IMG/VR virus record: IMGVR_UViG_3300028591_000011 | Span: 41,736-105,735 of that record | Length of the DNA: 64,000 bases | Reading direction: 5' to 3' (one strand) | Origin: a virus | Taxonomy: Duplodnaviria; Caudoviricetes | Shown: positions 1 through 64,000 of the stretch, piece by piece | How the letters are laid out: every line of letters begins with the position of its first letter | Position numbering within the stretch: position 1 is the stretch's first letter | Translations under genes and position numbers: made by a program | Notes under the pieces: generated by a model | Told to the model about the DNA's origin: nothing | The model's input: the letters and a program-made list of their open reading frames with translations, nothing else | Database searches by the model: none

Positions 1-1284
1 TATAATGCTGCGCACCTATGGAACGATGCTTTATTTATATGTGCATGTAAGATGTCTACAATATATGCAGTACCTATAGAAGCTGATATAGATTTAAACG
101 CTTAGAGTGGATATCAATACCATTCTGATAGAGATCTTGACTTCTGTATACAAGATGAGGCTGCATCTGTATCTGGATTTAACTATGTACAGGAGCTTGG
201 TTCATACATATATAACAACGTATATCATGTACAGCCTACTGTGAAATCATTCACATACGAAAAGCTGGTAGATAGTAACTACGATACTAGAGTGCATAAC
301 TCAGACGTAAAGAGTAAGAATGAGACTATAGACAACTGGCTTAGGTATCAACCTATAAATTATATAGATTGTGATTCTAAATACGGTTAGATAACCCAAA
401 TAGATAACTACAAAGATACACTTTTATTCTGGCAGGATAAGGCTACTGGTATAATAAGTTCTAATGAGCGTAATATTATACAAAATACAGACGGTGTAAA
501 CCTTATACTTGGCAACGGCGATGTGCTGCAAAGATACGATTATATCACTACTATATACGGAATGAAGTATGGGTAGTTTGCTAATGCCCAATCTGATAAT
601 TCAGAATACTGGTGGGATAGTGTAAACAAGGAGATTTTACAGTATACTAAAGGTAGTTTTCCAACTCCAATATCTACTACAAAGGGGGTTAAAACTTACG
701 TGCAATACAATAATGAGAGTTAGAAACCTCATGTGATGTACGACAATAAATATAAAGAAGTTGTATTTAACGTTGTTAACGATAATAGTATATCGTACAC
801 AGAACAACTTCAGGCTTTCCAGTCTGTATATACATATCCAGTAAACTTTAGTACTCATACGGACAATAATGATTTAGTCGTTATAGATAAATAGCTGTTC
901 ATAAATGATACTAATGCTGAAGTCGGAAAAGCGGTAGGAATAACACAGCTGTTACCAAAACTCAAGTATGTAGTAAACAAGAGTACTACAATGAATAAAG
1001 TATTCGATATACAAACGTTTGGTGGCAGGTTGTATGGAGGTGATAATTTGAAGAGTTTGATATTGAAATATGATACGCCACTCAAACAACACGGAGAGAC
1101 TAAAGGAAGCAATATAACAAATATCGAATACGATTTTAGAGTTGCTGTACCCAGACATAACAACTCTGAGTATGGAGACAGGCTTAGAGGTAAAACAATG
1201 CAATGTGAATTGAGTTCTACAAATAACTCCACTGATTTCTCATTGCAGTATATAATTACAAAATATAGAATATCATGGAGTTAA
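1..1284 (+). CDS. Tail/stabilisation-type virion protein, 5'-partial, TAG=Gln
   Basis: Frame 1 is open from base 1 to TAA 1282-1284 when TAG is read through. The C-terminus (RLRGKTMQCEL..FSLQYIITKYRIS) and the position before the cargo genes resemble crAss tail stabilisation proteins. Confidence 0.65.
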
Positions 1285-2933
1285 GAGATAGAAAGTTTAT
1301 ATAGAACAACAAAAAGGAGCTCGCAGAATTTGTAAACGGAACACCTCCTTATATGCAATGGAGACGTTCTGAACAGTTTACACCGAACGGTGTTGTTGGA
1401 GATATTATAAAAGATAACGACACTTATTTGGATTTGCAACCACTAGACGGAATTTCCGTAAGCGGATCGTCTGCAGATGGACCTAATATTCCAGACACTT
1501 TACCAGATATTAGAACCGAAGAGAAAGATAAAAAGTCTATTGGAAAGAAAGAAAAGTCTGATATTTCTCCAAATATAGGTTCTGCTATTGCTGGTGGTAT
1601 TGGCGCTATAGGTAATATTTATAATAACTATGCTTCTAGTCTAAGAAGTATAGATGACTATCTAAAAGGTGGATATAAAAATGGAAAGCTGCCTAGATAT
1701 GCTAATGGCGTATATGGACCAGATATGTCAAAAGTAAACAAAGAAATAGAAGGTAACACGTTAAATTCTACACTTAGCGGAGTTGCCAGTGGAGCTAGTG
1801 CTGGAGCAGTATTAGGACCTTGGGGTGCAGCTATAGGTGGTGTAGTAGGTGGAATAGGTGGAGCCGTATCTGGTATAATAAGTGGAAATAAGAACAAACA
1901 AGCAGCCCTTGATGCTAGAGCTATGGCTGGTAGCATAAATAACTACGACAGAAACGTTGACTTATCTAACTATTTGAACGAATAGTATTTACTTGAAAAT
2001 GGTAATACCAAGTCGCAGAGTTTTGCACATGGAAAGCCGGTGTATAACGGCTGGGGTATGACAAATATGTTACCTGCTACTGGATAGGTATCTAGTGGAG
2101 AAACGTTAGTAGAACCAGACGGATCTTCTTATGTTATTCCAGGCAAACCCGACTTTAAAGATGGAAAACGTGCATATGTCGGACGTGAAACAGCGGTATT
2201 GTCTAATCATGGAGCATCGTAGTATTATCAGTTAACAGGAGATTTAGACGGGGCATTAGATCTCGACAAACAGCATAGGTATTCTAAAGGTTTGAATTAT
2301 AAAAACGGAAAATTACCTAGATTTAAAGAAGGATGGTGGAGAGCATTTGTTCCAAATGCTTTAAGTGGTATAGCAAGCATAGGGCAAATGATATAGGCAG
2401 GCAGCCAAACTCCTTACAGAACTAATACGTACGAGCCAAATAGGTTGGCTAATCGCGCATTAAGTACGCTTGCAGGTCTTAGAGTCAATCCTTATAATAT
2501 TTATCCGACTATATGGGATGCATACGGACGTGCTACATCATCTATAGATAGATCTGGAGGACTTAGCTCTGGATAGAGAGCCGCTGCTAAAATAGCCGCA
2601 ATGTCTCAGACTCAAGGTAATATTGCTAATATGCTTACACAACATCAAGTTCAGAATAACGCATATAAAGCAAATTGGGCGCAGCAAGCATTGTCTGCAG
2701 GGGCACACGATGCACAGAATAGAATGGCTGCTAACCAATTTGATGAGAATTATTTCGCTAAATCTCATGCATCTAGACAGCAAGGCTTACAAATGGGTCT
2801 TTACAATCTTATTAATTCTGTACAGAACTATTATGCTAACGACTTTAAACGTAGACAGTTTAATGATACTATGGATTTGTATAGAAGTCAAAACTAGTTG
2901 GATTGGAATAAATATTATAAATCGTTAGGTTGA
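1275..2933 (+). CDS. Virion cargo/ejection protein with glycine-zipper TM segment (552 aa, TAG=Gln)
   Basis: ATG 1275 overlaps the upstream stop. Track fragments 1353-1985 and 2601-2897 are in one frame joined only by TAGs, ending at TGA 2931-2933. Contains GASAGAVLGPWGAAIGGVVGGIGG. Confidence 0.7.
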
Positions 2934-2935
2934 TT

Positions 2936-4882
2936 ATGGTATACGCAAATGATCAATGGGTATAGCTCCCAGTGAGGGATCTATATGACTCGCAGATTAT
3001 GGCTATGGCTATAAACGCTGCGAAGGATATGTATGAAAAAGGACTTCAGGAAATGAAGGACTTTAATAAGGAGTATGGAGATTTTATGACGCCTATAGCT
3101 GCAGATTAGGATTGGTATAATAAGAACGTTACAGGTAGAGTAAGGAATGTTGTAAATGCCATATATGCAGCTGGTGGAGATCCACTTAGAGATCCATAGG
3201 CAAGAGCAATGATTAGTAGAGAGTTAGCAGGACTACCATACGGAGATATAGCTATGATTAAAACTAGCGCAGAAAATGCTAGAGAGTATTTGAAAGCAAG
3301 ACGATAGCTAGAAATGGCAGGGTTGTATAATCCACTTTACGCTAAATATGATGGTCCAGATTTATCTACCTATGCGACTGTTGGGGAAAACGGACAAGGT
3401 ATATGGGATAAAATGAGTCCTACTCCGTTTAACAACATATCTGCGTTTTCTAAAGATTATTTTGAAGGTTTAAAACCAAATATACGTACAGAATCTAGGA
3501 ACGGAATAACTTATCAAGTTAAAGAAATCTCGGAAAACGATTTACGTAAAATTGCAGAAGATAAGTTTAATGAACTTAAGAATACACCTTAGGGATCTTT
3601 AATGTATGCTAGATATTTGGATATCACGGGTGATGAAGATGCTGCAAGACAGATGTTTAACGATGCCATAGTTAATGCAAATTTGCGTAGGACATATCGT
3701 GAAGATAACTATGATGACAACTATCTGGAAATGGAGAAGCTTAAAATGTAGCAAGATATGAATCAATGGAAGAAACAAGTAGATTCTGCTACACTTGAAT
3801 TGCAACGTCAAGCTTTACAATTAAAAGCTCTTACAGGAACAGGTAGTGGTAAAAAAGGTACTGGTACATCTGGATTAGGGTATGATTATGAAGATTATTT
3901 TAACGAAGATGAATGGTAGCTTGCGAATAATTTAGGTGCAGCGATGGCTTCTACGGATGTTGGTAAAAGTAACGGAATATTAGATTATACGGATTTCGAC
4001 CCGTTGAGTCAAGGGGCCCTGTGGCCGCAAGCATATGAAGAAATTATAGATAGAAATTACGGAAATATTCTATCTAAGAATACTACAATTAATCGTAGTG
4101 AAAATTCTGATTATATAGCACCCTCTGATAATAAGTTAGGTTTGTCTACAGATCGTATAAATATTGGCATTACACCTGGATACGGATATAGCGATATCTC
4201 CGAAGGAATTACAGGAAAGTTCTCTTTACCGTACTCTTTTGACAAGAAGATATTTGGCGGAAAACGTCTCAGTAAAAGTTAGCTTAGCGAAATTAGAGTT
4301 GCAAATTAGAACTTTATCAATGATATATCGTAGTCATACGATCCTGCCAAGTTTGCAAAATGGTGCAATCGTAGTACAGTATCGGGAGATGATACAATGA
4401 TGAATGTTTGTAACGATGACGACTTTATAAATAGAACGCACCATACTGATGAAACAACCGCGAATAGTTATGGTATAGGATACAGTCAGGATTAGATAGA
4501 TCAAATGAAAGAATATACCGATTCGAGGAGAAAAATACTTAATAAAAATAGAGAAAATTTATACGCGAAAGGCGTAGGAAAAATATATTCTATATTAGGA
4601 GTAGACGGTGTAACTCATCTGTACGTACCAGTAAAATTTTATAAAAAGACTGGAAGAGGATCTAATGTAAGATACGAAGAACTTCCTGGTGGAATAAGTG
4701 CCTTTGATATGGGAATTTCTACTAGAGAAAATCCTAACTTTGGAATCAATGGACAAGCGGTGTCTAATTTATATATGAATCCAAATTCTGACTCAGACGT
4801 ACGTCTTGGAGGAAACATACACGCCGGAAAGTATTTGGGGTTATAGAACCCTAGTATAAAGATGAATACAGCAATACCATAA
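2936..4882 (+). CDS. Putative virion cargo protein (648 aa, TAG=Gln)
   Basis: One frame from ATG 2936 to TAA 4880-4882; all internal interruptions read are TAG. Confidence 0.7.
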
Positions 4883-4893
4883 AATAAAACAAT

Positions 4894-7800
4894 ATGAGAA
4901 AGTTAAAAAATCCAAGTGCAGGTTCATTAACGCCCAATGATATAAATGTTGGGCGTTATATGTATCAAAAAGATTTAGAAAGATACAATGACGTAAATGG
5001 ACCTACGTAGACATATTTACAAGAACATCCAGATTTCCAACAAGTAAAAAGCACCCTTGGAACGTCTGATATGTTCAACACCTACGAGAACGCCCCCACA
5101 TTGGATGACGACAGTGGTATTTTAGATTATACTCTAAACGCCCTAGATTACGTAACAGGTATGTCGTCTAAAGCCAAATTATTGAAAAACGGACTTAATT
5201 ATTTTGGTAAAAGGTGGGTTGATGATTCATACAATGCAGATCTTGCCGATTTATACGACATAAATACAGATTAGAAAGATCTAGAATTCGTTTAGGATTA
5301 TTTAAAACTAAAATAGGAATTATATCAAATACAATCCGAATTAAGAGATAATAAAAACGCAGATGCCGATCGTTTGTCAGATAGGTACGAAGAAATAGTT
5401 TCTAAAATAAAAGAATACGATGACTATTTTATGGGAGAGGGCAGAAGCCATAAAGTCGTTTAGGAACTTATGTACGACGCTGATAATATGAATGCAGCAG
5501 ATGTTGTTGGATCGTGGAACAAAAGTACTAGAAGAGCTTCAAAACAAATTTAGGATTTTATAGATTCTACTGGATACAATGGTCCGATACTGAATAAAGC
5601 TGCAAAAACTATCGGTACCGGTGTTGCGTCTATTGTAGGACACTTAACTGATTTAGTAGACCACGCCACTGCGTTTGGACATGCTTTGTCTGAAGGAGAT
5701 TGGCTTCATGGTGACAGTGGGATATCTCAATATACAGAGTATATAAAAAACAAATACGTAGAATCTCTAGATAAGAGTAATCCTGCTGATTTAGATGCAA
5801 TAAGAAGATTGTACAAAGGTATACAAGAAACAGACGCATATAAATCACCGATAGACTCTGAAAAAATAAAAAACTGGAAGAGTTATAATGAAGACCTGAT
5901 ACGCGAAAAAGTAATAGATATAGATGACGATATTAACGATATGATCAATGGTACAATATGGGGGATAAAAGGTGTGTTTGACCCAAATATATCAAAAGAT
6001 TATATCGCAGAGCAAGAAGAATGGATGGCAAAACCTCTATGGAGGTAGGCGTTGAGCCCAATAAACACGTTCCTATATTCTATACCAGAAATCGCATCTA
6101 CTGTAGGTTTATTTAAATATTAGCTCGGAGCTATAGGGTATGACGTAGCTGTAACAAAAGGTCTTGGTCTGTTAGCTAGAAGACATCCTTGGTTGGCAAC
6201 TGCACAAGCAGTAGCGTAGATTCCAAACTATGTACTTCCTGTTGCAGCAGCGGAGTTATCCAGAGAAGAAGAGACTGCTCTAGAAAAAATAGAAGGTGTG
6301 ACCAACAGGGTGATTCAAAATTCACTAGAAGGAAACAGAAATCTGCCAGATATTTTAAATATATTAAAAAGTAAATTAAAGAGTATTGGGTATAATGTAG
6401 ACGCTCTGGATGAACAGCAACTTCTTAAATTGGGTATAGCACATGACATCCAAACCGGAGATCCTGCGTTTGAAAAAGAAAAACGAGAAGCTAGAAAAGG
6501 TATAAATACTCTTATAGGAGCAAATAACGCACTGGCTGCGCACGATTATCTTCAATCTCTGGCTTTCATGTCTTACGGTGGTAGTGCGTTAAATAAATTT
6601 GTAAAACATGCTGGAGAATAGATAGCAGATACAAAACTTGGAACTCTTTTGTCTGCAGTAAAAAGAAACACTGTTGGAAAAGTCGCAAGCAAGTTCTTTA
6701 ATGATGATTTACCTAAAGGATTTTTGCATAAAAAACATTTGGGAGATTGGCTGATAAAAAGATAGGCTTTGCTGCTTGGAGAAGGTATAACAGAAGGTGG
6801 TGAGGAAGTTGTACAGGAAATACTTTAGAGTAGGTATCAAAGAGGTCTGTACGACGATGTTAATTCAGACAAATCTATGATACCTGTAGATGGTATTTTT
6901 AGAGCCGTAAAACTTGCTGGAGAAGCTATTCCAGACTATCTTGGTCTTCATTCTTGGGATCCAGAATTGTCGACAGATAATATCTAGCGTGCGTTTAATG
7001 TTGGATTCTTATCGTCAATGTATTTCTCCGGTGCTCTTCGTGGAGCATCTAACATATGGACTGCAGACAACGAAAACTTGCGTGGAGTTGTGTCGCAAAT
7101 GAAGAGCGATAATGTCATATCTAGACTTGTAGGTGAATACTATAATCAAGTACAGGATCAATAGCATATGAGTCTTTTTTACGACGCAATGCAAAAGTTT
7201 GGTGTAAATTATCAAAGACTTTCGCAAGCATTACGCGATCTTAAAGGCAAGTAGTTTTCTTAGAATAAAGATATAACTGACGAAGCTATAGATAACGACC
7301 TGTTGATGTTGCGAAATATGAATTTCGCGATGACTTCTGATACGTTTAATGAGAATTTTAAAGAAGAGGGCATCAATAGAAAAGATCCTAGATATAAGTA
7401 GTACGTAATAGACGCTGCAAAAAAATTGACAGATTTGGATAAATCTGAAGAAACTGTTTCTGAAAGACGTCTTAGATTGGGTTAGATGGAGGAGTCTAGG
7501 AATAATATAGCTAGACAGATATACGATCTAATAGAGGCTAGACAAAAGGAAGAATAGGACGGTATAGCTGGAACTGTAGCATCAGAAACATAGGAATATG
7601 AAAATCTAAAGAAACAGTTTCCAAAACTTTTTGAAATGGTTCAGTATTTTTCTAGAAAATTTGATGTTAGAGGAGAATCATCAATAAAAGGTTCTAGAAA
7701 ACAAAGGTTAGATAAAGCAATTTCGTTCTTTACTGAAATATCAAAAGATGAAGATAAAACTATATTAGTAGATGCTATTGCGGATGAACTTGGATATACC

Positions 7801-10800
7801 CCCGAAATTACAGAAGTGATGGAGCTTCGTAAGAACAATGATCCAATTATAAAAAGGGCCATTCGTAAAGCTGCTGAGCAAAAGGTAAAACAAGATTGGA
7901 AGTCTTCCATATTAGGAAAGCGCGAGTTTATGTCTAGCGCGTTTACTAGACAAGCTGCTATTAATTCTGGTGCAAGTAACGTAGAAGCTTTTTTATCTAG
8001 CGCATACGACAATGAAAGCATGCGTGACGATCTTTTAAATAAAGCTTACGATCTTTCTTAGGATAGAGACGCAGTAAAGAGATCTTATGTGTTAAATCAC
8101 ATTGCTTTGTTTGTAGAAGCATCTCAAGCCGCTAGGGTAAAATATATACAAAATGTAACTCGTAATCAAGAAGAGCTTCTTGATATGTTCAAACGTATTA
8201 CTGGGTTGGATCTGGACGTACGCAGATTGAAAGGTATAAGATCTAGATTGGACGATCAATTGAAGCAGTTATAGCAAAGAGAGAAATAGAATCTTAATCC
8301 CGACAATACTCCAGGATATGCAGATACGTATGAAAAATATTTCGAAAAAGATCCTGTTTCTTTCGATGACCAAGAAGAATACGACAGATTGTTTGGAGAA
8401 TATTCTCTCATGCACGCCATAAAAGATGTGCAACAGGTTCTTGCGGCTGCGTATAAGTTTGGAGCGGTAAACCCAGAATCTCTTGAGAAAGCTTTTTATA
8501 ATGTAAGTGAAAACAATCCAATATCTGCTATAAGTAAAGAATATAGCAAAAGAAAGGCAGAACAGTCTGTCGAAATGGACGAAGAAGTTACGCAACGTTT
8601 TGATCCATTAAAGCAACATGATTTGTACGAACTGAGTAAAAAAGCAGCTTGGGCGTACATAAAAGACTAGTTGCATGAGACAGAAGAACGTAGAAAAATA
8701 GCAAATCGCAGATGGGAAGAAGAGACTCCAATGACTTCTTCTAAAAAAGACGTACAAGAAGCTTAGGAAGAATCTGAAAATGAGTCTAGCGAAAAACAGA
8801 CACCTGAAGAATCTGTAGAAAGTGGCCAGCAGCAACAGGAAGAACAGAATGGCAATCAAGCATCTAATATACCAGGTGCACAAATGAGTGATTCTGAGAA
8901 GAACTTAAGATAGAAATATAATAATGAGAAATAGCTAAGTGAAAAGAAGGCAGAAGAGATTGCTTAGAAACTGATAGAATCTGAGAGAAAACGTGCTGAA
9001 AAAGAAAAAACAGGAGAAGAAGAACCTGAACCTACTGAACAGCCTGAAGTTGCTCCTTAGCCAGCTGCAGAAGAACAGCAACCGGAGCCTGAACCTGAGC
9101 CAGAACCGGAACCTGAACCCGCTGAAGAAGTTCCAGAAGCGGAGCAAGCCAATCGACAAGCTGTAGACGATACACCGCCTGCGCCACCTGCTGTTGATTC
9201 CCCTTCCGACGATGACAGAGATAAAGATGAAGATCAAGCACCTCATTTGGATCCTTCTGTAGATTTACCAGAAAATTCTTCTGACGTATTAGAGCCAGAC
9301 GTATAGCAACCAGAACCTATACTTGAACCACCAGTTGATACATACGATCCGTCTAACGATCCGTTGGATGTATACGATTAGGATTCTCCAGAAATAGAAC
9401 CTCCGTTTGAAGGATTTTCTGATGAAGTAGATCCTCTTTCTGTTGTTTATAAAGACGGATAGGCGTTTATTGTAGAAGAAGATGGAAAACAGTGGACACC
9501 GTTAGATTATTTATTTTCAGATGCTCTTCTAGACGAAGCTAAACTGCAATTAGAATCAGAAGGTGCTACTGTATCTTTAGATGAAGTTCCAAATGGCAAC
9601 ATGTCTTAGGAAGAAAAAGTTTCTGTTTTGGATCATGACGATGTGTCATCTATAGTTTCTAGTACATTCTTTTATAACCCATTTAAGGTATTAAATAAGA
9701 AGAATGGAAAGAAAGAAGAATAGACTGTCTAGATGGTTGTAGGTGAAGAATAGTTGAAATTTAGAAAACCTATAGCATCTGGTGTAAAACTTGCAAAGAA
9801 ATTAATACAACCTGGATGGCTTGCTTCTACAAATAAATTCTATGTTGTTTCTGATCCTATAAAACGCCACGATAAGAAATTACAATATACAGATGATAGG
9901 GACATGCTTACTGTCGCTATCGCTTTAGAAGACGACGAAAATACATATTTGGTGTTCTTACGTCCTCTATATAAAACAATCTCCATAAAGGATCAAAATT
10001 CGTATATAGATAATACAGAAAATGACGTTCTTGACTATGTTCTATCTTATGGTGCGAATTGGAGAGCCGTAGCTGAAACTTTGGGGTTGGATGAAACCGC
10101 GTTGCTTGGAGAAAACACAACTACTGAAGATAGAATATCTGCGTATAAAAGAGCTGTGGCAAAACTTGTTACAGAAAACTTGACCGAAAGCTGGGAAAAA
10201 GCTAGAAAGACAAATAAAACGTTAGATAAGGCACAATATATAAGAAAGTATTGGGAGTCCGAAGAGGATCGTGTAAGACAATCTCTTGCGCACAAAAATA
10301 GAAAAATTTATTCTAGAAGTAGAGCAAAGTAGGAAGTTGAAAAGCTACGTAATTTCAGAAATCAAATCATAGATAAATACGCTACCGTAAATAATGACGG
10401 AACAGTAAATGTACCAAAAGAGGTACGATACGACGTAATACCAGTTTCTGTTAGACAATCTAATGGTAAATTCGATAACTAGACTAATGATACTACCGGT
10501 TTACCCGAATATAGACCTGTTACCGGTAAAGACTCGTTAGAAGAGATACAGACTAAACTTGAAAACGGAACTCTACAAATAGGTTTTGGTAGGGGTTTAT
10601 TTGCTTCTAAAAACAACAGATATAAAATAAATGATGTTTTACACCCAAGTAAAACTACATTTGGAGGAAAGGGGTTATCTGGTAAGTTATATTGGATGGT
10701 TCGCTCATTGTTTGATCCTTCTGTAAAAGTTCCTGTAATGCTAGCAGAAGAAAAATTCAACTCTCAGGTTAGATTGGTGAACGGAAAATCGGAGGTCTCT

Positions 10801-13800
10801 TTTATAGGAACTGGTATAAAAAATCCTGTAATTTGCTTGGAATAGGATATAGAAGGTAATTGGGTAAATACCAATAAAAAAGGATATCTTCCGAGCGCAG
10901 CTGAGATATTATTCTTATTGCTTACGAGGTAGATAAATCTTGGAACTACTGATGATTCTATACATCAAGAAATAATAGAACTGTTTATACACAGTGGGCA
11001 AAATACTCTTGCAAAAAATCAACCTAAGTTACAAGAAACACCTATTGCTTAGTTTTTGAGTAAATAGTTGTGGTATGGTATATAGGAAGGTGAATCTGTA
11101 CCAAAATTACACATTGCTATAACTAGAGGGGATAGTGTACAATATAAAAGTTATACACAGCAGCAGCTCCAAGATCCTCAGGTAAAAATGGAAGTCATTA
11201 ATGCACTTGCTACGTAGTTCCATTGGAATACGGATATAGATTTTATGAGTAAAGCTATGTATATAAATACCGTAGACTCTAGTGCGCTTTCCACTTTGTT
11301 TTCGTATATGATTAGGCAGCATACTGGAAAACTCACAGCAGATTCTAAACTTTCTTTGTTTGGATGTCCATAGTTCACGTTCAGATTGGGAGATTTTATG
11401 AACGTGGTTAACGGGTAGGCACAACCAAAAAAGGGAGTTTCGTACTTAGCGTGGATGCTTAAAAATCAGAAAGTAAAAACTGACGTGTCTTCAAATGTAT
11501 TTTTTGCACCTTATGTATTTGCGAACGGAGTTGCAGTAAAAGGCGCGCAAGACGCTGTAGATACTTCTACACATCCTGTAGATGGTAACGACGAAGTTAA
11601 AGAAATAACAAATCCGATTATATATAAAGATTTGAATGACGTTACTGTTCTTCCGGAAGGTGAAGAACTTCAAGAAGCTATGTAGGAGGCTTCACAAAGT
11701 ATGATTTCTTAGCAAAACGGAGGCACATCTGCTATTTATGTGTTAAAAGGTGTAGATCCAGATAAGATTTAGTTGGACGGTCAAGAAGAGGTCGAAGATG
11801 CAGCAAAGCAAAAAATAAAAGAAGCTCTAGATATACATAACAAAAAACACGGCACGTCTTACGACATAAAAGACTTGTAGTTAAAGATGAACGTTAGAAA
11901 AATGATGCTTCCTCAATATTGGGCTACAGGTTAGGCATTTATTAGGCTTGAATTGTTTAATAATGGCAAGTTTAACGTTACTGTACGTAAAAATGAGGAT
12001 GTTGACAACGCCGGAATGATTGTTACTGGTGCGTTTAGTAAGACTGGTGGTTTGGCTACAATAGATGCTGAGCGAGAACGTGATTGGATCTGTGAGACAC
12101 TTGGCATAGATAAATCCAATGTTGTTGTTACTAACGCAGTAATGAAAAGTATGTCTGGCGAAGACGTTTTTGGTGTTACAAATGTTGTGACGAATGTTAT
12201 TACTGGAACCTTAATGGGTGTGATAAAGTTATCTTCTAGGGGAAATAAAGGCATGGGTTATCATGAGGCGTGGCACTATGTTAATCTGTTGATACACGAT
12301 ACAAAAACACGCAGAAGGATATACGAAGCTTATGCAAAAGCTAACGGGCTGTATAAACCAGGTGTCAAGCTTAGAGATATAGAAGAACATATGGCAGATG
12401 CATTCGCTAAAGATGTAATGTTAAATCAAGATACTACGTTATTAGGTTCTACTAGACGTTTGTGGAGAAATATTCTCGATTTCATACTTGTTACTGGAAA
12501 CAGAAAACTTTATCGTTCTGTATTTAATGCCGTATAGACTGGAAAATATAAGAAATATTCCAAGTTAGATGACAGTTCTGTTTAGGAGTTTAGGAAAGCT
12601 TACGATTCTGGCGTATTTGCTACAAGTTATGTTCCTGGATATCCAAAAGAAGTAACCGATAATCTTAAACATATAGATCACTATTACCAACTTCTCGACG
12701 GAATGGATGCTGTTGTAAGAAGGATATTTGCAAATATACCTTTCGCAACCCAAAAAGAATTGGAAATGTGGGCCAGCGAAGAGGGTTTGGAGATAATAAT
12801 TGGGTTTGTAGATGAAATGATCGAAGAGCAATCTGACGAGAAAAAAGCTGATAGATTGAGAGATATTAAAAACAATAAAGACTATCTATTCGAAAACGTA
12901 ATTGCCGAGTTTAATAAATATGGATATAGAGTAAAAAGAAGGAAACCTGATAAACAACCTGAAGATGTATCAAAAGATCCTGCTGCAGAAGAAAACGAAG
13001 ATCCTATAAAAAAAGAGGAAAAGCCGGAAAATACTTGGGACAAGTTTGCGTTAGAGTATAGTAGGTCTGAAAATGTTTCTAATCACGTGAAATTCTTTTT
13101 ATCCAGAATGCCGCAATACAAAAAAGTATGGATGCCGAATGGAAAGAGCAAATATATAGTTGAAATTGACGATTATAATACACCTCTTTTCTTTGATTTG
13201 GATAAAACAATAAGAAAACTACATAAAGATCTTTGGTGGATAACTTCGTTTGGTGAATTAGAAACCAATCCGGATTCCGGATACATATATAAACGTACAT
13301 CTTTAATGGGTGCTATAGAACGTAGAAAAAATTCATAGGATTTTTATTATTCTATGTATGAATACTTAAGTAAATACGCGCTCAAAAATACATCTGGTTC
13401 AGCAATGCTTAGAAGCGAACTGTTTAATGCTATAAACAGTAGCAAACAAAATATAGATTTATTGACTATCTCTAATCCAAAACAACGAAACTTTAGCGGT
13501 CTTGCTTCGGATGAAGTTTTAGCTACTGCTGCAGCAAATATAGCTGAAGAAGATAGTCCGGTTATTATAGCAAATACAGATAAAGCTGTTGCTGATAGAC
13601 ACAGAATATGGTCATTCTAGATAGACGAATTCTTGACTGCTGCTAGAAATACATTGAAATTGTGGTCGAAAAATCTCGCTGCGTCCAGTTTTCTTTCTTT
13701 TAATGAAGAAAAACAAGACGTATCTGTTGATCCAGAATTTACAAAAATAGTAGCAGATAAGTATAATAGTCTTCATCAATCTTTAAATTCAAAAGATGCA

Positions 13801-16800
13801 ATAAACAACCTTCGTAGTTTGAGATCTTCTTTTATAGATCTCATGAATACTGTAGGAATTGATTGTGATTTGTCATCATTAGGTATATTTTTAAATATAT
13901 TACGAAACGATAAATCAGAAAAAATTGCTGGTAAGCAAATGACCGATGCCGAATAGGTAGAACTTATGAAATCTGCAATAGACTCTGGTGATGTTGGATC
14001 TATAGGTGATATTATACAAGGAATTGCTTAGATACGTAAGAATAAAAGCGGAAACAAAAAACGTAATCAGATCGGTGGACGAGAATTGGATGAGATTTTT
14101 ACAGGATACTCGGATGATTCACAAATTCATTTATTAGCTGTTGCATGGGATTCTGCGTATCCTTCTCCGCAAGATTTTAGTGTAAAAGATGCAAACGGAA
14201 ATAGATTGTATCCAGTGAATCTAAATAGCCATTTTACAGATAGAATAAATTGGTTAAACACTCCAGAAACCGGTTATGCAGACCAATTGAAACAATCTGC
14301 GTATTCTTAGCATTCATTGTTAGCAACTGTATGTGCTGATCAAGTAGATGAAAATGATCCGTCTACTAAAATAAAAGCTAGAGCTTTTGTTGGTATAAGG
14401 GATGATGATACATAGGAAGGTGGAGATTATTTCGGTATAACTCCTCAAGAAGATTACATAGCTAAAATGATGATAACAGAACGAAACTGTCTGTTGTCAC
14501 CGACAATGGCAGATAAAAAGTCTTGGGATTCGATACAAAGTCCATTTTTAAAACTATCACATTCTAGGATGTGGACTAGTGGCGAAGTTGGAGTATTAGA
14601 CGATACTATAATCGAAGAGTTTTCTAAAATTAATCCATACAATCCAAAAGATAAGAGGTATGGAGGTATTGAAAGTAGATGGTGGTCTGCAGCTTTTAAG
14701 TGGTATGACAATTTGGAGGAAGACGATCCTATTAAAATAAGAATAAAAAAGTCTCCAATTTTAGCATTAAAACAAAAGTCTGTAAATAATGTTGGTTATA
14801 CTGTAGATGTGAATACAGGTACTGTAATGCCTAAGTTTGACTTCAGTACACTTAATATATTTGCAGGGTATGTTCTTGATGAAATAAATGCTCTTATAGG
14901 ATACTATAGTGCGGAACACATTAAAGAAATGATGTCCGATAATAGCATGCGTTTGGATAATTTTTCAGGAACTGTCGATTCTAAAACAGGATTGCTTAAT
15001 TGTGACGGAAACGGAGGATTCTTTAGATATTTTTACGACATATTGGATGGTATACCGGAAACATATCATACACTTCAGATAAACGGAAATGACGATTTAA
15101 ATCTCAATCATCATATACAAGCGTTATTTGAGTTATAGAAAAAAATCAGGTCCGGTGAAGTCGATAACGTTTTAGCAGGAAAATCTAGATATAATAAGGT
15201 TACTGAATCATCAATATCTAAAGATGGTTAGGATTATGACGGATTTGAACTTATTAGACAATTTCTAGATGATTTGAAGAATTCTTTGTTTGGCGAAAAT
15301 GAACAGGCTAACGATTATCTTTTGAATTAGATAAATAAAAAGCTTGTTAATATGGCGTACGAAGAACTTGAAGAATTGTCTACCGAAAGTTCTCCGTTAA
15401 AAATGGCCAAATATGATGAAGATTCTGGATTGTATATACCTACTGGCGTACCTGAATAGCTATTGCGTCCTTACATAGAGGACTATATAAAATCAGGAAT
15501 GATAGACAGTATGGATACTGGAGATCTGTATAAAAATGCACATAGAGACAAGTAGAAATATGCATTAGGAAATGCGTTCTTTTCTCTTATTGCAAATCAT
15601 GTAGCCAATACTGCTATTTCTATAATCGAGGTAGAAAAAGTTATTACCGGAGATCCTGCTTATTTTAAAAGAAAGCTTAATCCTGACGACAAGAAATCCG
15701 AGGTGCAAATGTCTATTCAGCTCGATAAAAATACAAAAGCCGAAAACGTAACTCTTTCTGTAAATAACATTTATGATACATTCAGTGATAAAATAAAGCG
15801 TTTGGGAGGAACAATGTCTCCTGGTAGTGAAATACGACCAGACTATTCAGAATGGGAGATAGCATAGGATCCCACTTTAAAAAACACTAAGTATACAAAT
15901 CTTGTTGTAGAAGACCTTATTGTACCATCTGCTATATTAAAGACTATTTCTAATACATTTGAAACTCAACTTATCGTAGATGTAATACGAACTTCAAACA
16001 ACAATTATATAGATAAAATACGAAAACATATAGTTAGTATCGCTAACGATAAATCTATAAAACTTTCTGATGAAGATGTTATAAATGCGATATATAGAAA
16101 CAAGAGGGTTCGTAAATTTGCATATGATTCTTTAAAAGATTACGAAAAGTCTTATATAAAAAATACACTTAACGATCAAGTTGGTCCTTATACAGGTATT
16201 ACAGTATCTGATGCACAGGTGTTTATCAGGCCTGCATTATATCGTAAAATACGTATAGGACTTGGTTTGTGGTAGTGGGAAAAGGATGCTGACGGTTATA
16301 GTGATGAGATAGCGTACAATTTAATATAGAATGGCAATGGCACAGAATGGATGTCCGATCCTAAGGCTAGAGAAATTGTTAGTAAGTTTGAATTATACGC
16401 GTTAAAGATGTCGTATTATCAAAACGATATTGTAAAAGTCAGCGACGATTTCTCTTATATGAAACCTATTTATGATAAAATGGCCATATTCCCCATGTTT
16501 AAATATATGTAGTCAACTGATGTAGGAGAAGCTATATATAATAGAATGAACAAAAAGGATAACGAATTGGATATGATTTCATTTAAGAGTGCTGTGAAAG
16601 TAGGTGCTCCCGCACAAGCTGCACAATTAATGGAAACTACTAAATCGAAGGCTATAAAAAAACTTAAAGAGGCTCATTAGAATGAAGAATCCTATTCTCC
16701 AACAGATCAAGAGATTGCTGATGCTATGGAATCCGAAACCATATTAAGTAAACTTAGCAAACAGTTCTAGAATAACAGTAATAAATATATTGATCAAGAA

Positions 16801-19800
16801 ACTGGCGATATAAACGATCGTACAGGTGATGATTTACTTACTGTGGAAATTCAAGATCTTAAAAATTTAAGAATGCAGCTTAATACAGAAGCACATGAAG
16901 CAGACGAACGTGCAATAGGTACATAGATGTTTAAGATTGCTTTCTCAAATATAATAGACGATACACAATATGGGCTTGGAAAATCAAATCATAAGATAAG
17001 ACTTGGTTCTGAAATAAAAAAATCTATCATGCGTAATATAAGCGCTCTAACTTAGTGTGGAGTGCTTCGTGAGGATTCTGATTTCTACGAAAATGGCAAA
17101 TTAAGTTATAAAAAAGTAAAGAATTTCTTATTGCGAATCGTAGATAACAATAACTTGGGAGATATCGCAAAAGCTATAATTAATGACGGCGGTGTTGTTA
17201 GTTCTCTTGTCAAAAGAGAAGTTTTTGAAATGTCTACTTCGTCTCATGTAAATAAAGATATAGTAGAGATACATACTAACGGTGGTACTGCAATTCAGCA
17301 GTCTATGTTTGGTTTTGCTGGATATGGTTCTGCTAATGTCGGTATACAGTATAATGGAGGTAGAGAGTTAAAATGGAACGCAAAAGAAGGTTCTATGGAA
17401 GTCATACTTTCTATGAATCTTTTACGAAGTGTCCTTCCTTCTGAATTGAAAGATAAATCGTTTACAGAATAGAGGCAGTGGCTGATAGATAACGATATTA
17501 TACTTGGTAATAAATTAGATGGATCTCAATCTGATCCGAAACCTTTTGGTATTGGTTATCGTATTCCTACACAGGGTATGTCGTCAATGTTCTCATTCAT
17601 TGTAGCAGATGTAATACCTGAGCAATCTGGAGACCTTATTATAGTACCTAGAGAATTTACTGCTTAGACAGGTTCTGACTTCGACGTTGACAAACTGTAT
17701 TTATCTACATTTGCATACAGTGATGGAGAAAGGTTATCTGCTTCTGATGAAGAATTATCTACTGTTCTTGGTGAAGATCCAAGCGGAATTGATATATCGG
17801 AAATGTAGAAGAAAATAGCAAACAACTTACTGCAGGACTATATTGATTTGGTATCGGATGAAAAGAATTTCGCAAACGCAAGAGCTTCGATTGATGCTAT
17901 AACTAATGTAGTAAAAGACAACTTTTTAAAGAGGATTCGTCCAAAGAAATAGGGATATATAACTGGCATGACTGAGTTAATGCCTTCGTTCCAGTCTAGA
18001 AAGAAAATGGAGTTCAAAGTCGGTAAAGATGGAATTTCTCCGTTCGCATTGAGTATTCCGCATCTTGCAATGACATAGTTTACGCATTTGACAATAAATT
18101 TTGGTTCCGCAGGAAAGGCTTATGATTTAAATCCTCTCGATAGGATATATGGAAACGATAAATAGCGTATATCTGACTGGCTTTCTGCTATGGTTAATGC
18201 ACATGTTGACGTAGCAAAGGATTCATATGTATTTGATCTTAATTTAAATAACAATACGTATAATCATGCTGTATTGTTATTGCGTGCAGGTAAAGGTTTG
18301 TCCACGTTCTCATTTTTAGCACAGCCGCTGTTGAAAGAATTTTCTGACGCAGTAAATAATGCCGGCGGTGTATATGGGCGAAACATGGACGGGCTTATTG
18401 TAGAAGATGATAGTGGTACGTATCGCAAGAATATCATACGTCAGAAATTAATGTAGAGGTATGTAAAAATATTGAAAGATATTGCTACCGAACATGATTT
18501 ATACGGCAAATGGAAGGATCATATAGAATATCTTGAGTATTAGTCAAAAGATAAAGATTCAAAAACGAAATCTAAAAAACAATCTAAAGAAAAAGGCGAT
18601 ACTGATTATAAACTTCCAGAAGGTTTTGAAAAGAAACTTGTATTTGATATCGAAGAAGGAATTCGTTCAATTAATAATTTTGTGTACGACTTAAACAAAG
18701 TAAACAGCAAAAATGCAGAAGATTTTGTAGAAAGTTTAATATTTAATTTACATTGTCTAATTGCATATCAAGATTTGAACAAATACGCAAGAACATTAAA
18801 CGAACTTGTTTAGAATTCGCAAATTGATACCAAAAAGTTTGGCAAAACGTTTTATGAAAAAATAAACTTTGAGAATAGACTTTATACGTTTATAAATAAT
18901 TCTCAGTTATTTACTGTAACTGATCAAAAACTTCTTGGAAAACTTACTAAAGATTTAAAGAAGTCTGACAATGACGAATATGATCCGAAAGATGTATCCA
19001 GAGAAGTGCTGATGTATTACTACAACAGTACGTTCTTAATGAGAAAGCTTAGAAATGCTAATAAATATTGTAGAGAAATTTTAGCAGGGCAGGTGTTTAT
19101 GGCTAATCCGTTGTTTGAAGATGTATTTAAGACTATGATGATGTCTATATCTGGGGATGCCGAAATTTTAGGTAAACACGGCGAACGTCTTAAGTTATAT
19201 TCTCCTATATATAATCAAAATTCTTTAAAGAGTATATCCCACGCTGCTGAAAATGTAGCAAGATTTAATTCTTTAATGTCGTTTGGTCCTGGAATATATA
19301 AGAGAAATAAAAAAGAAGATCCTGATTCAGATATGCTCGACTTTACTGAAAATGGTGATCGGGTAGCCGTATCAGAAAGATTTAAGAAGCTATTGTTTGG
19401 TAACGATAAAGAATAGTCAATTTTTGTTCGTGCAAGAAGCCTTATCCGTAAAATAAAAGAAACTTCAGATACTAAACAATATGTGGGTCTTGTATCAAAC
19501 GGTAGAATATTAAACGACCTTCTTGTCTATATAAGCCCTCTTACTCCTACTAAGAATTATCCAATAGGTAGAATGATCTTAAGATCGTCTTAGACTGATA
19601 ATAGAAACAAAGACGAAGTAAGATTGTCTGCGGCGTTTGCTTAGCTTTTATAGCATCCGAATGAAGAAGTTAGAAAGTTTGCTGAAGATCTTGCGTTTTA
19701 CGCATATTATTCTGCATATGACTAGAATACGAGTAACTCGTTCTTCCATTTAGTCCCTCCTGCATACAGAAAATAGTATGACGCTTCTATATCAAAAGCT

Positions 19801-21468
19801 CTAGGATATTTAAATTCTACTGAATATGAAAAAAATAAAATAGGTCTTAGGGCTATTGGAGGAATTGCCCCAGGAGGTAGATTTACTAGAGCTCAGTTGG
19901 TAAACACGATAGCTGAAAATTATATTTAGACTATAGGAAGGAATTATAGTTACGATTCAAATATAGTTCCTGTTTGGAAGATGCCTAAACGAATTAGTAC
20001 AAGAAAATTCCAAGCATATCTTACGCCTAGTGATCGTGAAAAAGGAATGCGAGAAGTTGTTCTAGGCAAGACGGCAATGGTAAAAGGATTGAAAACTCCA
20101 ATCAGAACTTTTATAGCATTCACTGAAACTACTTCCGGCGGAGGATACTTTTTTAAACTTCCGTCTGGTATACTGTATAGAAAGATTGGTGAAGTCAGAA
20201 GAAAATATAGAGGTAAAGATGGAAAAGACCACAACCTCGCTCCGTATTTTGTATATGCTGTTGCACAACGTGCTGGGTATAAGAATAAGAAGTTACAGTT
20301 GTTTGAATTATTTTCTGGATACGATAAACCTTCTATATTTGCTGAAAATAAATATATCAGCAGTACTTCTGAAGATGCTGTAAGAGAAGAAGTTTTGAAC
20401 GTTGTAAAAAATAATACTGGAAATGTTGAGTTAAGTGTTGTATGGAATTCTAGCGAAATTCCAGATATGTATAGATCTACCAATGCTGATATGTTTATGT
20501 AGCCTGATCAATTTATGGCACAGAAGAACGTTGGACAACAGTGGCAATTTGGTAAAGCTGTTTCTGCTTCTACTGTATACGGTGCTGAGTATAAATCGTT
20601 CTTAGATGCTGATGTTATACTTAATATAACACCATCTGAAATGGAACATAACGATTCTACGTTAAATAATATTCCAGAAAAGTTTAGACCTAAAGTTGTT
20701 AATGTTGCATTAAATGGAAAGGGCTTAGCCAATGCAATAAAAGCTATAAAGAAGATATCGGAAGGCAATCGTATTTCAATTACTATAACGTCTCCTATTA
20801 AGACTGATTATTAGTGGTATAAATCATATATAACAGACAATGATGTTGACGATTATATCAATGGCAGAAGAAGTGAGCTTGAGGAATTATTTAGAGATTC
20901 TGCTGATGCAGAAAGTCAAATAAAGACAATACTCGACAATACTCGCGACGATTCTCAACATAGAAATACTATGACTAATAAAAAAGTAGCAAGTGATTTT
21001 AATGATATTTTTAATAGGATATTATTAAGTCAAATAGAAGTATCTAAAGTTTCATCTACTATGGACAAAGATAGACACGTTTTTGCTGCTATTGTCGATA
21101 AAATTTATCTTGAACATGGAAATAGTCTAGATTTTTAGTCCGGAGAGTTATATATCCCGTCTTAGTATAATCTTAACAAATTCGCAAGAGACATTATGCA
21201 ATTGACCACGGTACCATTAATACAAATTACTGAAACACAAAAATCTGTTTAGGGTTCAGAATAGGTAGAAAAGATTATAGAAAAAGTCCAAAATGAAGAT
21301 AAACCTGAAGAAAAAACAAAACCTGTTTCTAAAATAGTATAGGATGTAGAAACTTCAGATAGTAAAAAACATGAAGATTGTGGAGAAGGCACTACCGTAA
21401 TGAAACCAACTGGTAAGAAGATGAATAATAGAGGTAGAGCCGGAAGAACCACTGAAATAATTGATTAA
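4894..21468 (+). CDS. Giant virion-packaged RNA polymerase polyprotein (~5,524 aa, TAG=Gln) with zincin HExxH domain
   Basis: The long track fragments from 5071 to 20814 share frame 1 and are broken by TAG; spot checks found no in-frame TAA/TGA. Motifs VSDAQVFIRP (~16204), SAVKVG (~16588), GYRIPTQGMSS (~17554), catalytic QTGSDFDVDKL (17665-17697) and HEAWH (12262-12276) match crAss-type two-barrel vRNAP. Confidence 0.9.
9013..9135 (+). repeat. Pro/Glu (PE)n low-complexity linker within the giant protein
   Basis: GEEEPEPTEQPEVAPQPAAEEQQPEPEPEPEPEPEPAEE, from degenerate ccN-gaR repeats. Confidence 0.8.
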
Positions 21469-21472
21469 TATT

Positions 21473-24400
21473 ATGTTTTGTCCTTATTATAAAAATAGAG
21501 AAGTTTTTGATGGCTTCAACGAAATTGTATAGGCATTTGGTGGTGACCCTTTGACAGAGGAAGAATTTAGGTCCAGTGAGCTGAGAAATCAGCGAACTGG
21601 TCCTAATTATTCTGCTATGGAAGCCGCATATATAGTATACGATAGGAACAACGGAAATATGTTGGATTTTACTCCTGATGGTCAACCTTCTATACTCTTT
21701 CAAAAGTTGTTAGATTATTATGGAGATAGAAATTCTGCAATAATCGCTAAAAGTAACGCTTATTCTGATGAATTTCTTGATAAGAAGAACTGGCTTGCCC
21801 AATATGATGATGCGCCAGACGGTGTTACAAAAACAGTTCAACAAACTGAACCAGATATATCAGACGTTGTAGATGGTTATATAAACCCTTAGGAAACAGA
21901 TGTTGCCATAAACAATAAAAACATAGAAGGCTCTATAAGACGCGCATCTGTAGAGTCTATAGGCGTAGACAATTATACCAAGTTGGCGAACGGAGAAACT
22001 GTTTCTTCAAAGAATATAATACAGAGCTTAAAAAAAGCGTTTGCATTTTCTATTCAAAATAGCATGTTGGCGGATATATTCGAAATACATGATATACCTG
22101 TGACATTTTATTCTGATTTGGATAACGTTACGTTAATGACTAGCGAGTTATTATCCGATGGAACTTCTGTTATAAGAATCAATAGGAACTTGATAGGAAA
22201 AGTTACGCAAGATTATATTTCTGAAGCGTTTTTGCACGAGATTGTACATTCATTAACAATGTCCGCTTTTAGACTAAAAGCTACTCCAGAATAGGTATAG
22301 TTAGTAAACAGTACTAACAAGTTACTCAAATCGTTACGAAAAGAATATTATGGGAATTATAGTGCTTATAATAATGTAGACTCCATAACGCATGCTTTAA
22401 AAAACAGTAGAGAATTTGTATCAGTATTCATTACTGATGCAGAAGCTAGAAATGAATTATTTAGTATTGCAAAACAACTAGATGATAAAAAATATGGAAA
22501 GCATTTAACAAGACTTGTAAATTTTATAAATTCCGTAACATAGTTTCTTGTAAACAAAAATCTAATAAACTCAAATCAAAGCTTATTAAACAGGTATCAA
22601 AAAATTGTATATGACTATCTTAATAACAGACAAATGATAAAAAACGGAAAAGTACTATCAAAAGCCGAAGTTAAGAAGATATAGAGTTAGTTGGATAAGC
22701 GAGCAATTTTAAATGGAGAAATATTAGATAGATTCAAACACGCTCAGTTGTTAGTCAATGTAATAGAAACTAACCCGTATATTATAAAACGTAGACTAAA
22801 TAAAAAAGAAGCTAGCGCAGCTTTACCTACTGAAAGTTTATATAACAATATTATAGATGGTATAAAAATAAGAATAAACGCATTACGTTCTTCTGATTTG
22901 CAATAGGTGCAAAAAAATAAGCTAATACAGGAAGCTAGAACGTTTGTCGATATGTTTGAAAACGAAGGAATTGTTAGATACGTAGCTATATCATCTATGT
23001 TATCTTAGGTTATACCTAATTTGTTAGATGACATAAAACAGCTTAGGGCTGCTGTTAACGAAAATGCTGTCATTGATTCTAAATCTGTAAATTACCATAT
23101 ACATAGTAATTTTGGGTTATATAAAAATATAATTCAGTCTTTGTCTACAATGTTTACAAGTGAAGATTATATTACAGATTTGGTAAACGAATATAATTCC
23201 AAACAGATAAGTGAATCCAATAAAATTAGCAAAGATGACGCTTTAGAGTTAAAACAGACAATTTCTGATATATCTTCTGTTATTACAGACGGTCTAGCTT
23301 TATGTGAAAGGTTGTTGAATAACAGCGGGTATTCCATATTAGAAGAAACTGGTAGAGCGGTAAATAATCCGGACATAGAATAGTTTTTATCGAATCTAGA
23401 AACAGATCCGTCTATAGTATCTACCGGAATAAATGGAGTAGAGGCAATGTTTTCTGCCGCAGATTCCATGGATAACATAATTGTCAGAACGATGGAAAAT
23501 ATGCTAAATAATGCATTGGTTGGTGCTGACAATAAAGTTACCGACAGAGCGTCTGAGATTATGAAGATTATATCTAAAATCAATCCTCATGACATCAAAC
23601 TTTTATACGAGTTCGACGAAAAAGGTAGAACTACTGGATATCTTGTACGAGATAGAAATTTCGGAAAAATGTATAAAGATTATGATGAAGAGATATAGAG
23701 AATAAATCAAATAATAAAAGACAAATATAATCTTACCAACCTCGATGTAAAATTAAACAGAACAGCTCCATATCAAGAAGATGCTAGAATAGAATGGAAT
23801 CAGATGGTAAACGCTTGGAAAACTAAATACACAGAACGTAAAATGCTACCAAAATATTATGATCTGTGGAATGGTGTATCCACTACGGCAAAAAGTGCAA
23901 TCGGAGCAATTAATACCGAGATTTCATTATTGCTACAAAAACCAGGTGTTGTAGACGAACTAGGACATAGGCATTTGGAACTACTTACAGATGATGAATT
24001 TTGGTAGTATCAATAGCTTTCTATACAAAAGAAAGTGTTACGTAGCGATAGAGACGAATTTGGCAGATTAAAGGATCCCAATAGCGAAGAATACAAAATA
24101 GCAAAAGAATTGTAGACTTTATATTCTGAGTTGTATAGCGATTCTAAAGACACCGAATACGATACAGAAGCTTGGTAGTCTGAACTTGATTATAATATAG
24201 ATAACGTTTGGGGAGGAAGAGAAGAGTATAATAAATATTTGAGAGGCGAAGAAAACGATTTTGATATAAAAGCGTTTAGAAAATGGCATTCTAAGAATTC
24301 TGTCTATAGACTAAAATAGGACGATGAAGGTAAAGCTATCGTATATAAACTCATAGAACAAGAATTAGGAATGGTTGTTGATTATGGAGAAGAGGTCGAA

Positions 24401-27151
24401 GATTTGCTTCAGCAACGTAGAGAGATATACAATTTATATAGAGGAGTCAATTCGGATATACTCGGTTCAGAAATACCAGATACCTTAAAAGGTTAGCTTA
24501 AAGACTTAGATAGAAGGATAGATATAGCTAAAAATAAAGCAAAACGTAAGAATAGTGCATTATCAAAATATAGAAGCGCATATCGTAAAGTGTAGAAAAA
24601 ATATATAAAATTTATAAACACTGACGAATTTGAAAGATTAAAAGCAGAAGCAAAAAGAATTGCTGCAGGAAATGAAGTCGAGTATTATAAAATAATGCTT
24701 CAGTACGGATATTCAGGTACAGACGAATTAGGAGAAGAATATTACAAACCTTATTCTTGGTTTACAAAAGCAGTAGCTGTCGATGAAAATCTTATGGAGT
24801 ATGTTCCTAATTTTTCTTGGGCTAAAAAGGAAGAGAACAAATGGAGTAATCCGGATTTCGATGATTCTTATGGTTCTAATATGATACCGAAAAAAATAGA
24901 TAGGTATGATAATTCTGAAGCATTTTCTAAAGTAAGTGAAGAAGGTACTCCGTTGAACGATTTATATAAAATTATATTAAAGACGTATAAGGATTCTAAT
25001 TCTATGCAGACAAATCGACAATTTGTCGATGATTATTTGTTAGCTCAGTAGACTGGATCTATATGGAAGAAAATGAAAAATCATGGATTTTTTGGAGCAA
25101 TAGGTGTGTTGATAAAACATATGCTGGAATCCATAGGTTTGGGTATAGGTAGATTTTCTAGATCATTCACTGAACAAGATCTTGTAGATACTGTATAGAA
25201 TAGCGCGCTTGATCTGATAGATGACGAAGTTGGTGTAGGCTACGGACGGACTCCTATAAGAGGTTAGTATCCAGATGGAAGAGAGTTTCATGTAATACCT
25301 CAATACTATACAAGAAAGTTAGAAGATCCTTCATAGCTGTCTGCGGATTTGATTGGTATAACGTTAAACTATTACAAAATGTCTTGCTATTATGAAGCAA
25401 AATAGAAGATTCGTGATGATTTGGAACTTTTGCTTGATTATATGAGACAAGATAGGTTTAAATATAATGAATCTTAGTTTGCAAGTAGTATTAAGAAAAA
25501 ACTCAAAGTAAAAGGTGCTGTAGATTTTGCAAAAACTTTTCTTGAAATGAATCTTTATGACGTTAGAAGAGATAGCAAAGTATTGTTTTAGGGTACTCCT
25601 TTAGAGTTTTAGTATACTAAATTCTTAAACCAATTTAAGAATTATACTACCACAAGAAACTTAGGATGGTCGCCAAAGGTAGCGTTGGTTGGTATGGCTA
25701 CTAGCCTACATGCCCACCATATAAACATGTTAGTCGGCCAGAATTACGGATTTAAAAATGCAGCAAAAGTTACTTGGTGGGTTTTAAAACATGTGTATTT
25801 AAAAAACATAGGAGGTGCAAATCTTGTTGGTGATAATTACACAAACGACATCATAACATTAATTGCCGAAAAATTTAGACTTGCTAATCAGTTTGAACGT
25901 AAAACTTAGAATTCAAACAGAAAACGTGGGGTACGTATATTGTCTCGTATAAGTGATGCCTTTGGTATGTTATCTTATGTAGATTATATAACAAAAGTAA
26001 TTATAGCTGGATCTGTAATGGATAATTATCACAAGGTTGGCAATTCTTATGTAAGTGAAGACGAATTGAAAAACGAACGTTATAAATATTCAAAAGAAGA
26101 TTTTGAAAAACTTATGGACTCCTATAAATCTGGAAGTTCTTTACTTCATGATCTTACAGTATCCGAAGACCATCGGTTAGTATTTCCAAATGAATATTCC
26201 GAGCATGTAGATAAAGTTCTTACAAATAAAGTGCAAAAAATAGCAGAACTAGCAGATGGTATGGCTACACCTCTTCAACGTGCAGCAATTACTAAAAGCT
26301 GGATAGGATGTTTTGTTATGATTCATAAACAATTCTTACCACTTATTTTGCAAAGAGCGTTCGGTAAACGTGTGTACGATTATGATATGGAATAGTATAA
26401 AAATCACGTTTTTGGTACTGTTTTTGAATACGTTTATCAAGTGGCTTTAAATAATTTATTTGCTGGAATAGGATTGGGTTCTGTATTAGGATTAGCATTT
26501 GGAAACGGTTTATTTGTTGCCGGTGGAGCTTCTACTGGCGCTATTATAAACATGATAGGTAGATATAGAAGAAGTAAATCTGGACAGAAAACAAAATCTA
26601 TTCAGGAAATAAATGACGAATTTTTTTCGAATTATTCGGACAGAAAATCAACTATGATATCAAACGCAAATAGATATAATTTTAGAGAGTTTATGATTAA
26701 AGTTGCATCTTATCATATGATAGCTCTATTAGTATCTATGTTATGCGCAAAAGCAGATGATGATGACGATAAACTTTTAGATTTCTTAGCATATATAGCC
26801 AGAGCATTTTAGTGGGAGTCTTATACGGAGTTTAGGTTGGACGATATGTTAAACACAACAAAATCTCCATCTCCTGCTACAGGTTCTATAGATGCTACGT
26901 AGTCTGCTATAAACACAGTCGTTAATACAATTTCTCCACAAGGAAATTTCCTAGACTTTCTGTCATCTTTTGACGGTTATGACGATGAAGAAGATGATAT
27001 AATATATACTCCAGGTACTTATGAAGGATGGCACAAGTGGCAAAGAGATATATTTAAAGCAACACCTTATCATAATTTCATAGAACAAATTTATGATTCT
27101 GATAAAAAACGTAATTACTTCGAGAATTAGATAATGAAGCAAGACGATTAA
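21473..27151 (+). CDS. Large virion cargo protein (~1,892 aa, TAG=Gln) with zincin-like HEIVH motif and C-terminal hydrophobic segments
   Basis: ATG 21473 (MFCPYYKN) to TAA 27149-27151 in one frame joined by TAGs. HEIVH at 22235-22249; Gly-rich hydrophobic stretch near 26450-26560. Confidence 0.8.
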
Positions 27152-27163
27152 AAATAAAAAAAT

Positions 27164-27198
27164 AAACCCTAGGACTTTCTCAAGCCCTAGGGTTTTTT
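27164..27198. terminator. Bidirectional intrinsic terminator between convergent late and replication blocks
   Basis: AAACCCTAGG...CCTAGGGTTT stem with a T-tract on + and an A-tract before it. Confidence 0.8.
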
Positions 27199-27509
27199 GT
27201 ATCTAGCAAGTTGTTAAATAGTGGATAGTCTTTGTGCGATAATGCAGTTAACAACTGTACATATTTTGATTGAGCATAAAAAGATACAGACAGTTTTCCA
27301 TCAACCAATGTATGCTTTATGTACTGTCTTTCTTTCCTAGCTTTATACAAAATGCTGTTTATATCTGCACTATTTTTTATATCGAAATAAAGAATGTATT
27401 CGAAGATTTTTCCAAACCTTTTATATTTAACGTCTGACAATCTTTTGTCGTTTAAAAGATCTGTAGACGTTAAGATATGTGCTCCGATGCATTTGTATTG
27501 TTGCTCCAC
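27180..27509 (-). CDS. Hypothetical protein
   Basis: 109-aa ORF, last gene of the minus-strand operon. Confidence 0.65.
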   Translation of the reverse strand: MEQQYKCIGAHILTSTDLLNDKRLSDVKYKRFGKIFEYILYFDIKNSADINSILYKARKERQYIKHTLVDGKLSVSFYAQSKYVQLLTALSHKDYPLFNNLLDTKNPRA

Positions 27510-27697
27510 TTTCCTTTTCTTATAAACCTTTTTGCATTAATACTTGCATTTTCATAATCTACATATATTCGTATATCTTCCTCATATACATAGTTTTCTA
27601 GAACAGGTTCTTCTTCAAATATAGCATCCGTAATATCTATCACGTTTTCTACTATACCTTCTACTCTCACTAAATCTTTGTTTTCTGTATTATTCAT
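27470..27697 (-). CDS. Hypothetical acidic protein
   Basis: 75-aa ORF coupled by an ATGA overlap to the upstream nuclease. Confidence 0.6.
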   Translation of the reverse strand: MNNTENKDLVRVEGIVENVIDITDAIFEEEPVLENYVYEEDIRIYVDYENASINAKRFIRKGKWSNNTNASEHIS

Positions 27698-28737
27698 AAT
27701 TTTAACGTTTCAGAACCATTGCCTTCATAATATTCTCTACTATGCTCCCACTTACCTGTAGCCTGATGCCAAGCAATATGTTCTAATGCATGCTCTATCG
27801 TATCAGCGTGTGGATAGATTTGATCTTTTGTAAATTTAAATACTCGTATTTCATTAGAACCAGTTGTGTCGATTCCAATAATATACCATTCGTGAGACCA
27901 ATCTTTCAAATCTTCTCCTAACTCATACTTTAGATACCAGCCGACAGCCATTGTGTAATACATCAGCTGTCTACAATAGTCATATTGCTCTACACTATCT
28001 TCAAAGTGCCACAGCTTTTGTGTAGTCTTTAAGTCGTAGATAATAGCCTTCTTATTATTAAAATCAAGAGTAAGACCATCGAGTAACGATTTACAAGCTA
28101 TTGGCATCTCACCATAGAATTCCCAGTTTATATGGAATTCGTGATAATCAGATATTGGCGATATCCCAGGATCTCCAGTCACCGGAATAAAGTCTTCTAT
28201 ATCTAAACCACGTACTCTACTGTTACGTGGCCATATGATATCTGCTGCAAGTTTGTGAGATATAATGTTATGCTTGATTTTTTCAAGCATTTTGGCATCC
28301 CAAGGACTAATCATAGTTCTTCCATCATTTGCTTTCAGGAAATCTATGTAATCTTTCAACGTAGAGGCTATTTTAAGGCCTTCTGACAGCATTTTGTCCT
28401 CGGACCTTCCTGCTGTACTGTAAGCATCTTTAAAAGCGCTCAGAATGGCTCTATTAGGCTCTATTTCTGTTGAAAATGCTAACGCCTGACAGAACTTCTC
28501 CTGTTGTACAGAAGAAGGTCTACTTTTGTCCCAGACTACATAGTCTTTTTTGAACTCTTCAGGCTGCAGAATATATTCGTGGATCATTGTTCCACGCTCC
28601 AACACAGCATTCTTTTCTTCTGGTGGAGGATCTGTTAGCATTTTATGTAAATAGGCTGGTCCCTTTTGTAGAAACCAGCCTATATTACTATTGGAAATTC
28701 TACTACGGTCTTCGTAGTATGGAATAGAAATGTCCAT
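27694..28737 (-). CDS. PD-(D/E)XK exonuclease (RecE/exonuclease VIII, DUF3799-like)
   Basis: ISNS..., GTMIHEYIL, KSLLD, IYDLKTT and YCRQLMYY motifs. Confidence 0.8.
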   Translation of the reverse strand: MDISIPYYEDRSRISNSNIGWFLQKGPAYLHKMLTDPPPEEKNAVLERGTMIHEYILQPEEFKKDYVVWDKSRPSSVQQEKFCQALAFSTEIEPNRAILSAFKDAYSTAGRSEDKMLSEGLKIASTLKDYIDFLKANDGRTMISPWDAKMLEKIKHNIISHKLAADIIWPRNSRVRGLDIEDFIPVTGDPGISPISDYHEFHINWEFYGEMPIACKSLLDGLTLDFNNKKAIIYDLKTTQKLWHFEDSVEQYDYCRQLMYYTMAVGWYLKYELGEDLKDWSHEWYIIGIDTTGSNEIRVFKFTKDQIYPHADTIEHALEHIAWHQATGKWEHSREYYEGNGSETLKL

Positions 28738-29513
28738 TAATCCTTCTTCTCAACATTAAGGTCTGCTATAATGCTTTCAAATGATTCATCAGGATTATTC
28801 TTGACTTCCTCACCGAAGATTATAACATTGTCGTAAGACACTACACGTATGTTATTGATGATAAACTCTGTAGCAGCTTCTGCCTTCTTCTTGTCCTTAA
28901 TGATATCATTAAGTACACCAGATACAATCTGCTTACTGAGAGCATTAAATGTACGCTTATATCGTACACGACTACAACGATCGTTCAAATACTCATCGAC
29001 TTCCTTCTCTTCATTTGCTGTGCAAATCACAAGCTTCTTGCAAGACGGCTTAACACCATCTAAGAAACCAAGCAAATAACGAGAATTCCAGTACTTGTCT
29101 ATTTCATCAAATATAACACATACGTTTATTGACATCTGAGCAAAGAAATTCTCTATATCAATAGCACGAACCTCTTTGTCTACAACAATAATAGGCAGAT
29201 TAGACTTTTCAGCTATCTTCTTTGCCATAAGCGTCTTACCACTTCCCTTCATGCCAGAAAGCAATACACCTGTAGTAAGCTTTTCGGTCTTATTGAATGT
29301 GTTTATAACCTTAGTTGCAAATGTATCATCTTCCTTAGTGCTATAATAGCGCTTAGGGAATTCAAATGCTTTATCTTCTGTAATATACAACAAATCAGTA
29401 TATTTATCTTCTACTAATCGATATACATTACCAGCTTTAAGGTTATAGTCACTACCTACAGGTTTAGGAGTAATTACATTTCCATTCTTTACGAAGTGTG
29501 AATTATTTTCCAT
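28737..29513 (-). CDS. AAA+ ATPase
   Basis: Walker A GMKGSGKT, Walker B VIFDEIDK, sensor/Arg-finger DRCSR. Confidence 0.85.
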   Translation of the reverse strand: MENNSHFVKNGNVITPKPVGSDYNLKAGNVYRLVEDKYTDLLYITEDKAFEFPKRYYSTKEDDTFATKVINTFNKTEKLTTGVLLSGMKGSGKTLMAKKIAEKSNLPIIVVDKEVRAIDIENFFAQMSINVCVIFDEIDKYWNSRYLLGFLDGVKPSCKKLVICTANEEKEVDEYLNDRCSRVRYKRTFNALSKQIVSGVLNDIIKDKKKAEAATEFIINNIRVVSYDNVIIFGEEVKNNPDESFESIIADLNVEKKD

Positions 29514-29892
29514 TTTTTCTTGCTTTTAAAAGTTCTTCGATCATCTCGTCTACCTGCTTATGGTTTCTGACGAGATATAGTTTTGTTTTTGCATGATGTC
29601 GTTTAAGATAATACTTAAACAACTTCCAACGAATAGGGAACGAATCCCCCATAAGACCTTTGCATTCTACTATAAAACCTCGTCCTACGAAGTCTGGTAG
29701 ATATGTAATAGGTCTTATTTTTTCGCCTAAGAACTCGAACTTTGGAAGTAAGGTAAAATGCTTTGGCTCATATTTAACAGGTATCCCTGCTTTCATAAAA
29801 GCTTCATACGTATAGAGTTCGAGTTTACTACGAAAATGTAGCCCATACGCATCGACAGCTGTCGCATTTTTTACCCTACTTTTAGTCTTCAT
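29503..29892 (-). CDS. PD-(D/E)XK endonuclease (DUF1064-like)
   Basis: FRSKLE...YLPDF...VECKG motifs. Confidence 0.75.
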   Translation of the reverse strand: MKTKSRVKNATAVDAYGLHFRSKLELYTYEAFMKAGIPVKYEPKHFTLLPKFEFLGEKIRPITYLPDFVGRGFIVECKGLMGDSFPIRWKLFKYYLKRHHAKTKLYLVRNHKQVDEMIEELLKARKNGK

Positions 29893-30011
29893 AGAATTTT
29901 ATTCGTATATCAGCGTTATATTGCTTTTTTACGTCTTCTACAATTTTCTTATAAGAGTACACATATACTGCAATTACTCCTATACATGCACCTAGAAAGG
30001 CGCCAAAAAAT

Positions 30012-30986
30012 TCAATCATATCTTTCTACTGTTTTAGTTAACCATTCTTTTACGGCAAAGAATCCGTTATCTCGAACAGCATCGGATATGTCCTTTGCCT
30101 TAAACTTCTTATGAACGAATATAGCATCTAATTTATATCGTTTACTATATTGCCTAGCATTCTTTACTCCAGCTTCATCTCTATCATACAAGATTACGAT
30201 ATGTTTGAATCGTTCTTTAAGGCTTTCTAACACATCATCTGGTATAAATGTAGTTTCACTGGATGGAGATACAGCACTGAATCCCATTTCATACAAACAC
30301 ATTACATCCTTAAGAGACTTAGTTATAATCAACAGATTACCGAATTCTGGTAGTTGACTATATCCTTGTATATTAGCATTAGTTAGATTAGTCCTCCATT
30401 TAGTATACTTACTGGCTAATGGACGATAAATCTTAAACCTATTGTCTACCTTGTAGGCATACATAGGATTCTCTTCTTTGTATATTGCACGAACTACGTC
30501 GTTACACAAAAAGTATTTAATGCTAAACACATCGAATTTCTTAAGAGTATTCATAGATATATGGAACTGTTTCCAGTACCGTTTATCTACTTCTGTAAAA
30601 GGTTGTCGTACAATGCCGAAGTTAAGCTCGCTAGAGCCATTTTCAGCCCTTCTGACGGCCTTTTGTGTCGTCTGACTAGGATTTACCCACTTGACTATTT
30701 TTAAGAGCTCACGCTCCAATTCTTCGCGGCTATCAATACCTCTGTATAGCTTAAGAAACTTAATAGCATTGCCTGCTACTCCAGTACCGTGGTCTTTAAA
30801 CAACAAAGCACCATCTTTCGTTGGAAATATAGCGAACGATGGCACATTATCATCAGGCCTTAATGGACTATTTATAAGCTTCTTTGGCTTTATAGCACCT
30901 AAGTAATAACTATAGATGTCATAATCGCTTACTTTTTCCAACAAGTCTCTAAGACTCATTGTGATAGCTGTTTTTGTACTATACAT
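30012..30986 (-). CDS. DNA primase (TOPRIM)
   Basis: SPLRPDDNVPSF, FKDHG, ITKSLKDVM, YDRDEAG, KDISD. Start moved to ATG 30986 because the longer track start runs through a tRNA-like element. Confidence 0.85.
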   Translation of the reverse strand: MYSTKTAITMSLRDLLEKVSDYDIYSYYLGAIKPKKLINSPLRPDDNVPSFAIFPTKDGALLFKDHGTGVAGNAIKFLKLYRGIDSREELERELLKIVKWVNPSQTTQKAVRRAENGSSELNFGIVRQPFTEVDKRYWKQFHISMNTLKKFDVFSIKYFLCNDVVRAIYKEENPMYAYKVDNRFKIYRPLASKYTKWRTNLTNANIQGYSQLPEFGNLLIITKSLKDVMCLYEMGFSAVSPSSETTFIPDDVLESLKERFKHIVILYDRDEAGVKNARQYSKRYKLDAIFVHKKFKAKDISDAVRDNGFFAVKEWLTKTVERYD

Positions 30987-31002
30987 AAGCTTAAGCTTTG
31001 TG

Positions 31003-31036
31003 TGGACAGTACGGGATTCGAACCCGTTAACTGTCC
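31003..31036 (-). ncRNA. tRNA minihelix (acceptor stem + T-arm only)
   Basis: GGACAGT-TA-ACGGG-TTCGAAT-CCCGT-ACTGTCC-A: perfect 7-bp and 5-bp stems with a canonical T-loop; no D or anticodon arm. Confidence 0.7.
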
Positions 31037-31209
31037 TTAACATTGTCTTACTGACTCTGTTTTTGTCTTTCGCGTTCATACTCTCGTATATAACGCCTCG
31101 CTTGAACTTTTTCTCGTCCTCCGCGATTCCAGTACCAGTCCATCCAATACTCAGATGTTCCTGGTTTAAGTTTCTTTTCTTCCATTCTTTATCGTTATGT
31201 TAAATTATG

Positions 31210-31265
31210 TGGATGGGACGGGAATCGAACCCGCTTAGACTCTTGTTTACCAATACCACCCTACC
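31210..31265 (-). ncRNA. Degenerate tRNA-like element lacking an anticodon arm
   Basis: GGTAGGG-TGGTATTGGTAAACA...GCGGG-TTCGATT-CCCGT-CCCATCC-A; canonical T-arm, imperfect acceptor. Confidence 0.5.
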
Positions 31266-31335
31266 AGGGCTCTTTTCTGCTCTCGATGTAACCTGCCCAT
31301 TTGCTACACCAACAAGGGTCAACTTAGTTGACCTC

Positions 31336-31576
31336 CACCACTGACCTTTATTTGCAAAATCGCTACCTCCAATAATTTGGATAATGGCTCTCTTAATAGT
31401 AGCATTGGCTCCCCACGACGTTGATTCACAACTTAGCAAATTGGTTGTCAGCACCACTGACCTTTACTCTCATCCGTGTGACTCTGTTTCATCTGGTTAA
31501 TGTCTTTCGACCCATTCAACAGCTCCAGAGGTTCTTGAGGTTCTTATGTTTGGTTGTCAACACCACTGACCGTTTA
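31336..31576 (-). repeat. Three copies of TAAA(C)GGTCAGTGGTG hairpin motif
   Basis: Copies at 31550-31576, 31441-31466 and 31336-31350, about 110 nt apart, in the SSB-primase spacer. Confidence 0.75.
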
Positions 31577-31624
31577 TTGTTCGAAATTCCAACTTGCTTG
31601 CAAATTTGCACGCAAATTTTTCTT

Positions 31625-32230
31625 TCAAAATGGCAGGTCGTCAGCACCTGTAGAGTCTGCAGTCACCGGAGCGGCTGTTGTACCGAGCGGATCGTCTTCC
31701 TTATCTGGCTGGACGGGACGCTCCAGAAGATCGTTCTTCCAAAGCTTAATCTGAGACTCTTCCACACTCATAGGTTCAACAAAAACACCAAGAGAGCTAA
31801 CTTTCGTATAACCCTTCTTATCGTAAACAACCTTAAGACGCATCGGTGCAAGATTTGCTAGGTTTTCAGCATAAGCTTTTGTTAACACATTCTTTACCCA
31901 ATTAATCATCTCTGCAAAGGACGAACCTTCGAAATCCGGATGACTCCCAGTTGCTGCATCTATAACCTGTAGAATACGACCAAACTGCTGATTATCACGA
32001 TTCTGAAGATCTTCATCAGTCTTAATCCACATATTCTTCTCGTTCTTCCATTCAGTCATAGTTGCTGTCTGACCCTGTTCATTCTCAAAGATTATCTCTA
32101 AGAAATCCCGACCTTGAGATGTCTTGTTTACATTAACTTCTTTCAAAGTCACGTTTTCGTTGATGCCTACAGGCATGTATGAGCTTGTAAACTCACTATT
32201 GTTTATTGTTGCTGTTTTTGTGCTATACAT
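31625..32230 (-). CDS. Single-stranded DNA-binding protein (crAss-type)
   Basis: OB-fold-like N-terminus, acidic tail ending DDLPF, located between the recombinase and primase. Confidence 0.7.
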   Translation of the reverse strand: MYSTKTATINNSEFTSSYMPVGINENVTLKEVNVNKTSQGRDFLEIIFENEQGQTATMTEWKNEKNMWIKTDEDLQNRDNQQFGRILQVIDAATGSHPDFEGSSFAEMINWVKNVLTKAYAENLANLAPMRLKVVYDKKGYTKVSSLGVFVEPMSVEESQIKLWKNDLLERPVQPDKEDDPLGTTAAPVTADSTGADDLPF

Positions 32231-32235
32231 AATTC

Positions 32236-32976
32236 TTAGTCTTTCTTATAAATTCTATCCCAATAGGTTGTTATAGTTCCATTCTCATCTCCTGTGGCAA
32301 TGATGATGTCTTTACCTGCAATATGGCGAGCTCTTGCTTCCATAATTGTTCCATCTCCTCCGGATTTGAATGAGATATGTGTTTCGTTATCTTTTCGGTA
32401 CACATATCCAACAGCATCCGCCATTCCGCAAATGATTTTTCCCAATTTTCCGACGAGGTCGATTTCTTTTGCGTTAATCTCTTCGCCTTCTTTATCGGTG
32501 ATACTATCTTTGACATGTCCTACTAAAATAAATTCGTCACAAAGTTCTTTAAACATATCAATGACCTTTTTAACAGCATCTCTTAGATACTTGTAACCTG
32601 CTCCACGGGCGAGTGTAGTAACGTCATTTCCTTTCCAGTTCTTGCCTAATTCGGTTTGCCTGTAAAGGGTGCACGCGTAACTCATACAAATATCTTCAAG
32701 ACGTGTAGCATTGTCAATTGTTATGTGTTTATAGAAGTTATGTCCAACCTCCGCATTCTTAGCTCTAATCGCTTGTGCAATCTCACCGAGATCGTTTATT
32801 GTTCGAGCTTGTATTGCCATAGCATCTAAGAATAGAGAACCACCTTCTAAATCAATTATCAGATTATTCTCTAACTGTGCTAAGCAACTTGTCTTACCAG
32901 ATTTTGGCAATCCGTATAAGACTAAATACGTAGGGTTTACAGAAACAGCTTTTACTTTTCCAGTTGGTAAAGTCAT
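32236..32976 (-). CDS. AAA_24/Sak4-like P-loop ATPase (recombination)
   Basis: YGLPKSGKT, IIDLEGG, ITIDN, ILVGH, ADAVGY. Confidence 0.8.
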   Translation of the reverse strand: MTLPTGKVKAVSVNPTYLVLYGLPKSGKTSCLAQLENNLIIDLEGGSLFLDAMAIQARTINDLGEIAQAIRAKNAEVGHNFYKHITIDNATRLEDICMSYACTLYRQTELGKNWKGNDVTTLARGAGYKYLRDAVKKVIDMFKELCDEFILVGHVKDSITDKEGEEINAKEIDLVGKLGKIICGMADAVGYVYRKDNETHISFKSGGDGTIMEARARHIAGKDIIIATGDENGTITTYWDRIYKKD

Positions 32977-33007
32977 AGGCTCTATTAGGCTCTAAATTGT
33001 TTTTTAA

Positions 33008-33484
33008 TTATTTCTTAATGGTAATCTTCAGACTATCCGTATAGATAGTACAAATAGTCTTCTTCTCCTTCGGAGGAAGGTTGAGGAAGAATGTATCATC
33101 CATCAGATTGAAGAAATACATCTTCTCATTGATGTGGATATAGTCGTCAGTGATCGTAATGATCGTACCATCGCTAAGCTCATACGTCTTATTCTTCTTG
33201 AAAGGATAGAAGTAATTCTTCTTGCCATAATTAGCAAGGAAATCAGAAGCCTTCTTAAAGTCCTCGTCGAAGATAGACGGAGAGTTATACTTCTTACTAC
33301 CAGTAATGAACGCAGTCGTCAAATCGTCGCTCTTATTGTAGTTCAACCAACTATTCTTCTCGATTATATCGTCAAATATAAGATCATCAAGAATCTTAGA
33401 ATAGTCTGTAGACTTATAAAAGGGGTTATTAAACTTGGTATTACCGTTATTATTGTTGTTCAGAGTAAAAGTATACTTCTTCAT
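33008..33484 (-). CDS. Hypothetical protein
   Basis: 158-aa ORF in the operon. Confidence 0.7.
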   Translation of the reverse strand: MKKYTFTLNNNNNGNTKFNNPFYKSTDYSKILDDLIFDDIIEKNSWLNYNKSDDLTTAFITGSKKYNSPSIFDEDFKKASDFLANYGKKNYFYPFKKNKTYELSDGTIITITDDYIHINEKMYFFNLMDDTFFLNLPPKEKKTICTIYTDSLKITIKK

Positions 33485-33524
33485 AATTCAGCCTTTCTTT
33501 TAAATGTTAATACTATTCATCTGA

Positions 33525-34451
33525 TTAACATTCGACCAAATTGTTATACATTAGTTCGTTTTCGAATTCTAAAATACAAGGTTTACCTGCATCTCTATTT
33601 TTTAACATGTGCATATATACCTTGTTTCTGACTGGTAAGTGATTTGGTCCGTACTCCTGTATATTTAACAATTCTGGTCTATGTATTACAAGCACATAAT
33701 CGCTGGCTTGAAATATAGCATCAGATGAAGACAAGTCACTACGCATTGGATAGTGACTCATCGGATTGTTTATCCTTTCAGAAGCTTCGATGTTTCTATT
33801 CATCTGTGCAATCTGTATGATCGAAGTAAATGGTAGCTTTTTAAGCTGTATAAACTCTCGTTCCAATTCACTTATAGTCTCTATTACAGAGCCTATTTGC
33901 TTTGTTAATAAAGCATGATCATATATGATTACAAAATGTTTACCAGTACCTTTAACATACTGATTATAAAAACTTCTTATAACTTCACCTACTTGCATGG
34001 GAGTCATCGGGTTGTCTACAAAGTAGATTGGATACTCTTTTAGCGAGTTGGAAACAGCAATGACTTTTCTGAACGTATCGTCATCGAGGCTCGTTTCCGA
34101 GCTATACAAAGTCGAAGTCGTTTTCTTGAGCTTATTAGAAAGCGTCCTTCCAACTTGCCTAAATCCAACCATCTCTAACGAGAAAGTAAGTACAATTATA
34201 TCTTCTTCAGGATTTAAATCAATCAAATCAGTTTGAACCAAATTAGCCCAACTACTTTTACCACTACCGGAAATTCCAGCTATGGTCATAACGGTATTTG
34301 GTTCAATACCTCCCATACACTGTGAATTAAACTTCTTCCAACGAGTTTTCAAAGATACAATATTTTTGTCTCTTCGTCCCTCTATATAGTTTATAGCTTC
34401 TTGAGCTACTACAGACATTGGTCTTACTATATTAGATAAGTTCTGTTCCAT
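33525..34451 (-). CDS. dnaB: DnaB-like replicative helicase
   Basis: AGISGSGKS, FSLEM, IIYDH, AQMNR, SDLSSSDAIFQASD, KNRDAG. Start taken at MEQNL. Confidence 0.9.
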   Translation of the reverse strand: MEQNLSNIVRPMSVVAQEAINYIEGRRDKNIVSLKTRWKKFNSQCMGGIEPNTVMTIAGISGSGKSSWANLVQTDLIDLNPEEDIIVLTFSLEMVGFRQVGRTLSNKLKKTTSTLYSSETSLDDDTFRKVIAVSNSLKEYPIYFVDNPMTPMQVGEVIRSFYNQYVKGTGKHFVIIYDHALLTKQIGSVIETISELEREFIQLKKLPFTSIIQIAQMNRNIEASERINNPMSHYPMRSDLSSSDAIFQASDYVLVIHRPELLNIQEYGPNHLPVRNKVYMHMLKNRDAGKPCILEFENELMYNNLVEC

Positions 34452-34998
34452 AGCTGTTATAATTTTGCTTTGATTCATCTTTCATTTCATCTTCAATAGC
34501 TTCCCATTGACTACGTGTTAACCAATTCCACATGGTCATCATATAGCTTAGAGAACCTTCACGCATGCGTTTTGATATCTCATAATCGAGACACTTTATC
34601 AAATGCTCTGCCATTGCAGAACTCTTGCCGCATTTTGTATTGAAGAAGTGCCGACACTTATTTACATTAGCTCGTAAATAGCTCTTGCTGCCATCACTGC
34701 GCATTACATACACAGGGTACATGTCATAAAACAAATCAAAATAATCTTTAGCTGGTGCTATAGCTTCTTTTAACTGTTCTGTTGGCATATACGTGACAGA
34801 ATCACCTCTCTCGATCGAGGTGATCAAATTCATGTCGATTAAGCTTGATATTTCGTCATCACCAATAAGGCTGATAATCTGGTGGACGTCTTGATATTTG
34901 GGTTGATTCTTATCCAATACCAAGCTTAAAAAGAATAGCTGATTTAGATTGATACTTGGAAATTTATCCAAGATTTTGGTGTTTACTTCAATAATCAT
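34432..34998 (-). CDS. Putative replication initiator/helicase loader
   Basis: wHTH-like N-terminus, FDLFYDMYP motif typical of phage replication initiators, directly upstream of DnaB. Confidence 0.55.
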   Translation of the reverse strand: MIIEVNTKILDKFPSINLNQLFFLSLVLDKNQPKYQDVHQIISLIGDDEISSLIDMNLITSIERGDSVTYMPTEQLKEAIAPAKDYFDLFYDMYPVYVMRSDGSKSYLRANVNKCRHFFNTKCGKSSAMAEHLIKCLDYEISKRMREGSLSYMMTMWNWLTRSQWEAIEDEMKDESKQNYNSYGTELI

Positions 34999-35023
34999 AT
35001 AGGCTCTATTAGGCTCTAAATTA

Positions 35024-36883
35024 CTAAAATAATTCTAACTGTTGTTCAGCAAAGTCAGCAATTATCTTTTTGGCTTCACTGATATAGTAACGATAGTTAA
35101 TCTTTCGATCTTCTATCGGGCGATCATCAAACTTATTCAGGATTGTTACTCCTGACTTCGTTAACATATTAGACACTTTGTCAACGTCATCTCCATCTTG
35201 TTTAAACAGATATGGACCATCTGTACTTGCATAAAATCTATTGATACGTTGTACAGGTTTATCACCATGTATAACTTTGAACTTCTTATCTACTGCTTGT
35301 GACATTAAGAAATCCCGGATATCTCTATCCTTCTCAATAAATTCTGTCACTGGTATTTTGTGGACAAAGTATGCCATGACTGCTTTCGGTATTACTACCG
35401 GAGCTAATCCTTTACCAAGTTTTGTCTTAGTAATAAACATACCTTTTTCTTCTATCTCACCATTTTTCAAGACACCAAAGTAGTCGTTGATGGCATATTG
35501 ATAGAATGCTTCGTACTCATCTACTTCAAAATTAAGTTGTGTGATTCGTTCCACCTTAGAGATGGCTTCCTGAATTCCTTCTTTAAAGCTGTTTTTAGCC
35601 TTGTAGACAACGCCATCAGTATTGACCTGAATAATTTCACATCCGAGGTCTAAAAGCCTGTCTACGAGCATTAAAAGGATTAGTTGACCGTTTATTCTAA
35701 TCTTAAAAACGTTGAACGGATCATACATCCAACTCACCTCCTGCTGCATTTTTCCGGTAGGAGAATTAAGCACGATCTTTAGAAACATATTCTTAATCTT
35801 TTGACCAGTACGTTTTGCTTCTACTCGTTCGCCGTAAAGCTCTTCGAATATATCGCAAAATAGTTTTCCCAAATGACGAGGTCCCCATTGATATTTAATC
35901 AGGAATGAGGGATACATGGACGTTACATCAGCATGTCCAATGTGCTCATCATCTCTTGGAAGGAATATCTTAGGTGTATGGATAGAATGTATCCCTCCTA
36001 CTCCTACAGAATATACCACATTCGAGAGAACAAACTTCTTCTCGTAGCTTTTGCGTTCCTTCGAGTATACTACATGTTTCTTCATATCCTCTAGAACGTC
36101 TTGTAACTTTGGATTTTTGTATTTTATAAATGGCAAGATGACGTCCTTCAATGTAATATAATCCATTGGCGAACGCCATTCCTTTATAACATTTTTAGGA
36201 ACACCAGACCTCTTGGAATATTCTTCCAAAAGAAAGGTTTCTGCCATTTTTACGGAGTCCATTGATAAACAATCGATTCCGTGTTCTTTTTCAATAAACA
36301 ATCGTAGTTCTATTTCTCCATTGAGCCTATTTAATAGCTCAGTAGTAGACTCTACGTCATTTACGTTATATGCAATCATTTCGTCTATATTTTCTTTCGG
36401 TAAGAATGCGTTAAAATCCCCGTCGTATTCTTGCACATTCTTATAATGCATTGTTACCTGCATCGTCTTAAGACCTACTCGTAATTTTCGACTAAACTGC
36501 ATAGTTAACAAGTCCATAGAGTAGAAGTATTTTGCATACCTCCACTTCTTTAACTTGTCTGCGTTTCCATCTTCGTCTTCCACTATGCATTTTGATAAAT
36601 TGTACAAAGATTGTGTTATACGCACATAAGAGTATTGGTTTAACTTATCTTTGTATTCTATCATATAATTTACGATAGTATCATCGTAATGCTTGTTATT
36701 ATATCCACAGAACATTCTGCTTTTATCTAAAAAGAAGTCAACCAGCTTGTCTAACTGGTTGACTCTTTCTGATATTTCGAACTTGAACATTTCATTCAAT
36801 TCCGTATCATAACAACAACAATGGAAAACATTAGGAAACACCTCAATGTCAAAGACATTTACTGAAGCGTTCTTAATAATCAT
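35024..36883 (-). CDS. DNA polymerase family B
   Basis: Exo FDIEV and GYNNKHYD; DVTSMYPS, KIVLNSPTGK, QVNTDG. Ends TAG-TAA. Confidence 0.92.
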   Translation of the reverse strand: MIIKNASVNVFDIEVFPNVFHCCCYDTELNEMFKFEISERVNQLDKLVDFFLDKSRMFCGYNNKHYDDTIVNYMIEYKDKLNQYSYVRITQSLYNLSKCIVEDEDGNADKLKKWRYAKYFYSMDLLTMQFSRKLRVGLKTMQVTMHYKNVQEYDGDFNAFLPKENIDEMIAYNVNDVESTTELLNRLNGEIELRLFIEKEHGIDCLSMDSVKMAETFLLEEYSKRSGVPKNVIKEWRSPMDYITLKDVILPFIKYKNPKLQDVLEDMKKHVVYSKERKSYEKKFVLSNVVYSVGVGGIHSIHTPKIFLPRDDEHIGHADVTSMYPSFLIKYQWGPRHLGKLFCDIFEELYGERVEAKRTGQKIKNMFLKIVLNSPTGKMQQEVSWMYDPFNVFKIRINGQLILLMLVDRLLDLGCEIIQVNTDGVVYKAKNSFKEGIQEAISKVERITQLNFEVDEYEAFYQYAINDYFGVLKNGEIEEKGMFITKTKLGKGLAPVVIPKAVMAYFVHKIPVTEFIEKDRDIRDFLMSQAVDKKFKVIHGDKPVQRINRFYASTDGPYLFKQDGDDVDKVSNMLTKSGVTILNKFDDRPIEDRKINYRYYISEAKKIIADFAEQQLELF

Positions 36884-36907
36884 AGGCTCTATAGGCTCTT
36901 TAGTTAG

Positions 36908-36999
36908 TGAGAGTAGGGAGACTTAAACTCCCTAGATGATCTTACCACGCATAGCAGTCATCATCCTTTAGGTACAATCCGCAGACTGACATTACTCTC
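36908..36999 (-). ncRNA. tRNA-like element upstream of PolB
   Basis: GAGAGTA/TACTCTC 7-bp acceptor plus discriminator A and T-arm GGGAG-TTTAAGT-CTCCC; the interior hairpins are non-canonical. Confidence 0.55.
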
Positions 37000-37008
37000 T
37001 AAGCAGAC

Positions 37009-37926
37009 CTATGCTGCTTTTGGTAGTATTATCCTACCAGTTTTTCTTTTGTGATCTCTCAAATTCGTACACACTAAGTTGTTACTCTTTTTGTGTACTT
37101 TATTTGTGATCTTTTGGGCTGTTTTTAGTAACTTTGACGTTTCTGGCTTTAGGCTGTTTACCCGATGTCCTTCTCCGTCTATATCTTTAATGTTTGCTAC
37201 TATTTTCTCTTCAAATTTGTGGTCGTCTATTTTGAATCGACCCGTAAGTGGTAACTTGTCATATATAGAGATAACGAAATCTCTTATACGTTCGGTTGCC
37301 GTCTCTCGCATTTGTTTCCATGGGATAAGATATTCGTTTTCGAACATATCTTGTTGCATTCCGTCTTCTTTTATCGGACACGGATTCTTTCTTTCCCACT
37401 TTGCTAACTTATGCTGTACAAGTTTTTCCCAGTACTCAACCTGGTTCATCTTCTTTTGAGTATAATCAGGATATTCTGACTTGTTGTCATACTTTTCTAA
37501 AGTTACATACAGTAGCTTATTACCAGCAATCCTTTCAAATACTGGTTTTAATCCACGCTTACGCTTTCTAAGACTTTTTGTCTGCTTTCCGTCTATAGGT
37601 TCCCAACTATGGTCTTGCATGTGGAACCTCATTCCAAGATTGTCAGGTTTATCAGATATACGTAAATATCTTCCATGCTGCCTTACTTCAAATGTTCCTC
37701 CGTCTGATTTAGGTAAAAATATAGTACCAAACCCTTCCTGTGCATATAGTTTATCTCTAAACTTTGTCACTTTTATAGGTTCGCTACCTTTATTATACTC
37801 AAAATCTACGAGTTCTGCCTTTCCAAACTTACGCTCGTGGTTCTTTTTATCGAACTGCTTAGAACGAGCTCTAAGGATCGCTACTTTTCTTCTACGAGCC
37901 TTAATACGAATGTTGCTATGTCCCAT
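37009..37926 (-). CDS. Highly basic hypothetical protein ending LPKAA
   Basis: 305-aa K/R-rich ORF with a TAG stop. Confidence 0.75.
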   Translation of the reverse strand: MGHSNIRIKARRRKVAILRARSKQFDKKNHERKFGKAELVDFEYNKGSEPIKVTKFRDKLYAQEGFGTIFLPKSDGGTFEVRQHGRYLRISDKPDNLGMRFHMQDHSWEPIDGKQTKSLRKRKRGLKPVFERIAGNKLLYVTLEKYDNKSEYPDYTQKKMNQVEYWEKLVQHKLAKWERKNPCPIKEDGMQQDMFENEYLIPWKQMRETATERIRDFVISIYDKLPLTGRFKIDDHKFEEKIVANIKDIDGEGHRVNSLKPETSKLLKTAQKITNKVHKKSNNLVCTNLRDHKRKTGRIILPKAA

Positions 37927-37951
37927 ATTACTTTATGTATTATGTTAAACA

Positions 37952-38695
37952 TCATGCAGCCTTCTTAAGTTGGTTAGACTTCTTCTTCTTGATCGCTACT
38001 GTCTCTGCTTTTTCACGTTTAGCGGTTATCAGACGGATTTTCTTCTGAAGTTTAGCAAACGCTTTTCCTCGATTTTTCTTTCGATTCTTTGCCGAATCTT
38101 TATTAGCCTTCTTTCTGGCAAGTTTTGCGGCAGCAGCAGCTTTCTTGTGCTCTGCCTTTGTCAGAGGTTTCTTTGCTTTCTTGGGAGGATCTTTTGCAGG
38201 CAAGACGGACGGCTGTTTCTCTGCATACGGATGTATCTTAGTCCCTTCTGGCATAAGCTCTCGTATCTTCTTCAAAAGCTCCTGATCTCCCTTTACGTAG
38301 AGATGGCTATCTGAAGACATCAACACTTCTATTTTGTTGTTCTTCAGCATTTCCATGATCATCTTCTTGTTCCCCTTCTGGAACAGTACTAATATCATGT
38401 ACTTCTTTGGTGCATCAAGCTGTTCGCACAACTTTTCAACTAATTTCTTTACGTGCTCTTCTGGAATTCCCATGCGTGCTGCTCTACGCTTCAGTGCAGC
38501 TATACGGAATTCACGATATTGCTTCTCTCGAGCTTCACGTCGCTTCTTCTTATCGACTAAGTTCTTCACTTTGCCTGTTGGCACGTTTGTCTTCTCAACA
38601 GTGTTAAGCTTCTTATAAACGAACGGGTGCTTATTTTCTGACTTAGGAGTCTGACCCTTCTGGGCAGTGTCTACCTTATAATTCTTTCTACTCAT
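37952..38695 (-). CDS. Highly basic hypothetical protein ending LKKAA
   Basis: 247-aa Lys-rich ORF with ATTATCAAA leader. Confidence 0.75.
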   Translation of the reverse strand: MSRKNYKVDTAQKGQTPKSENKHPFVYKKLNTVEKTNVPTGKVKNLVDKKKRREAREKQYREFRIAALKRRAARMGIPEEHVKKLVEKLCEQLDAPKKYMILVLFQKGNKKMIMEMLKNNKIEVLMSSDSHLYVKGDQELLKKIRELMPEGTKIHPYAEKQPSVLPAKDPPKKAKKPLTKAEHKKAAAAAKLARKKANKDSAKNRKKNRGKAFAKLQKKIRLITAKREKAETVAIKKKKSNQLKKAA

Positions 38696-38720
38696 TTTGA
38701 TAATGTTTTTAGATTGTTAA

Positions 38721-38828
38721 TTACTTGCGGTTCTTACATTTCAACATTCGAACCGCGTTTTCGTACTCTCGTTGTTCGTGAATGAGCTGCTTTGCACGCT
38801 CTTTCACGAATTTTTCAAAGTTGTCCAT
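38721..38828 (-). CDS. Small hypothetical protein (35 aa)
   Basis: MDNFEKFVKERAKQLIHEQREYENAVRMLKCKNRK fills the intergenic gap. Confidence 0.45.
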   Translation of the reverse strand: MDNFEKFVKERAKQLIHEQREYENAVRMLKCKNRK

Positions 38829-38889
38829 GTGGTTAGGAGAGGCATCGACCCTCACTAAAAGTCCTTATTACACTCTAACCTGTATATTA

Positions 38890-39432
38890 TTACGCAGCAA
38901 GATACTCCTTGATGTCCGAAATATTGTCAGACAACTCAATAGAAGACTCATTATTAAACTTCTCGAGCGCTGCATCATACTTATTTGCAGCGAGCTGCTG
39001 ATCATGAATCAGCTGTGCAATCTTAGCACTCGTAAACGTTTCCTTTTTACCAGTACCATTTGCACCCTTCTTTGCCTTCTGTGTAGGATTAATAGTAGGA
39101 ATCATCTTCAACAGAGTAATATCCTCCTTTGCCTCACATGCCGCAAAGATTGCGTAATAATTGGTTTTCTTAAATTTATCATAATCAAACGATGTAATAC
39201 CAATATTCAAATACTGGAGCATACCCTTGATTATAATACGCTTGTTTCGAAGCTGCTGTATCAGATTATACAGAGCCTTAAGATCCTTACCGGAACCAAG
39301 ACCAGCTTTAATAGCCTTAGTCGATATCACATTCTCACCACGAATAATGTGGCTATACTTAGTTATCTCAGCATCAATATTCTTCTTGATACTAATGATG
39401 TTACTTGCATTCAACTTTATTGATTTAGTCAT
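38890..39432 (-). CDS. Hypothetical protein ending YLAA
   Basis: 180-aa ORF. Confidence 0.75.
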   Translation of the reverse strand: MTKSIKLNASNIISIKKNIDAEITKYSHIIRGENVISTKAIKAGLGSGKDLKALYNLIQQLRNKRIIIKGMLQYLNIGITSFDYDKFKKTNYYAIFAACEAKEDITLLKMIPTINPTQKAKKGANGTGKKETFTSAKIAQLIHDQQLAANKYDAALEKFNNESSIELSDNISDIKEYLAA

Positions 39433-39698
39433 ATTCTATTGATTTAAGTTAGACATGTTAATTAGTTGAATTCGAACATCACTTACCAGTAATCTATGGC
39501 GGAATCACACCCCCATAAATTTAAAAGTATAGCGTATAGAGTACATGGCCCCTCGCAAAGTTCCTACTCTATACGCTATAATGTCTCTGGATATAAATTT
39601 TTCGTTTCAGTTACTTTCTTAGTTTATTCTAGCGCAGCTAACAATGTGTCACATCCCGCAGGCTGACACAAACCCCCGCAGAGGTTCGACTTAACCGC

Positions 39699-40304
39699 CT
39701 ATCGTCCACCAATCCAGCGAACATCTACTACTTCAAATACATCACCAACTGAGTCTACGACTCGAACTGTTGTCGGCTGACGTTTCCGTCGTGGTTCAAC
39801 AGTTACTTCTACTTCGTCGGCATACGGCGCCTCATTACGGCGGCTACGGACACGGTTGTTTATATCCTTATCCATACCCTGAGACTTCCAATATCCGTCT
39901 GAAGTTAAATGTTGACAAACGTCAAAGAATCTATGGAGAATCTTGGTATCCTTATTGTGGATACCGTTCAAGAGCGTCTCCCGAGAGAGACCTTCTAGTA
40001 CAGCTTCATGCGCAGGCATTCCTGCTGTCATCTCCACCAGTGCGTCCCACACCTTGATGTAGAAATCATCAAATGTGATATGGTCACAGCACTTAATCAA
40101 ATTATTCATGAAGCCTCCGAAACCACCCCAGCTGTACTTTCCAAAGCGTATACGTTGAAGCTGCTCATTGACTTCAATCTTCTTATAGTCGCGAGCCTCT
40201 GGTTTAAGGCTCATCGTTACTTTCTGTTGGATTTTAGGTTCTTCCAGCAACAATGAGATCATTCGAGAAGCCGACGCCTTTTTATCAACGTCGTACTGTT
40301 CCAT
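39699..40304 (-). CDS. Hypothetical protein
   Basis: 201-aa ORF with a TAG stop. Confidence 0.7.
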   Translation of the reverse strand: MEQYDVDKKASASRMISLLLEEPKIQQKVTMSLKPEARDYKKIEVNEQLQRIRFGKYSWGGFGGFMNNLIKCCDHITFDDFYIKVWDALVEMTAGMPAHEAVLEGLSRETLLNGIHNKDTKILHRFFDVCQHLTSDGYWKSQGMDKDINNRVRSRRNEAPYADEVEVTVEPRRKRQPTTVRVVDSVGDVFEVVDVRWIGGR

Positions 40305-40316
40305 ATGTGCCTACTA

Positions 40317-40919
40317 TTAGACAATAACTGTAACAGAATTGCCCTCCTTCACGTCGATAGGCTGCTTGAACTTCTCAACCTGAGCAAGGTACTCGTCTAC
40401 CTTCTTCTTGTTAGAGGCGATAGCAGACTGTATGGAATCCTTAATTGCATTCCAATACTTAATCTGCTCGTTTACGCGATCCAGTTCACACTGATTAATC
40501 GCGTTAGCTTTCGTACAAATCTTCACACCGTTAGCGAAGACACGGCTCTGTCCCTGAAGGGCATCCTTCATGGCCTCATCGGTGGCCTGACCAAATGTCA
40601 CATCACCAGCAACCACAGTTGCTTGAGCGGAGTCATCGGTATCGGGATTGAACACTACGACACGGTTACCCTCCATGTCAGTCTTAAACTGCTGGGTAAT
40701 TACGCTATGATCCTTAATGTGGATCACACGAGGACTACGATTGGCAAGGAACTCCGGACTTGTGGGGTTTGCCAAAAGATTCTGCTTCTTCTTTTCGTAC
40801 TGCTGATCGATGTCCTTAGACTCGATAGTATAGAACTTTGCTCCAGTTGGGAGCATTCGGCTAATGTTCATTACCTGACCACGTACAGGGTCAAGTATGT
40901 TTTCAATTTCTTTATTCAT
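40317..40919 (-). CDS. Hypothetical coiled-coil protein
   Basis: 200-aa ORF with strongly biased codon usage. Confidence 0.75.
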   Translation of the reverse strand: MNKEIENILDPVRGQVMNISRMLPTGAKFYTIESKDIDQQYEKKKQNLLANPTSPEFLANRSPRVIHIKDHSVITQQFKTDMEGNRVVVFNPDTDDSAQATVVAGDVTFGQATDEAMKDALQGQSRVFANGVKICTKANAINQCELDRVNEQIKYWNAIKDSIQSAIASNKKKVDEYLAQVEKFKQPIDVKEGNSVTVIV

Positions 40920-40929
40920 TTCTAAATCC

Positions 40930-43085
40930 TTTTTGAAATCGTCTTTGATAAACCAACGATTTAGATTAAACTTTGCCCTCTCGGCTCGGGCGTTGCCGTA
41001 AAATATATAAATGTGGATGCTTACACAGTTTTTATTTCTTCAGTTGCTGTTCTAATGGGAAGCACGTTTTTCTCGATGATTAGTTATACTTCTATATTCC
41101 TCGGCCCAATACGTTTAGGTATGGCAAATGTGAAGCTCAACTCGTATAACGAGGATTCAACGGTAGAATCATCCATGCTCATCATCATCAAGATTTGTTA
41201 AAACTTTAAATGCTGAATGTGTATATCCAAATACTAAACCTGTTTTAAGCATAATGTTTATTTTTCGTGAAACATACAACATTCATCCGTCAAAGGCTCT
41301 TATATAGGCTCAGGAAGGCTCTGAAGAGAGTTCCAGTGCTGAGATGTTTGTTGTCGAATTTAGTTTTTACCCAGGGTTTCGCCTGGCCATAAGAGTCTGT
41401 GAATATTTCTTCTTTAGTGTATTTTTGAATCTTATTCACATAAATACTTCTGATTATTTTACAAGCCTAACAGCAGTATGAACGTGCTTGTTTCCTGTTT
41501 CAATAGCTCCATAACTATTGTTTTTACGTGAGGAGTACGTTTCATTATCGGACGGCCCTATGACGTATCTGTGCGTCGGCCCTACGGCTTTGTTTTTTAT
41601 CTTGGCAAGTGCTTGCCTCATTATTTATAGTGCACGAATACTGGAGGGATTCCACCTCATACGCTATAAGATTTATCACCCACTTTACCTTCTTTGTACA
41701 CACTCCGAGACAGGGAGTAGTAGTTCCTGCATACGATTATATCACTGCGTTTAATCAGTCGGTAAAGCTGCCTTGCATCGTTTGCGTATATTGCTTCATA
41801 GTTCGGACGCACCACTTAGATTTGCTGTCTAAGCTTCTGGCCTACTATCTTGCTACTTAATTCTCAGGAACGGTTGGCACTCGATTTCCAGACGTGAGGC
41901 GCTCACAAGCGTTACAAACGGAGCCTTTCTCTTCCCCAGCTGGCGACATCAATTTTTGTTTGACATGTTAATTATTATTTGGTTTCCTCTGTATTTATTT
42001 TCATATGACTATCTTGTTTAATAGAGTTATAATGACGCAATAGTATCTAGGCTTACTACTCCTCAGGGACTATTGTTTTGAATGTAACAATCTAAACATC
42101 ATATTATCTTCATACTTGGACGCCAGCGACTTATTAATATACTGGAATATATATTCTTCGGATCGACCAGCGTTAATCTTGTTATTTGTTTGGCTGTCAA
42201 GGAGCCATCTACTACATAGCATTTCCTCTTACATGTAGTTCAATTCTATAGCGAAACCTTGCTAAAGGGCTCTACTAAAGTCTTATCAGTCTTTGAACGC
42301 GGACTCTTAACGCGACGCACATATCCATGCGTTAGGTTTTACCCCTTATCTTCCTGCATCGAAGATCCAGTCATTTTACTTTTATATACCGCATAAACGA
42401 CTAAAGCCTGGCGGTCATCTTCAACATTCTTTCCTCAGTACCCCATCCCTGGACACTCTAAGGTGTTGCAGCCTTGCATATCACCAAACTACCATTTAAT
42501 ACTCTCATAAGTTCTTTTGCAAGACACTTTTTCGAATCGAACGGCAAGGGCTTCTTCAAGGACCGTAGTTACGGTACAGCGTAGATATTTTAAACCTTCT
42601 ACTAGGTATATGAACTCAGATAGTTTTCATCCCTCAATGCTGGTTTTGGAGACCAGTGACACTAGACTAAGCAAATGAAACATCAGTATAGCTTTTGGCC
42701 TACTATACTGTTCAACTCGTGTTACGTTATACAGAACCTCTATGTTTCTCTCGAAAGGCTGCATGTCCGATACGTATTCGTTTACAACTCGTGTGCGTCT
42801 TCCTTACTAATAACCCACACTTCATGAGTCTGGCAAAGCATAAAGAACTCTGCTGGTATTTATTAGTGTTAGGGTTGAATAAACGCTGACCCTACTTACT
42901 GCAAGCTTTTCTACCATGTAGTATGTCATGGAACTTACAGCATTTCATTCTACCTTTTGGTTAGTCTATGGAGATAGACATACATATTCTCGAATCAAGT
43001 TATACTATTTCGCACCTGGGCTAATGAGACCCATCTGAAATGTGCTGACCGGATTGCCTACGGCTGGAAAGCCGGTAAAGCAGTA
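40930..43085 (-). ncRNA. ~2.1-kb candidate large structured non-coding RNA region
   Basis: No credible ORF on the sense strand in either code; dense short hairpins and internal repeats. Strand inferred from the flanking genes. Confidence 0.55.
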
Positions 43086-43088
43086 TCT

Positions 43089-43574
43089 TTACCGACCTTC
43101 CTCCGCGGAGTGATTATCGTTTTCTGATGAATATACAACCTGACCGTCGACAGTCAAGCTGATGCTGCTTCGCTTAGAGTTCTGCAGCTCACCATGAGAT
43201 TGCTCCTCACGATCTCCAGAAATTTTGTTTTTAACAGCAATACCGTCCAGCTTCCCTGGAATGGGCATAGGACAGTATACAGTATCTGTCGTACTTCTAC
43301 GCTTCTGAACGTATACATACTTTGGTTTTACCTTGAACACAGTATCCCGTAGTACTACTGTGTCCGTTTTCATACTCTCTGTACTCGTGCCCTGACTACT
43401 CTGAGTCACGAGCGGCATCCCTACGTTCTGCAATCCCTGTAAGGGCTGCAAATGCATGGGCGGGGATGCGATTGCTACCTGATGGCCTGGGAACACTGGT
43501 GCGTCCATGAGAGCCATAAAAGCTCCACATACCATAAATATAAGGCAGCAAACAACTGTTGTAAAACGTTTCAT
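43089..43574 (-). CDS. Signal-anchored/secreted hypothetical protein
   Basis: MKRFTTVVCCLIFMVCGAFMAL N-terminus; DTVVLRDTV motif common in Bacteroidota exported proteins. Confidence 0.65.
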   Translation of the reverse strand: MKRFTTVVCCLIFMVCGAFMALMDAPVFPGHQVAIASPPMHLQPLQGLQNVGMPLVTQSSQGTSTESMKTDTVVLRDTVFKVKPKYVYVQKRRSTTDTVYCPMPIPGKLDGIAVKNKISGDREEQSHGELQNSKRSSISLTVDGQVVYSSENDNHSAEEGR

Positions 43575-43667
43575 ACTTTGATAGTATTTATTCGCCGTAT
43601 AGCCATTTGTCGAAGGCATTATGGATGCGGTTTACCAACCTGCGAATAACGTTAGTTGGCTCCGCTT

Positions 43668-45035
43668 CTATTTTTTTCCTTCTTCAGGCTTTACTTCAAC
43701 GAGTTCGACCAAGTTACCTTCTCCGTACATGGCCAGCTGCGATGCGGGATCGCGGAACAGGTTGATGATAATTCCAGCATACTGCTTGAAATTGTTTTCA
43801 ACACACTCGGCCTCGTACTTCGACATATCCTGATTAGGATACATCGTCTTGAGAATAGAGTCAACAATGTTTACAACAATGTTGTGCTCCTCGTGATTCT
43901 CATCGTTGTATATCTCAACAATGTTGTCCACTATCTCGGCTGACGGATTTGTCACAATGGCAATGATGTCATTTGCGTACTCAATATCAGCCTTCTTGTT
44001 CTTGATATTCTCGTTGATTGTGGCGATTGCTTCAGCGTTCTTCTTCTCGTCCAACTTCTTGAGCTGACGCTCCTCCTGAGCAATTGTGGCGTTAGCCTCA
44101 TTGATCAGAGCCTCTGCTGACCAGATCACATACGTGCGACAGATAGCAGCGATAAGTCCAGGCGTGGCTTCCATATCGCCAGTCTTCCGGTTGCGACCTG
44201 AGCGATACAAGGTGCAATAAGCATCAATCGGCGTACTGGACTTTGCCACAAGATCGCGTAAGTACTTAGCGATTCCGCTATCCTTATAAGGACAATTCCC
44301 AATAAGGCTTTTGATGTCGCTGAGAAGGTCGATGTCAGTCATTTCCTCAATCTTCTTGAGTTCCTCCTCGTTATCCTTCACCTGAAGTTTCAGGTAAGCA
44401 CGATAGAAGTTAATTGCCTTCTTTGCGCGTGCAACCGGACGATCACCCTTTACAAAGATGTTGATCAAAGCGGCCTTAAGACCAGCTTCGTCTTTCACAT
44501 CCGTAGGTGTCTCTGCGGGCTTAGATCTGACTACCTTCTGCTCTTCTGCAATCTTCTGCTGAGCCTTCTTGTCAATGTCCTTCTTAGACACTGTAACGAC
44601 CACCTTATTCTCGGGCGACTCGTTTTCGAGACCTGCAGCCTTCATCTGCTCCTTAGTAGGCGCAGGAAGAAGCGCTAACGCTGGCAACTCGATGTCATAC
44701 ATCTTAGCTGCAAGCTGAAGAGCTGCATATGCCTTGGGGCTCTTCTCTACGATCTGGTGGATTACTGTATCGCTATTCACAGCCTCTTCTGCGAAGATGG
44801 CGATTCCCAGAATATCCGTCATTACGTTCATACCACTCAGGAACTGCGGAGAACTTTTCAGATCTTCAGGAATATTTTTAGAATAACGATCGTGATACGT
44901 TGCAAACAGCGTGACTTTTGCATCAGGTGATAAGCCTGCCATCTTTGCTGTTGCAGGATTTATTACTGTCGATGTAGCAGGCTGTGCTTCTTCGACTATT
45001 GGTGCCTCTACTACAGGCTTTTCTGTTTTCTTCAT
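43668..45035 (-). CDS. Hypothetical helical protein (455 aa)
   Basis: Long ORF with ATTATCAAA leader and highly-expressed-type codon bias. Confidence 0.8.
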   Translation of the reverse strand: MKKTEKPVVEAPIVEEAQPATSTVINPATAKMAGLSPDAKVTLFATYHDRYSKNIPEDLKSSPQFLSGMNVMTDILGIAIFAEEAVNSDTVIHQIVEKSPKAYAALQLAAKMYDIELPALALLPAPTKEQMKAAGLENESPENKVVVTVSKKDIDKKAQQKIAEEQKVVRSKPAETPTDVKDEAGLKAALINIFVKGDRPVARAKKAINFYRAYLKLQVKDNEEELKKIEEMTDIDLLSDIKSLIGNCPYKDSGIAKYLRDLVAKSSTPIDAYCTLYRSGRNRKTGDMEATPGLIAAICRTYVIWSAEALINEANATIAQEERQLKKLDEKKNAEAIATINENIKNKKADIEYANDIIAIVTNPSAEIVDNIVEIYNDENHEEHNIVVNIVDSILKTMYPNQDMSKYEAECVENNFKQYAGIIINLFRDPASQLAMYGEGNLVELVEVKPEEGKK

Positions 45036-45108
45036 TTTGATAATGATTTTGTGGGTTAATAACTAATGTTGTCTTTTGTCTTTTGGGTCAATAATGTTTA
45101 TTCTTCTT

Positions 45109-45498
45109 TCATGAAGTATCAAACATTATTGTATCCACTGGTTGATCGCGTGCTCCCCGACCAACCCCACTCAGATCAGGATTGTTAATCTTGCTAGCTG
45201 TATCCTTACCTGCAGGGACAGAAGAATACTCTTCTACGGTGACCAAACCAGATAAGTCTGCCAAACTACAAAGTATGTAGGACTTACTGGCAGGTGCCTG
45301 CATGGGCTTGCTAGTGATAACAACTTCCTTGGTCTGCTTCTTTTCGCTACTTAATGCATTTATTGCAATAGTAGCTGCTCCATATGTACCAATGAAGGAG
45401 ATAAGGAGCTGCCAGAATAACTTCTCATTCTCATTGTAGCGAGCTACAAGAGTAATAATCAGTAAACCGACAAGAAAGAATGAAATCGTCGTTACCAT
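45109..45498 (-). CDS. Membrane protein (2 TM) downstream of the ECF sigma; possible anti-sigma
   Basis: Two N-terminal hydrophobic helices; adjacent to the sigma gene. Confidence 0.6.
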   Translation of the reverse strand: MVTTISFFLVGLLIITLVARYNENEKLFWQLLISFIGTYGAATIAINALSSEKKQTKEVVITSKPMQAPASKSYILCSLADLSGLVTVEEYSSVPAGKDTASKINNPDLSGVGRGARDQPVDTIMFDTS

Positions 45499-45503
45499 TG
45501 TTG

Positions 45504-46064
45504 TTAAACTTTTAGTTGTTTTTTAAGTTTGCGTCTTGTACGCGCTAATCTGGCTTTTATTGTACCAGTGGGCATCTTTAACGCTTTACTAATCTCTTCT
45601 ACTGTCATACTATTCTCATAGAACAGTTCGAATACCTTACGAGTGGATTCTGGTAGTTCATTAAATTGATACAGAAGCTGTTCGTATGTCATCCGGTTGA
45701 CAAGGTCGTTTTCATACGATTCACTTATCAATGAAGGTGCTTGTCTAACATCTTTATCGTTAAGAGTTCCTGCATCATGTTTAATTGATCTGAGATAGTC
45801 TACAGCAGTTCGATTAGTTATTATTCTTAACCATCCTCCAAAGGAGTCGTAAGTTTTGAATGTCGAGAGGTTTTCATACACTTTTAAGAATACTTCATTA
45901 GCTACAAATTTAGCTTCATCTGTATCTTTTAAATATCCTTTAAGGATTCCTTCTACAAATGGTTTATACTTGTAGAATAGTGTATTAAAGGCTTTAATGT
46001 CACCGCCTTGTGCTCTTTTGATAAGTGCTATTTCCTTTTTTGTAATTTTAGGTACAGCTTCCAT
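45504..46064 (-). CDS. ECF-type RNA polymerase sigma-70 factor
   Basis: GDIKAFNTLF, EVFLKVY, SFGGWLRIITNRTAVDYLR (region 2); LPESTRKVFEL, EEISKALKMPTGTIKARLARTR (region 4). Confidence 0.92.
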   Translation of the reverse strand: MEAVPKITKKEIALIKRAQGGDIKAFNTLFYKYKPFVEGILKGYLKDTDEAKFVANEVFLKVYENLSTFKTYDSFGGWLRIITNRTAVDYLRSIKHDAGTLNDKDVRQAPSLISESYENDLVNRMTYEQLLYQFNELPESTRKVFELFYENSMTVEEISKALKMPTGTIKARLARTRRKLKKQLKV

Positions 46065-46161
46065 ATCAAACAAATTTAACCGGTTATTAAGGTGTCACTC
46101 CTGTAACAGACGGCGCTGTTTGTGGGCTGCCGGAATACCAATCCGGATTAGGTTGTCAGCC

Positions 46162-46596
46162 CTAGAACGGTAAATCTTCTGTACTAATTTCGTAGTGCAG
46201 ATTCAATACGTTCTTTGTAAGATTTGAATGTAGAATATAATACTTATCGGCTTGCAATCTTCCGCTTTCTTTCAATTTTGTAAGCATACTACATATTATA
46301 CGCAAATGTACACCTACAGTTTTATAAGATATTTTTCCTAATTTTAAAAGAATATTGTGATTTGCCCAACGAACTACTCTCATTAGCTCGTAATCATCAT
46401 GTATATATTCAAACAATTCTTCATCTTCTTCAGGATTTAGAACAAATAACCTAGTGCAATCTTCAATTCCCTTTACGCCTTGATTGTATGCGATACGCAA
46501 CTGGTTGAATATTTCACTTGGTGTACTTTGTTCCGTAAGATTCACGATCTTTGCCTCATTTAAAGGCTTTAAATAATCAAAAAATACACTAAACAT
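46162..46596 (-). CDS. Hypothetical protein with DLPF C-terminus
   Basis: 144-aa ORF; TAG stop directly after DLPF. Confidence 0.7.
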   Translation of the reverse strand: MFSVFFDYLKPLNEAKIVNLTEQSTPSEIFNQLRIAYNQGVKGIEDCTRLFVLNPEEDEELFEYIHDDYELMRVVRWANHNILLKLGKISYKTVGVHLRIICSMLTKLKESGRLQADKYYILHSNLTKNVLNLHYEISTEDLPF

Positions 46597-46601
46597 TATC
46601 T

Positions 46602-47102
46602 TTACTGAATATTACCTTCAAAACAGTCAATCAGAAAGTCTGCCAAGTTGTTCACGTATATGGTTTTATCTTTGATTTCTTCTTCCGAATCTGTTTTTTT
46701 CGGACAGAAATCAATCAACCATTTTTTCATCATTTCGAATTTACATTTTCGAATTGATTTTCCTGATGCAATAGAGACAGCATATGCATTTTCAATATAC
46801 ATATACTTAGATCTAAAGAAATCAACCCAAGAACATACATATTTCCAATAATGTACTTCTTCTGGAGTTAAATCCTTCCAACAAATTGTGTTATAGAAAT
46901 CAAAATGGTGACTATTTCCCTGTATACCAAGGATAAGTTTCGTTTGGTTTAATCGTTCTTTTTTAGAACTAAGCGGCCAAATTTGATTTTTATACACATA
47001 ATCTAACCATTTCTCTTTGGCTTTACACCATTTGAGAGCATAGCTGACAACCTTCGGACATCTATCTCGAAGCATTTGTCTATATCCAGTGTTTTTGTTC
47101 AT
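46602..47102 (-). CDS. Hypothetical protein
   Basis: 166-aa ORF. Confidence 0.7.
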   Translation of the reverse strand: MNKNTGYRQMLRDRCPKVVSYALKWCKAKEKWLDYVYKNQIWPLSSKKERLNQTKLILGIQGNSHHFDFYNTICWKDLTPEEVHYWKYVCSWVDFFRSKYMYIENAYAVSIASGKSIRKCKFEMMKKWLIDFCPKKTDSEEEIKDKTIYVNNLADFLIDCFEGNIQ

Positions 47103-47118
47103 ATTTTTGAAAATAAAG

Positions 47119-47192
47119 TGGACCCTGAGGGGCTTGAACCCACGACCTCTAGATTATGAGTCTATTGCTCTAACCAACTGAGCTAAGGGTCC
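47119..47192 (-). tRNA. tRNA with CAT anticodon, probably tRNA-Ile2 (lysidine) rather than Met
   Basis: GGACCCTTAGCTCAGTTGGTTAGAGCAATAGA-CTCATAA-TCTAGAGGTCGTGGGTTCAAGCCCCTCAGGGTCCA; the body resembles ileX-type tRNAs. Confidence 0.85.
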
Positions 47193-47196
47193 GATT

Positions 47197-47336
47197 GCTC
47201 CCACTTAGGTAGGGAGCACACCCGATCACGCCGCCTCCTTGAGGCCAGTGTAATCAACAACGTTTATGTTGCCAGTTAATTTATATCAAAGCGCTTAATG
47301 TATTTACTTCCGCTGCTGTCTAATACATTCAGGCCC
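47197..47336 (-). ncRNA. ssrA: Permuted tmRNA, coding piece (tag GNINVVDYTGLKEAA)
   Basis: 5' end GGGCCTGAATGTATTAGACAGCAGC; resume context TTAACT-GGC; tag ORF 47273-47226 ends Ala-Ala-TGA; followed by hairpin GCTCCC..GGGAGC. Confidence 0.85.
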
Positions 47337-47498
47337 TTATAGTTCATGAAAGAATGCATTAGCATTACTTTCGTAATCATCACCTCCATAATAACCTTCT
47401 ACAGTACCTAATGGAGATATTGTACCTTTTTTAAGAAGATCTTCAAAAGCTACGGCATCTTTATCGTTTACTTTATATAACACTATATATCCTTTCAT
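47337..47498 (-). CDS. 53-aa protein encoded in the tmRNA intervening segment
   Basis: ATG 47498 to TAA 47339-47337, which abuts G1 of the tmRNA coding piece. Confidence 0.6.
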   Translation of the reverse strand: MKGYIVLYKVNDKDAVAFEDLLKKGTISPLGTVEGYYGGDDYESNANAFFHEL

Positions 47499-47512
47499 GA
47501 TTTTGAATTTTG

Positions 47513-47570
47513 TGGACCTGGAGGGTATGTCTCCCTCGTCCAAACAGCTTACCTCATACACGCTAAGATT
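47513..47570 (-). ncRNA. ssrA: Permuted tmRNA, acceptor piece (5' boundary uncertain)
   Basis: TTAGCGTGTATGAGGTAAGCTGTTTGGAC-GAGGG-AGACATA-CCCTC-CAGGTCC-A. CAGGTCC pairs with GGGCCTG, giving a G3-U70 wobble and discriminator A (Ala identity). Confidence 0.85.
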
Positions 47571-47963
47571 GGAAAAGAATGAGAGGTGGTATTTCCTACT
47601 GATTTATAGAAGGCAATAGAGTGCCATTAACCTTCAACAGCAGCCTCGCCCCAGCACTCTCTGGTCTGACCCACTACGGCTCTTCTCTCATTCTTTATAT
47701 TTTTCTTAGTCCAACAGTTTATTCTGGGACACGCTAAGATTTCTTTAGAGATGAATGCTTGTGACAAATTCTGAATATAACATTGTTAATATTCTATAGC
47801 ATTCAATAGTGAACTCTACAATGATCAGTCGTAGAATTCGATTTAAGGCTATTTACAGGCTCTACAATCGCTTATTACAGCTTTTGTGGTCAGCTAATCC
47901 ACTCAAGTACATAAAAACGATTGTAGAGCTTTATTTGGCCTTCAAAACAAACAGTGATACAAT

Positions 47964-48258
47964 GGCTCTAATAGGCTCTTGTGTATATGTTTCCAGCATT
48001 CTTGATATACTGTGCAGGTTTAACTCTCATATTATTTACCCGGCTCTAATAGGCTCAAACACAGCAATGTGATCTAAATGGGATATAGTTTATTCTCCGT
48101 ATCTTCAGAGCTCGACATCCGAACTGGCTCTAATAGGCTCTTGTTCGACATGTTAATTCATGTGCCCGAGATAACCCCATCTCTCGACTTTAAAATACGT
48201 AATATTCGTAGTCCCTATGGATCCGTGATCTCATTCCTATTGGCTCTAATAGGCTCTT
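47964..48258 (-). repeat. Array of four GAGCCTATTAGAGCC repeats
   Basis: Copies at 47964, 48042, 48126 and 48242; near-identical motif precedes ATGs at 32977, 35001 and 36884. Confidence 0.85.
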
Positions 48259-48292
48259 AAGGATGGATGTCGAATTTATACGTCTGTACGGA

Positions 48293-48769
48293 TTACCAGC
48301 GAGAATCCCACTCATAAGAGTAATAGCCCGGGAAGCCCTCACGCAGCTCGCGTACCTGCTTGTCAAACTTCTCGTTACTCTTGTTTATGGCCTCACGCTC
48401 TTCCTTACAGATCTTCTTCCATTCGGCTTCGTACTCGTTGGGGGTAAGCTTGCTCGAAGTAAGCTTATCCAACAACTCCTTGGAAGCATCCAATGAAGCC
48501 TTCATGGCATGCTCCTCACGACGATTCTTATTGAACAGAAGCTTCTTCTTCAGGTTGATATACCTCGCCATATTCTTACAGCGGCGGTACTCACGAATCT
48601 TCCGTTCTTTCTCTTCCTCCTCGTCCTTGAGGTCGCCGAGTGCGGCAATATCCTCATCAATGAGGTTACCTTTTCGGATCTCTTCCTCTACAGAAAGATC
48701 CTCGTTTACTACTTGAGCCTGTGCTGATACACGCTCCTCGGCTGACTTGTTTTTCTTGTCTTTTCCCAT
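48293..48769 (-). CDS. Hypothetical coiled-coil protein
   Basis: 158-aa charged ORF with ATTATCAAAA leader. Confidence 0.75.
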   Translation of the reverse strand: MGKDKKNKSAEERVSAQAQVVNEDLSVEEEIRKGNLIDEDIAALGDLKDEEEEKERKIREYRRCKNMARYINLKKKLLFNKNRREEHAMKASLDASKELLDKLTSSKLTPNEYEAEWKKICKEEREAINKSNEKFDKQVRELREGFPGYYSYEWDSRW

Positions 48770-48821
48770 AATTTTGATAATGTTTATTGGTTAATACTTG
48801 TGCAATTGATTTGCACGTTGA

Positions 48822-48935
48822 CTATTTGTATTCTTTGTCTAAATCTTTCATCGAATACTTTTCCCGCTTGTATGGAATTGCATTTTTGTGTCGTGCTTTT
48901 TCTTGCGGGGGAATGAAGCGTCTTGTTTTACACAT
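48822..48935 (-). CDS. Small basic hypothetical protein (37 aa)
   Basis: TAATG-coupled to the upstream gene; ends TAG. Confidence 0.45.
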   Translation of the reverse strand: MCKTRRFIPPQEKARHKNAIPYKREKYSMKDLDKEYK

Positions 48936-49417
48936 TATTTTGCATGTATTACCATGTATCCGATTCTAGAGATTGCTTCAAGAATTCTATCGGAGATGCG
49001 ATATTTTGCGCGGATTTCTGTCCTAATGTTCCATGTGGATTTATCAGACAGGATTTTAATGGCGTTTATCATCTCTTCATCTGCTCCAGTAAACGATACC
49101 GATGCTACGTATGCACTAAAATGTGCAACGAATGCATCATATCTAGTACTAGTACCACCTAGCTCTAGATCATCCCAGAATTTTGTAGCAATATAAATAA
49201 TTGCATTTTCTTCTGGTGTATACGAATTCTGAAGTTCTGGAGATGAGAAATGCATTGTTGATAATCTTGCTGCAATCTCTTCTTCGTTTAATGCAATAAC
49301 AGAAGCTTTTGTGTTTGCTTCACCAAATTGCTTCAATACATTTTTTAATTGCTGTATATGGTTGTCATTAGGACATGCACCATGATACAGGATTACTAAC
49401 GCGCGGAGTTCACTCAT
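48935..49417 (-). CDS. Hypothetical protein
   Basis: 160-aa ORF overlapping the upstream gene. Confidence 0.7.
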   Translation of the reverse strand: MSELRALVILYHGACPNDNHIQQLKNVLKQFGEANTKASVIALNEEEIAARLSTMHFSSPELQNSYTPEENAIIYIATKFWDDLELGGTSTRYDAFVAHFSAYVASVSFTGADEEMINAIKILSDKSTWNIRTEIRAKYRISDRILEAISRIGYMVIHAK

Positions 49418-49961
49418 TGTATTCTACTAGTTTTGTTTCTATTCTGTATTTTTTGCCTTCAATAATAGTATCTCGTAGATTTACAGAGAGTGTAGTCTCT
49501 TTAGGTATTTCAACCCTTGTAACACGTGGTCCCTCCAGCACCGTATCCTTCTTTTCAGCTATGTCTATACTTCGTGGGAGAGCTGTATAAATGTCGATAT
49601 TTTTTGTATATTCTGTTACTAAATCTCGTCGCTTTATACTAGGTCCACGCTTTAAACACACTGACGCTACGTTTCTGATAGTTTCATCATCCATTGACAT
49701 GAATACACTGTCAATACGAGCGTTCTCGTTTTTGCATTTCCTATACTGTAGGATTTGCGATGTGGATGTGAACTCAGGGTTGATGATGTGATCTACGTAC
49801 TCGGCGAAGAGTACGGAATCATTCTTGACAGTCTTTTCTGTTGACTGTCCAAATGGCAACAAGTGTCTGTCGCCTTTACATGATGAGCATAAGACGACAC
49901 TCACCATGACCACAAGGAGCAAAACTAAATATGCTCCGATGATTGGAATTTTTCTTTTCAT
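49410..49961 (-). CDS. Putative lipoprotein
   Basis: MKRK, hydrophobic core, then LCSSC lipobox. Confidence 0.7.
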   Translation of the reverse strand: MKRKIPIIGAYLVLLLVVMVSVVLCSSCKGDRHLLPFGQSTEKTVKNDSVLFAEYVDHIINPEFTSTSQILQYRKCKNENARIDSVFMSMDDETIRNVASVCLKRGPSIKRRDLVTEYTKNIDIYTALPRSIDIAEKKDTVLEGPRVTRVEIPKETTLSVNLRDTIIEGKKYRIETKLVEYNE

Positions 49962-50140
49962 TTTGATAATGATTTAAATGTTAATAAATTAATTTATTTT
50001 TATGGGCTAGACCCAAAAGACATTCGTCTTAAAGTGTACTATCTTCGCAGACAATACACTCGTATGCTGTTTTCACGGCCGAACGGAGGAGCAAGTAATT
50101 TCCTTTGAAAACCGATCTTCAGGGACAGCAATAACCCTTG

Positions 50141-50715
50141 TGATTCTTGCAGGACTCGAACCTGCGACCCACAGCTTCCTGCTACTCTATGTTACCATAG
50201 CCAACCCAAGAAACAAATACTACATACTCACCATAATTATGTATGCTGGATTATTTTCAGTAAGTTTCTTTTAACTGTTGTTGTAGTCTGGAATACATCT
50301 TTACCATATTGAAATTCTTGCAAGTAACAGCAACTTTTATATTCACTGGGTGTTTTTAATGACGTTCCCCACCTCGTCACATACATTACCGTAATTTCAA
50401 CTTAGGTATCTCCTATATACTATCTACACATTTATGAGGCTAACTTGTTTTCCCAATCTTGACAAGCATTTGAAGGCATAGTCTCTCAATTTAGCACGGT
50501 ATTATCCTTACACATTATTGGTTAGTGTGCAAATTATAATGTAAGTGCTTAAAGCTAAATGATAACGCTTCCCTTAAATTTGCTTGGGGCACTTATCTTA
50601 CTTACATATTTCAAAGGACTTCCACCGTTTTAGGGAGATTCTACCATGGGATTTCTCGCCATAGCATCCAATTTTCATAGAAGGCTGTTGCTCTATCCAA
50701 CTGAGCTAAAGAACC
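50141..50715 (-). tRNA. tRNA-Arg(TCT) interrupted by a group I intron
   Basis: Exon 1 50715-50679 GGTTCTTTAGCTCAGTTGGATAGAGCAACAGCCTTCT and exon 2 50177-50141 AAGCTGTGGGTCGCAGGTTCGAGTCCTGCAAGAATCA join into a canonical cloverleaf. Confidence 0.9.
50178..50678 (-). mobile_element. Group I self-splicing intron (501 nt, no evident homing endonuclease ORF)
   Basis: 5' splice site after U; terminal G; P-like AAAACGGTGGAAGTCC, Q-like ATAACCGTGCTAAA, R-like GTAGATAGTATATAGG, S-like AAGATGTATTCCAGAC. Confidence 0.85.
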
Positions 50716-50788
50716 AATAACTCCCTACTCGACAAACCCTGTCTATTTCGCGCTGAGGGTGTCCCACCAAACCTCCTCGGGAGTATAT

Positions 50789-51103
50789 TTATCTAATTCG
50801 TAGTGGAAAGCACGACAAATCAGATTTACGCATACATTTTGTACAAGCTTCACTTTTACAATAACCACATGGTCTGAAGTGATTCATTGTTGCACAAAAT
50901 ACACATCTGTGAAATTGTATACATTTGTATCTATATAAAGATCGCATTCTGTATACTTTTCCATCAATCGTGATCAGTCTTCCAGCTGTCCACGTTCTTT
51001 GTTTTTCTTTTGCTTTTCTTCTTCTTACTTTTTTTCTTAAATTTCTTTTTCTACAACCAGTAAGTTTTTTGAAGCAGCAATTTTCTTTATTATAGTTTAT
51101 CAT
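50789..51103 (-). CDS. Small Cys-rich basic protein
   Basis: GRLITIDGKVYR followed by several CxxC motifs. Confidence 0.6.
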   Translation of the reverse strand: MINYNKENCCFKKLTGCRKRNLRKKVRRRKAKEKQRTWTAGRLITIDGKVYRMRSLYRYKCIQFHRCVFCATMNHFRPCGYCKSEACTKCMRKSDLSCFPLRIR

Positions 51104-51126
51104 ATGATTATGAATTTACTATAAAA

Positions 51127-51154
51127 GTTAGAGGTGTTTCACAACACCCCTAAC
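51127..51154 (-). terminator. Intrinsic terminator-like hairpin
   Basis: GTTAGGGGTGTTG..AAACACCTCTAAC followed by TTTT on the minus strand. Confidence 0.5.
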
Positions 51155-51219
51155 CACGATAATCTGTAACCTTAAAAATACGTAATTAAACTTTTATTAA
51201 TCATGTTGAAGATTATCGT

Positions 51220-51660
51220 ATTAGATCCCGCAGTTGCACTTACGGCATACGTTAACAAACAGCATCCTTACGCCAAAAGAGGTGCGACCTCTAGGGCTGT
51301 AGCTACGTGTGTCAGCAGTTTTCTGCGACATATTTCGACACGAGATTTCTGTTTACGACTGCGGGTTGTCCGATCTCACATTTATATACCGTTAAATGGT
51401 TAGTGAGATTAACGGAATGGACGGACTCGTTTTCATACCGATTTCCCTTCGGTACCACAAGGTTGGTTTACAGGTAGAGGACTCTGGCAAAGTCCACATT
51501 TCTATAAACCGTTGCAATTGCACCCTCTCCTCATTGGTTGTTGATCCTGTGGGCTAATTACCTTCACAGTTTACACTACACTCTCCTAAATTAGTTAGAG
51601 AGTTCAACAACTGGCAGGCCTTGAGGTTTCCTACTATCTGGTGAGTTCTATGCAATTATT
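51220..51660 (-). ncRNA. ~440-nt candidate structured RNA
   Basis: ORF-free on the sense strand; stems CCCGCAGT/ACTGCGGG, GGACTTT/AGAGTCC and TACCGA/TCGGTA; interleaved CCGTTAA/TTAACGG and ATCTCAC/GTGAGAT (pseudoknot). Confidence 0.55.
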
Positions 51661-51687
51661 TGGAGTGTGGGACTAAGCCCACACCCC

Positions 51688-51879
51688 TTATACTTTTTGT
51701 AGGATGATACGATCACTGACACAATCTAATTTTTTTGTTTTAGATTTACTGTCCAATATACCCGGACACAAAAAGAATGAATTTTCGAAGAAACATCCTT
51801 CACATCCGCAAATTCGTTTCTTTGCTCTAAGTACAGTACCGTGTATTGTACATAATTGTCCATTCTTTAAGTGCATCAT
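51688..51879 (-). CDS. Small Cys-rich protein
   Basis: GQLCTIHGTVLRAK..CGCEGCFF; similar layout to 50789-51103. Confidence 0.6.
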   Translation of the reverse strand: MMHLKNGQLCTIHGTVLRAKKRICGCEGCFFENSFFLCPGILDSKSKTKKLDCVSDRIILQKV

Positions 51880-52301
51880 AACAGTGGTTGTCTATGTATT
51901 AGACGGTCAATGAATATCCTTACGATCTTTTCTCTCAGTAGCGGTTGCATACCGATGTGTTCAACAGTACACCACGCTTTCTTCCACCCATCTTGGGTGT
52001 AGAACATTACAACTTCAATTTGGTTGTTTAGAAGTTTTTTCCACGCTGGAGTAGCGATATGAGATATCACTATATCTCCGTGGAGTATTCTCTCCATAGC
52101 ATCGTTCGATACGCATACTTGCGCAGTTTTTGGCTTGTATACGTATTTTCTGCCTAGCATAATAACATTTTTTCCTCCAATATATTTTGCATATACATGG
52201 GAGGAATTAGCTACTTCTACTAGCATCCATTCGCCTATTGGTATTCCACTGATTGTCTTTTTGCGTATCAGTGTTCCTTTTGAAAATTCTCGTTTGCTCA
52301 T
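51876..52301 (-). CDS. Hypothetical protein
   Basis: 141-aa ORF with ATGA overlaps. Confidence 0.7.
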   Translation of the reverse strand: MSKREFSKGTLIRKKTISGIPIGEWMLVEVANSSHVYAKYIGGKNVIMLGRKYVYKPKTAQVCVSNDAMERILHGDIVISHIATPAWKKLLNNQIEVVMFYTQDGWKKAWCTVEHIGMQPLLREKIVRIFIDRLIHRQPLL

Positions 52302-52654
52302 TTCCTTTTGTATTTGTTTTTATATCGAACAATTGATGTGATTTGTCCGTTACGGAAACGGATTCCGAGAGATGGTTTGATACCATTTTTCTTACACATA
52401 TCTATATATGTTAAAACAGACTCTGATACAGGAATTAAGTCTGAAATATCATACGTAGAATCTGTGTATACAGCATACAGTTTGATTTTACCCGATTTTG
52501 TCTTTTGTGGGATAATCTTCTGTATACACTCATTGTGACATTTTATTGTATCACATTGAGCTTTACAACAAACAGGCATTGCGAACAGGATTACTAATAA
52601 TATTAACCCTATCCAGAATCCCGGGTCTAGAGGCTTATTGTTTGTAATTGTCAT
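52298..52654 (-). CDS. Secreted/membrane hypothetical protein
   Basis: Hydrophobic N-terminus ending CKAQ (Bacteroidota SPI-like). Confidence 0.7.
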   Translation of the reverse strand: MTITNNKPLDPGFWIGLILLVILFAMPVCCKAQCDTIKCHNECIQKIIPQKTKSGKIKLYAVYTDSTYDISDLIPVSESVLTYIDMCKKNGIKPSLGIRFRNGQITSIVRYKNKYKRK

Positions 52655-52667
52655 TTTGATGATTGTT

Positions 52668-52901
52668 TTAATGAGTCCATATTAGTCTTCCCTCTAACTT
52701 CGTGCCTAGGTCTGTGAGAATGTTCTCTAGTACATTTTGTACAACTTTTGCGCCATTCTCTGTAAGACCTTTTGCCAAGAGCATTGTAGAGTTGCCACTT
52801 TTAAAGTATACTCTACGCTTATCGTTCCCAGCTACGTCCACACGCTTCTTTTTTGGAAGCGGTGGATGTAACTGGTTTTGTTTCTTAACTTTACTGTCCA
52901 T
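52668..52901 (-). CDS. Hypothetical protein
   Basis: 77-aa ORF in the operon. Confidence 0.6.
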   Translation of the reverse strand: MDSKVKKQNQLHPPLPKKKRVDVAGNDKRRVYFKSGNSTMLLAKGLTENGAKVVQNVLENILTDLGTKLEGRLIWTH

Positions 52902-53394
52902 ATATCTGAATGAATGCGGTTAGTAGTTTCTTCATCAGGGTACCAGAGATACTACCAGGTGCAAATCCATTCTTCCAGAAGGCCGTGTAGCTAACACCAA
53001 GAAGTTCATCGTCCTTAAAGTCTTCTAGCCAGGACTTGACGAATTCCATCTCTTCGTCCGTAGCTGATTCGACTACCTGTTTAGCTTCATCAATTGCGGC
53101 TTCTTCTTTAGCCGGAATCTCTAAGTTATTGATGATAGTACATACGTCAGTACAGTTGTCTTCGAAATCACTTAATTCATCAAACGTGACATCTAGACCC
53201 ATCATTCTTGATAAACGCACATCTTCCCCTTCTTCGAGTTGTAGTTGGAAATCTTTGAGTGCTTCTTCTATGCGCGGTCTCAATTCTGGGTGATGCAGCT
53301 TTTCTTTGTCTACGTCTGTGATAATAGCTACTGCTTTGAGCGTGACATTGCTGCCTTTCTCATTTTTTCTTGCGATTTTTACAAATGGTTTCAT
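52891..53394 (-). CDS. Acidic hypothetical protein
   Basis: Start taken at MKPFV after a TTATCAAAA leader. Confidence 0.7.
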   Translation of the reverse strand: MKPFVKIARKNEKGSNVTLKAVAIITDVDKEKLHHPELRPRIEEALKDFQLQLEEGEDVRLSRMMGLDVTFDELSDFEDNCTDVCTIINNLEIPAKEEAAIDEAKQVVESATDEEMEFVKSWLEDFKDDELLGVSYTAFWKNGFAPGSISGTLMKKLLTAFIQIYGQ

Positions 53395-53425
53395 TTTTGA
53401 TAAATGTTTAGTGTTTGACACAAAC

Positions 53426-53659
53426 TTAGCCTATTGTGTCTTTAGGCGTTTTTGTTACAGGTGCATCAGGAATATACACCTTGCGTGAAGAAGTGTCGGA
53501 ACGATTTATGTTCCCAGTATTACAGCAACTATAGTTGCACAAAATAGCAATCACAGCCACTATTATGGCTACAGTACACATATTTATAGTATACTTTAAT
53601 TGCCTAGGAGAAGTGTTGAACAGTTTACTCACATGTTCAGGTGCGAGATGATTACGCAT
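53426..53659 (-). CDS. Small membrane protein
   Basis: One TM segment (CTVAIIVAVIAILC). Confidence 0.55.
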   Translation of the reverse strand: MRNHLAPEHVSKLFNTSPRQLKYTINMCTVAIIVAVIAILCNYSCCNTGNINRSDTSSRKVYIPDAPVTKTPKDTIG

Positions 53660-53858
53660 AATCTACGGGAAGATTAATGACTCGTGTATGACCGGGCCAC
53701 TTGGTTACTTCACGCACATATTTCCTATTCGCTATATTCATTGCATACTTATCATAAGTCATAACCTACAAAAATAATGTTAGAATATAGACGAATGTAA
53801 TCCCTGTAATCATTGCGAAATACAAAGGATGGCGCTGAGAGATTTGATACTTTTTCAT
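53652..53858 (-). CDS. 30-aa TM peptide plus in-frame 36-aa peptide separated by TAG (68 aa if read through)
   Basis: ATG 53858, TAG 53768-53766, in-frame ATG 53762, TAA 53654-53652. Confidence 0.45.
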
Positions 53859-53863
53859 ACTGA

Positions 53864-53968
53864 TTAGTGTTGTAAGATTGCTGCTAACGCTATAAGTGCA
53901 ATCAGCACGAATAGCATACTACATGTTACTAAAGCATACAATATCGCAGCGTATGTCTCTTTTTTCAT
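53864..53968 (-). CDS. Small TM peptide (34 aa)
   Basis: MKKETYAAILYALVTCSMLFVLIALIALAAILQH; ATGA-coupled to the upstream gene. Confidence 0.55.
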   Translation of the reverse strand: MKKETYAAILYALVTCSMLFVLIALIALAAILQH

Positions 53969-54219
53969 ACGTATTCCCATTTTATTTCTAATTCAGGATA
54001 CTGTATTATTTTCTCCCATTGTTCGGGAGTGATAGAAGACTCGTTTAAGAGTAGTGTTCCATAGACATACTTACTTGCATGCCAATCATAATTCATCACT
54101 GAGTCCACAATATTTTTTGCTTCCAACAATGATTTACCTGTAGAATCTTTAATTGCCTTTACAAATTGTAATTTGGTTGGACAATCCAAGATTGCAACAC
54201 GTTTGTGATTCTCGTTCAT
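53965..54219 (-). CDS. Ribosomal protein bL12 (L7/L12) C-terminal-like domain protein
   Basis: KLQFVKAIKDSTGKSLLEAKNIVD matches the bL12 CTD pattern K..V(I)K.(V/I)R..TGL.L.EAK..VD. Confidence 0.7.
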   Translation of the reverse strand: MNENHKRVAILDCPTKLQFVKAIKDSTGKSLLEAKNIVDSVMNYDWHASKYVYGTLLLNESSITPEQWEKIIQYPELEIKWEYV

Positions 54220-55261
54220 ATGTTTGTTGTTTGAATTGATTTCTGACAAAATGCTGGTCTACGGGTCAACCAGCTGGCTCAACGGAACATGAGCTTTCAT
54301 AGACTTACACTATGGCCGAATGCAGTATCTATGCTTATACCTTCTTGCGGGAGGCTTGTATTCTATAGTTGTATCGCTCAACTACAATTTCTATCTTTAT
54401 AGAGTGAATATGCCTATTCTCACGAACAAGCATATTTTCGAAATAACTGAAAATAAAAATCATAAAAATAATGATCCAACATTTACATGTATATTTATTT
54501 TCACAGACTAATATACATGCCCACAACGCTTTGTGGTAATCATAAATTAACCTAAAACAAATTGTTGAATATCGGGGGAATTGTAAATTCAGGAAAAATG
54601 GGAGAGATTTAAAATGACCTATAACGGATGGTCTTGCGATTGTGCATAACACATTTGGTACTCTCCCTATGCACAATATATCTTAATGTTTAAAGTGATT
54701 TCAAACAAAAAGCGGGAGAGTTGCTGAGTACAGACCAACATCGCTCTCCCTTCCACATTGCAACTCCTTCGTGCTAGGATGTGTGGCGCATCACAGTGTC
54801 TCCCTTATCACCCGAGACCAGGCTAGCACACACAGGCATCACACATCTACACTGGTCTTTCAGTGTTGACCAAGATATGTTTAGCCCATAACACAGTCGC
54901 ATTCCTTTTGATAAGGAGACTGTGTTAGTGTGTGCAATTTGTGTTTAAACTCCAGGGTGTACAACGGTCAAATCATACACCCTATCAACGTTACGCATGT
55001 AATTTTTGATAAAAAGTGTTTGATGCCAATTCAGTACGGACAATTGGCTGCCCATTTGAATTAGATGTACATAAATAACTATTAGATAGTAGTATCTCGG
55101 CGTATCGCAATATGCGTCGGATTCTCAAAGAGCTGTACAACTTTTTGATTCACACTGCACTCTTATATTGTTCATTGCGACCATAGCGGCAAGACTTGTT
55201 ATCTCAATAGATTCTTTTGGAGTTCAACATTGTGCGCCTCTTAAGGACGGTACACTTATCC

Positions 55262-55316
55262 TACTGTTTCGGCTCATGCCTTCATCAGGCCACGGACTTT
55301 TACCGTGACGACAGTA
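55262..55316 (-). ncRNA. Hammerhead ribozyme, type III
   Basis: TACTGTC^GTCACGG-TAAAAGT-CCGTGGC-CTGATGA-A-GGC-ATGA-GCC-GAAACAGTA: full catalytic core, three stems, GUC cleavage site at 55310. Confidence 0.85.
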
Positions 55317-55351
55317 TGAGCAGTTTAACGTCATGCTCAGGACGCGAGAGA

Positions 55352-55663
55352 TTAACCGAATGTAGTATCCTCATTGAGGACATGTTTCGGATGTTCAACA
55401 GGTTTGTTCAAATCGTTCAAGAAATCGTCAAATGCACTTGTTTGAGTGTTTTTGTATTCCTTGGTGAACACGCTCAGGATTGCGTGCATTAACACCAAGT
55501 CATCATCATTGATGTACTTTTTCTCTTTGCTTTCAGGCTTGTGAGAATCAAGCACATCTTTAATGCGGTTGTTCAACTCATGCATTTGTCTCATCTCCTT
55601 GTTGTTGATGTCGCGGACATCTGTTGTGCATATGCACATCTCGCGATTGGACTTGATAACCAT
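55352..55663 (-). CDS. Hypothetical protein
   Basis: 103-aa ORF. Confidence 0.7.
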   Translation of the reverse strand: MVIKSNREMCICTTDVRDINNKEMRQMHELNNRIKDVLDSHKPESKEKKYINDDDLVLMHAILSVFTKEYKNTQTSAFDDFLNDLNKPVEHPKHVLNEDTTFG

Positions 55664-55782
55664 ATATATTTGTTTGAGAATAAATCCTCTGTTTTATGCA
55701 AAATGTCTAGGTGTGAGAGCATATGTATCAAAAGCAAAAACACAGCCCTCCGCCTACGCAAAGGGCTATGTATTAAGTACGG

Positions 55783-56316
55783 CTACTTTTTGGAGTTGGT
55801 TTCAATTTTGATTAAGGTACCGTTTTCGAGATGTTTCTCCAAAGCACGTTTTGCAGCCGCTTTAGTGGTTTCGTACGGCTCAGATACGTCCACGGCAAAG
55901 TGGTACGCCGCTTTCGTGTTGCCAGTCGCTGCTACCTCGTACTCGGTTTCACCATCCTCGTCAATTTCGGCTATCGGAACGTCAACACCCTTCAAAGTGT
56001 CATCTTCCAAACCGCCAAAGGTAGACATAAAATCGTTTAACGCTTTGTCAGCGTCGAAGATTGTTTCTTTGGTACGTCTATCGGTTTGCCAAAAATCGGC
56101 TGGGTCATATCCTTCCCAATCTTCACCAGTTGGTTTGGTTGGTGGGTAAATAGACTCCAAATCTACCGATAACACATAGTCGGTTTGGTTTCCCAACCTA
56201 CCGCGTGACAAACGACTTGAACCACCGTTGCGGTACGCGCAAACAACTATGTACCGAACACGGTCATTTACTTCCTCACCGAAAGAAACGCTTTTTTGAA
56301 CACTTGCTAAATACAT
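55783..56316 (-). CDS. Acidic hypothetical (early) protein
   Basis: First ORF of the non-recoded minus-strand block; start taken at ATG 56316. Confidence 0.7.
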   Translation of the reverse strand: MYLASVQKSVSFGEEVNDRVRYIVVCAYRNGGSSRLSRGRLGNQTDYVLSVDLESIYPPTKPTGEDWEGYDPADFWQTDRRTKETIFDADKALNDFMSTFGGLEDDTLKGVDVPIAEIDEDGETEYEVAATGNTKAAYHFAVDVSEPYETTKAAAKRALEKHLENGTLIKIETNSKK

Positions 56317-56483
56317 ACACAATTACATTTTACATTTTACATTCCACAAAAAGTTAACGTTGCTGTGGCTTACAACGGGTTACTTTTACCCATAGGGGTA
56401 CTTTCTCCAATATACGGCACCGGGGTCATGATCTGTTGCTGTTTCTCGTTTCTGCACTCACACAAAAAAATTTAAAAAATTTC

Positions 56484-56518
56484 AAAAAAATAAGAGGAGC
56501 CTTATTCAGACCCCTCTT
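56484..56518 (-). terminator. Intrinsic terminator ending the recoded lysis operon
   Basis: AAGAGGGGTC..GGCTCCTCTT followed by a T-tract. Confidence 0.7.
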
Positions 56519-56694
56519 TTACTCCCAGTTAGCCAAGCGGCTATACTATTATGTTCTAACAATTCACTACAAACTTCTTCTGCCTATTCTAACGTAATAC
56601 CTAGATCATCTATAGGTTTAGATATTACTGGCCTAAGTCCTTCTTCGTTCTTATCTGCTTTTAAAAAACAGAAATGTATCATGCAATCACTCAT
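56506..56694 (-). CDS. Small hypothetical protein (62 aa, one TAG=Gln)
   Basis: ATG 56694 overlaps the upstream gene; open to TGA 56508-56506 through one TAG. Confidence 0.5.
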
Positions 56695-56893
56695 TATTTC
56701 CTCCTCTCCACCATTGTAATACTGCACAACAATCTACAACGTTATCGTTTTCGTCTGTAGCTTCTATAAAATCAACTGAACGTATGAATTTTATAATACC
56801 ATCATTAAATGTGCCTATCTTTATATCTCCGTGCGCATCTTTAATAGTATTCAGTTCTTTTATTATTTCGCTTATCCTTAAAGGTTCATTCAT
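56687..56893 (-). CDS. Hypothetical protein
   Basis: 68 aa; ISEIIKEL..IK..HGDI pattern common in small phage proteins. Confidence 0.65.
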   Translation of the reverse strand: MNEPLRISEIIKELNTIKDAHGDIKIGTFNDGIIKFIRSVDFIEATDENDNVVDCCAVLQWWRGGNNE

Positions 56894-56914
56894 ATGTCTT
56901 ATAAATCTTTATAA

Positions 56915-57109
56915 TCAATCGGCTCTATTAAAGAAGGATACCAATGAGTTCCTTTGTTTCTCATCTTTGATTGGTTCTAATATAAAACTCCAATCTGTTG
57001 ACAACTGGTGTCTTCGTATAATCTCTTGTTTATCATCTTCAGACAAGTTAAATTCATCATTATCTGCACTTATAATACAGACATACATGTAGTTTTTTAG
57101 TTCATCCAT
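56915..57109 (-). CDS. Hypothetical protein
   Basis: 64-aa ORF overlapping the amidase end. Confidence 0.55.
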   Translation of the reverse strand: MDELKNYMYVCIISADNDEFNLSEDDKQEIIRRHQLSTDWSFILEPIKDEKQRNSLVSFFNRAD

Positions 57110-57609
57110 ACTGGTTTAAATGATTCGTTATACTCTTTTTCTTTAGGTTTATATACGTATTTTTCAGGTTGTGCTGGAGGGCCAGGTTGTAGATTAGCAT
57201 ATTCCTGTTTAGCGTTAAAACAAGGACATGATTTTTTCCAATTTTTAGGGTCAGAACCCCATATATCTCTATGTCCCATTATAGTAGCTTTAGGATAGCG
57301 TACTTTAAGCTATAAAAGGAGGAGTTTTAGAGCTGTTTTTTGGGCTTCTGTACGGTTATCTACAGGGTTTCCTTTGTCATCTACACCTCCGACATATGCG
57401 ATATTTATAGATATTCTATTATATCCTTGTACACCGTTACTAATCTTATCCTCGTCTAATAATTTCTCTACTTTTCCATCAGGAAATACTACATAATGGT
57501 ATCCTGGAGCACTCCAACCTCTATCTTTGAATACCTGAAGAAGGCTTTCTAATGTCTATTTCTGACTTCCTGCTGTACAATGTATGAATATCCTTTGTAT
57601 ATCTCGCAT
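57097..57609 (-). CDS. N-acetylmuramoyl-L-alanine amidase endolysin (170 aa, two TAG=Gln)
   Basis: IFIHCTA, GWSAPGYHY, SINIAYVGG, RTEAQK, GHRD, KSCPCF (T7-lysozyme/Amidase_2 motifs); TAG at codons 18 and 100. Confidence 0.9.
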
Positions 57610-57983
57610 TATTTTACCTCCTCATACTCTACATATTCATCATTTTTGTATTCGTCCTTCAATTTCTCTATTTCAGCGTTCATTTTGTCGATATGCTCCT
57701 GTTCAAACGCTGTAGCTTTCTCTTTACCTTCGTTTATAGTGTCTTGGAGTAAAGATAAACGTTTAACTAAGTCCTCTTTAGACATGTTGTTATACATATT
57801 ATAGAGCCATTTGTTGACATTATTCAAGTATACTTTGTATACTTTATTGTCAGGGTTTTCTTTAACCTTTTCAGTCCACCTATCTACAAGAGATTCTACT
57901 TCTTCTATGGTAAATTTATGATTATCTCCAGCAGCTCGTATTAAAGTGCCGTCAATATCGTAGATGTTAGTATCGTTTTTCAT
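57609..57983 (-). CDS. Hypothetical protein
   Basis: 124-aa ORF, TAATG-coupled to the amidase. Confidence 0.7.
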   Translation of the reverse strand: MKNDTNIYDIDGTLIRAAGDNHKFTIEEVESLVDRWTEKVKENPDNKVYKVYLNNVNKWLYNMYNNMSKEDLVKRLSLLQDTINEGKEKATAFEQEHIDKMNAEIEKLKDEYKNDEYVEYEEVK

Positions 57984-58049
57984 TAGTCTATTAATTTTAA
58001 TAGTTTTTTCTGTGCTTTTTCAAGTTTTTCAAGTGCTGCTAGGTATCTG

Positions 58050-58520
58050 TCATTTTGCAGAAGCTTCTTCAGCGTGTTTGAAGAATCTTGTACATTCTAA
58101 TTCTCGGGGGTTTCCATCTTCATCTATGATTTTACGTGTATATTTTTGCTATGCTTTCCATTGATTATACTCCTTGAAAGCTTGTTTTCTCTCTTGATTA
58201 GTAGCAAACATATGAATATTCTACAACATTCTCTTAGCATCTACCATTCCACATGATCTTATAAAGCAGATATCGTTTATAAAACTCATTACACCATCTT
58301 CATAGAACTAATCTTTTATGATTTCATACTCTCTATATGCCTACAAATAATATTTGTTATTTACGTCATAAATAGGCTCTAAATTAAGGATAAAAGCACT
58401 GTTTATAGGACACCCATGTATAAAAAAATACTTGCAATTATCAGTTACAGGCTAAGATATAGCCTTCAAACTAAGGTAATCAGCGTAATATAGTATAGCA
58501 TTCAATTCTACAGTGTTCAT
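58050..58520 (-). CDS. Hypothetical protein (156 aa, TAG=Gln)
   Basis: MNTVELNAILYYADYLSLKAISQPV..., open to TGA only with TAG read-through. Confidence 0.65.
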
Positions 58521-58930
58521 CTATTAAATAGTGTTTTAGCCGTGCATTTACAGATATATCCCATAAAATAACAAGTAGGCTCAGGGTTGTCAAAAGTAAC
58601 CTTTGCATTAATAGATTCGTATATATCTATTAGAGCATGCATAGCTTCATGTGCTATACTATCTATTAGATCTAAGAACTTATCTATACCCTTCTCTCTT
58701 AGAGAGTGATTATCTTTGATTAGTATACAAAATCTGTCAGTCTTCTTATTCTTTACTGTACTACAAGTAGAACACCCATCTAGTATATTACTATCTAGTT
58801 CTACTCCATCTGAATAATGATAGTCCTACTATAATTGCTCTAATGTAGTATATCTATTAGCTACTATTATATCTACGTTATACATAGTTGTATATATATC
58901 TACTCTACTCTTATTTTTATTAGTCTTCAT
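58517..58930 (-). CDS. Small zincin-like metallopeptidase (137 aa, tandem TAG-TAG=Gln-Gln)
   Basis: IAHEAMHAL followed by EPTCYFMG; ATGA-coupled to the next gene. Confidence 0.7.
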
Positions 58931-58973
58931 ATAGTTATATTATATTCTATTTCTTTGCTACTTTCTTTGTGCT

Positions 58974-59001
58974 TAACGAATAAAAATATGCAAAAGTTGC
59001 A
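58974..59001 (-). promoter_or_regulatory. ECF-type promoter TGCAAC-N17-CGTTA (leftward, lysis block)
   Basis: Matches the generic ECF -35 AAC / -10 CGT pattern and mirrors the rightward copy. Confidence 0.6.
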
Positions 59002-59025
59002 AAAAATATTAAAAAATTATACTGA

Positions 59026-59054
59026 TGCAACCAAATTGCACCAATCTTCCGTTA
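59026..59054 (+). promoter_or_regulatory. ECF-type promoter TGCAAC-N18-CGTTA (rightward)
   Basis: Same two boxes, 33 nt before ATG 59088. Confidence 0.6.
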
Positions 59055-59087
59055 CAGTGTCGAATTTTATAAAAAACTATAAAACTT

Positions 59088-59501
59088 ATGAGTAAAACAT
59101 TACGTGTAATTGATCCGTTTTTTGAGATGGAAATCGGTGATACGTTTACACTTACTGAAGACGGTAAACTTTACTCTTCTGAACACAACGAGGAGTTTCG
59201 TAAGGCAGGTGACAACGATGAAGTGAATGCTATTTATAATTCCGTATTCAATATCTCTGTAGAATATGCAAAAGAGCTTATTAAAGAGGGATACCTTGAA
59301 GAGGTTACAGAAAATAAAAAGCAGAACACATTCGTAAACGTGTTTGACGAAATTGATAACTTGATTAAGAAATACCAGCTGGAGCTTAATAACATTGATA
59401 CTACAATGAAAGATGCTCCTCAGTGTATGAAAGTTGAGAAGACAACAGTTCTTACTAATATTCTCAGTGTACTCAATCATCTTAAAACCCTTAGAAAATA
59501 A
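59088..59501 (+). CDS. Hypothetical protein
   Basis: 137-aa ORF, first of the rightward operon. Confidence 0.75.
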   Translation: MSKTLRVIDPFFEMEIGDTFTLTEDGKLYSSEHNEEFRKAGDNDEVNAIYNSVFNISVEYAKELIKEGYLEEVTENKKQNTFVNVFDEIDNLIKKYQLELNNIDTTMKDAPQCMKVEKTTVLTNILSVLNHLKTLRK

Positions 59502-59914
59502 TGGGAGAAGAGCAGTTAATTGATCAATCGGTGTTAGCAGAAGATGTTTCTAAGAATATCAAATACAATTTCTTAGACTACTTTCTTATAAAGCCCCTGG
59601 ATCCGATCAAAGTGAAGAAAGAATTTAGCACACCTGTTTCAACTGGTACACCCGCAAAAGATGCAGAAGGTATCGAAGCACAGGATTTCGATACTGTTGA
59701 AACAGAGGTAAAAGAAGTAGATTCTGATTATCGCAGAGGTATTGTTTTGAAACGTCCTTTGTATTATGAAAACACCACAGAAAATAGACCTGGTGTAGCA
59801 GATATAAAGATTGGAGATATAATTATCTTTAGAGATGCGGCTGGGCTTAGATTTGATTTACTTAAAGATAGTAGATTGCTTAGACAATTTGACATCTTAG
59901 GTATTGAACGATGA
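59501..59914 (+). CDS. GroES/Cpn10-like co-chaperonin
   Basis: FLIKP...RGIVL...IKIGDIIIF...LLRQFDILG pattern with a long mobile loop. Confidence 0.6.
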   Translation: MGEEQLIDQSVLAEDVSKNIKYNFLDYFLIKPLDPIKVKKEFSTPVSTGTPAKDAEGIEAQDFDTVETEVKEVDSDYRRGIVLKRPLYYENTTENRPGVADIKIGDIIIFRDAAGLRFDLLKDSRLLRQFDILGIER

Positions 59915-60120
59915 TAACTCTTGAAGATGTTATAAAAGAAGTTTCCAAAAGCTTAGATTTGGATAGAGACACGGTGTCCGCAATCTGTAAACATCCTTTC
60001 CAAGAACTTGTTACTATCATGAAATCCGAAGAAGACAAAGACATCTTGTTTAATCAACTATTCAAATTTAAGCTAAAGAAACGATACAAAGAAAATAAAC
60101 AAAGACAATACAGCAAATGA
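59911..60120 (+). CDS. HU/IHF-like DNA-binding protein
   Basis: LEDVIKEVSKSLDLDRDTVSAI...ILFNQLFKFKLK. Confidence 0.6.
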   Translation: MITLEDVIKEVSKSLDLDRDTVSAICKHPFQELVTIMKSEEDKDILFNQLFKFKLKKRYKENKQRQYSK

Positions 60121-60500
60121 AGACGTTATATTTAACAGATAGTTCCAGTAATATTGTAGTGGATACTGAAACAAACGAAGCATCGGTATTTAATACTGAT
60201 GTAGATCGTTACCAGATACGAAGCATATACTATATAGATGAGCCTATGCATGTTGTGTATCAAAGTGGAGAAAATAAGGAAGAGCTGAATGCAAAGAAGG
60301 GTGATATCCTTATTCAATTCTACAATAACAGATATAATAAGTATGTTCTCGATACGATTCGTACGAAGCAGTGGGCTGCAAACATTAAGAATAGACGCAC
60401 GCTGGAACAGAAAGAGAAGGAAGAGTGGGCTAAGAAGCAAGATCTTGGTTTAACTCCTCAGTGCGAAGCCTGTGAAAATTGTGAATCTTGTGGTAAATGA
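60117..60500 (+). CDS. Hypothetical protein with Cys-rich tail
   Basis: 127 aa ending CEACENCESCGK. Confidence 0.7.
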   Translation: MKTLYLTDSSSNIVVDTETNEASVFNTDVDRYQIRSIYYIDEPMHVVYQSGENKEELNAKKGDILIQFYNNRYNKYVLDTIRTKQWAANIKNRRTLEQKEKEEWAKKQDLGLTPQCEACENCESCGK

Positions 60501-60509
60501 AAGAAAGAT

Positions 60510-60857
60510 ATGAGAAAGAATAGTAAAAAGACTGCAAAGAGTACAGAGTTGTACGTAAACATGATGGATCCCGATGGTATTCTCGATACTAAGTACAACT
60601 TGATACTTGCGAAGGTTCGTGCTAATGTACCTATTATTACAAGTGAGATAGACGATCTTGTTAGGTATGGTGCAGAAATGGTACTTGATCTTATTGATGA
60701 TGCATATGATGCAATCTCTGCCAACGTTACATTTGTTAAGGATGGCAAGCTTGCTGAAAAGCTGATCAAGGTTATTAAGGAGGATTTGAAGAAAGAAACT
60801 CCTTGGTACAAGAAGGTCTGGAATTGGATCACGAAACCTTTTAGGAAGAATAAGTAA
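60510..60857 (+). CDS. Hypothetical protein with amphipathic PWYKKVWNWITKPF tail
   Basis: 115-aa ORF. Confidence 0.7.
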   Translation: MRKNSKKTAKSTELYVNMMDPDGILDTKYNLILAKVRANVPIITSEIDDLVRYGAEMVLDLIDDAYDAISANVTFVKDGKLAEKLIKVIKEDLKKETPWYKKVWNWITKPFRKNK

Positions 60858-61076
60858 TAACAGCCGATACGTGGGAGGCTGAGAGTCCTGTGCACAAGGA
60901 CCCCACGTGACCATAATAAAGTAAAATGTTAATTGGTCTCTCTACTGTTGGCACATTGCTCGGATCGTTCCCGAGGTAGAGAACACTCAAAAATTTTAAC
61001 ATCTTTTTCATAATTGTAAAGATTTGGTGGTTTTGGAATAGCTTTGGCTAAGGGGTTCGATTCCCCTACCAACCAC

Positions 61077-61151
61077 TGCTCCATGGTGTAGCGGTAGCAC
61101 GGGAGGCTCTAACCCTCCAGGTCCGGGTTCGACTCGATGGTGGGGCGACCA
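61077..61151 (+). tRNA. Amber suppressor tRNA (anticodon CTA), Gln-type body
   Basis: TGCTCCA-TGGTGTAGCGGTAGCAC-G-GGAGG-CTCTAAC-CCTCC...TGGGGCG-A-CCA; anticodon at 61109-61111; irregular T-stem. Confidence 0.88.
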
Positions 61152-61153
61152 AT

Positions 61154-61240
61154 AACGAAAGTAGCTCAAAGTGGTAGAGCGGCGACACTTATAGACAGTC
61201 AATCGTATGCTGCGGGTTCAAGTCCCGTCTTTCGTTACCA
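61154..61240 (+). tRNA. Atypical tRNA with 8-bp acceptor and expanded anticodon loop (identity undetermined)
   Basis: AACGAAAG/CTTTCGTT-A-CCA, normal D and T arms, anticodon region GCGA-CACTTATAGACAGTCAA-TCGT. Confidence 0.65.
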
Positions 61241-61264
61241 ATACTAATAAAAATATATAAGCAG

Positions 61265-61816
61265 ATGACTATTAAATTTAAAAGACTTTCAGAAAACGCA
61301 GTCGCACCTGTTAAAGCACATGCTACAGATGCTGGATTTGATTTGACTAGTACTCGTGTAACAACAGAAGTAAATGAACGAGGACAGATCTTGTTGGTAT
61401 ACCATACTGATATAGCTGTAGAAATACCAGAAGGGTACTTCGGAGCACTGGTCTCAAGATCATCTATTGCAAACAAAACTCTTACATTGACCAACTGTAT
61501 CGGTACAATTGACGCCGGTTATCGCGGAGAGATTATTGCAAAGATGCGAACCACAACGGATGTAGTTCCTGCTGTATATAAAGAAGGTGAGCGATTTGCT
61601 CAACTGTTGATATTGCCTGTACCTGAGGTACAGTTTGAAGAGTCAGATACGCTTTCTGAGTCAGATAGAAATGAAGGCGGATTTGGTTCTACAGGAAACG
61701 AACAGAGCGCGCCAACAGGACCTCAGAGTCCTTCGAAGGATGAAGACGAGTCTATTAACTCTGAGGCTGCAACAGACGGTAGCGGCGGGGAACAAAACAT
61801 CCCTGAGCAAGCATAA
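61265..61816 (+). CDS. dut: dUTPase (trimeric)
   Basis: DAGFDL, SRSS, GTIDAGYRGEI, ERFAQL, RNEGGFGSTG. Confidence 0.95.
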   Translation: MTIKFKRLSENAVAPVKAHATDAGFDLTSTRVTTEVNERGQILLVYHTDIAVEIPEGYFGALVSRSSIANKTLTLTNCIGTIDAGYRGEIIAKMRTTTDVVPAVYKEGERFAQLLILPVPEVQFEESDTLSESDRNEGGFGSTGNEQSAPTGPQSPSKDEDESINSEAATDGSGGEQNIPEQA

Positions 61817-61876
61817 TAGTAACGTTGTAAAAGCTTGAGCAACCTGCGTACATAGGATGGCAACGGTTGTACGGAA

Positions 61877-61900
61877 AGGGGGTCCGATAAGGATCCCCTT
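61877..61900 (+). terminator. Terminator-like hairpin after dut
   Basis: AAGGGGGTCC-GATAA-GGATCCCCTT stem-loop with a weak U-tract. Confidence 0.4.
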
Positions 61901-61942
61901 AAGCCGTATATATAAATTTACGTAAATTTAATATGTACATCT

Positions 61943-64000
61943 ATGATAGAAAATAAACTTTTACACTATGAGACACGTGCGGCATTCGAGTAGGATAAGC
62001 CAAATATAGCGAATACGTCGATTGCGTTCATAGATGAGGGTCGCACGATCTATACTTGGGGAAAAGAATACAATAGTCTACAAGTATAGGATGAAGTAGA
62101 AAGCGTATAGGAAGAGGTAGAAAAGATCGAACGAGAATGGCAAGATGCCCTTGATGAAAAAGTTACACAACTTACTGACCTTGTTACACGAAAACATGCT
62201 GAAGCTGTAGCCAATGCTAGAAGAGATATACAAGATGCGCAAGACAGGATAGCTGAAGTTAAACAGAAATTGACTACCCTTTAGGAAAGTTGTAGTACTA
62301 AAACGGAACTTGAAGCTGTAGATGGAAAAATAACTGCAATTACAAATTGGTATAATTTACAAGAACAAAGTCTTACAGAACTTAGTCAAAAACTCGACGC
62401 AATAGACGGTAAGATTGTAACAGAAGGTACGTATACCGATATAGTAAACAATGCTATAACTAACTACAATCATGAAGTAGATCTAAAGATCGCATAGGCA
62501 AAAGAAGAAATGTCTTATGCAAATACCGATGAAATGACTGATACTGTGGTAGGTCGATTGATGGATGCTGAAAATGGTATTCTCAAAGACTATGCTACAA
62601 TTGTTTATCTCGGTCAATAGATAGAAGGTCTTGCAAAAACTGCAGATATTTCTAATATTGTAGAACAAACATTGGATGCAAAAGAGCCAAGCTGGAATAC
62701 GTTGGTATCAAGAGTTGCTACAGTAGAAGGTACTACTTAGAATTTAAACACTTAGTATACAAGCCTTTCAGCTACAGTAAATGGGTTCTCTGCTATTACT
62801 ACACGAATCCAAGATCATGAGACTAGAATAGCTTAGATCGAATCTAATGTTGGCGACGATGAGTCAAAGGTTACTCTCGCTGCTGTATATAAAGTTGTAA
62901 ACGAAGATGTCAATAAAACTATAGCAGCCAAGATATTTGCATAGGCCAATGCACAAGGTTCTAACATAACGCTTTCTGCAGATAAGATTAATCTTTCTGG
63001 AGATACTACTGTACTCGGTAATTTTGTCGCATCAAAAATAAACGCTACAGATATTACAGCTAAAGCTTTAAATATTAGAAATAATTCTACAGGTAACTCT
63101 ATTACTGCAGATGCTACAAATGGTCTTAAGTTTACTGATGGTACTAGCGGTAGAAGTACATTTACTGTTAATATGAATGGTAGCGGATCTATCGGCTATC
63201 GTACTGTTACAGAAGAGGTAAATGGCGAGACTGTTACTACATACGAACCCGCTATTGCATGGGATTAGAATGGTAATGTACAGATTAATTCAGCTTTGAT
63301 TGGCGGAGGAGGTAGCGAGCAAACAGGACCTACTTACGTACAAAATCCGTATAACGACCAATGGATACACGATTGGAAAAATACAATAGATACTTGGAAA
63401 GGACAAATTACTAGTTGGAAGGCATAGCTCGAATCTAACAATAATTCTAGAGCGTACTTAACTGCTGCAGGTATTGTATTTGATAATAGTGCAGTATTAG
63501 ATCCAGTGACCGGTTCTGGTAGTATTGTAGCTGTAACATCAGTTTCTACACAAAACGGTACTGTGCCTGCTGGAGTAAGTCATACTGCTGTTGGTGGTAA
63601 CCTTAATGGTCAGCATGGTTATTATCTTAAGAATGATGGTACTGGAGAACTTGCATTCGGTAGCATTAAGTGGGATAAGGATGGTAACTTAACGGTAAAG
63701 AATCTTACTGTAGAAGGTAATACGTTCCAGTCTGAGAAAGGACATAAATTATTTAGAGTAGATGCTATTTGTAGTAATTATTCTGGTGTATATATAGATT
63801 ATTCTATTTATTCTTCTGGAGTATTGTTAAAATCAGATAGATTTTACATGTCTAGAAGTGGATATTGGAATCAATTAGGTATAGATGGAAATGAATCGTA
63901 TAATACCACAAAAGTGTTTTATGGAAGAAACGGTCATTACATAGATCCATGGGATTAGCCTTACGAGCAATAGTCTGTTTATGACGAATTTGGTGTACCA
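61943..64000 (+). CDS. Tail fibre/tail-associated protein, 3'-partial, TAG=Gln
   Basis: N-terminus SIAFIDEGRTIYTWGKEY, coiled coil, ITLSADKINLSG, then beta-rich repeats; frame joined by TAGs and continuous with track fragment 63506-63958. Confidence 0.7.

Follow-up and report, generated by a model that had tools for sequence, protein, structure and literature searches.

In this work, we describe an element of about 2.1 kb that lies between protein genes in the genome of a crAss-like phage of the ruminant gut. We propose that positions 40921-43045, read on the minus strand, are very probably a gene, or a tight cluster of genes, for a very large structured non-coding RNA that is specific to the family Suoliviridae. 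This stretch cannot encode a protein. Its helices number in the dozens and are for the most part local; compensatory changes have preserved them, and among their pairs are G-U pairs that can form on the minus strand only. The window, by which we mean the whole stretch of DNA that was analysed, covers 64,000 nt of the viral record IMGVR_UViG_3300028591_000011. In the initial annotation of this window, the region had been read as a new large RNA, an RNP scaffold or a tandem set of RNAs, with a comparison to Rfam, a search for homologues, a covariation analysis and a coding analysis named as ways to examine it. Conservation, covariation, the non-coding nature of the stretch and the lack of any Rfam match all support the large-RNA reading.

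The phage and the gene slot of the element

The relatives of the window found by blastn are crAss-like phages of the family Suoliviridae, subfamily Oafivirinae (the 'delta' group). The late genes are on the plus strand, at 1-27151 and from 61943 onwards, and they are open only with TAG as a sense codon: two late-gene ORFs of 5524 and 1896 aa contain 95 and 31 in-frame TAGs, respectively, and a suppressor tRNA with the anticodon CTA is found at 61077-61151. The minus-strand block at about 27.7-60 kb uses the standard code, and it contains the protein-free element. There, the genes follow each other in the order ECF sigma factor, small membrane protein, protein of about 450-500 aa, small protein and then the element, after which come two proteins of about 200 aa and, further on, the DNA polymerase. 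The window also holds a split tRNA at 50141-50715, whose insert of about 500 nt is not named by Rfam either.

The proteins around the element are poorly characterized. Of the 10 neighbouring proteins, 9 could be placed in no Pfam or PHROGs family, and the ESM Atlas had no result for the 455-aa neighbour, which shares only 24-33% amino-acid identity with its own relatives. The downstream 200-aa protein belongs to no known family, and neither its AF2 model (pLDDT 80) nor that of the 201-aa downstream protein (pLDDT 69) had a match in the Foldseek search of the PDB, so that the idea of an RNP gets no support from the neighbours. The element had also been said to precede basic proteins, which has to be corrected: the two genes immediately downstream have a pI of 6.2 and 7.0, and only the third to fifth genes downstream encode basic proteins (pI 9.5, 10.4 and 9.9).

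The element does not encode a protein

The absence of open reading frames, on which the initial annotation was built, is borne out. The longest table-11 ORF on either strand of 40930-43085 is of 83 aa, and TAA, TAG and TGA are all frequent in all six frames of the stretch. With six frames full of all three stops, neither TAG recoding (TAG=Q) nor the reassignment of any other single stop opens a frame at 40921-43045, and no gene results. The pattern of divergence tells the same. Among 127 pairs of relatives that are 70-93% identical, indels of a length divisible by three make up 413 of 4334 (9.5%), and the mismatches are split over the three codon phases as.25/.33/.43; in the coding control, the split is.16/.20/.64. 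Over the 1.9 kb of coding DNA next to the element, 112 pairs show zero indels and a strong signal at the third position. Thus, the frames, the indel lengths and the lack of third-position bias together rule out a protein gene, also under an alternative code, and no coding signal was left in any of these tests. The stretch is not AT-rich, as had been noted earlier, since its GC content of 0.397 falls within the range of the surrounding bins (0.31-0.49).

Homologues, synteny and constraint

Relatives were fetched from IMG/VR with a 14-mer DNA pattern, TATTCGTGCACTAT, and then matched to an HMM of the gap. With nhmmer, the element was found in 68 IMG/VR viral contigs, 48 of them with a full-length copy (475-1700 bits), and it is also present in 7 GenBank genomes of Oafivirinae, in which the slot is either an unannotated gap of 2.0-2.2 kb or a gap filled with tiny ORFs. 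The homologue search thus returned full-length, conserved relatives. Five further copies were found on contigs binned into bacterial MAGs, and two of these are on contigs of about 101 kb in Segatella copri bins; this gives a weak hint of Segatella copri as a host, weak because phage contigs are frequently mis-binned. The window copy is a divergent one, with at most 64% identity to any fetched copy, and a search with the 176-aa flanking protein alone gave no relatives.

At every locus with readable flanks, the element occupies the same gene slot. In the relatives, an ORF of 118-166 aa ends where the element starts, and the ORFs that come after it are of 195-224 aa, 175-205 aa (mostly 192-200) and about 181 aa. 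The length (2.0-2.4 kb) and the block order are kept in 48 of 48 full-length copies, with no loss or shuffling of domains. In five of the six divergence classes, the identity of the element is higher than that of its flanks (e.g., 0.83 vs 0.57), and with flanks that are at least 97% identical the two are about equal (0.973 for the element, 0.982 for the flanks). Judged by these identities, the element evolves more slowly than the genes that adjoin it.

Beyond the Oafivirinae, the Loutivirinae phage cr56_1 has a syntenic ORF-free gap of 2152 nt, inside of which the covariance model of one domain of the element (D3a, see below) has a hit with an E-value of 3.5e-7, and the Uncouvirinae phage cr114_1 has a syntenic ORF-free gap of 1849 nt with only weak collinear hits. 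A hit of the same model (termed R1) inside a giant CDS of cr114_1 was judged spurious. Two genomes of Steigviridae have neither an R1 hit nor the sigma-factor gene. From the cr56_1 hit and the syntenic gap of cr114_1, the element looks family-wide in Suoliviridae, with a third subfamily in which it has diverged almost past detection.

Folding and covariation

The region had been called hairpin-dense, and here the single-sequence energies do not follow: the MFE z-scores of the thirds of the element are -0.36, +0.47 and -2.91, against -2.71 for a coding control, so that the energy is not above chance and two of the three thirds fold like shuffled sequence. The evidence for structure is comparative, and does not come from single-sequence energy. 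RNAalifold on 21 non-redundant copies gave 54 helices with 264 pairs, and by our count 31 of the 54 helices have at least 3 pairs that changed on both sides. In most helices, canonical pairing is of 85-95%, compared with 20-50% when the partners are shifted. In each 500-column window, the alifold energy is 6-14 SD below that of column shuffles, and the consensus energy of the sense (minus) strand is never weaker than that of the antisense. When stacks were defined as at least 4 bp with at least 90% canonical pairs and at least 3 covarying pairs, 12 antiparallel stacks were found, against 0 in the parallel control. Compensatory pair changes therefore exceed both slid and shuffled controls, and an excess over alignment-preserving controls is the generic criterion by which a structured non-coding RNA is recognized.

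All of the strongly covarying helices are local, spanning at most 108 columns. The long-range helices predicted by alifold join conserved blocks that do not vary. When RNAalifold was run on default MAFFT alignments of the variable parts, it gave few pairs, since such alignments hide many helices. The strand can also be read from the pairs themselves. Conserved G-U pairs are frequent in the alignment of D3a (e.g., UG:52, GU:56 and UG:39), and on the opposite strand each of them would turn into an A-C mismatch, which makes the minus strand the sense strand.

Parts of the element

The coordinates of the element, its parts and its flanking genes are collected in Table 1. The boundaries assigned to the element are those of the outermost hairpins (43045-43012 and 40965-40921), both of which covary. 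In the 5' hairpin, the outer stem is GCAC/GTGC in the window, and GTAC/GTAC, GAGC/GCTC, GCGC/GCGC or GCATTC/GAATGC in relatives. In the 3' hairpin, pairing in helix 2 stands at 97.5%, with changes on both sides at 6 of its 9 pairs. Between these two ends, conservation reaches at least 90% in eleven blocks of 8-17 nt, some of which lie up to 2 kb away from the start codon. For one of these blocks, GAGTGCCAACCG, pairing with the conserved GGCAGCTT is predicted, both sides being invariant. The T-arm-like hairpin takes the forms GACTG-TTCGATT-CAGTC and GACG-TTCGATT-CGTC in relatives, with the same loop on different stems.

Table 1. Coordinates in the window of the element, its parts and its flanking genes.
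Feature	Position	Strand	Evidence or remark
Whole conserved structured non-coding element, ~2125 nt	40921..43045	-	nhmmer, indel and codon-phase tests, RNAalifold
Upstream flanking gene, 176 aa, hydrophobic N-terminal segment	43089..43619	-	Stop codon 44 nt ahead of the element
5'-terminal hairpin, encloses conserved GGTCTCATTAGCC	43012..43045	-	Covarying stem, 4 of 5 pairs double-sided
First 17-mer copy, ATAGTAGGCCARAAGCT (minus-strand reading)	42690..42706	-	Mostly in the loop of the CAGTATAG/CTATACTG hairpin
Hairpin like a tRNA T-arm, conserved 7-nt loop, block GTTCGATT	42530..42546	-	4 of 5 pairs covary
Domain D3a, closed multibranch, 8 helices, 41 pairs	41670..41956 (287 nt)	-	Covariation
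Conserved block GAGTGCCAACCG	41871..41882	-	At least 90% identity per column; identical in 21 of 21 alignment sequences
Second 17-mer copy	41832..41848	-	3' end reaches into the 5' arm of the GCTTAGA/TCTAAGT hairpin
Longest conserved block TATTCGTGCACTATAAA, contains palindrome GTGCAC	41624..41640	-	Pattern for fetching relatives
3'-terminal hairpin, covers the AAAAAGGA tract	40921..40965	-	3' arm stops 2 nt before ATG (40919)
Downstream flanking gene, 200 aa	40317..40919	-	Start 2 nt past the 3' hairpin

D3a is closed by a helix of TGTC-CC with GG-GACA (GATA in the window). In an alignment of 10 sequences, 94.1% of the cells of this domain are paired, against 28-51% when slid, there are 16 double-sided pairs, and none of 500 shuffles came as high. 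Its covariance model R1 found 78 copies, and the window scores 154.8 bits. In the Infernal alignment of 67 distinct sequences, which is fitted to the model and hence biased towards it, but with which the MAFFT-based counts concur, 96.1% of the cells are paired vs 28-52% when slid, 24 of the 41 pairs changed on both sides, and there are 271 double-sided cells vs 19-32 in the slid controls; 0 of 500 shuffles reach the observed value.

The four stems named in the initial annotation are all present, and so are the repeats that it listed: the 17-mer copies match at 16 of 17 positions, which by our rough estimate has a chance probability of about 0.007, and the short sequence reported twice, ACACGAGTTG, has two copies on the minus strand. 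The second 17-mer copy is conserved in the window's own clade only, and the other short dispersed repeats resemble chance matches. No tandem repeats were found in the stretch, and profile searches among the four quarters of the element gave no internal duplication. As the four quarters are unrelated to each other, the element is not an array of repeated units.

RNA libraries and transcription signals

The element is present in four metatranscriptome runs from four studies, of sheep and bovine gut. In 4 of 4 RNA libraries, the summed contig depth at 41414-42615 is 5-10x that of the flanking genes, a depth taken from assembled (Logan) contigs, which sums related phages and possibly DNA, and which carries neither strand nor ends. 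These contigs are evidence of the presence of the sequence, and not proof of a stable transcript. Elsewhere in the window, 37207-39610 has no contig cover in three of the RNA-library runs. The scan for sigma-70 promoters and intrinsic terminators gave hits at chance level only, and the ECF-like motif TGCAAC-N15-19-CGTNA is absent near the element.

Relation to known RNAs

At the gathering threshold, cmscan with Rfam 15 gave only tRNAs over the whole window and nothing inside the element in 14 relatives. When the region was searched at E-values up to 10, a single chance hit to a snoRNA was obtained. For GOLLD, ROOL, OLE, raiA and HEARO, no covariance-model match came near the gathering score, and the element is assigned to none of them. 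The Rfam comparison therefore matched the element to no known family, and no description of it was found in the literature searched.

GOLLD, ROOL and OLE are large ornate RNAs without assigned function, and they are unrelated to the element in sequence. GOLLD and ROOL, which occur in phages and prophages, are roughly 0.6-0.8 kb long, and OLE is an RNA of about 600 nt that forms an RNP in Firmicutes with the protein partners OapA/B/C. Like GOLLD and ROOL, the element is phage-borne, protein-free and covarying, with many helices and GNRA-type loops, and this phage too has tRNA genes. However, at about 2.1 kb it is about 3x their size, and it lies in an early/middle operon of Crassvirales and not beside a tRNA cluster. 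With OLE, it shares a large, highly conserved and structured sequence that sits among protein genes and is probably co-transcribed with them, whereas OLE is bacterial and not phage-borne, has protein partners, and does not match the element in Rfam. GOLLD and ROOL have been seen by cryo-EM as RNA-only multimers (bioRxiv 10.1101/2024.12.08.627333).

The nearest experimental analogue is found in Cellulophaga phage phi14:2, which makes two abundant long non-coding transcripts that appear early, persist, and exceed most genes in level (Drobysheva et al., bioRxiv 10.1101/2020.03.07.982082). Their source is a gene-free early region of about 1.7 kb (NC_021806, 2905-4601, the g004-g006 region) with a GC content of 0.29. 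Both are thus crAss-like phages with long gene-free DNA in the early region, but phi14:2 belongs to the Steigviridae, its gene neighbourhood and GC content are different, and conserved structure has not been reported there. Searches with nhmmer and R1 against that region gave only noise and no similarity. Non-coding regions of crAss-like genomes have also been pointed out as unexplained by Yutin et al. 2021 (PMC7886860), mainly in the Zeta group, with no RNA interpretation, homology or structure given for them.

What the element may be

If the element is indeed a non-coding RNA, it would be transcribed together with the same-strand early/middle operon and would fold into several closed multi-helix domains of 150-400 nt each. 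These domains would carry GNRA-type loops, the T-loop-like hairpin and conserved single-stranded blocks, as is typical of large RNAs with a tertiary fold, and the element would be active as RNA in the infected cell. By analogy with GOLLD, ROOL and OLE, we tentatively suggest an abundant and stable architectural RNA, i.e., a scaffold that may self-assemble or bind proteins. The conserved GUGCAC palindrome is a candidate for an RNA-RNA contact, and the 3' hairpin, which abuts the next start codon, might additionally serve as a processing site or as a translational gate. A bolder version, which we hold to be rather doubtful, is that the whole stretch of about 2.1 kb makes up one RNA molecule of definite tertiary or quaternary architecture, a self-assembling scaffold or an RNP core that would be needed for infection throughout the family. 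Such an RNA could, for example, organize phage transcription or translation, or sequester a host factor.

It is also possible, although we would not favor it, that the element is a string of several independent RNAs or domains of about 150-400 nt, processed from the operon transcript and each with its own role. The local nature of all strongly covarying helices argues for this, as do the closure of D3a by its own helix, the four quarters without shared sequence similarity, and the fact that the RNA-library contigs break within the element. Set against it are the constancy of total length and block order in the 48 full-length copies, the absence of internal terminators, promoters or AT-rich spacer-like gaps, and the long-range helices between conserved blocks, which are only predicted by alifold. 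Cis-regulatory leaders are tens to hundreds of nucleotides long. That the element would be a giant structured intercistronic leader, controlling in cis the stability, processing or translation of the mRNA of the 200-aa genes, seems unlikely to us: it is true that it lies inside the operon on the strand of its neighbours, with neither promoter nor terminator found, and that a covarying hairpin over AAAAAGGA ends 2 nt before the ATG, but its 2.1 kb go far beyond the usual size of a leader, it is conserved above the genes that it is supposed to regulate, and its conserved blocks and multibranch domains are found up to 2 kb from the start codon.

Two further explanations have to be weighed. Group I introns abound in the crAss-like phages of the delta group (Yutin 2021, PMC7886860), and the insert of the split tRNA was likewise missed by Rfam, which makes an Rfam miss weak evidence against an intron. 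Even so, we consider it very unlikely that the element consists of degenerate or atypical self-splicing introns, or of other ribozymes that escape the Rfam models. Indeed, the ORFs on the two sides are distinct genes, bounded by a stop codon of their own and by a conserved start, which leaves no exons to be joined; no homing-endonuclease or maturase ORF is present; no intron model gave a hit, be it at E-values up to 10 here or at the gathering threshold in the 14 relatives; and the position is constant across genomes, unlike that of a mobile intron. Membership in group I or group II was rejected on the lack of any Rfam intron hit and of an interrupted host gene. As for an element that acts as DNA (e.g., an origin of replication or a site of packaging or recombination), the large size of this non-coding stretch and its place upstream of replication genes would be in its favor, but we find it scarcely credible. 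Watson-Crick and G-U pairs are maintained by compensatory changes on one strand only, neither iterons nor tandem repeats are found, the stretch is not AT-rich, the cumulative GC skew has no turn here, and the sequence occurs in RNA libraries.

Significance

The element explains a recurring 'annotation hole' in the genomes of Suoliviridae, a gap that databases fill with spurious small ORFs (e.g., PP511876). Its coordinates are defined, and a domain model and more than 70 homologues are at hand, which gives cryo-EM and genetics a concrete target. Suoliviridae are one of the most abundant phage families in mammalian guts, and in these abundant phages the constraint on the element is stronger than that on the neighbouring proteins. 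To our knowledge, hardly any structured RNA of more than 1 kb is known from bacteria and phages apart from ribosomal RNA, and a single RNA of about 2.1 kb, if this is what the element is, would exceed in size every other structured non-ribosomal RNA known from viruses of bacteria.

Surroundings of the RNA locus

The structured RNA locus is bordered upstream by an inverted repeat that could serve as a terminator or as a hairpin for processing. Further upstream, at about 4-5 kb from the locus, Rfam model RF04321 detects a circularly permuted tmRNA in relatives, at 49-68 bits. The equivalent ORF-poor gap of the window, which follows a tRNA-Met gene (about 47190-48290), gave no match by Rfam or ARAGORN. 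The phage also encodes an ECF sigma factor, and an ECF-promoter-like motif, TGCAAC-N15-19-CGTNA, was found four times against 0.39 expected; near 59 kb, at the divergent junction, two of these copies form a back-to-back pair. We also observed that contig cover is absent over positions 37207-39610 in three of the four RNA libraries, with both flanks covered, so that this segment may be strain-variable or silent.

Features of the window and of related loci
Feature	Position	Strand	Remarks
TAG-recoded ORF, 5524 aa	4894-21468	+	95 in-frame TAGs
TAG-recoded ORF, 1896 aa	21461-27151	+	31 TAGs
Inverted repeat	43066-43101		15 bp, 6-nt loop, 87% complementary; overlaps stop codon of 176-aa gene, just upstream of RNA locus
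ECF sigma factor gene	45504-46073
Split tRNA gene	50141-50715	-	5' half begins at 50715; T-arm/acceptor part extends to 50141; halves give a tRNA fold once joined
TGCAAC-N15-19-CGTNA sites	58974-59054, 51920-51949, 1435-1461
Suppressor tRNA, CTA anticodon	61077-61151		Adjoins recoded late genes
87-nt tRNA	61154-61240	+	ARAGORN: Tyr, anticodon ATA; directly after suppressor tRNA
RF04321 copies (fetched loci of relatives)	L097:186-411; L034:8687-8922; L098:750-929; L017:9186-9407

A split tRNA gene and the genetic code

One tRNA gene of the minus strand is split: its anticodon loop holds an insert about 500 nt long. This insert is probably a group-I-type intron, a reading suggested by a U at the end of the exon and a G at the end of the insert; no Rfam family was named for it. 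It shows many variant joints, which replace loops within the insert. In each of the four RNA libraries, summed contig depth around it (49830-51000) is 50-300 times as high as elsewhere in the window, a depth of assembled contigs that also sums related phages and possibly DNA.

TAG is recoded in the late genes of the plus strand (1-27151 and 61943-64000), and the standard code is retained by the minus-strand early genes of the window. The Tyr(ATA) call made for the tRNA that follows the suppressor is odd, and this gene may be a second suppressor or an intron-bearing tRNA.

Annotation of the homologous gaps and of a phi14:2 stretch

In public records, the gap that is homologous to the RNA locus is occupied by 10-12 tiny ORFs running in both directions (PP511876, 3381-5389) or, in two other such records (L005 and L006, about 3834-4349), by an antisense ORF of 160-168 aa, whose frame in cr7_1 stays open only if TAG is read as sense. 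In Cellulophaga phage phi14:2, all small-ORF annotations of a 1.7-kb stretch (NC_021806, 2905-4601) were withdrawn in 2020, and this is the region reported as a highly transcribed non-coding RNA (Drobysheva et al., bioRxiv 10.1101/2020.03.07.982082). The ORFs annotated over the RNA locus in public records are likely annotation artefacts.

Follow-up and report, generated by a model that had tools for sequence, protein, structure and literature searches.

Two-piece, circularly permuted tmRNA genes are known from Alphaproteobacteria, Cyanobacteria, some Betaproteobacteria, and phages such as Melnitz (Keiler et al. 2000 and Sharkady and Williams 2004, as cited in PMC11915505 and PMC9004378). According to these accounts, tRNA-processing enzymes cut the intervening segment (IVS) between the two pieces out of the precursor, and it is discarded (PMC11915505; PMC9004378, citing Keiler et al. 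2000). A 2025 census of about 12,000 permuted tmRNAs gives as unique IVS cases one tRNA-Ala gene and one repetitive element, and mentions no protein gene (PMC11915505). Group I introns with homing-endonuclease genes are known in the T-loop of tmRNA genes, those at position 3 coming from Bacteroidia (PMC11915505). The census lists standard, intron, and permuted forms; a combined permuted-plus-intron form is not among them (PMC11915505). A full-text literature search, which was not exhaustive, turned up neither a protein-coding IVS nor any tmRNA cargo in Crassvirales.

Here we describe a permuted tmRNA gene whose IVS is filled by a small, conserved protein gene in one phage and by other cargo in its relatives. 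The DNA analyzed, referred to as the window, is a stretch of 64,000 nucleotides corresponding to bases 41736 to 105735 of a virus record that is complete at 105.7 kb and has direct terminal repeats.

RESULTS AND DISCUSSION

Source of the phage and of the compared sequences

The phage that carries the window is a crAss-like phage of the ruminant gut. Among named phages, it is closest to the crAss-like cr273_1 and cr272_1 (Crassvirales, Suoliviridae, Buhlduvirus), and the RefSeq annotation of both places a tmRNA beside tRNA-Met. DNA nearly identical to the window is present in sheep and bovine gut libraries. The matches from public runs are assembled contigs from metatranscriptome libraries and were used solely for strain variants and joints, such contigs being uninformative on transcription, RNA ends, or strand. 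Close strains were reached through the neighboring 166-aa gene. Contig L009 was dropped as an independent contig because over 9.9 kb its sequence is the same as that of the window (100% identity).

A permuted tmRNA gene

The minus strand of the window carries a circularly permuted, two-piece tmRNA gene (Table 1). The Rfam model RF04321 (tmRNA_permuted) aligns with positions 47567-47226 end to end (32.1 bits, E 1.8e-4) and places the entire ORF in an insert between the acceptor 3' end and G1. The score is below the gathering score of 47 bits; the long insert and the odd T-loop cost score. Relatives L015 (48.3) and L006 (54.4) exceed the threshold, cr273_1 (46.2) and L031 (45.8) nearly reach it, and the close strains L027 and L028 score 40.2 and 35.3. 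ARAGORN did not call the tmRNA in the window; it called permuted tmRNAs in 10 or more relatives, including cr272_1 and cr273_1, with tags nearly identical to that of the window, which follow the pattern GN(I/Y)N(V/I)(V/A)DYTGL(Q/K)EAA. Between the window and cr273_1 the tag differs by seven synonymous changes and one nonsynonymous change. As this locus and its relatives show, tmRNA finders overlook genes of this type that have a long insert, an unusual T-loop, or an intron. The two reading frames of the gene end on different stop codons, TGA for the tag and TAA for the ORF in the IVS.

Table 1. Features of the tmRNA locus in the window and placement of the homologous ORF in relatives
Feature	Position	Strand	Basis or remark
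tmRNA acceptor piece	47513..47567	minus	Rfam RF04321 alignment, pairing table, same piece in L027/L028
P2 3' strands	within 47513..47567	minus	in acceptor piece
T-arm stem	47537-47533 / 47525-47521	minus	loop AGACATA 47532-47526
Acceptor 3' strand CAGGTCC	47520-47514	minus	
Discriminator A	47513	minus	
Intervening segment (IVS)	47337..47512	minus	176 nt, discriminator to G1
Leader CAAAATTCAAAATC	47499..47512	minus	14 nt, A-rich, without Shine-Dalgarno sequence
53-aa ORF (P0001)	47337..47498	minus	ATG 47498, TAA 47339-47337; homology, dN/dS, chance test
tmRNA coding piece	47193..47336	minus	Rfam alignment, pairing, tag conservation with cr273_1
G1-G7 (GGGCCTG)	47336-47330	minus	followed by D-loop analogue and P2 5' strands
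Tag frame	GGC resume codon 47273 to TGA 47228-47226	minus	encodes GNINVVDYTGLKEAA
Terminal hairpin of coding piece	47225-47193	minus	
tRNA-Met (CAT)	47118..47192	minus	abuts the 3' end of the coding piece directly
Strain-specific 171-nt insert	47558..47728	minus	partial duplicate of 5' half of acceptor piece plus closed RNA domain
ORF of L015	1022-1183		in above-threshold Rfam tmRNA 944-1386; leader 18 nt, stop to G1 81 nt
ORF of L016, L017, L019, L020			in IVS; T-loop split by ~840-nt group I intron; leader 15-16 nt, stop to G1 4 nt
ORF of L018			in IVS; ~1070-nt group I intron in T-loop; leader 45 nt, stop to G1 4 nt
ORF of L021	4001-4180		in intronless ARAGORN tmRNA 3893-4386; leader 16 nt, stop to G1 3 nt
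ORF of L022, L023			just 3' of tmRNA, between terminal tRNA-like minihelix and tRNA-Arg; leader 24 nt, ~13 nt to tRNA

The acceptor stem GGGCCTG/CAGGTCC pairs at 7/7 positions and has the G3-U70 pair and discriminator A73 of alanine identity. At all 17 loci compared the stem is fully paired (7/7), always with G3-U70 and a discriminator A, and compensatory changes are found in the acceptor stem (C5-G68 to G5-C68 across lineages), in the T stem, and in the P2 helices between the pieces. The P2 helix that joins the two pieces is GCTGTT/AGACAGC in the window and has the covarying versions TTTGGTA/TACCAAA, ACTAGT/GCTAGT, and GCTGTTC/GACGGC in relatives.

The T stem of the window pairs at 5/5 positions, and its loop is AGACATA, as in L027 and L028, in place of the canonical TTCGAnT. 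The loop is canonical in the other 12 uninterrupted loci, and also in L020 after the intron is read out. Because AGACATA departs from the near-universal TTCGAnT, full activity of the tmRNA is not assured. The D-loop analogue (47325-47326, minus strand) has GU in the window, L027, and L028, versus GG in every other lineage. If G19-C56 has thus changed to U19-A56, the elbow contact would be compensated. The AGACATA loop might also confer immunity to the T-loop intron endonuclease of relatives. The acceptor piece does not encode the CCA end, so host 3' processing and CCA addition would be needed.

The gene that follows tRNA-Met starts with an ATG at 47102, 16 nt behind the tRNA, and relatives have a tRNA or a tRNA-like minihelix in the place corresponding to this tRNA. 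In L028, a strain about 96% identical, the anticodon arm of tRNA-Met is interrupted by an insert of ~470 nt (L028:1955-2455) that encodes an HNH endonuclease (PF13392, E 8e-10), and ARAGORN no longer calls the tRNA. At L025:1300-1500, just downstream of the tmRNA, the N terminus of an ORF resembles methionyl-tRNA formyltransferase by eye. The noncoding stretch upstream of the tmRNA contains four copies of GAGCCTATTAGAGCC (window 47960-48140; L027:1690-1970), which are conserved in L027 and L028.

A conserved protein gene in the intervening segment

A sequence-only reading of the window had proposed that a 53-aa gene fills the IVS, with its ATG 15 nt past the discriminator and its TAA ending just before G1. 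The coordinates agree with this description: the discriminator is at 47513, the A of the ATG at 47498 is the 15th base past it, and the last base of the TAA (47337) is directly followed by G1 (47336). The 176 nt of the IVS are accounted for by the 14-nt leader and the 53-codon ORF, all within the Rfam insert.

Searches based on words did not find relatives of the protein: a k-mer protein search returned only its own cluster, and no homologue was found in viral contigs, in GenBank phages (tblastn), or in 185k prokaryote genomes. An exhaustive, full-library HMMER scan, the sole route by which family A surfaced, recovered the full-length homologues P0004 (53 aa, 53% identity) and P0006 (59 aa, 57% identity). 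A profile search yielded 14 clusters, one of which has 25 members on contigs of up to 105 kb. The proteins of the family are 53 to 59 aa long and share 18 invariant columns; the length difference of the 59-aa clade reflects an in-frame indel (an 18-nt insertion).

The sequence-only reading would lose its footing if the frame were not conserved. The frame is kept in several lineages with dN/dS below 1, and the comparison across relatives that it had called for gives values of 0.1 to 0.4, consistent with purifying selection: 0.26 to 0.38 between clades and 0.12 to 0.39 within the 59-aa clade. For example, L016 and L018 differ by four synonymous changes and no nonsynonymous change. Given that purifying selection has kept this frame open in several phage lineages, mostly in the same slot, the family A ORF is, as judged from these sequence comparisons, a real protein gene.

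The family, which is small and confined to phages, is represented once in the window. The protein (5.9 kDa) is acidic (pI 4.6; 4.3 to 4.6 across the family), and its predicted fold is beta-alpha-beta-alpha (model pLDDT 71). A Pfam search with the protein gave no match, and the best PHROG match had an E value of 0.2. Foldseek comparison of the model with PDB and BFVD gave none at E<=0.001, and VIA-align (wide) gave only generic two-layer alpha/beta matches, the best at Z 3.1. The predicted complex of the 53-aa protein with SmpB of Bacteroides thetaiotaomicron scored 0.00, which speaks neither for nor against binding. In view of the lack of a Pfam, PHROG, or fold match, any proposed function is a guess; ours is an early, host-directed accessory factor, by analogy with other small acidic phage proteins.

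The gene is recurrent in the IVS yet not bound to it. At all nine family A loci checked at the DNA level it is found either within the IVS or directly 3' of the tmRNA, and every lineage so checked except that of L022 has it in the IVS (Table 1). L022 and L023, which have the gene outside the IVS, have a 74-nt noncoding element as their own IVS; in L022 the ORF is again placed between a tRNA-like minihelix and a tRNA. Within the IVS, the distance from stop to G1 is 0 (window), 3, 4, or 81 nt in family A, and direct abutment is peculiar to the lineage of the window. Leaders of 15 to 18 nt, rich in A, are found in L015, L016, L020, L021, and L031. Of the seven IVS variants that contain an ORF, five have a leader of 14 to 18 nt and a stop 0 to 4 nt from G1; the exceptions are L018, with its 45-nt leader, and L015, with 81 nt before G1. 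A spacing of about 15 to 16 nt also separates tRNA-Met from the next gene in the window and tRNAs from genes in relatives.

In L017 (1218-2058), L018, L019, and L020 (2136-2973), a group I intron (RF00028, up to 89.7 bits) splits the T-loop between GGGTT and CGAAT. The intron contains an antisense endonuclease gene (phrog_3322, E 1.6e-25).

Different cargo in the same slot

The sequence-only reading had offered, as its alternative, that the IVS is a cargo or insertion site, and had called for a comparison of the slot across related genomes. That comparison reveals cargo swapping between near-identical strains. In L027 and L028, which have flanks 96 to 98% identical to the window, the gene is missing: the IVS of L027, which has the same odd T-loop, is 18 nt long, and the 93-nt IVS of L028 is occupied by a structured element that reads CTCCTATGCACTCTAC...GCAAGAGGCGGGAG and then a run of T. 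In a contig from another sheep sample that is ~98% identical on both sides, exactly the stretch 47337-47511 is replaced by 170 other letters. An exact-pattern scan of the viral contigs for the start of the coding piece of the window returned no match.

The slot can also hold an unrelated protein gene. In L031, where the neighboring protein is 66% identical to that of the window, a 200-nt IVS is filled by an unrelated acidic ORF of 60 aa (P0118, family B) with a 15-nt leader and a stop 2 nt before G1, inside an ARAGORN tmRNA at 1779-2275. A variant of P0118 keeps the frame intact although 7 of its 60 residues are changed; the second variant of family B is P0119. P0118 has no Pfam or PHROG match and no relative in the viral contigs, and the atlas leads were all below threshold.

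Other relatives have noncoding IVSs of 60 to 114 nt with hairpins or, in L006, a tRNA-like insert, and family A is absent throughout the complete genomes that have an ORF-less IVS. The range of ORF-less IVSs in relatives (18 to 114 nt) fits the expectation of the sequence-only reading, and the published account (PMC11915505), that such segments are normally short, noncoding, and discarded. The insert in L006 (L006:3258-3330) resembles a tRNA: it ends in GCCA and has an acceptor-like stem and the T-arm-like CCAGATTCGACTCCTGG; neither ARAGORN nor Rfam reported it separately, with clan competition from the tmRNA. The element of the L028 type also fills the IVS of L029/L030 and of L022, and L022 has a second copy after tRNA-Arg. 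This recurrent element of ~45 to 65 nt (L028:1743-1803, L029:1839-1899, L022:3762-3803, and L022:4325-4390) has the consensus C/TCCTATGCACTCTAC ... GCAAGAGG(C/T)GGG(A/G) followed by a T run, and could be terminator-like or a miniature mobile element; the window lacks it. The TATGCACTCTAC element was searched for in the window and is absent there.

Since the spacer of related phages holds another tiny gene, an RNA element, or almost nothing, these sequence comparisons strongly support the IVS as a hypervariable, swappable cargo slot. With 18-nt, 93-nt, and 170-letter alleles and an unrelated 60-aa ORF in the same place, the alternative raised by the sequence-only reading is better supported than its main proposal, which was that tmRNA processing and expression of the ORF are coupled.

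The window also has a strain-specific 171-nt insert (Table 1), which is missing from L027, L028, and one public-run contig (joint 47557>47729) and therefore looks like a recombination scar. It is flanked by a 13-nt direct repeat (ATCTTAGCGTGT...), and its RNA domain is closed by a stem of ~12 bp. The acceptor-piece fragment at its start is closer to the acceptor piece of the L020 clade than to that of the window itself. The possibility that the insert contains a remnant of a group I intron was rejected, as Rfam gave no signal.

How the cargo might be released and exchanged

The explanation that we favor, with a probability of roughly 70%, is that the spacer of the permuted tmRNA is a cargo slot that holds a genuine accessory gene, with the tmRNA halves acting as homology arms and as processing signals. 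The spacer would be transcribed with both tmRNA halves and would have to be cut out, while being otherwise unconstrained except for its single-stranded ends and, usually, a closing helix. A 3' tRNA-type cut by RNase Z after discriminator A47513 and a cut by RNase P before G1 at 47336 would release an mRNA of ~176 nt with a 14-nt A-rich leader and no 3' UTR, like tRNA-punctuated transcripts, and the excised RNA would then be translated. Both the excision by host RNase P and RNase Z and the translation of the excised RNA are what we infer from the layout. Short, A-rich leaders without a Shine-Dalgarno sequence suit initiation of the Bacteroidia type.

The conserved tmRNA halves would serve as homology arms, so that recombination between relatives infecting the same cell would swap, remove, or replace the cargo. 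It is solely the sharp replacement boundaries at these halves that suggest homologous recombination between related phages as the swapping mechanism; the 171-nt insert, with its L020-like fragment and its absence from close strains, points the same way.

Coupling of tmRNA maturation to expression of the ORF through excision of a mini-mRNA, as the sequence-only reading suggested, is plausible from the arrangement of the sequence. The abutment of stop and G1 behind this idea is lineage specific, and the gene is kept outside the IVS in L022. A bolder version, which we regard as rather unlikely, is that the tmRNA halves form a portable gene-cassette holder whose cargo is released as a short-leader mRNA, with competition between termination and trans-translation. 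The conserved halves would then be homology arms between co-infecting crAss-like phages, and the tRNA-like ends would be host RNase P and RNase Z sites that release any cargo. Because the stop is 0 to 4 nt from the RNase P site, the released message would essentially lack a 3' UTR, and its termination would compete with trans-translation by its own source tmRNA. If true, maturation of the tmRNA would be inherently linked to both the expression and the turnover of its cargo.

Alternative explanations

One alternative, which we consider unlikely, ties the protein to trans-translation: it might act on the phage tmRNA as cofactor or regulator, inhibit the host tmRNA-SmpB system, or be a built-in client, and the placement of its gene would be selected for coexpression. 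An excised mRNA that ends at the stop would leave terminating ribosomes resembling non-stop complexes. The constant association of family A with the tmRNA at the nine checked loci is consistent with such a role, as is the closeness of stop and G1 (0 to 4 nt) in five of the seven IVS variants that contain an ORF, that of the unrelated family B among them. Moreover, the phage has no SmpB gene of its own and thus relies on host factors that a small protein could modulate. However, L027 and L028 keep the same tmRNA without the gene despite their 96 to 98% identical flanks, complete genomes with related tmRNAs lack family A, and an unrelated ORF can fill the slot. Furthermore, L015 has 81 nt between stop and G1, and the Pfam, PHROG, and fold searches revealed no similarity to known trans-translation factors.

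The insert could instead be selected mainly as RNA, as a closing hairpin for the acceptor strands or as protection of the RNA, with the frame secondary or untranslated. The IVS RNA is predicted to form a rod and folds far better than shuffled sequences (z -3.55 in the window and -6.62 in L021). In the predicted fold the start-codon region CAUGAAAGGA pairs with the end of the ORF, UUCUUUCAUG, the codons for the conserved N-terminal ATGAAAGGA and C-terminal TTCTTTCAT are mutually complementary, and noncoding IVS variants have closing hairpins too. Such a closing helix would keep the acceptor strands together and must open for translation; in this model the buried start codon could hinder translation, or conservation could be partly at the RNA level. 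Nonetheless, nonsynonymous change is suppressed 3- to 8-fold relative to synonymous change, which is unlike the outcome of constraint on RNA only, and frame, start, and stop are kept at 53 to 57% amino acid identity with an in-frame indel. L015 breaks several helix pairs but keeps the protein, and the ORF is intact after its move outside the IVS in L022. Since RNAalifold gave a negligible covariation term (-0.29), we do not claim RNA-level selection on the helix; RNA as the main target of selection appears quite improbable. One might also suspect that the frame is open by chance, or is an artefact of gene calling, in so long a spacer: the ORF is AT-rich and short, has no Shine-Dalgarno sequence or database annotation, and was given false upstream starts through the tRNA-like domain by gene callers (P0002, P0018, and P0028). 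However, for random 176-nt sequences with this composition, the chance that either strand contains an ORF from ATG to stop of 53 codons or more is ~0.002 (~0.2%), and dozens of variant sequences have the frame intact with dN/dS well below 1. The conservation data effectively refute this reading, which we consider extremely improbable.

Other features of the window

A tRNA with anticodon CTA (amber suppressor; labeled Pyl by ARAGORN) is encoded at 61077-61151 on the plus strand of the window. In the adjoining tRNA (61154-61240, plus strand), ~17 nt take the place of nine model positions in the anticodon region. By analogy with other crAss-like phages, the two tRNAs at 61077-61240 hint at late TAG recoding. 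T-loop-like GTTCRANYC motifs occur 17 times in the window versus 6.2 expected, a number reached by no shuffle; those on the minus strand at 31015, 31222, 39759, 42534, and 50153 are among them, and several lie between genes.

Implications and comparison with known systems

These findings indicate that the spacer of two-piece tmRNAs, which is treated as junk, can host protein genes, with two unrelated families so far, and that the spacer genes turn over among near-identical phage strains. The spacer is thus a new place for hidden small phage genes, which are masked by the RNA feature or mis-started in standard annotation. The locus is also a candidate for natural, tRNA-punctuated mRNA release in a bacterial virus, which is directly testable, and may be regarded as a compact design of nature for expressing small cargo, with the conserved RNA halves as both homology arms and processing signals.

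As in known permuted tmRNAs, the order is acceptor piece, IVS, and coding piece, the tRNA-like domain is formed in trans, the G3-U70 pair and discriminator A are present, the tag ends in AA, and cuts are required at the tRNA-like ends. The locus differs in that the IVS of the window carries a conserved protein gene and that of relatives other cargo, in its residence in a crAss-like phage of Bacteroidia-rich gut communities, and in the noncanonical T-loop of the window. The IVS oddities of the census are likewise cargo in a permuted-tmRNA IVS, and L006 also has a tRNA-like insert. However, the census cases are RNA or repeat cargo for which no strain-level polymorphism is described, whereas the cargo of the window is a protein gene.

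The arrangement resembles the T-loop introns of tmRNA genes in that a tmRNA gene contains a protein gene that is absent from the mature RNA; relatives L017 to L020 have a T-loop group I intron in addition to the IVS gene. Unlike these self-splicing introns, the IVS would be removed by endonucleolytic, tRNA-type processing, and the 53- to 60-aa IVS cargo has no nuclease motif and thus cannot drive its own mobility. In animal mitochondrial tRNA punctuation, tRNA-like structures also flank coding RNA, and cuts by RNase P and RNase Z would here, too, give minimal UTRs. The locus differs from the mitochondrial case in belonging to a phage in a bacterial host, with a flanking "tRNA" that is the two halves of one tmRNA domain and with processing that is deduced from the sequence. 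Like phage morons, the IVS genes are tiny, variably present among close strains, without known homologues, and placed harmlessly to essential functions, but their site is the discarded spacer of an RNA gene rather than a position between protein-coding genes. The RNA family itself is known; within the literature searched, a swappable, protein-coding cargo in the IVS looks new, as does the combined permuted-plus-intron tmRNA of L017 to L020.

Follow-up and report, generated by a model that had tools for sequence, protein, structure and literature searches.

A crAss-like phage of the gut/rumen places the same tiny bulged RNA stem-loop at the start codons of its DNA-replication genes and, four times over, in a conserved structured non-coding RNA, an arrangement that points to an undescribed circuit for the control of translation. 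The window analysed here is a stretch of 64,000 nucleotides, bases 41736-105735 of a 105.7-kb virus record. The DNA polymerase it encodes is 75% identical to that of crAssphage cr272_1 (NC_055903; Suoliviridae, Oafivirinae, Buhlduvirus) and 45-68% identical to those of other Suoliviridae. Genes from about 27 to 59 kb of the window lie on the minus strand, and GC skew follows this. Identified genes in this block include a DnaB-like helicase, an AAA_24 (Sak4-like) ATPase, a Toprim primase, an AAA ATPase, a PD-(D/E)XK exonuclease and an ECF-type sigma factor.

An earlier note on this sequence had described a tandem AGAGCC motif, present as a four-copy array upstream of a tmRNA and as single copies at the starts of replication genes. 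To assess whether this observation was real, we searched for the exact 15-mer GAGCCTATTAGAGCC, which occurs four times on the minus strand, and for one-mismatch copies, of which there are three, at 35002-35016, 32978-32992 and 28447-28461. The total of 7 matches compares with 0.07 expected by chance, and 0 of 100 shuffles reached 7. A 14-nt form, GAGCCTATAGAGCC, lies before the polymerase gene. All copies are on the minus strand, which is the coding strand of the 27-59 kb block, and there are none elsewhere in the 105.7-kb genome. The observation holds, and the reported variant at 41295-41321 is real and lies in a large ORF-free stretch (Table 1). Some details need qualification, however. ARAGORN and Rfam at gathering threshold found no tmRNA, only a tRNA-Met, and it was only at an E-value threshold that a permuted-tmRNA model gave a weak match 3' of the array. 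The gene that had been called PolB matched only the PHROG 'DNA polymerase' annotation and, weakly, an NCBIfam Pol II model (E 1e-3), and so its polymerase family is not settled. The copy inside the exonuclease gene is probably a coding coincidence.

Table 1. Positions, within the window, of the motif copies, the elements of the non-coding RNA and the neighbouring features.
Position	Strand	Feature	Observations
48293..48769	-	Gene for a 158-aa charged, predicted helical protein immediately 5' of the non-coding RNA; a weak candidate for the reader	Syntenic and homologous across subfamilies (E 2e-13 and 2e-7 to cr124_1 gp61 and cr4_1 gp85)
48232..48265	-	Hairpin 1 of the non-coding RNA	Motif at 48242-48256, at the tip of an outer stem (CAUCCU / AGGAAUG); orthologous hairpin in 13 other genomes
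48148..48163	-	Small conserved hairpin of the same RNA, hexaloop AAUUAA closed by G-C (ACAUG...CAUGU)	Stem covaries in 10-14 genomes (e.g. GAAUG/CAUUC, ACCUG/CAGGU, AAACG/CGUUU)
48120..48147	-	Hairpin 2	Motif at 48126-48140; 5-bp outer stem CGAAC/GUUCG; inner pairs covary (100% paired)
48008..48066	-	Hairpin 3 domain	Motif at 48042-48056, enclosed by a long-range 7-bp helix (UGCUGUG / CACAGUA); compensatory changes between alignment columns 327-333 and 402-408
47957..47986	-	Hairpin 4	Motif at 47964-47978; outer stem AUACA/UGUAU; preceded by the conserved linker AUAUCAAGAAUG (47997-48008)
47226..47567	-	Candidate permuted tmRNA just 3' of the non-coding RNA	RF04321, 32.1 bits, E 2.2e-4, below its cut-off of 47; tmRNA annotated at the same spot in NC_055903 and NC_055899
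47118..47192		tRNA-Met	ARAGORN and Rfam at gathering threshold
46162..46596	-	Protein with an SSB-like acidic tip	Ends in EDLPF
45504..46073	-	ECF-type sigma factor	Sigma70_r2 and r4_2; conserved across Suoliviridae
41295..41321	-	Motif copy inside the ORF-free stretch	GAGCC-UUCCU-GAGCC plus a third GAGCC; in six relatives (five genomes and cr272_1) the orthologous copy sits in a hairpin whose 5-bp stem covaries (CGUCC/GGACG, CGCUC/GAGCG, CAUCC/GGAUG, CGUUC/GAACG)
40920..43090		ORF-free stretch of about 2.2 kb	No ORF over 55 aa on either strand
38890..39432		Conserved 180-aa protein	Predicted all-helical
37009..38695	-	Two very basic proteins just upstream of the polymerase gene	247 aa with pI 10.4 and 72 K+R; 305 aa with pI 9.9
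36900..36950	-	Hairpin with a 7-nt loop (GGGAG...CUCCC)	Just upstream of the polymerase leader
36881..36898	-	Motif (36885-36898) 1 nt before the ATG (36881-36883) of the DNA polymerase gene 35024-36883	Same position in about 40 relatives carries GAACC-N2-4-GAGUC; other lineages carry GCAUC or GUAUC forms
34983..35032	-	Long hairpin pairing the 3' end of the polymerase ORF with the AUG and first codons of the 188-aa gene (34432-34998)	Motif (35002-35016) at its tip, 3 nt before the ATG; 16-17 enclosing pairs, several G.U; conserved in all genomes examined; G1-C13 becomes U-A in two lineages
32974..32992	-	Motif (32978-32992) 1 nt before the ATG of the AAA_24/Sak4-like ATPase gene 32236-32976	In two relatives the ATG lies inside the motif loop; in cr124_1 the lineage's GUAUC form abuts the same gene
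31625..32230	-	Gene starting MYSTK, with an SSB-like acidic tip	Ends in ADDLPF
28447..28461	-	Motif-like 15-mer inside the exonuclease CDS	Encodes E-P-N-R-A; the GAG and GCC codons are kept even in the GCAUC-allele genome, and the match breaks where R is K
61077..61240	+	Two adjacent tRNAs	Anticodon CUA (called tRNA-Pyl by ARAGORN), followed directly by an 87-nt tRNA with anticodon AUA

Comparison with relatives showed that the motif is not a tandem DNA repeat. In cr272_1 the AGAGCC pair is absent from the gene starts, but the same positions carry AGAACC-N3-4-GAGTC. Upstream of the polymerase ATG in 65 related loci the commonest form is GAACC-N2-4-GAGTC, and other forms are GCATC-TTA-GCATC, AGTATC-TT-AGTATC, GATTC-AC-GAAAC and GAGTC-AA-GAACC. 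The two apparent half-sites are the arms of a 13-15-nt RNA mini-hairpin of the form A-G1-x2-N3-N4-C5 / 2-5-nt loop / G9-x10-N11-N12-C13-A, in which N3N4 pairs with N11N12 (GC/GC, AC/GU, GU/AC, AU/AU, G.U wobble). G1-C13 and C5-G9 probably pair too, whereas the two x bases are left bulged and are always the same base as each other. The consensus with flanks is A-GARYC-N3(5)-GARYC-A-D-U. RNAfold on the native context indeed gives this fold with its two bulges, although the isolated mini-hairpin is only marginally stable (-2 to -3 kcal/mol).

Several lines of evidence support this pairing rule. In the window's genome and six relatives the pattern GARCC-N3-5-GAGYC occurs 6-11 times on the coding strand and 0-2 times on the other, whereas controls give 0-1. 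An unbiased count with the pattern GA-NN-C-N2-5-GA-NN-C, which does not require complementarity, gave 137 of 300 complementary hits on the coding strand, compared to 20 of 131 on the other strand and 27 of 190 in shuffles, where about 14% is expected. We then aligned the array region of 14 genomes from four genera and two subfamilies. All eight variable pairs change on both sides, 96.9% of cells are paired, against 10-30% when the partners are slid, and none of 500 shuffles reaches the observed covariation. The structure was derived from these same sequences, which favours it somewhat; however, the size of the effect and the unbiased count argue that it is real.

The element appears to act as RNA rather than as double-stranded DNA, since every copy is in the sense of transcription, G.U pairs are common and A.C pairs rare in both the mini-hairpin and the surrounding helices, and the loop length varies from 2 to 5 nt. 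The stem that hides the AUG of the 188-aa gene uses three G.U pairs, and this architecture is kept across the family, including in cr4_1 (NC_055893, Loutivirinae), where the tip is a different hairpin.

The array itself is a conserved structured RNA of Suoliviridae crAss-like phages. The stretch has only short plus-strand ORFs and evolves between relatives by indels and compensatory changes, so it is non-coding. The four copies, 78-116 nt apart, are orthologous hairpins in all 14 aligned genomes, each at the tip of an outer stem that changes by compensation between genomes. They are separated by conserved linkers (GAAUUAAC, GAUCAA and AUAUCAAGAAUG) and are accompanied by further covarying helices, namely the hexaloop hairpin, a helix upstream of hairpin 3 and the long-range helix around hairpin 3. 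The folded region has z = -2.6 against shuffles. No Rfam family matched over the array, either at gathering threshold or at E <= 1. One more copy of the motif lies in the ORF-free stretch; an unannotated gap sits at the same place in cr272_1, cr124_1 (NC_055899, Burzaovirus) and cr4_1, and the stretch may be a very large non-coding RNA.

To investigate whether the array and the gene-start copies are linked, we compared their alleles between lineages. The window's genome has GAGCC. A relative denoted G008, whose polymerase is 64% identical, has GCATC-TTA-GCATC three times in its array and once before the polymerase ATG. In cr124_1, GTATC-TTY-GTATC occurs four times just 5' of the annotated tmRNA, once in the large RNA gap, once abutting the Sak4-like ATG and once just after the sigma ATG. 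Bohxovirus and cr272_1 have GAGTC/GAACC arrays and matching polymerase starts. In contrast, cr4_1 has three GTATC copies in its array but no gene-start copy was detected in the 32 kb examined, so the non-coding RNA may have a primary role of its own. A profile of the sigma factor found 378 loci, and of 80 further loci fetched in this way 38 have four GUAUC copies and about 37 have GARYC copies with various cores. A search by pattern for more loci of the set denoted P0001 found only 3. Thus lineages carry their own allele (GARYC, GUAUC or GCAUC), which array and gene-start copies share. The paired core (N3N4) varies freely within a genome, whereas G1, C5, G9, C13 and the two bulged bases are fixed within a lineage, which is what one expects if a reader recognises shape plus those bases.

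With regard to the genes concerned, 28 of 106 sites lie within -12 to +14 nt of an ORF start, against a 3.5% background, and copies lie on, or 0-8 nt before, start codons. The set of genes differs between relatives and includes the polymerase, the 188-aa gene, the Sak4-like gene, the gene starting MYSTK, the AAA ATPase, the gene after the exonuclease and, in cr124_1, sigma. The product of the MYSTK gene is probably the phage SSB; its end recalls the acidic C-terminal tip of bacterial SSB, and in some relatives this gene carries the element at its start; a second protein of the window ends in a similar tip (Table 1).

We next searched for a protein that might read the element. Pfam, PHROG and NCBIfam scans of about 30 ORFs of the 27-50 kb block found no RNA-binding family, and neither a CsrA domain (PF02599) nor a RegA-family repressor was among the hits. 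The 158-aa protein always found directly 5' of the array is predicted to fold as a long helical bundle whose best matches, all weak, include domain I of ribosome recycling factor (rmsd about 1 Å over about 75 residues, E about 0.5), which is only a lead. The conserved 180-aa protein is predicted to be all-helical with no fold match, and the Atlas gave only a DUF6847 lead. PDB sequence searches with the polymerase and the 188-aa protein were uninformative. The two very basic proteins upstream of the polymerase gene match no family and are only patchily conserved. Association of allele with protein did not help either: no protein is closer than expected between the two GUAUC genomes of different subfamilies, and the closest A-allele/U-allele genome pair is only 63% identical in sigma, so any association is confounded by descent.

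Our best reading, held with moderate confidence only, is that the motif is the DNA image of an RNA operator made on the early/replication transcripts of a Suoliviridae crAss-like phage. What the sequences themselves establish is the pairing and its covariation, the strand specificity, the display of the motif at the hairpin tips of a conserved non-coding RNA next to a weak permuted-tmRNA match, the copy in the large ORF-free locus, the placement at start codons of replication genes and the lineage-specific allele shared within a genome. The remainder is inference from sequence alone, including the expression of the RNA, the existence and binding of a trans-acting reader, the direction of control and titration. 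Most simply, the reader would be a phage-encoded homodimeric RNA-binding protein holding the two identical bulged bases in equivalent pockets. Bound at a start codon, it would block (or possibly promote) 30S binding and so set the timing or dose of polymerase, helicase-loader-like protein, annealing ATPase and, in relatives, SSB-like protein, AAA ATPase and sigma factor. At the 188-aa gene, binding would lock a translationally coupled hairpin, and the four-site RNA would compete for the reader as a decoy or sponge, or assemble it. In favour of this reading, abundant early transcripts from long intergenic regions are reported for the crAss-like phage phi14:2 (bioRxiv 10.1101/2020.03.07.982082). 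The earlier note had proposed either a translational repressor titrated by a CsrB-like sponge RNA or origin iterons bound by the initiator, which would also autoregulate these genes. This interpretation is partly supported, in that the first alternative fits what can be tested by sequence, albeit with a bulged mini-hairpin in place of a tandem repeat and without evidence of repression or titration, whereas the second is not supported.

A processing signal is an unlikely alternative, but it has the same RNA-level support. In this view, a phage or host endoribonuclease would recognise the mini-hairpin, cut the polycistronic early transcript next to start codons and cut the non-coding RNA into pieces of roughly 80-115 nt, maturing or inactivating mRNAs in the manner of T4 RegB or T7 RNase III sites. 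The copies sit in very short intergenic gaps within operons and are regularly spaced in the non-coding RNA, and the early transcript is also punctuated by tRNA genes or tRNA T-arm remnants directly upstream of the polymerase start. However, a cut inside an element that contains the ATG, as in two relatives, or that lies just after it, as at the sigma gene of cr124_1, would destroy the message rather than mature it; the linkers and extra helices are conserved as one folded RNA; and no nuclease candidate was found. Slightly less likely still, the mini-hairpin may be a self-contained structural or docking module making a tertiary or RNA-RNA contact, with its primary role in the tmRNA-linked RNA and the large ORF-free RNA. 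The gene-start copies would then be secondary, for example tethering mRNAs to that RNA or tuning initiation in cis without a dedicated protein. The array is the most conserved part of the system, being present even in cr4_1, the element occurs in three kinds of RNA and no reader was found. Yet the loop, the obvious pairing surface, is free to vary, and the identical bulged bases switch together between A, U and C among lineages, which a co-evolving protein pocket predicts and RNA-RNA docking hardly explains. A more direct form of pairing, antisense or kissing contacts between array and gene-start spacers (CUAUUAG / CUAAUAG), was not kept in the nearest relative.

A DNA-level hairpin signal on the coding-sense strand is very unlikely, whether as a promoter for the virion RNA polymerase, as N4 uses DNA hairpins, giving leaderless or short-leader mRNAs, or as a single-strand priming signal. 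The hairpins are small, with 3-nt loops and strict orientation, and their distance of 0-8 nt from the ATG would fit short leaders. In phi14:2, moreover, no common motif was found upstream of early transcripts, and the virion enzyme transcribed denatured phage DNA in vitro (bioRxiv 10.1101/2020.03.07.982082). However, the ATG lies inside or upstream of the element in some genes, copies lie within tightly packed operons and in the middle of a large RNA locus, G.U pairs are frequent, and four tandem promoters 80-115 nt apart inside one conserved folded RNA are unlikely. A promoter reading in general also fared poorly, as the spacer between the arms is not conserved, ECF-type -35/-10 spacing does not fit and, by our reasoning, any transcription start would fall inside the ORFs. 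Finally, origin iterons or dsDNA operators bound by the initiator-like 188-aa protein can be all but set aside: although the arms in this genome look like direct repeats 10 bp apart, the clustered copies lie in a non-coding stretch and the 188-aa gene overlaps the DnaB-like helicase gene and so could encode a loader or initiator, in most relatives the arms differ (GAACC / GAGUC, and the swapped order) but stay complementary, the spacer varies, the copies are widely spaced in covarying hairpins on one strand, and GC skew switches at about 26 kb and 59 kb rather than at 48 kb.

Literature searches found no description of the element. Among known systems, CsrA/RsmA with the CsrB/RsmZ decoy RNAs of Gammaproteobacteria and Bacillus similarly displays a short motif in hairpins many times on a non-coding RNA, with the same motif overlapping the initiation regions of target mRNAs, and its reader is dimeric, as is inferred here. 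However, no CsrA-family protein was found among the ORFs scanned, the conserved bases lie in a bulged stem and the loop lacks GGA, there are four sites rather than 9-22, and this system is encoded by a virus in a host phylum that does not use Shine-Dalgarno pairing. The T4 RegA repressor (and likewise T4 gp32 and gp43 autoregulation) also controls a phage regulon of early/replication genes at the start codon through one RNA element shared by several mRNAs, but RegA sites are unstructured and AU-rich and no decoy RNA is known, whereas the present element is a structured, covarying mini-hairpin. In the replicase operators of MS2, Q-beta and PP7, a small hairpin with a bulged base lies at or over the AUG, and in MS2 two identical bases are read in equivalent pockets of a coat-protein homodimer, matching the x2 = x10 rule; those are ssRNA phages with a single operator, whereas here a dsDNA phage has 8-11 copies. 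Type III toxin-antitoxin (ToxIN) loci also place a protein gene next to an array of structured RNA units that could sequester a protein, but ToxI repeats are identical 36-nt units cut by the toxin nuclease, whereas here the units are non-identical hairpins within one folded RNA and the motif also occurs on target mRNAs.

The crAss-like phages are among the most abundant gut viruses, and almost nothing is known about how they regulate their genes after transcription. The element thus offers a concrete handle, namely a 13-nt RNA hairpin with clear covariation, a defined set of target genes (the replisome), a conserved partner non-coding RNA and natural variants that may differ in specificity. 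It would also show how translation can be controlled gene by gene in Bacteroidota, whose mRNAs lack Shine-Dalgarno sites, and the hairpin and its reader could become an orthogonal translational switch for Bacteroides engineering. If the decoy reading holds, this would be, to our knowledge, the first operator-plus-sponge circuit encoded by a phage. In its boldest form, which is possible but doubtful, a phage homodimer would read a two-fold pseudo-symmetric bulged mini-hairpin with a base pocket that has switched between A, U and C in different Suoliviridae lineages, gating translation of the replisome genes in a Csr-like circuit that is timed or buffered by a four-site decoy RNA made next to the phage's own tmRNA.

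The window also holds a second shared leader. (A)GTATTAAC / TTATTAAC lies about 20-25 nt upstream, and CATTATCAAA lies 0-3 nt before the ATG, of four minus-strand genes (ATGs at 49961, 48769, 45035 and 38695). The same CATTATCAAA-ATG occurs at five genes of cr272_1, and the AUUAAC part also precedes the polymerase start in relatives and forms the hexaloop hairpin of the non-coding RNA, so that it may be a promoter or leader class of its own. The slot held here by the 7-nt-loop hairpin upstream of the polymerase leader holds, in relatives (related loci L013, L021 and L077), a real tRNA gene (His, Leu, Ile) or a T-arm remnant (GGTTCGAnTCC), which suggests tRNA-type punctuation of the early transcript. 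The plus-strand tRNA with anticodon CUA is of the amber suppressor type and hints at TAG recoding of late genes.
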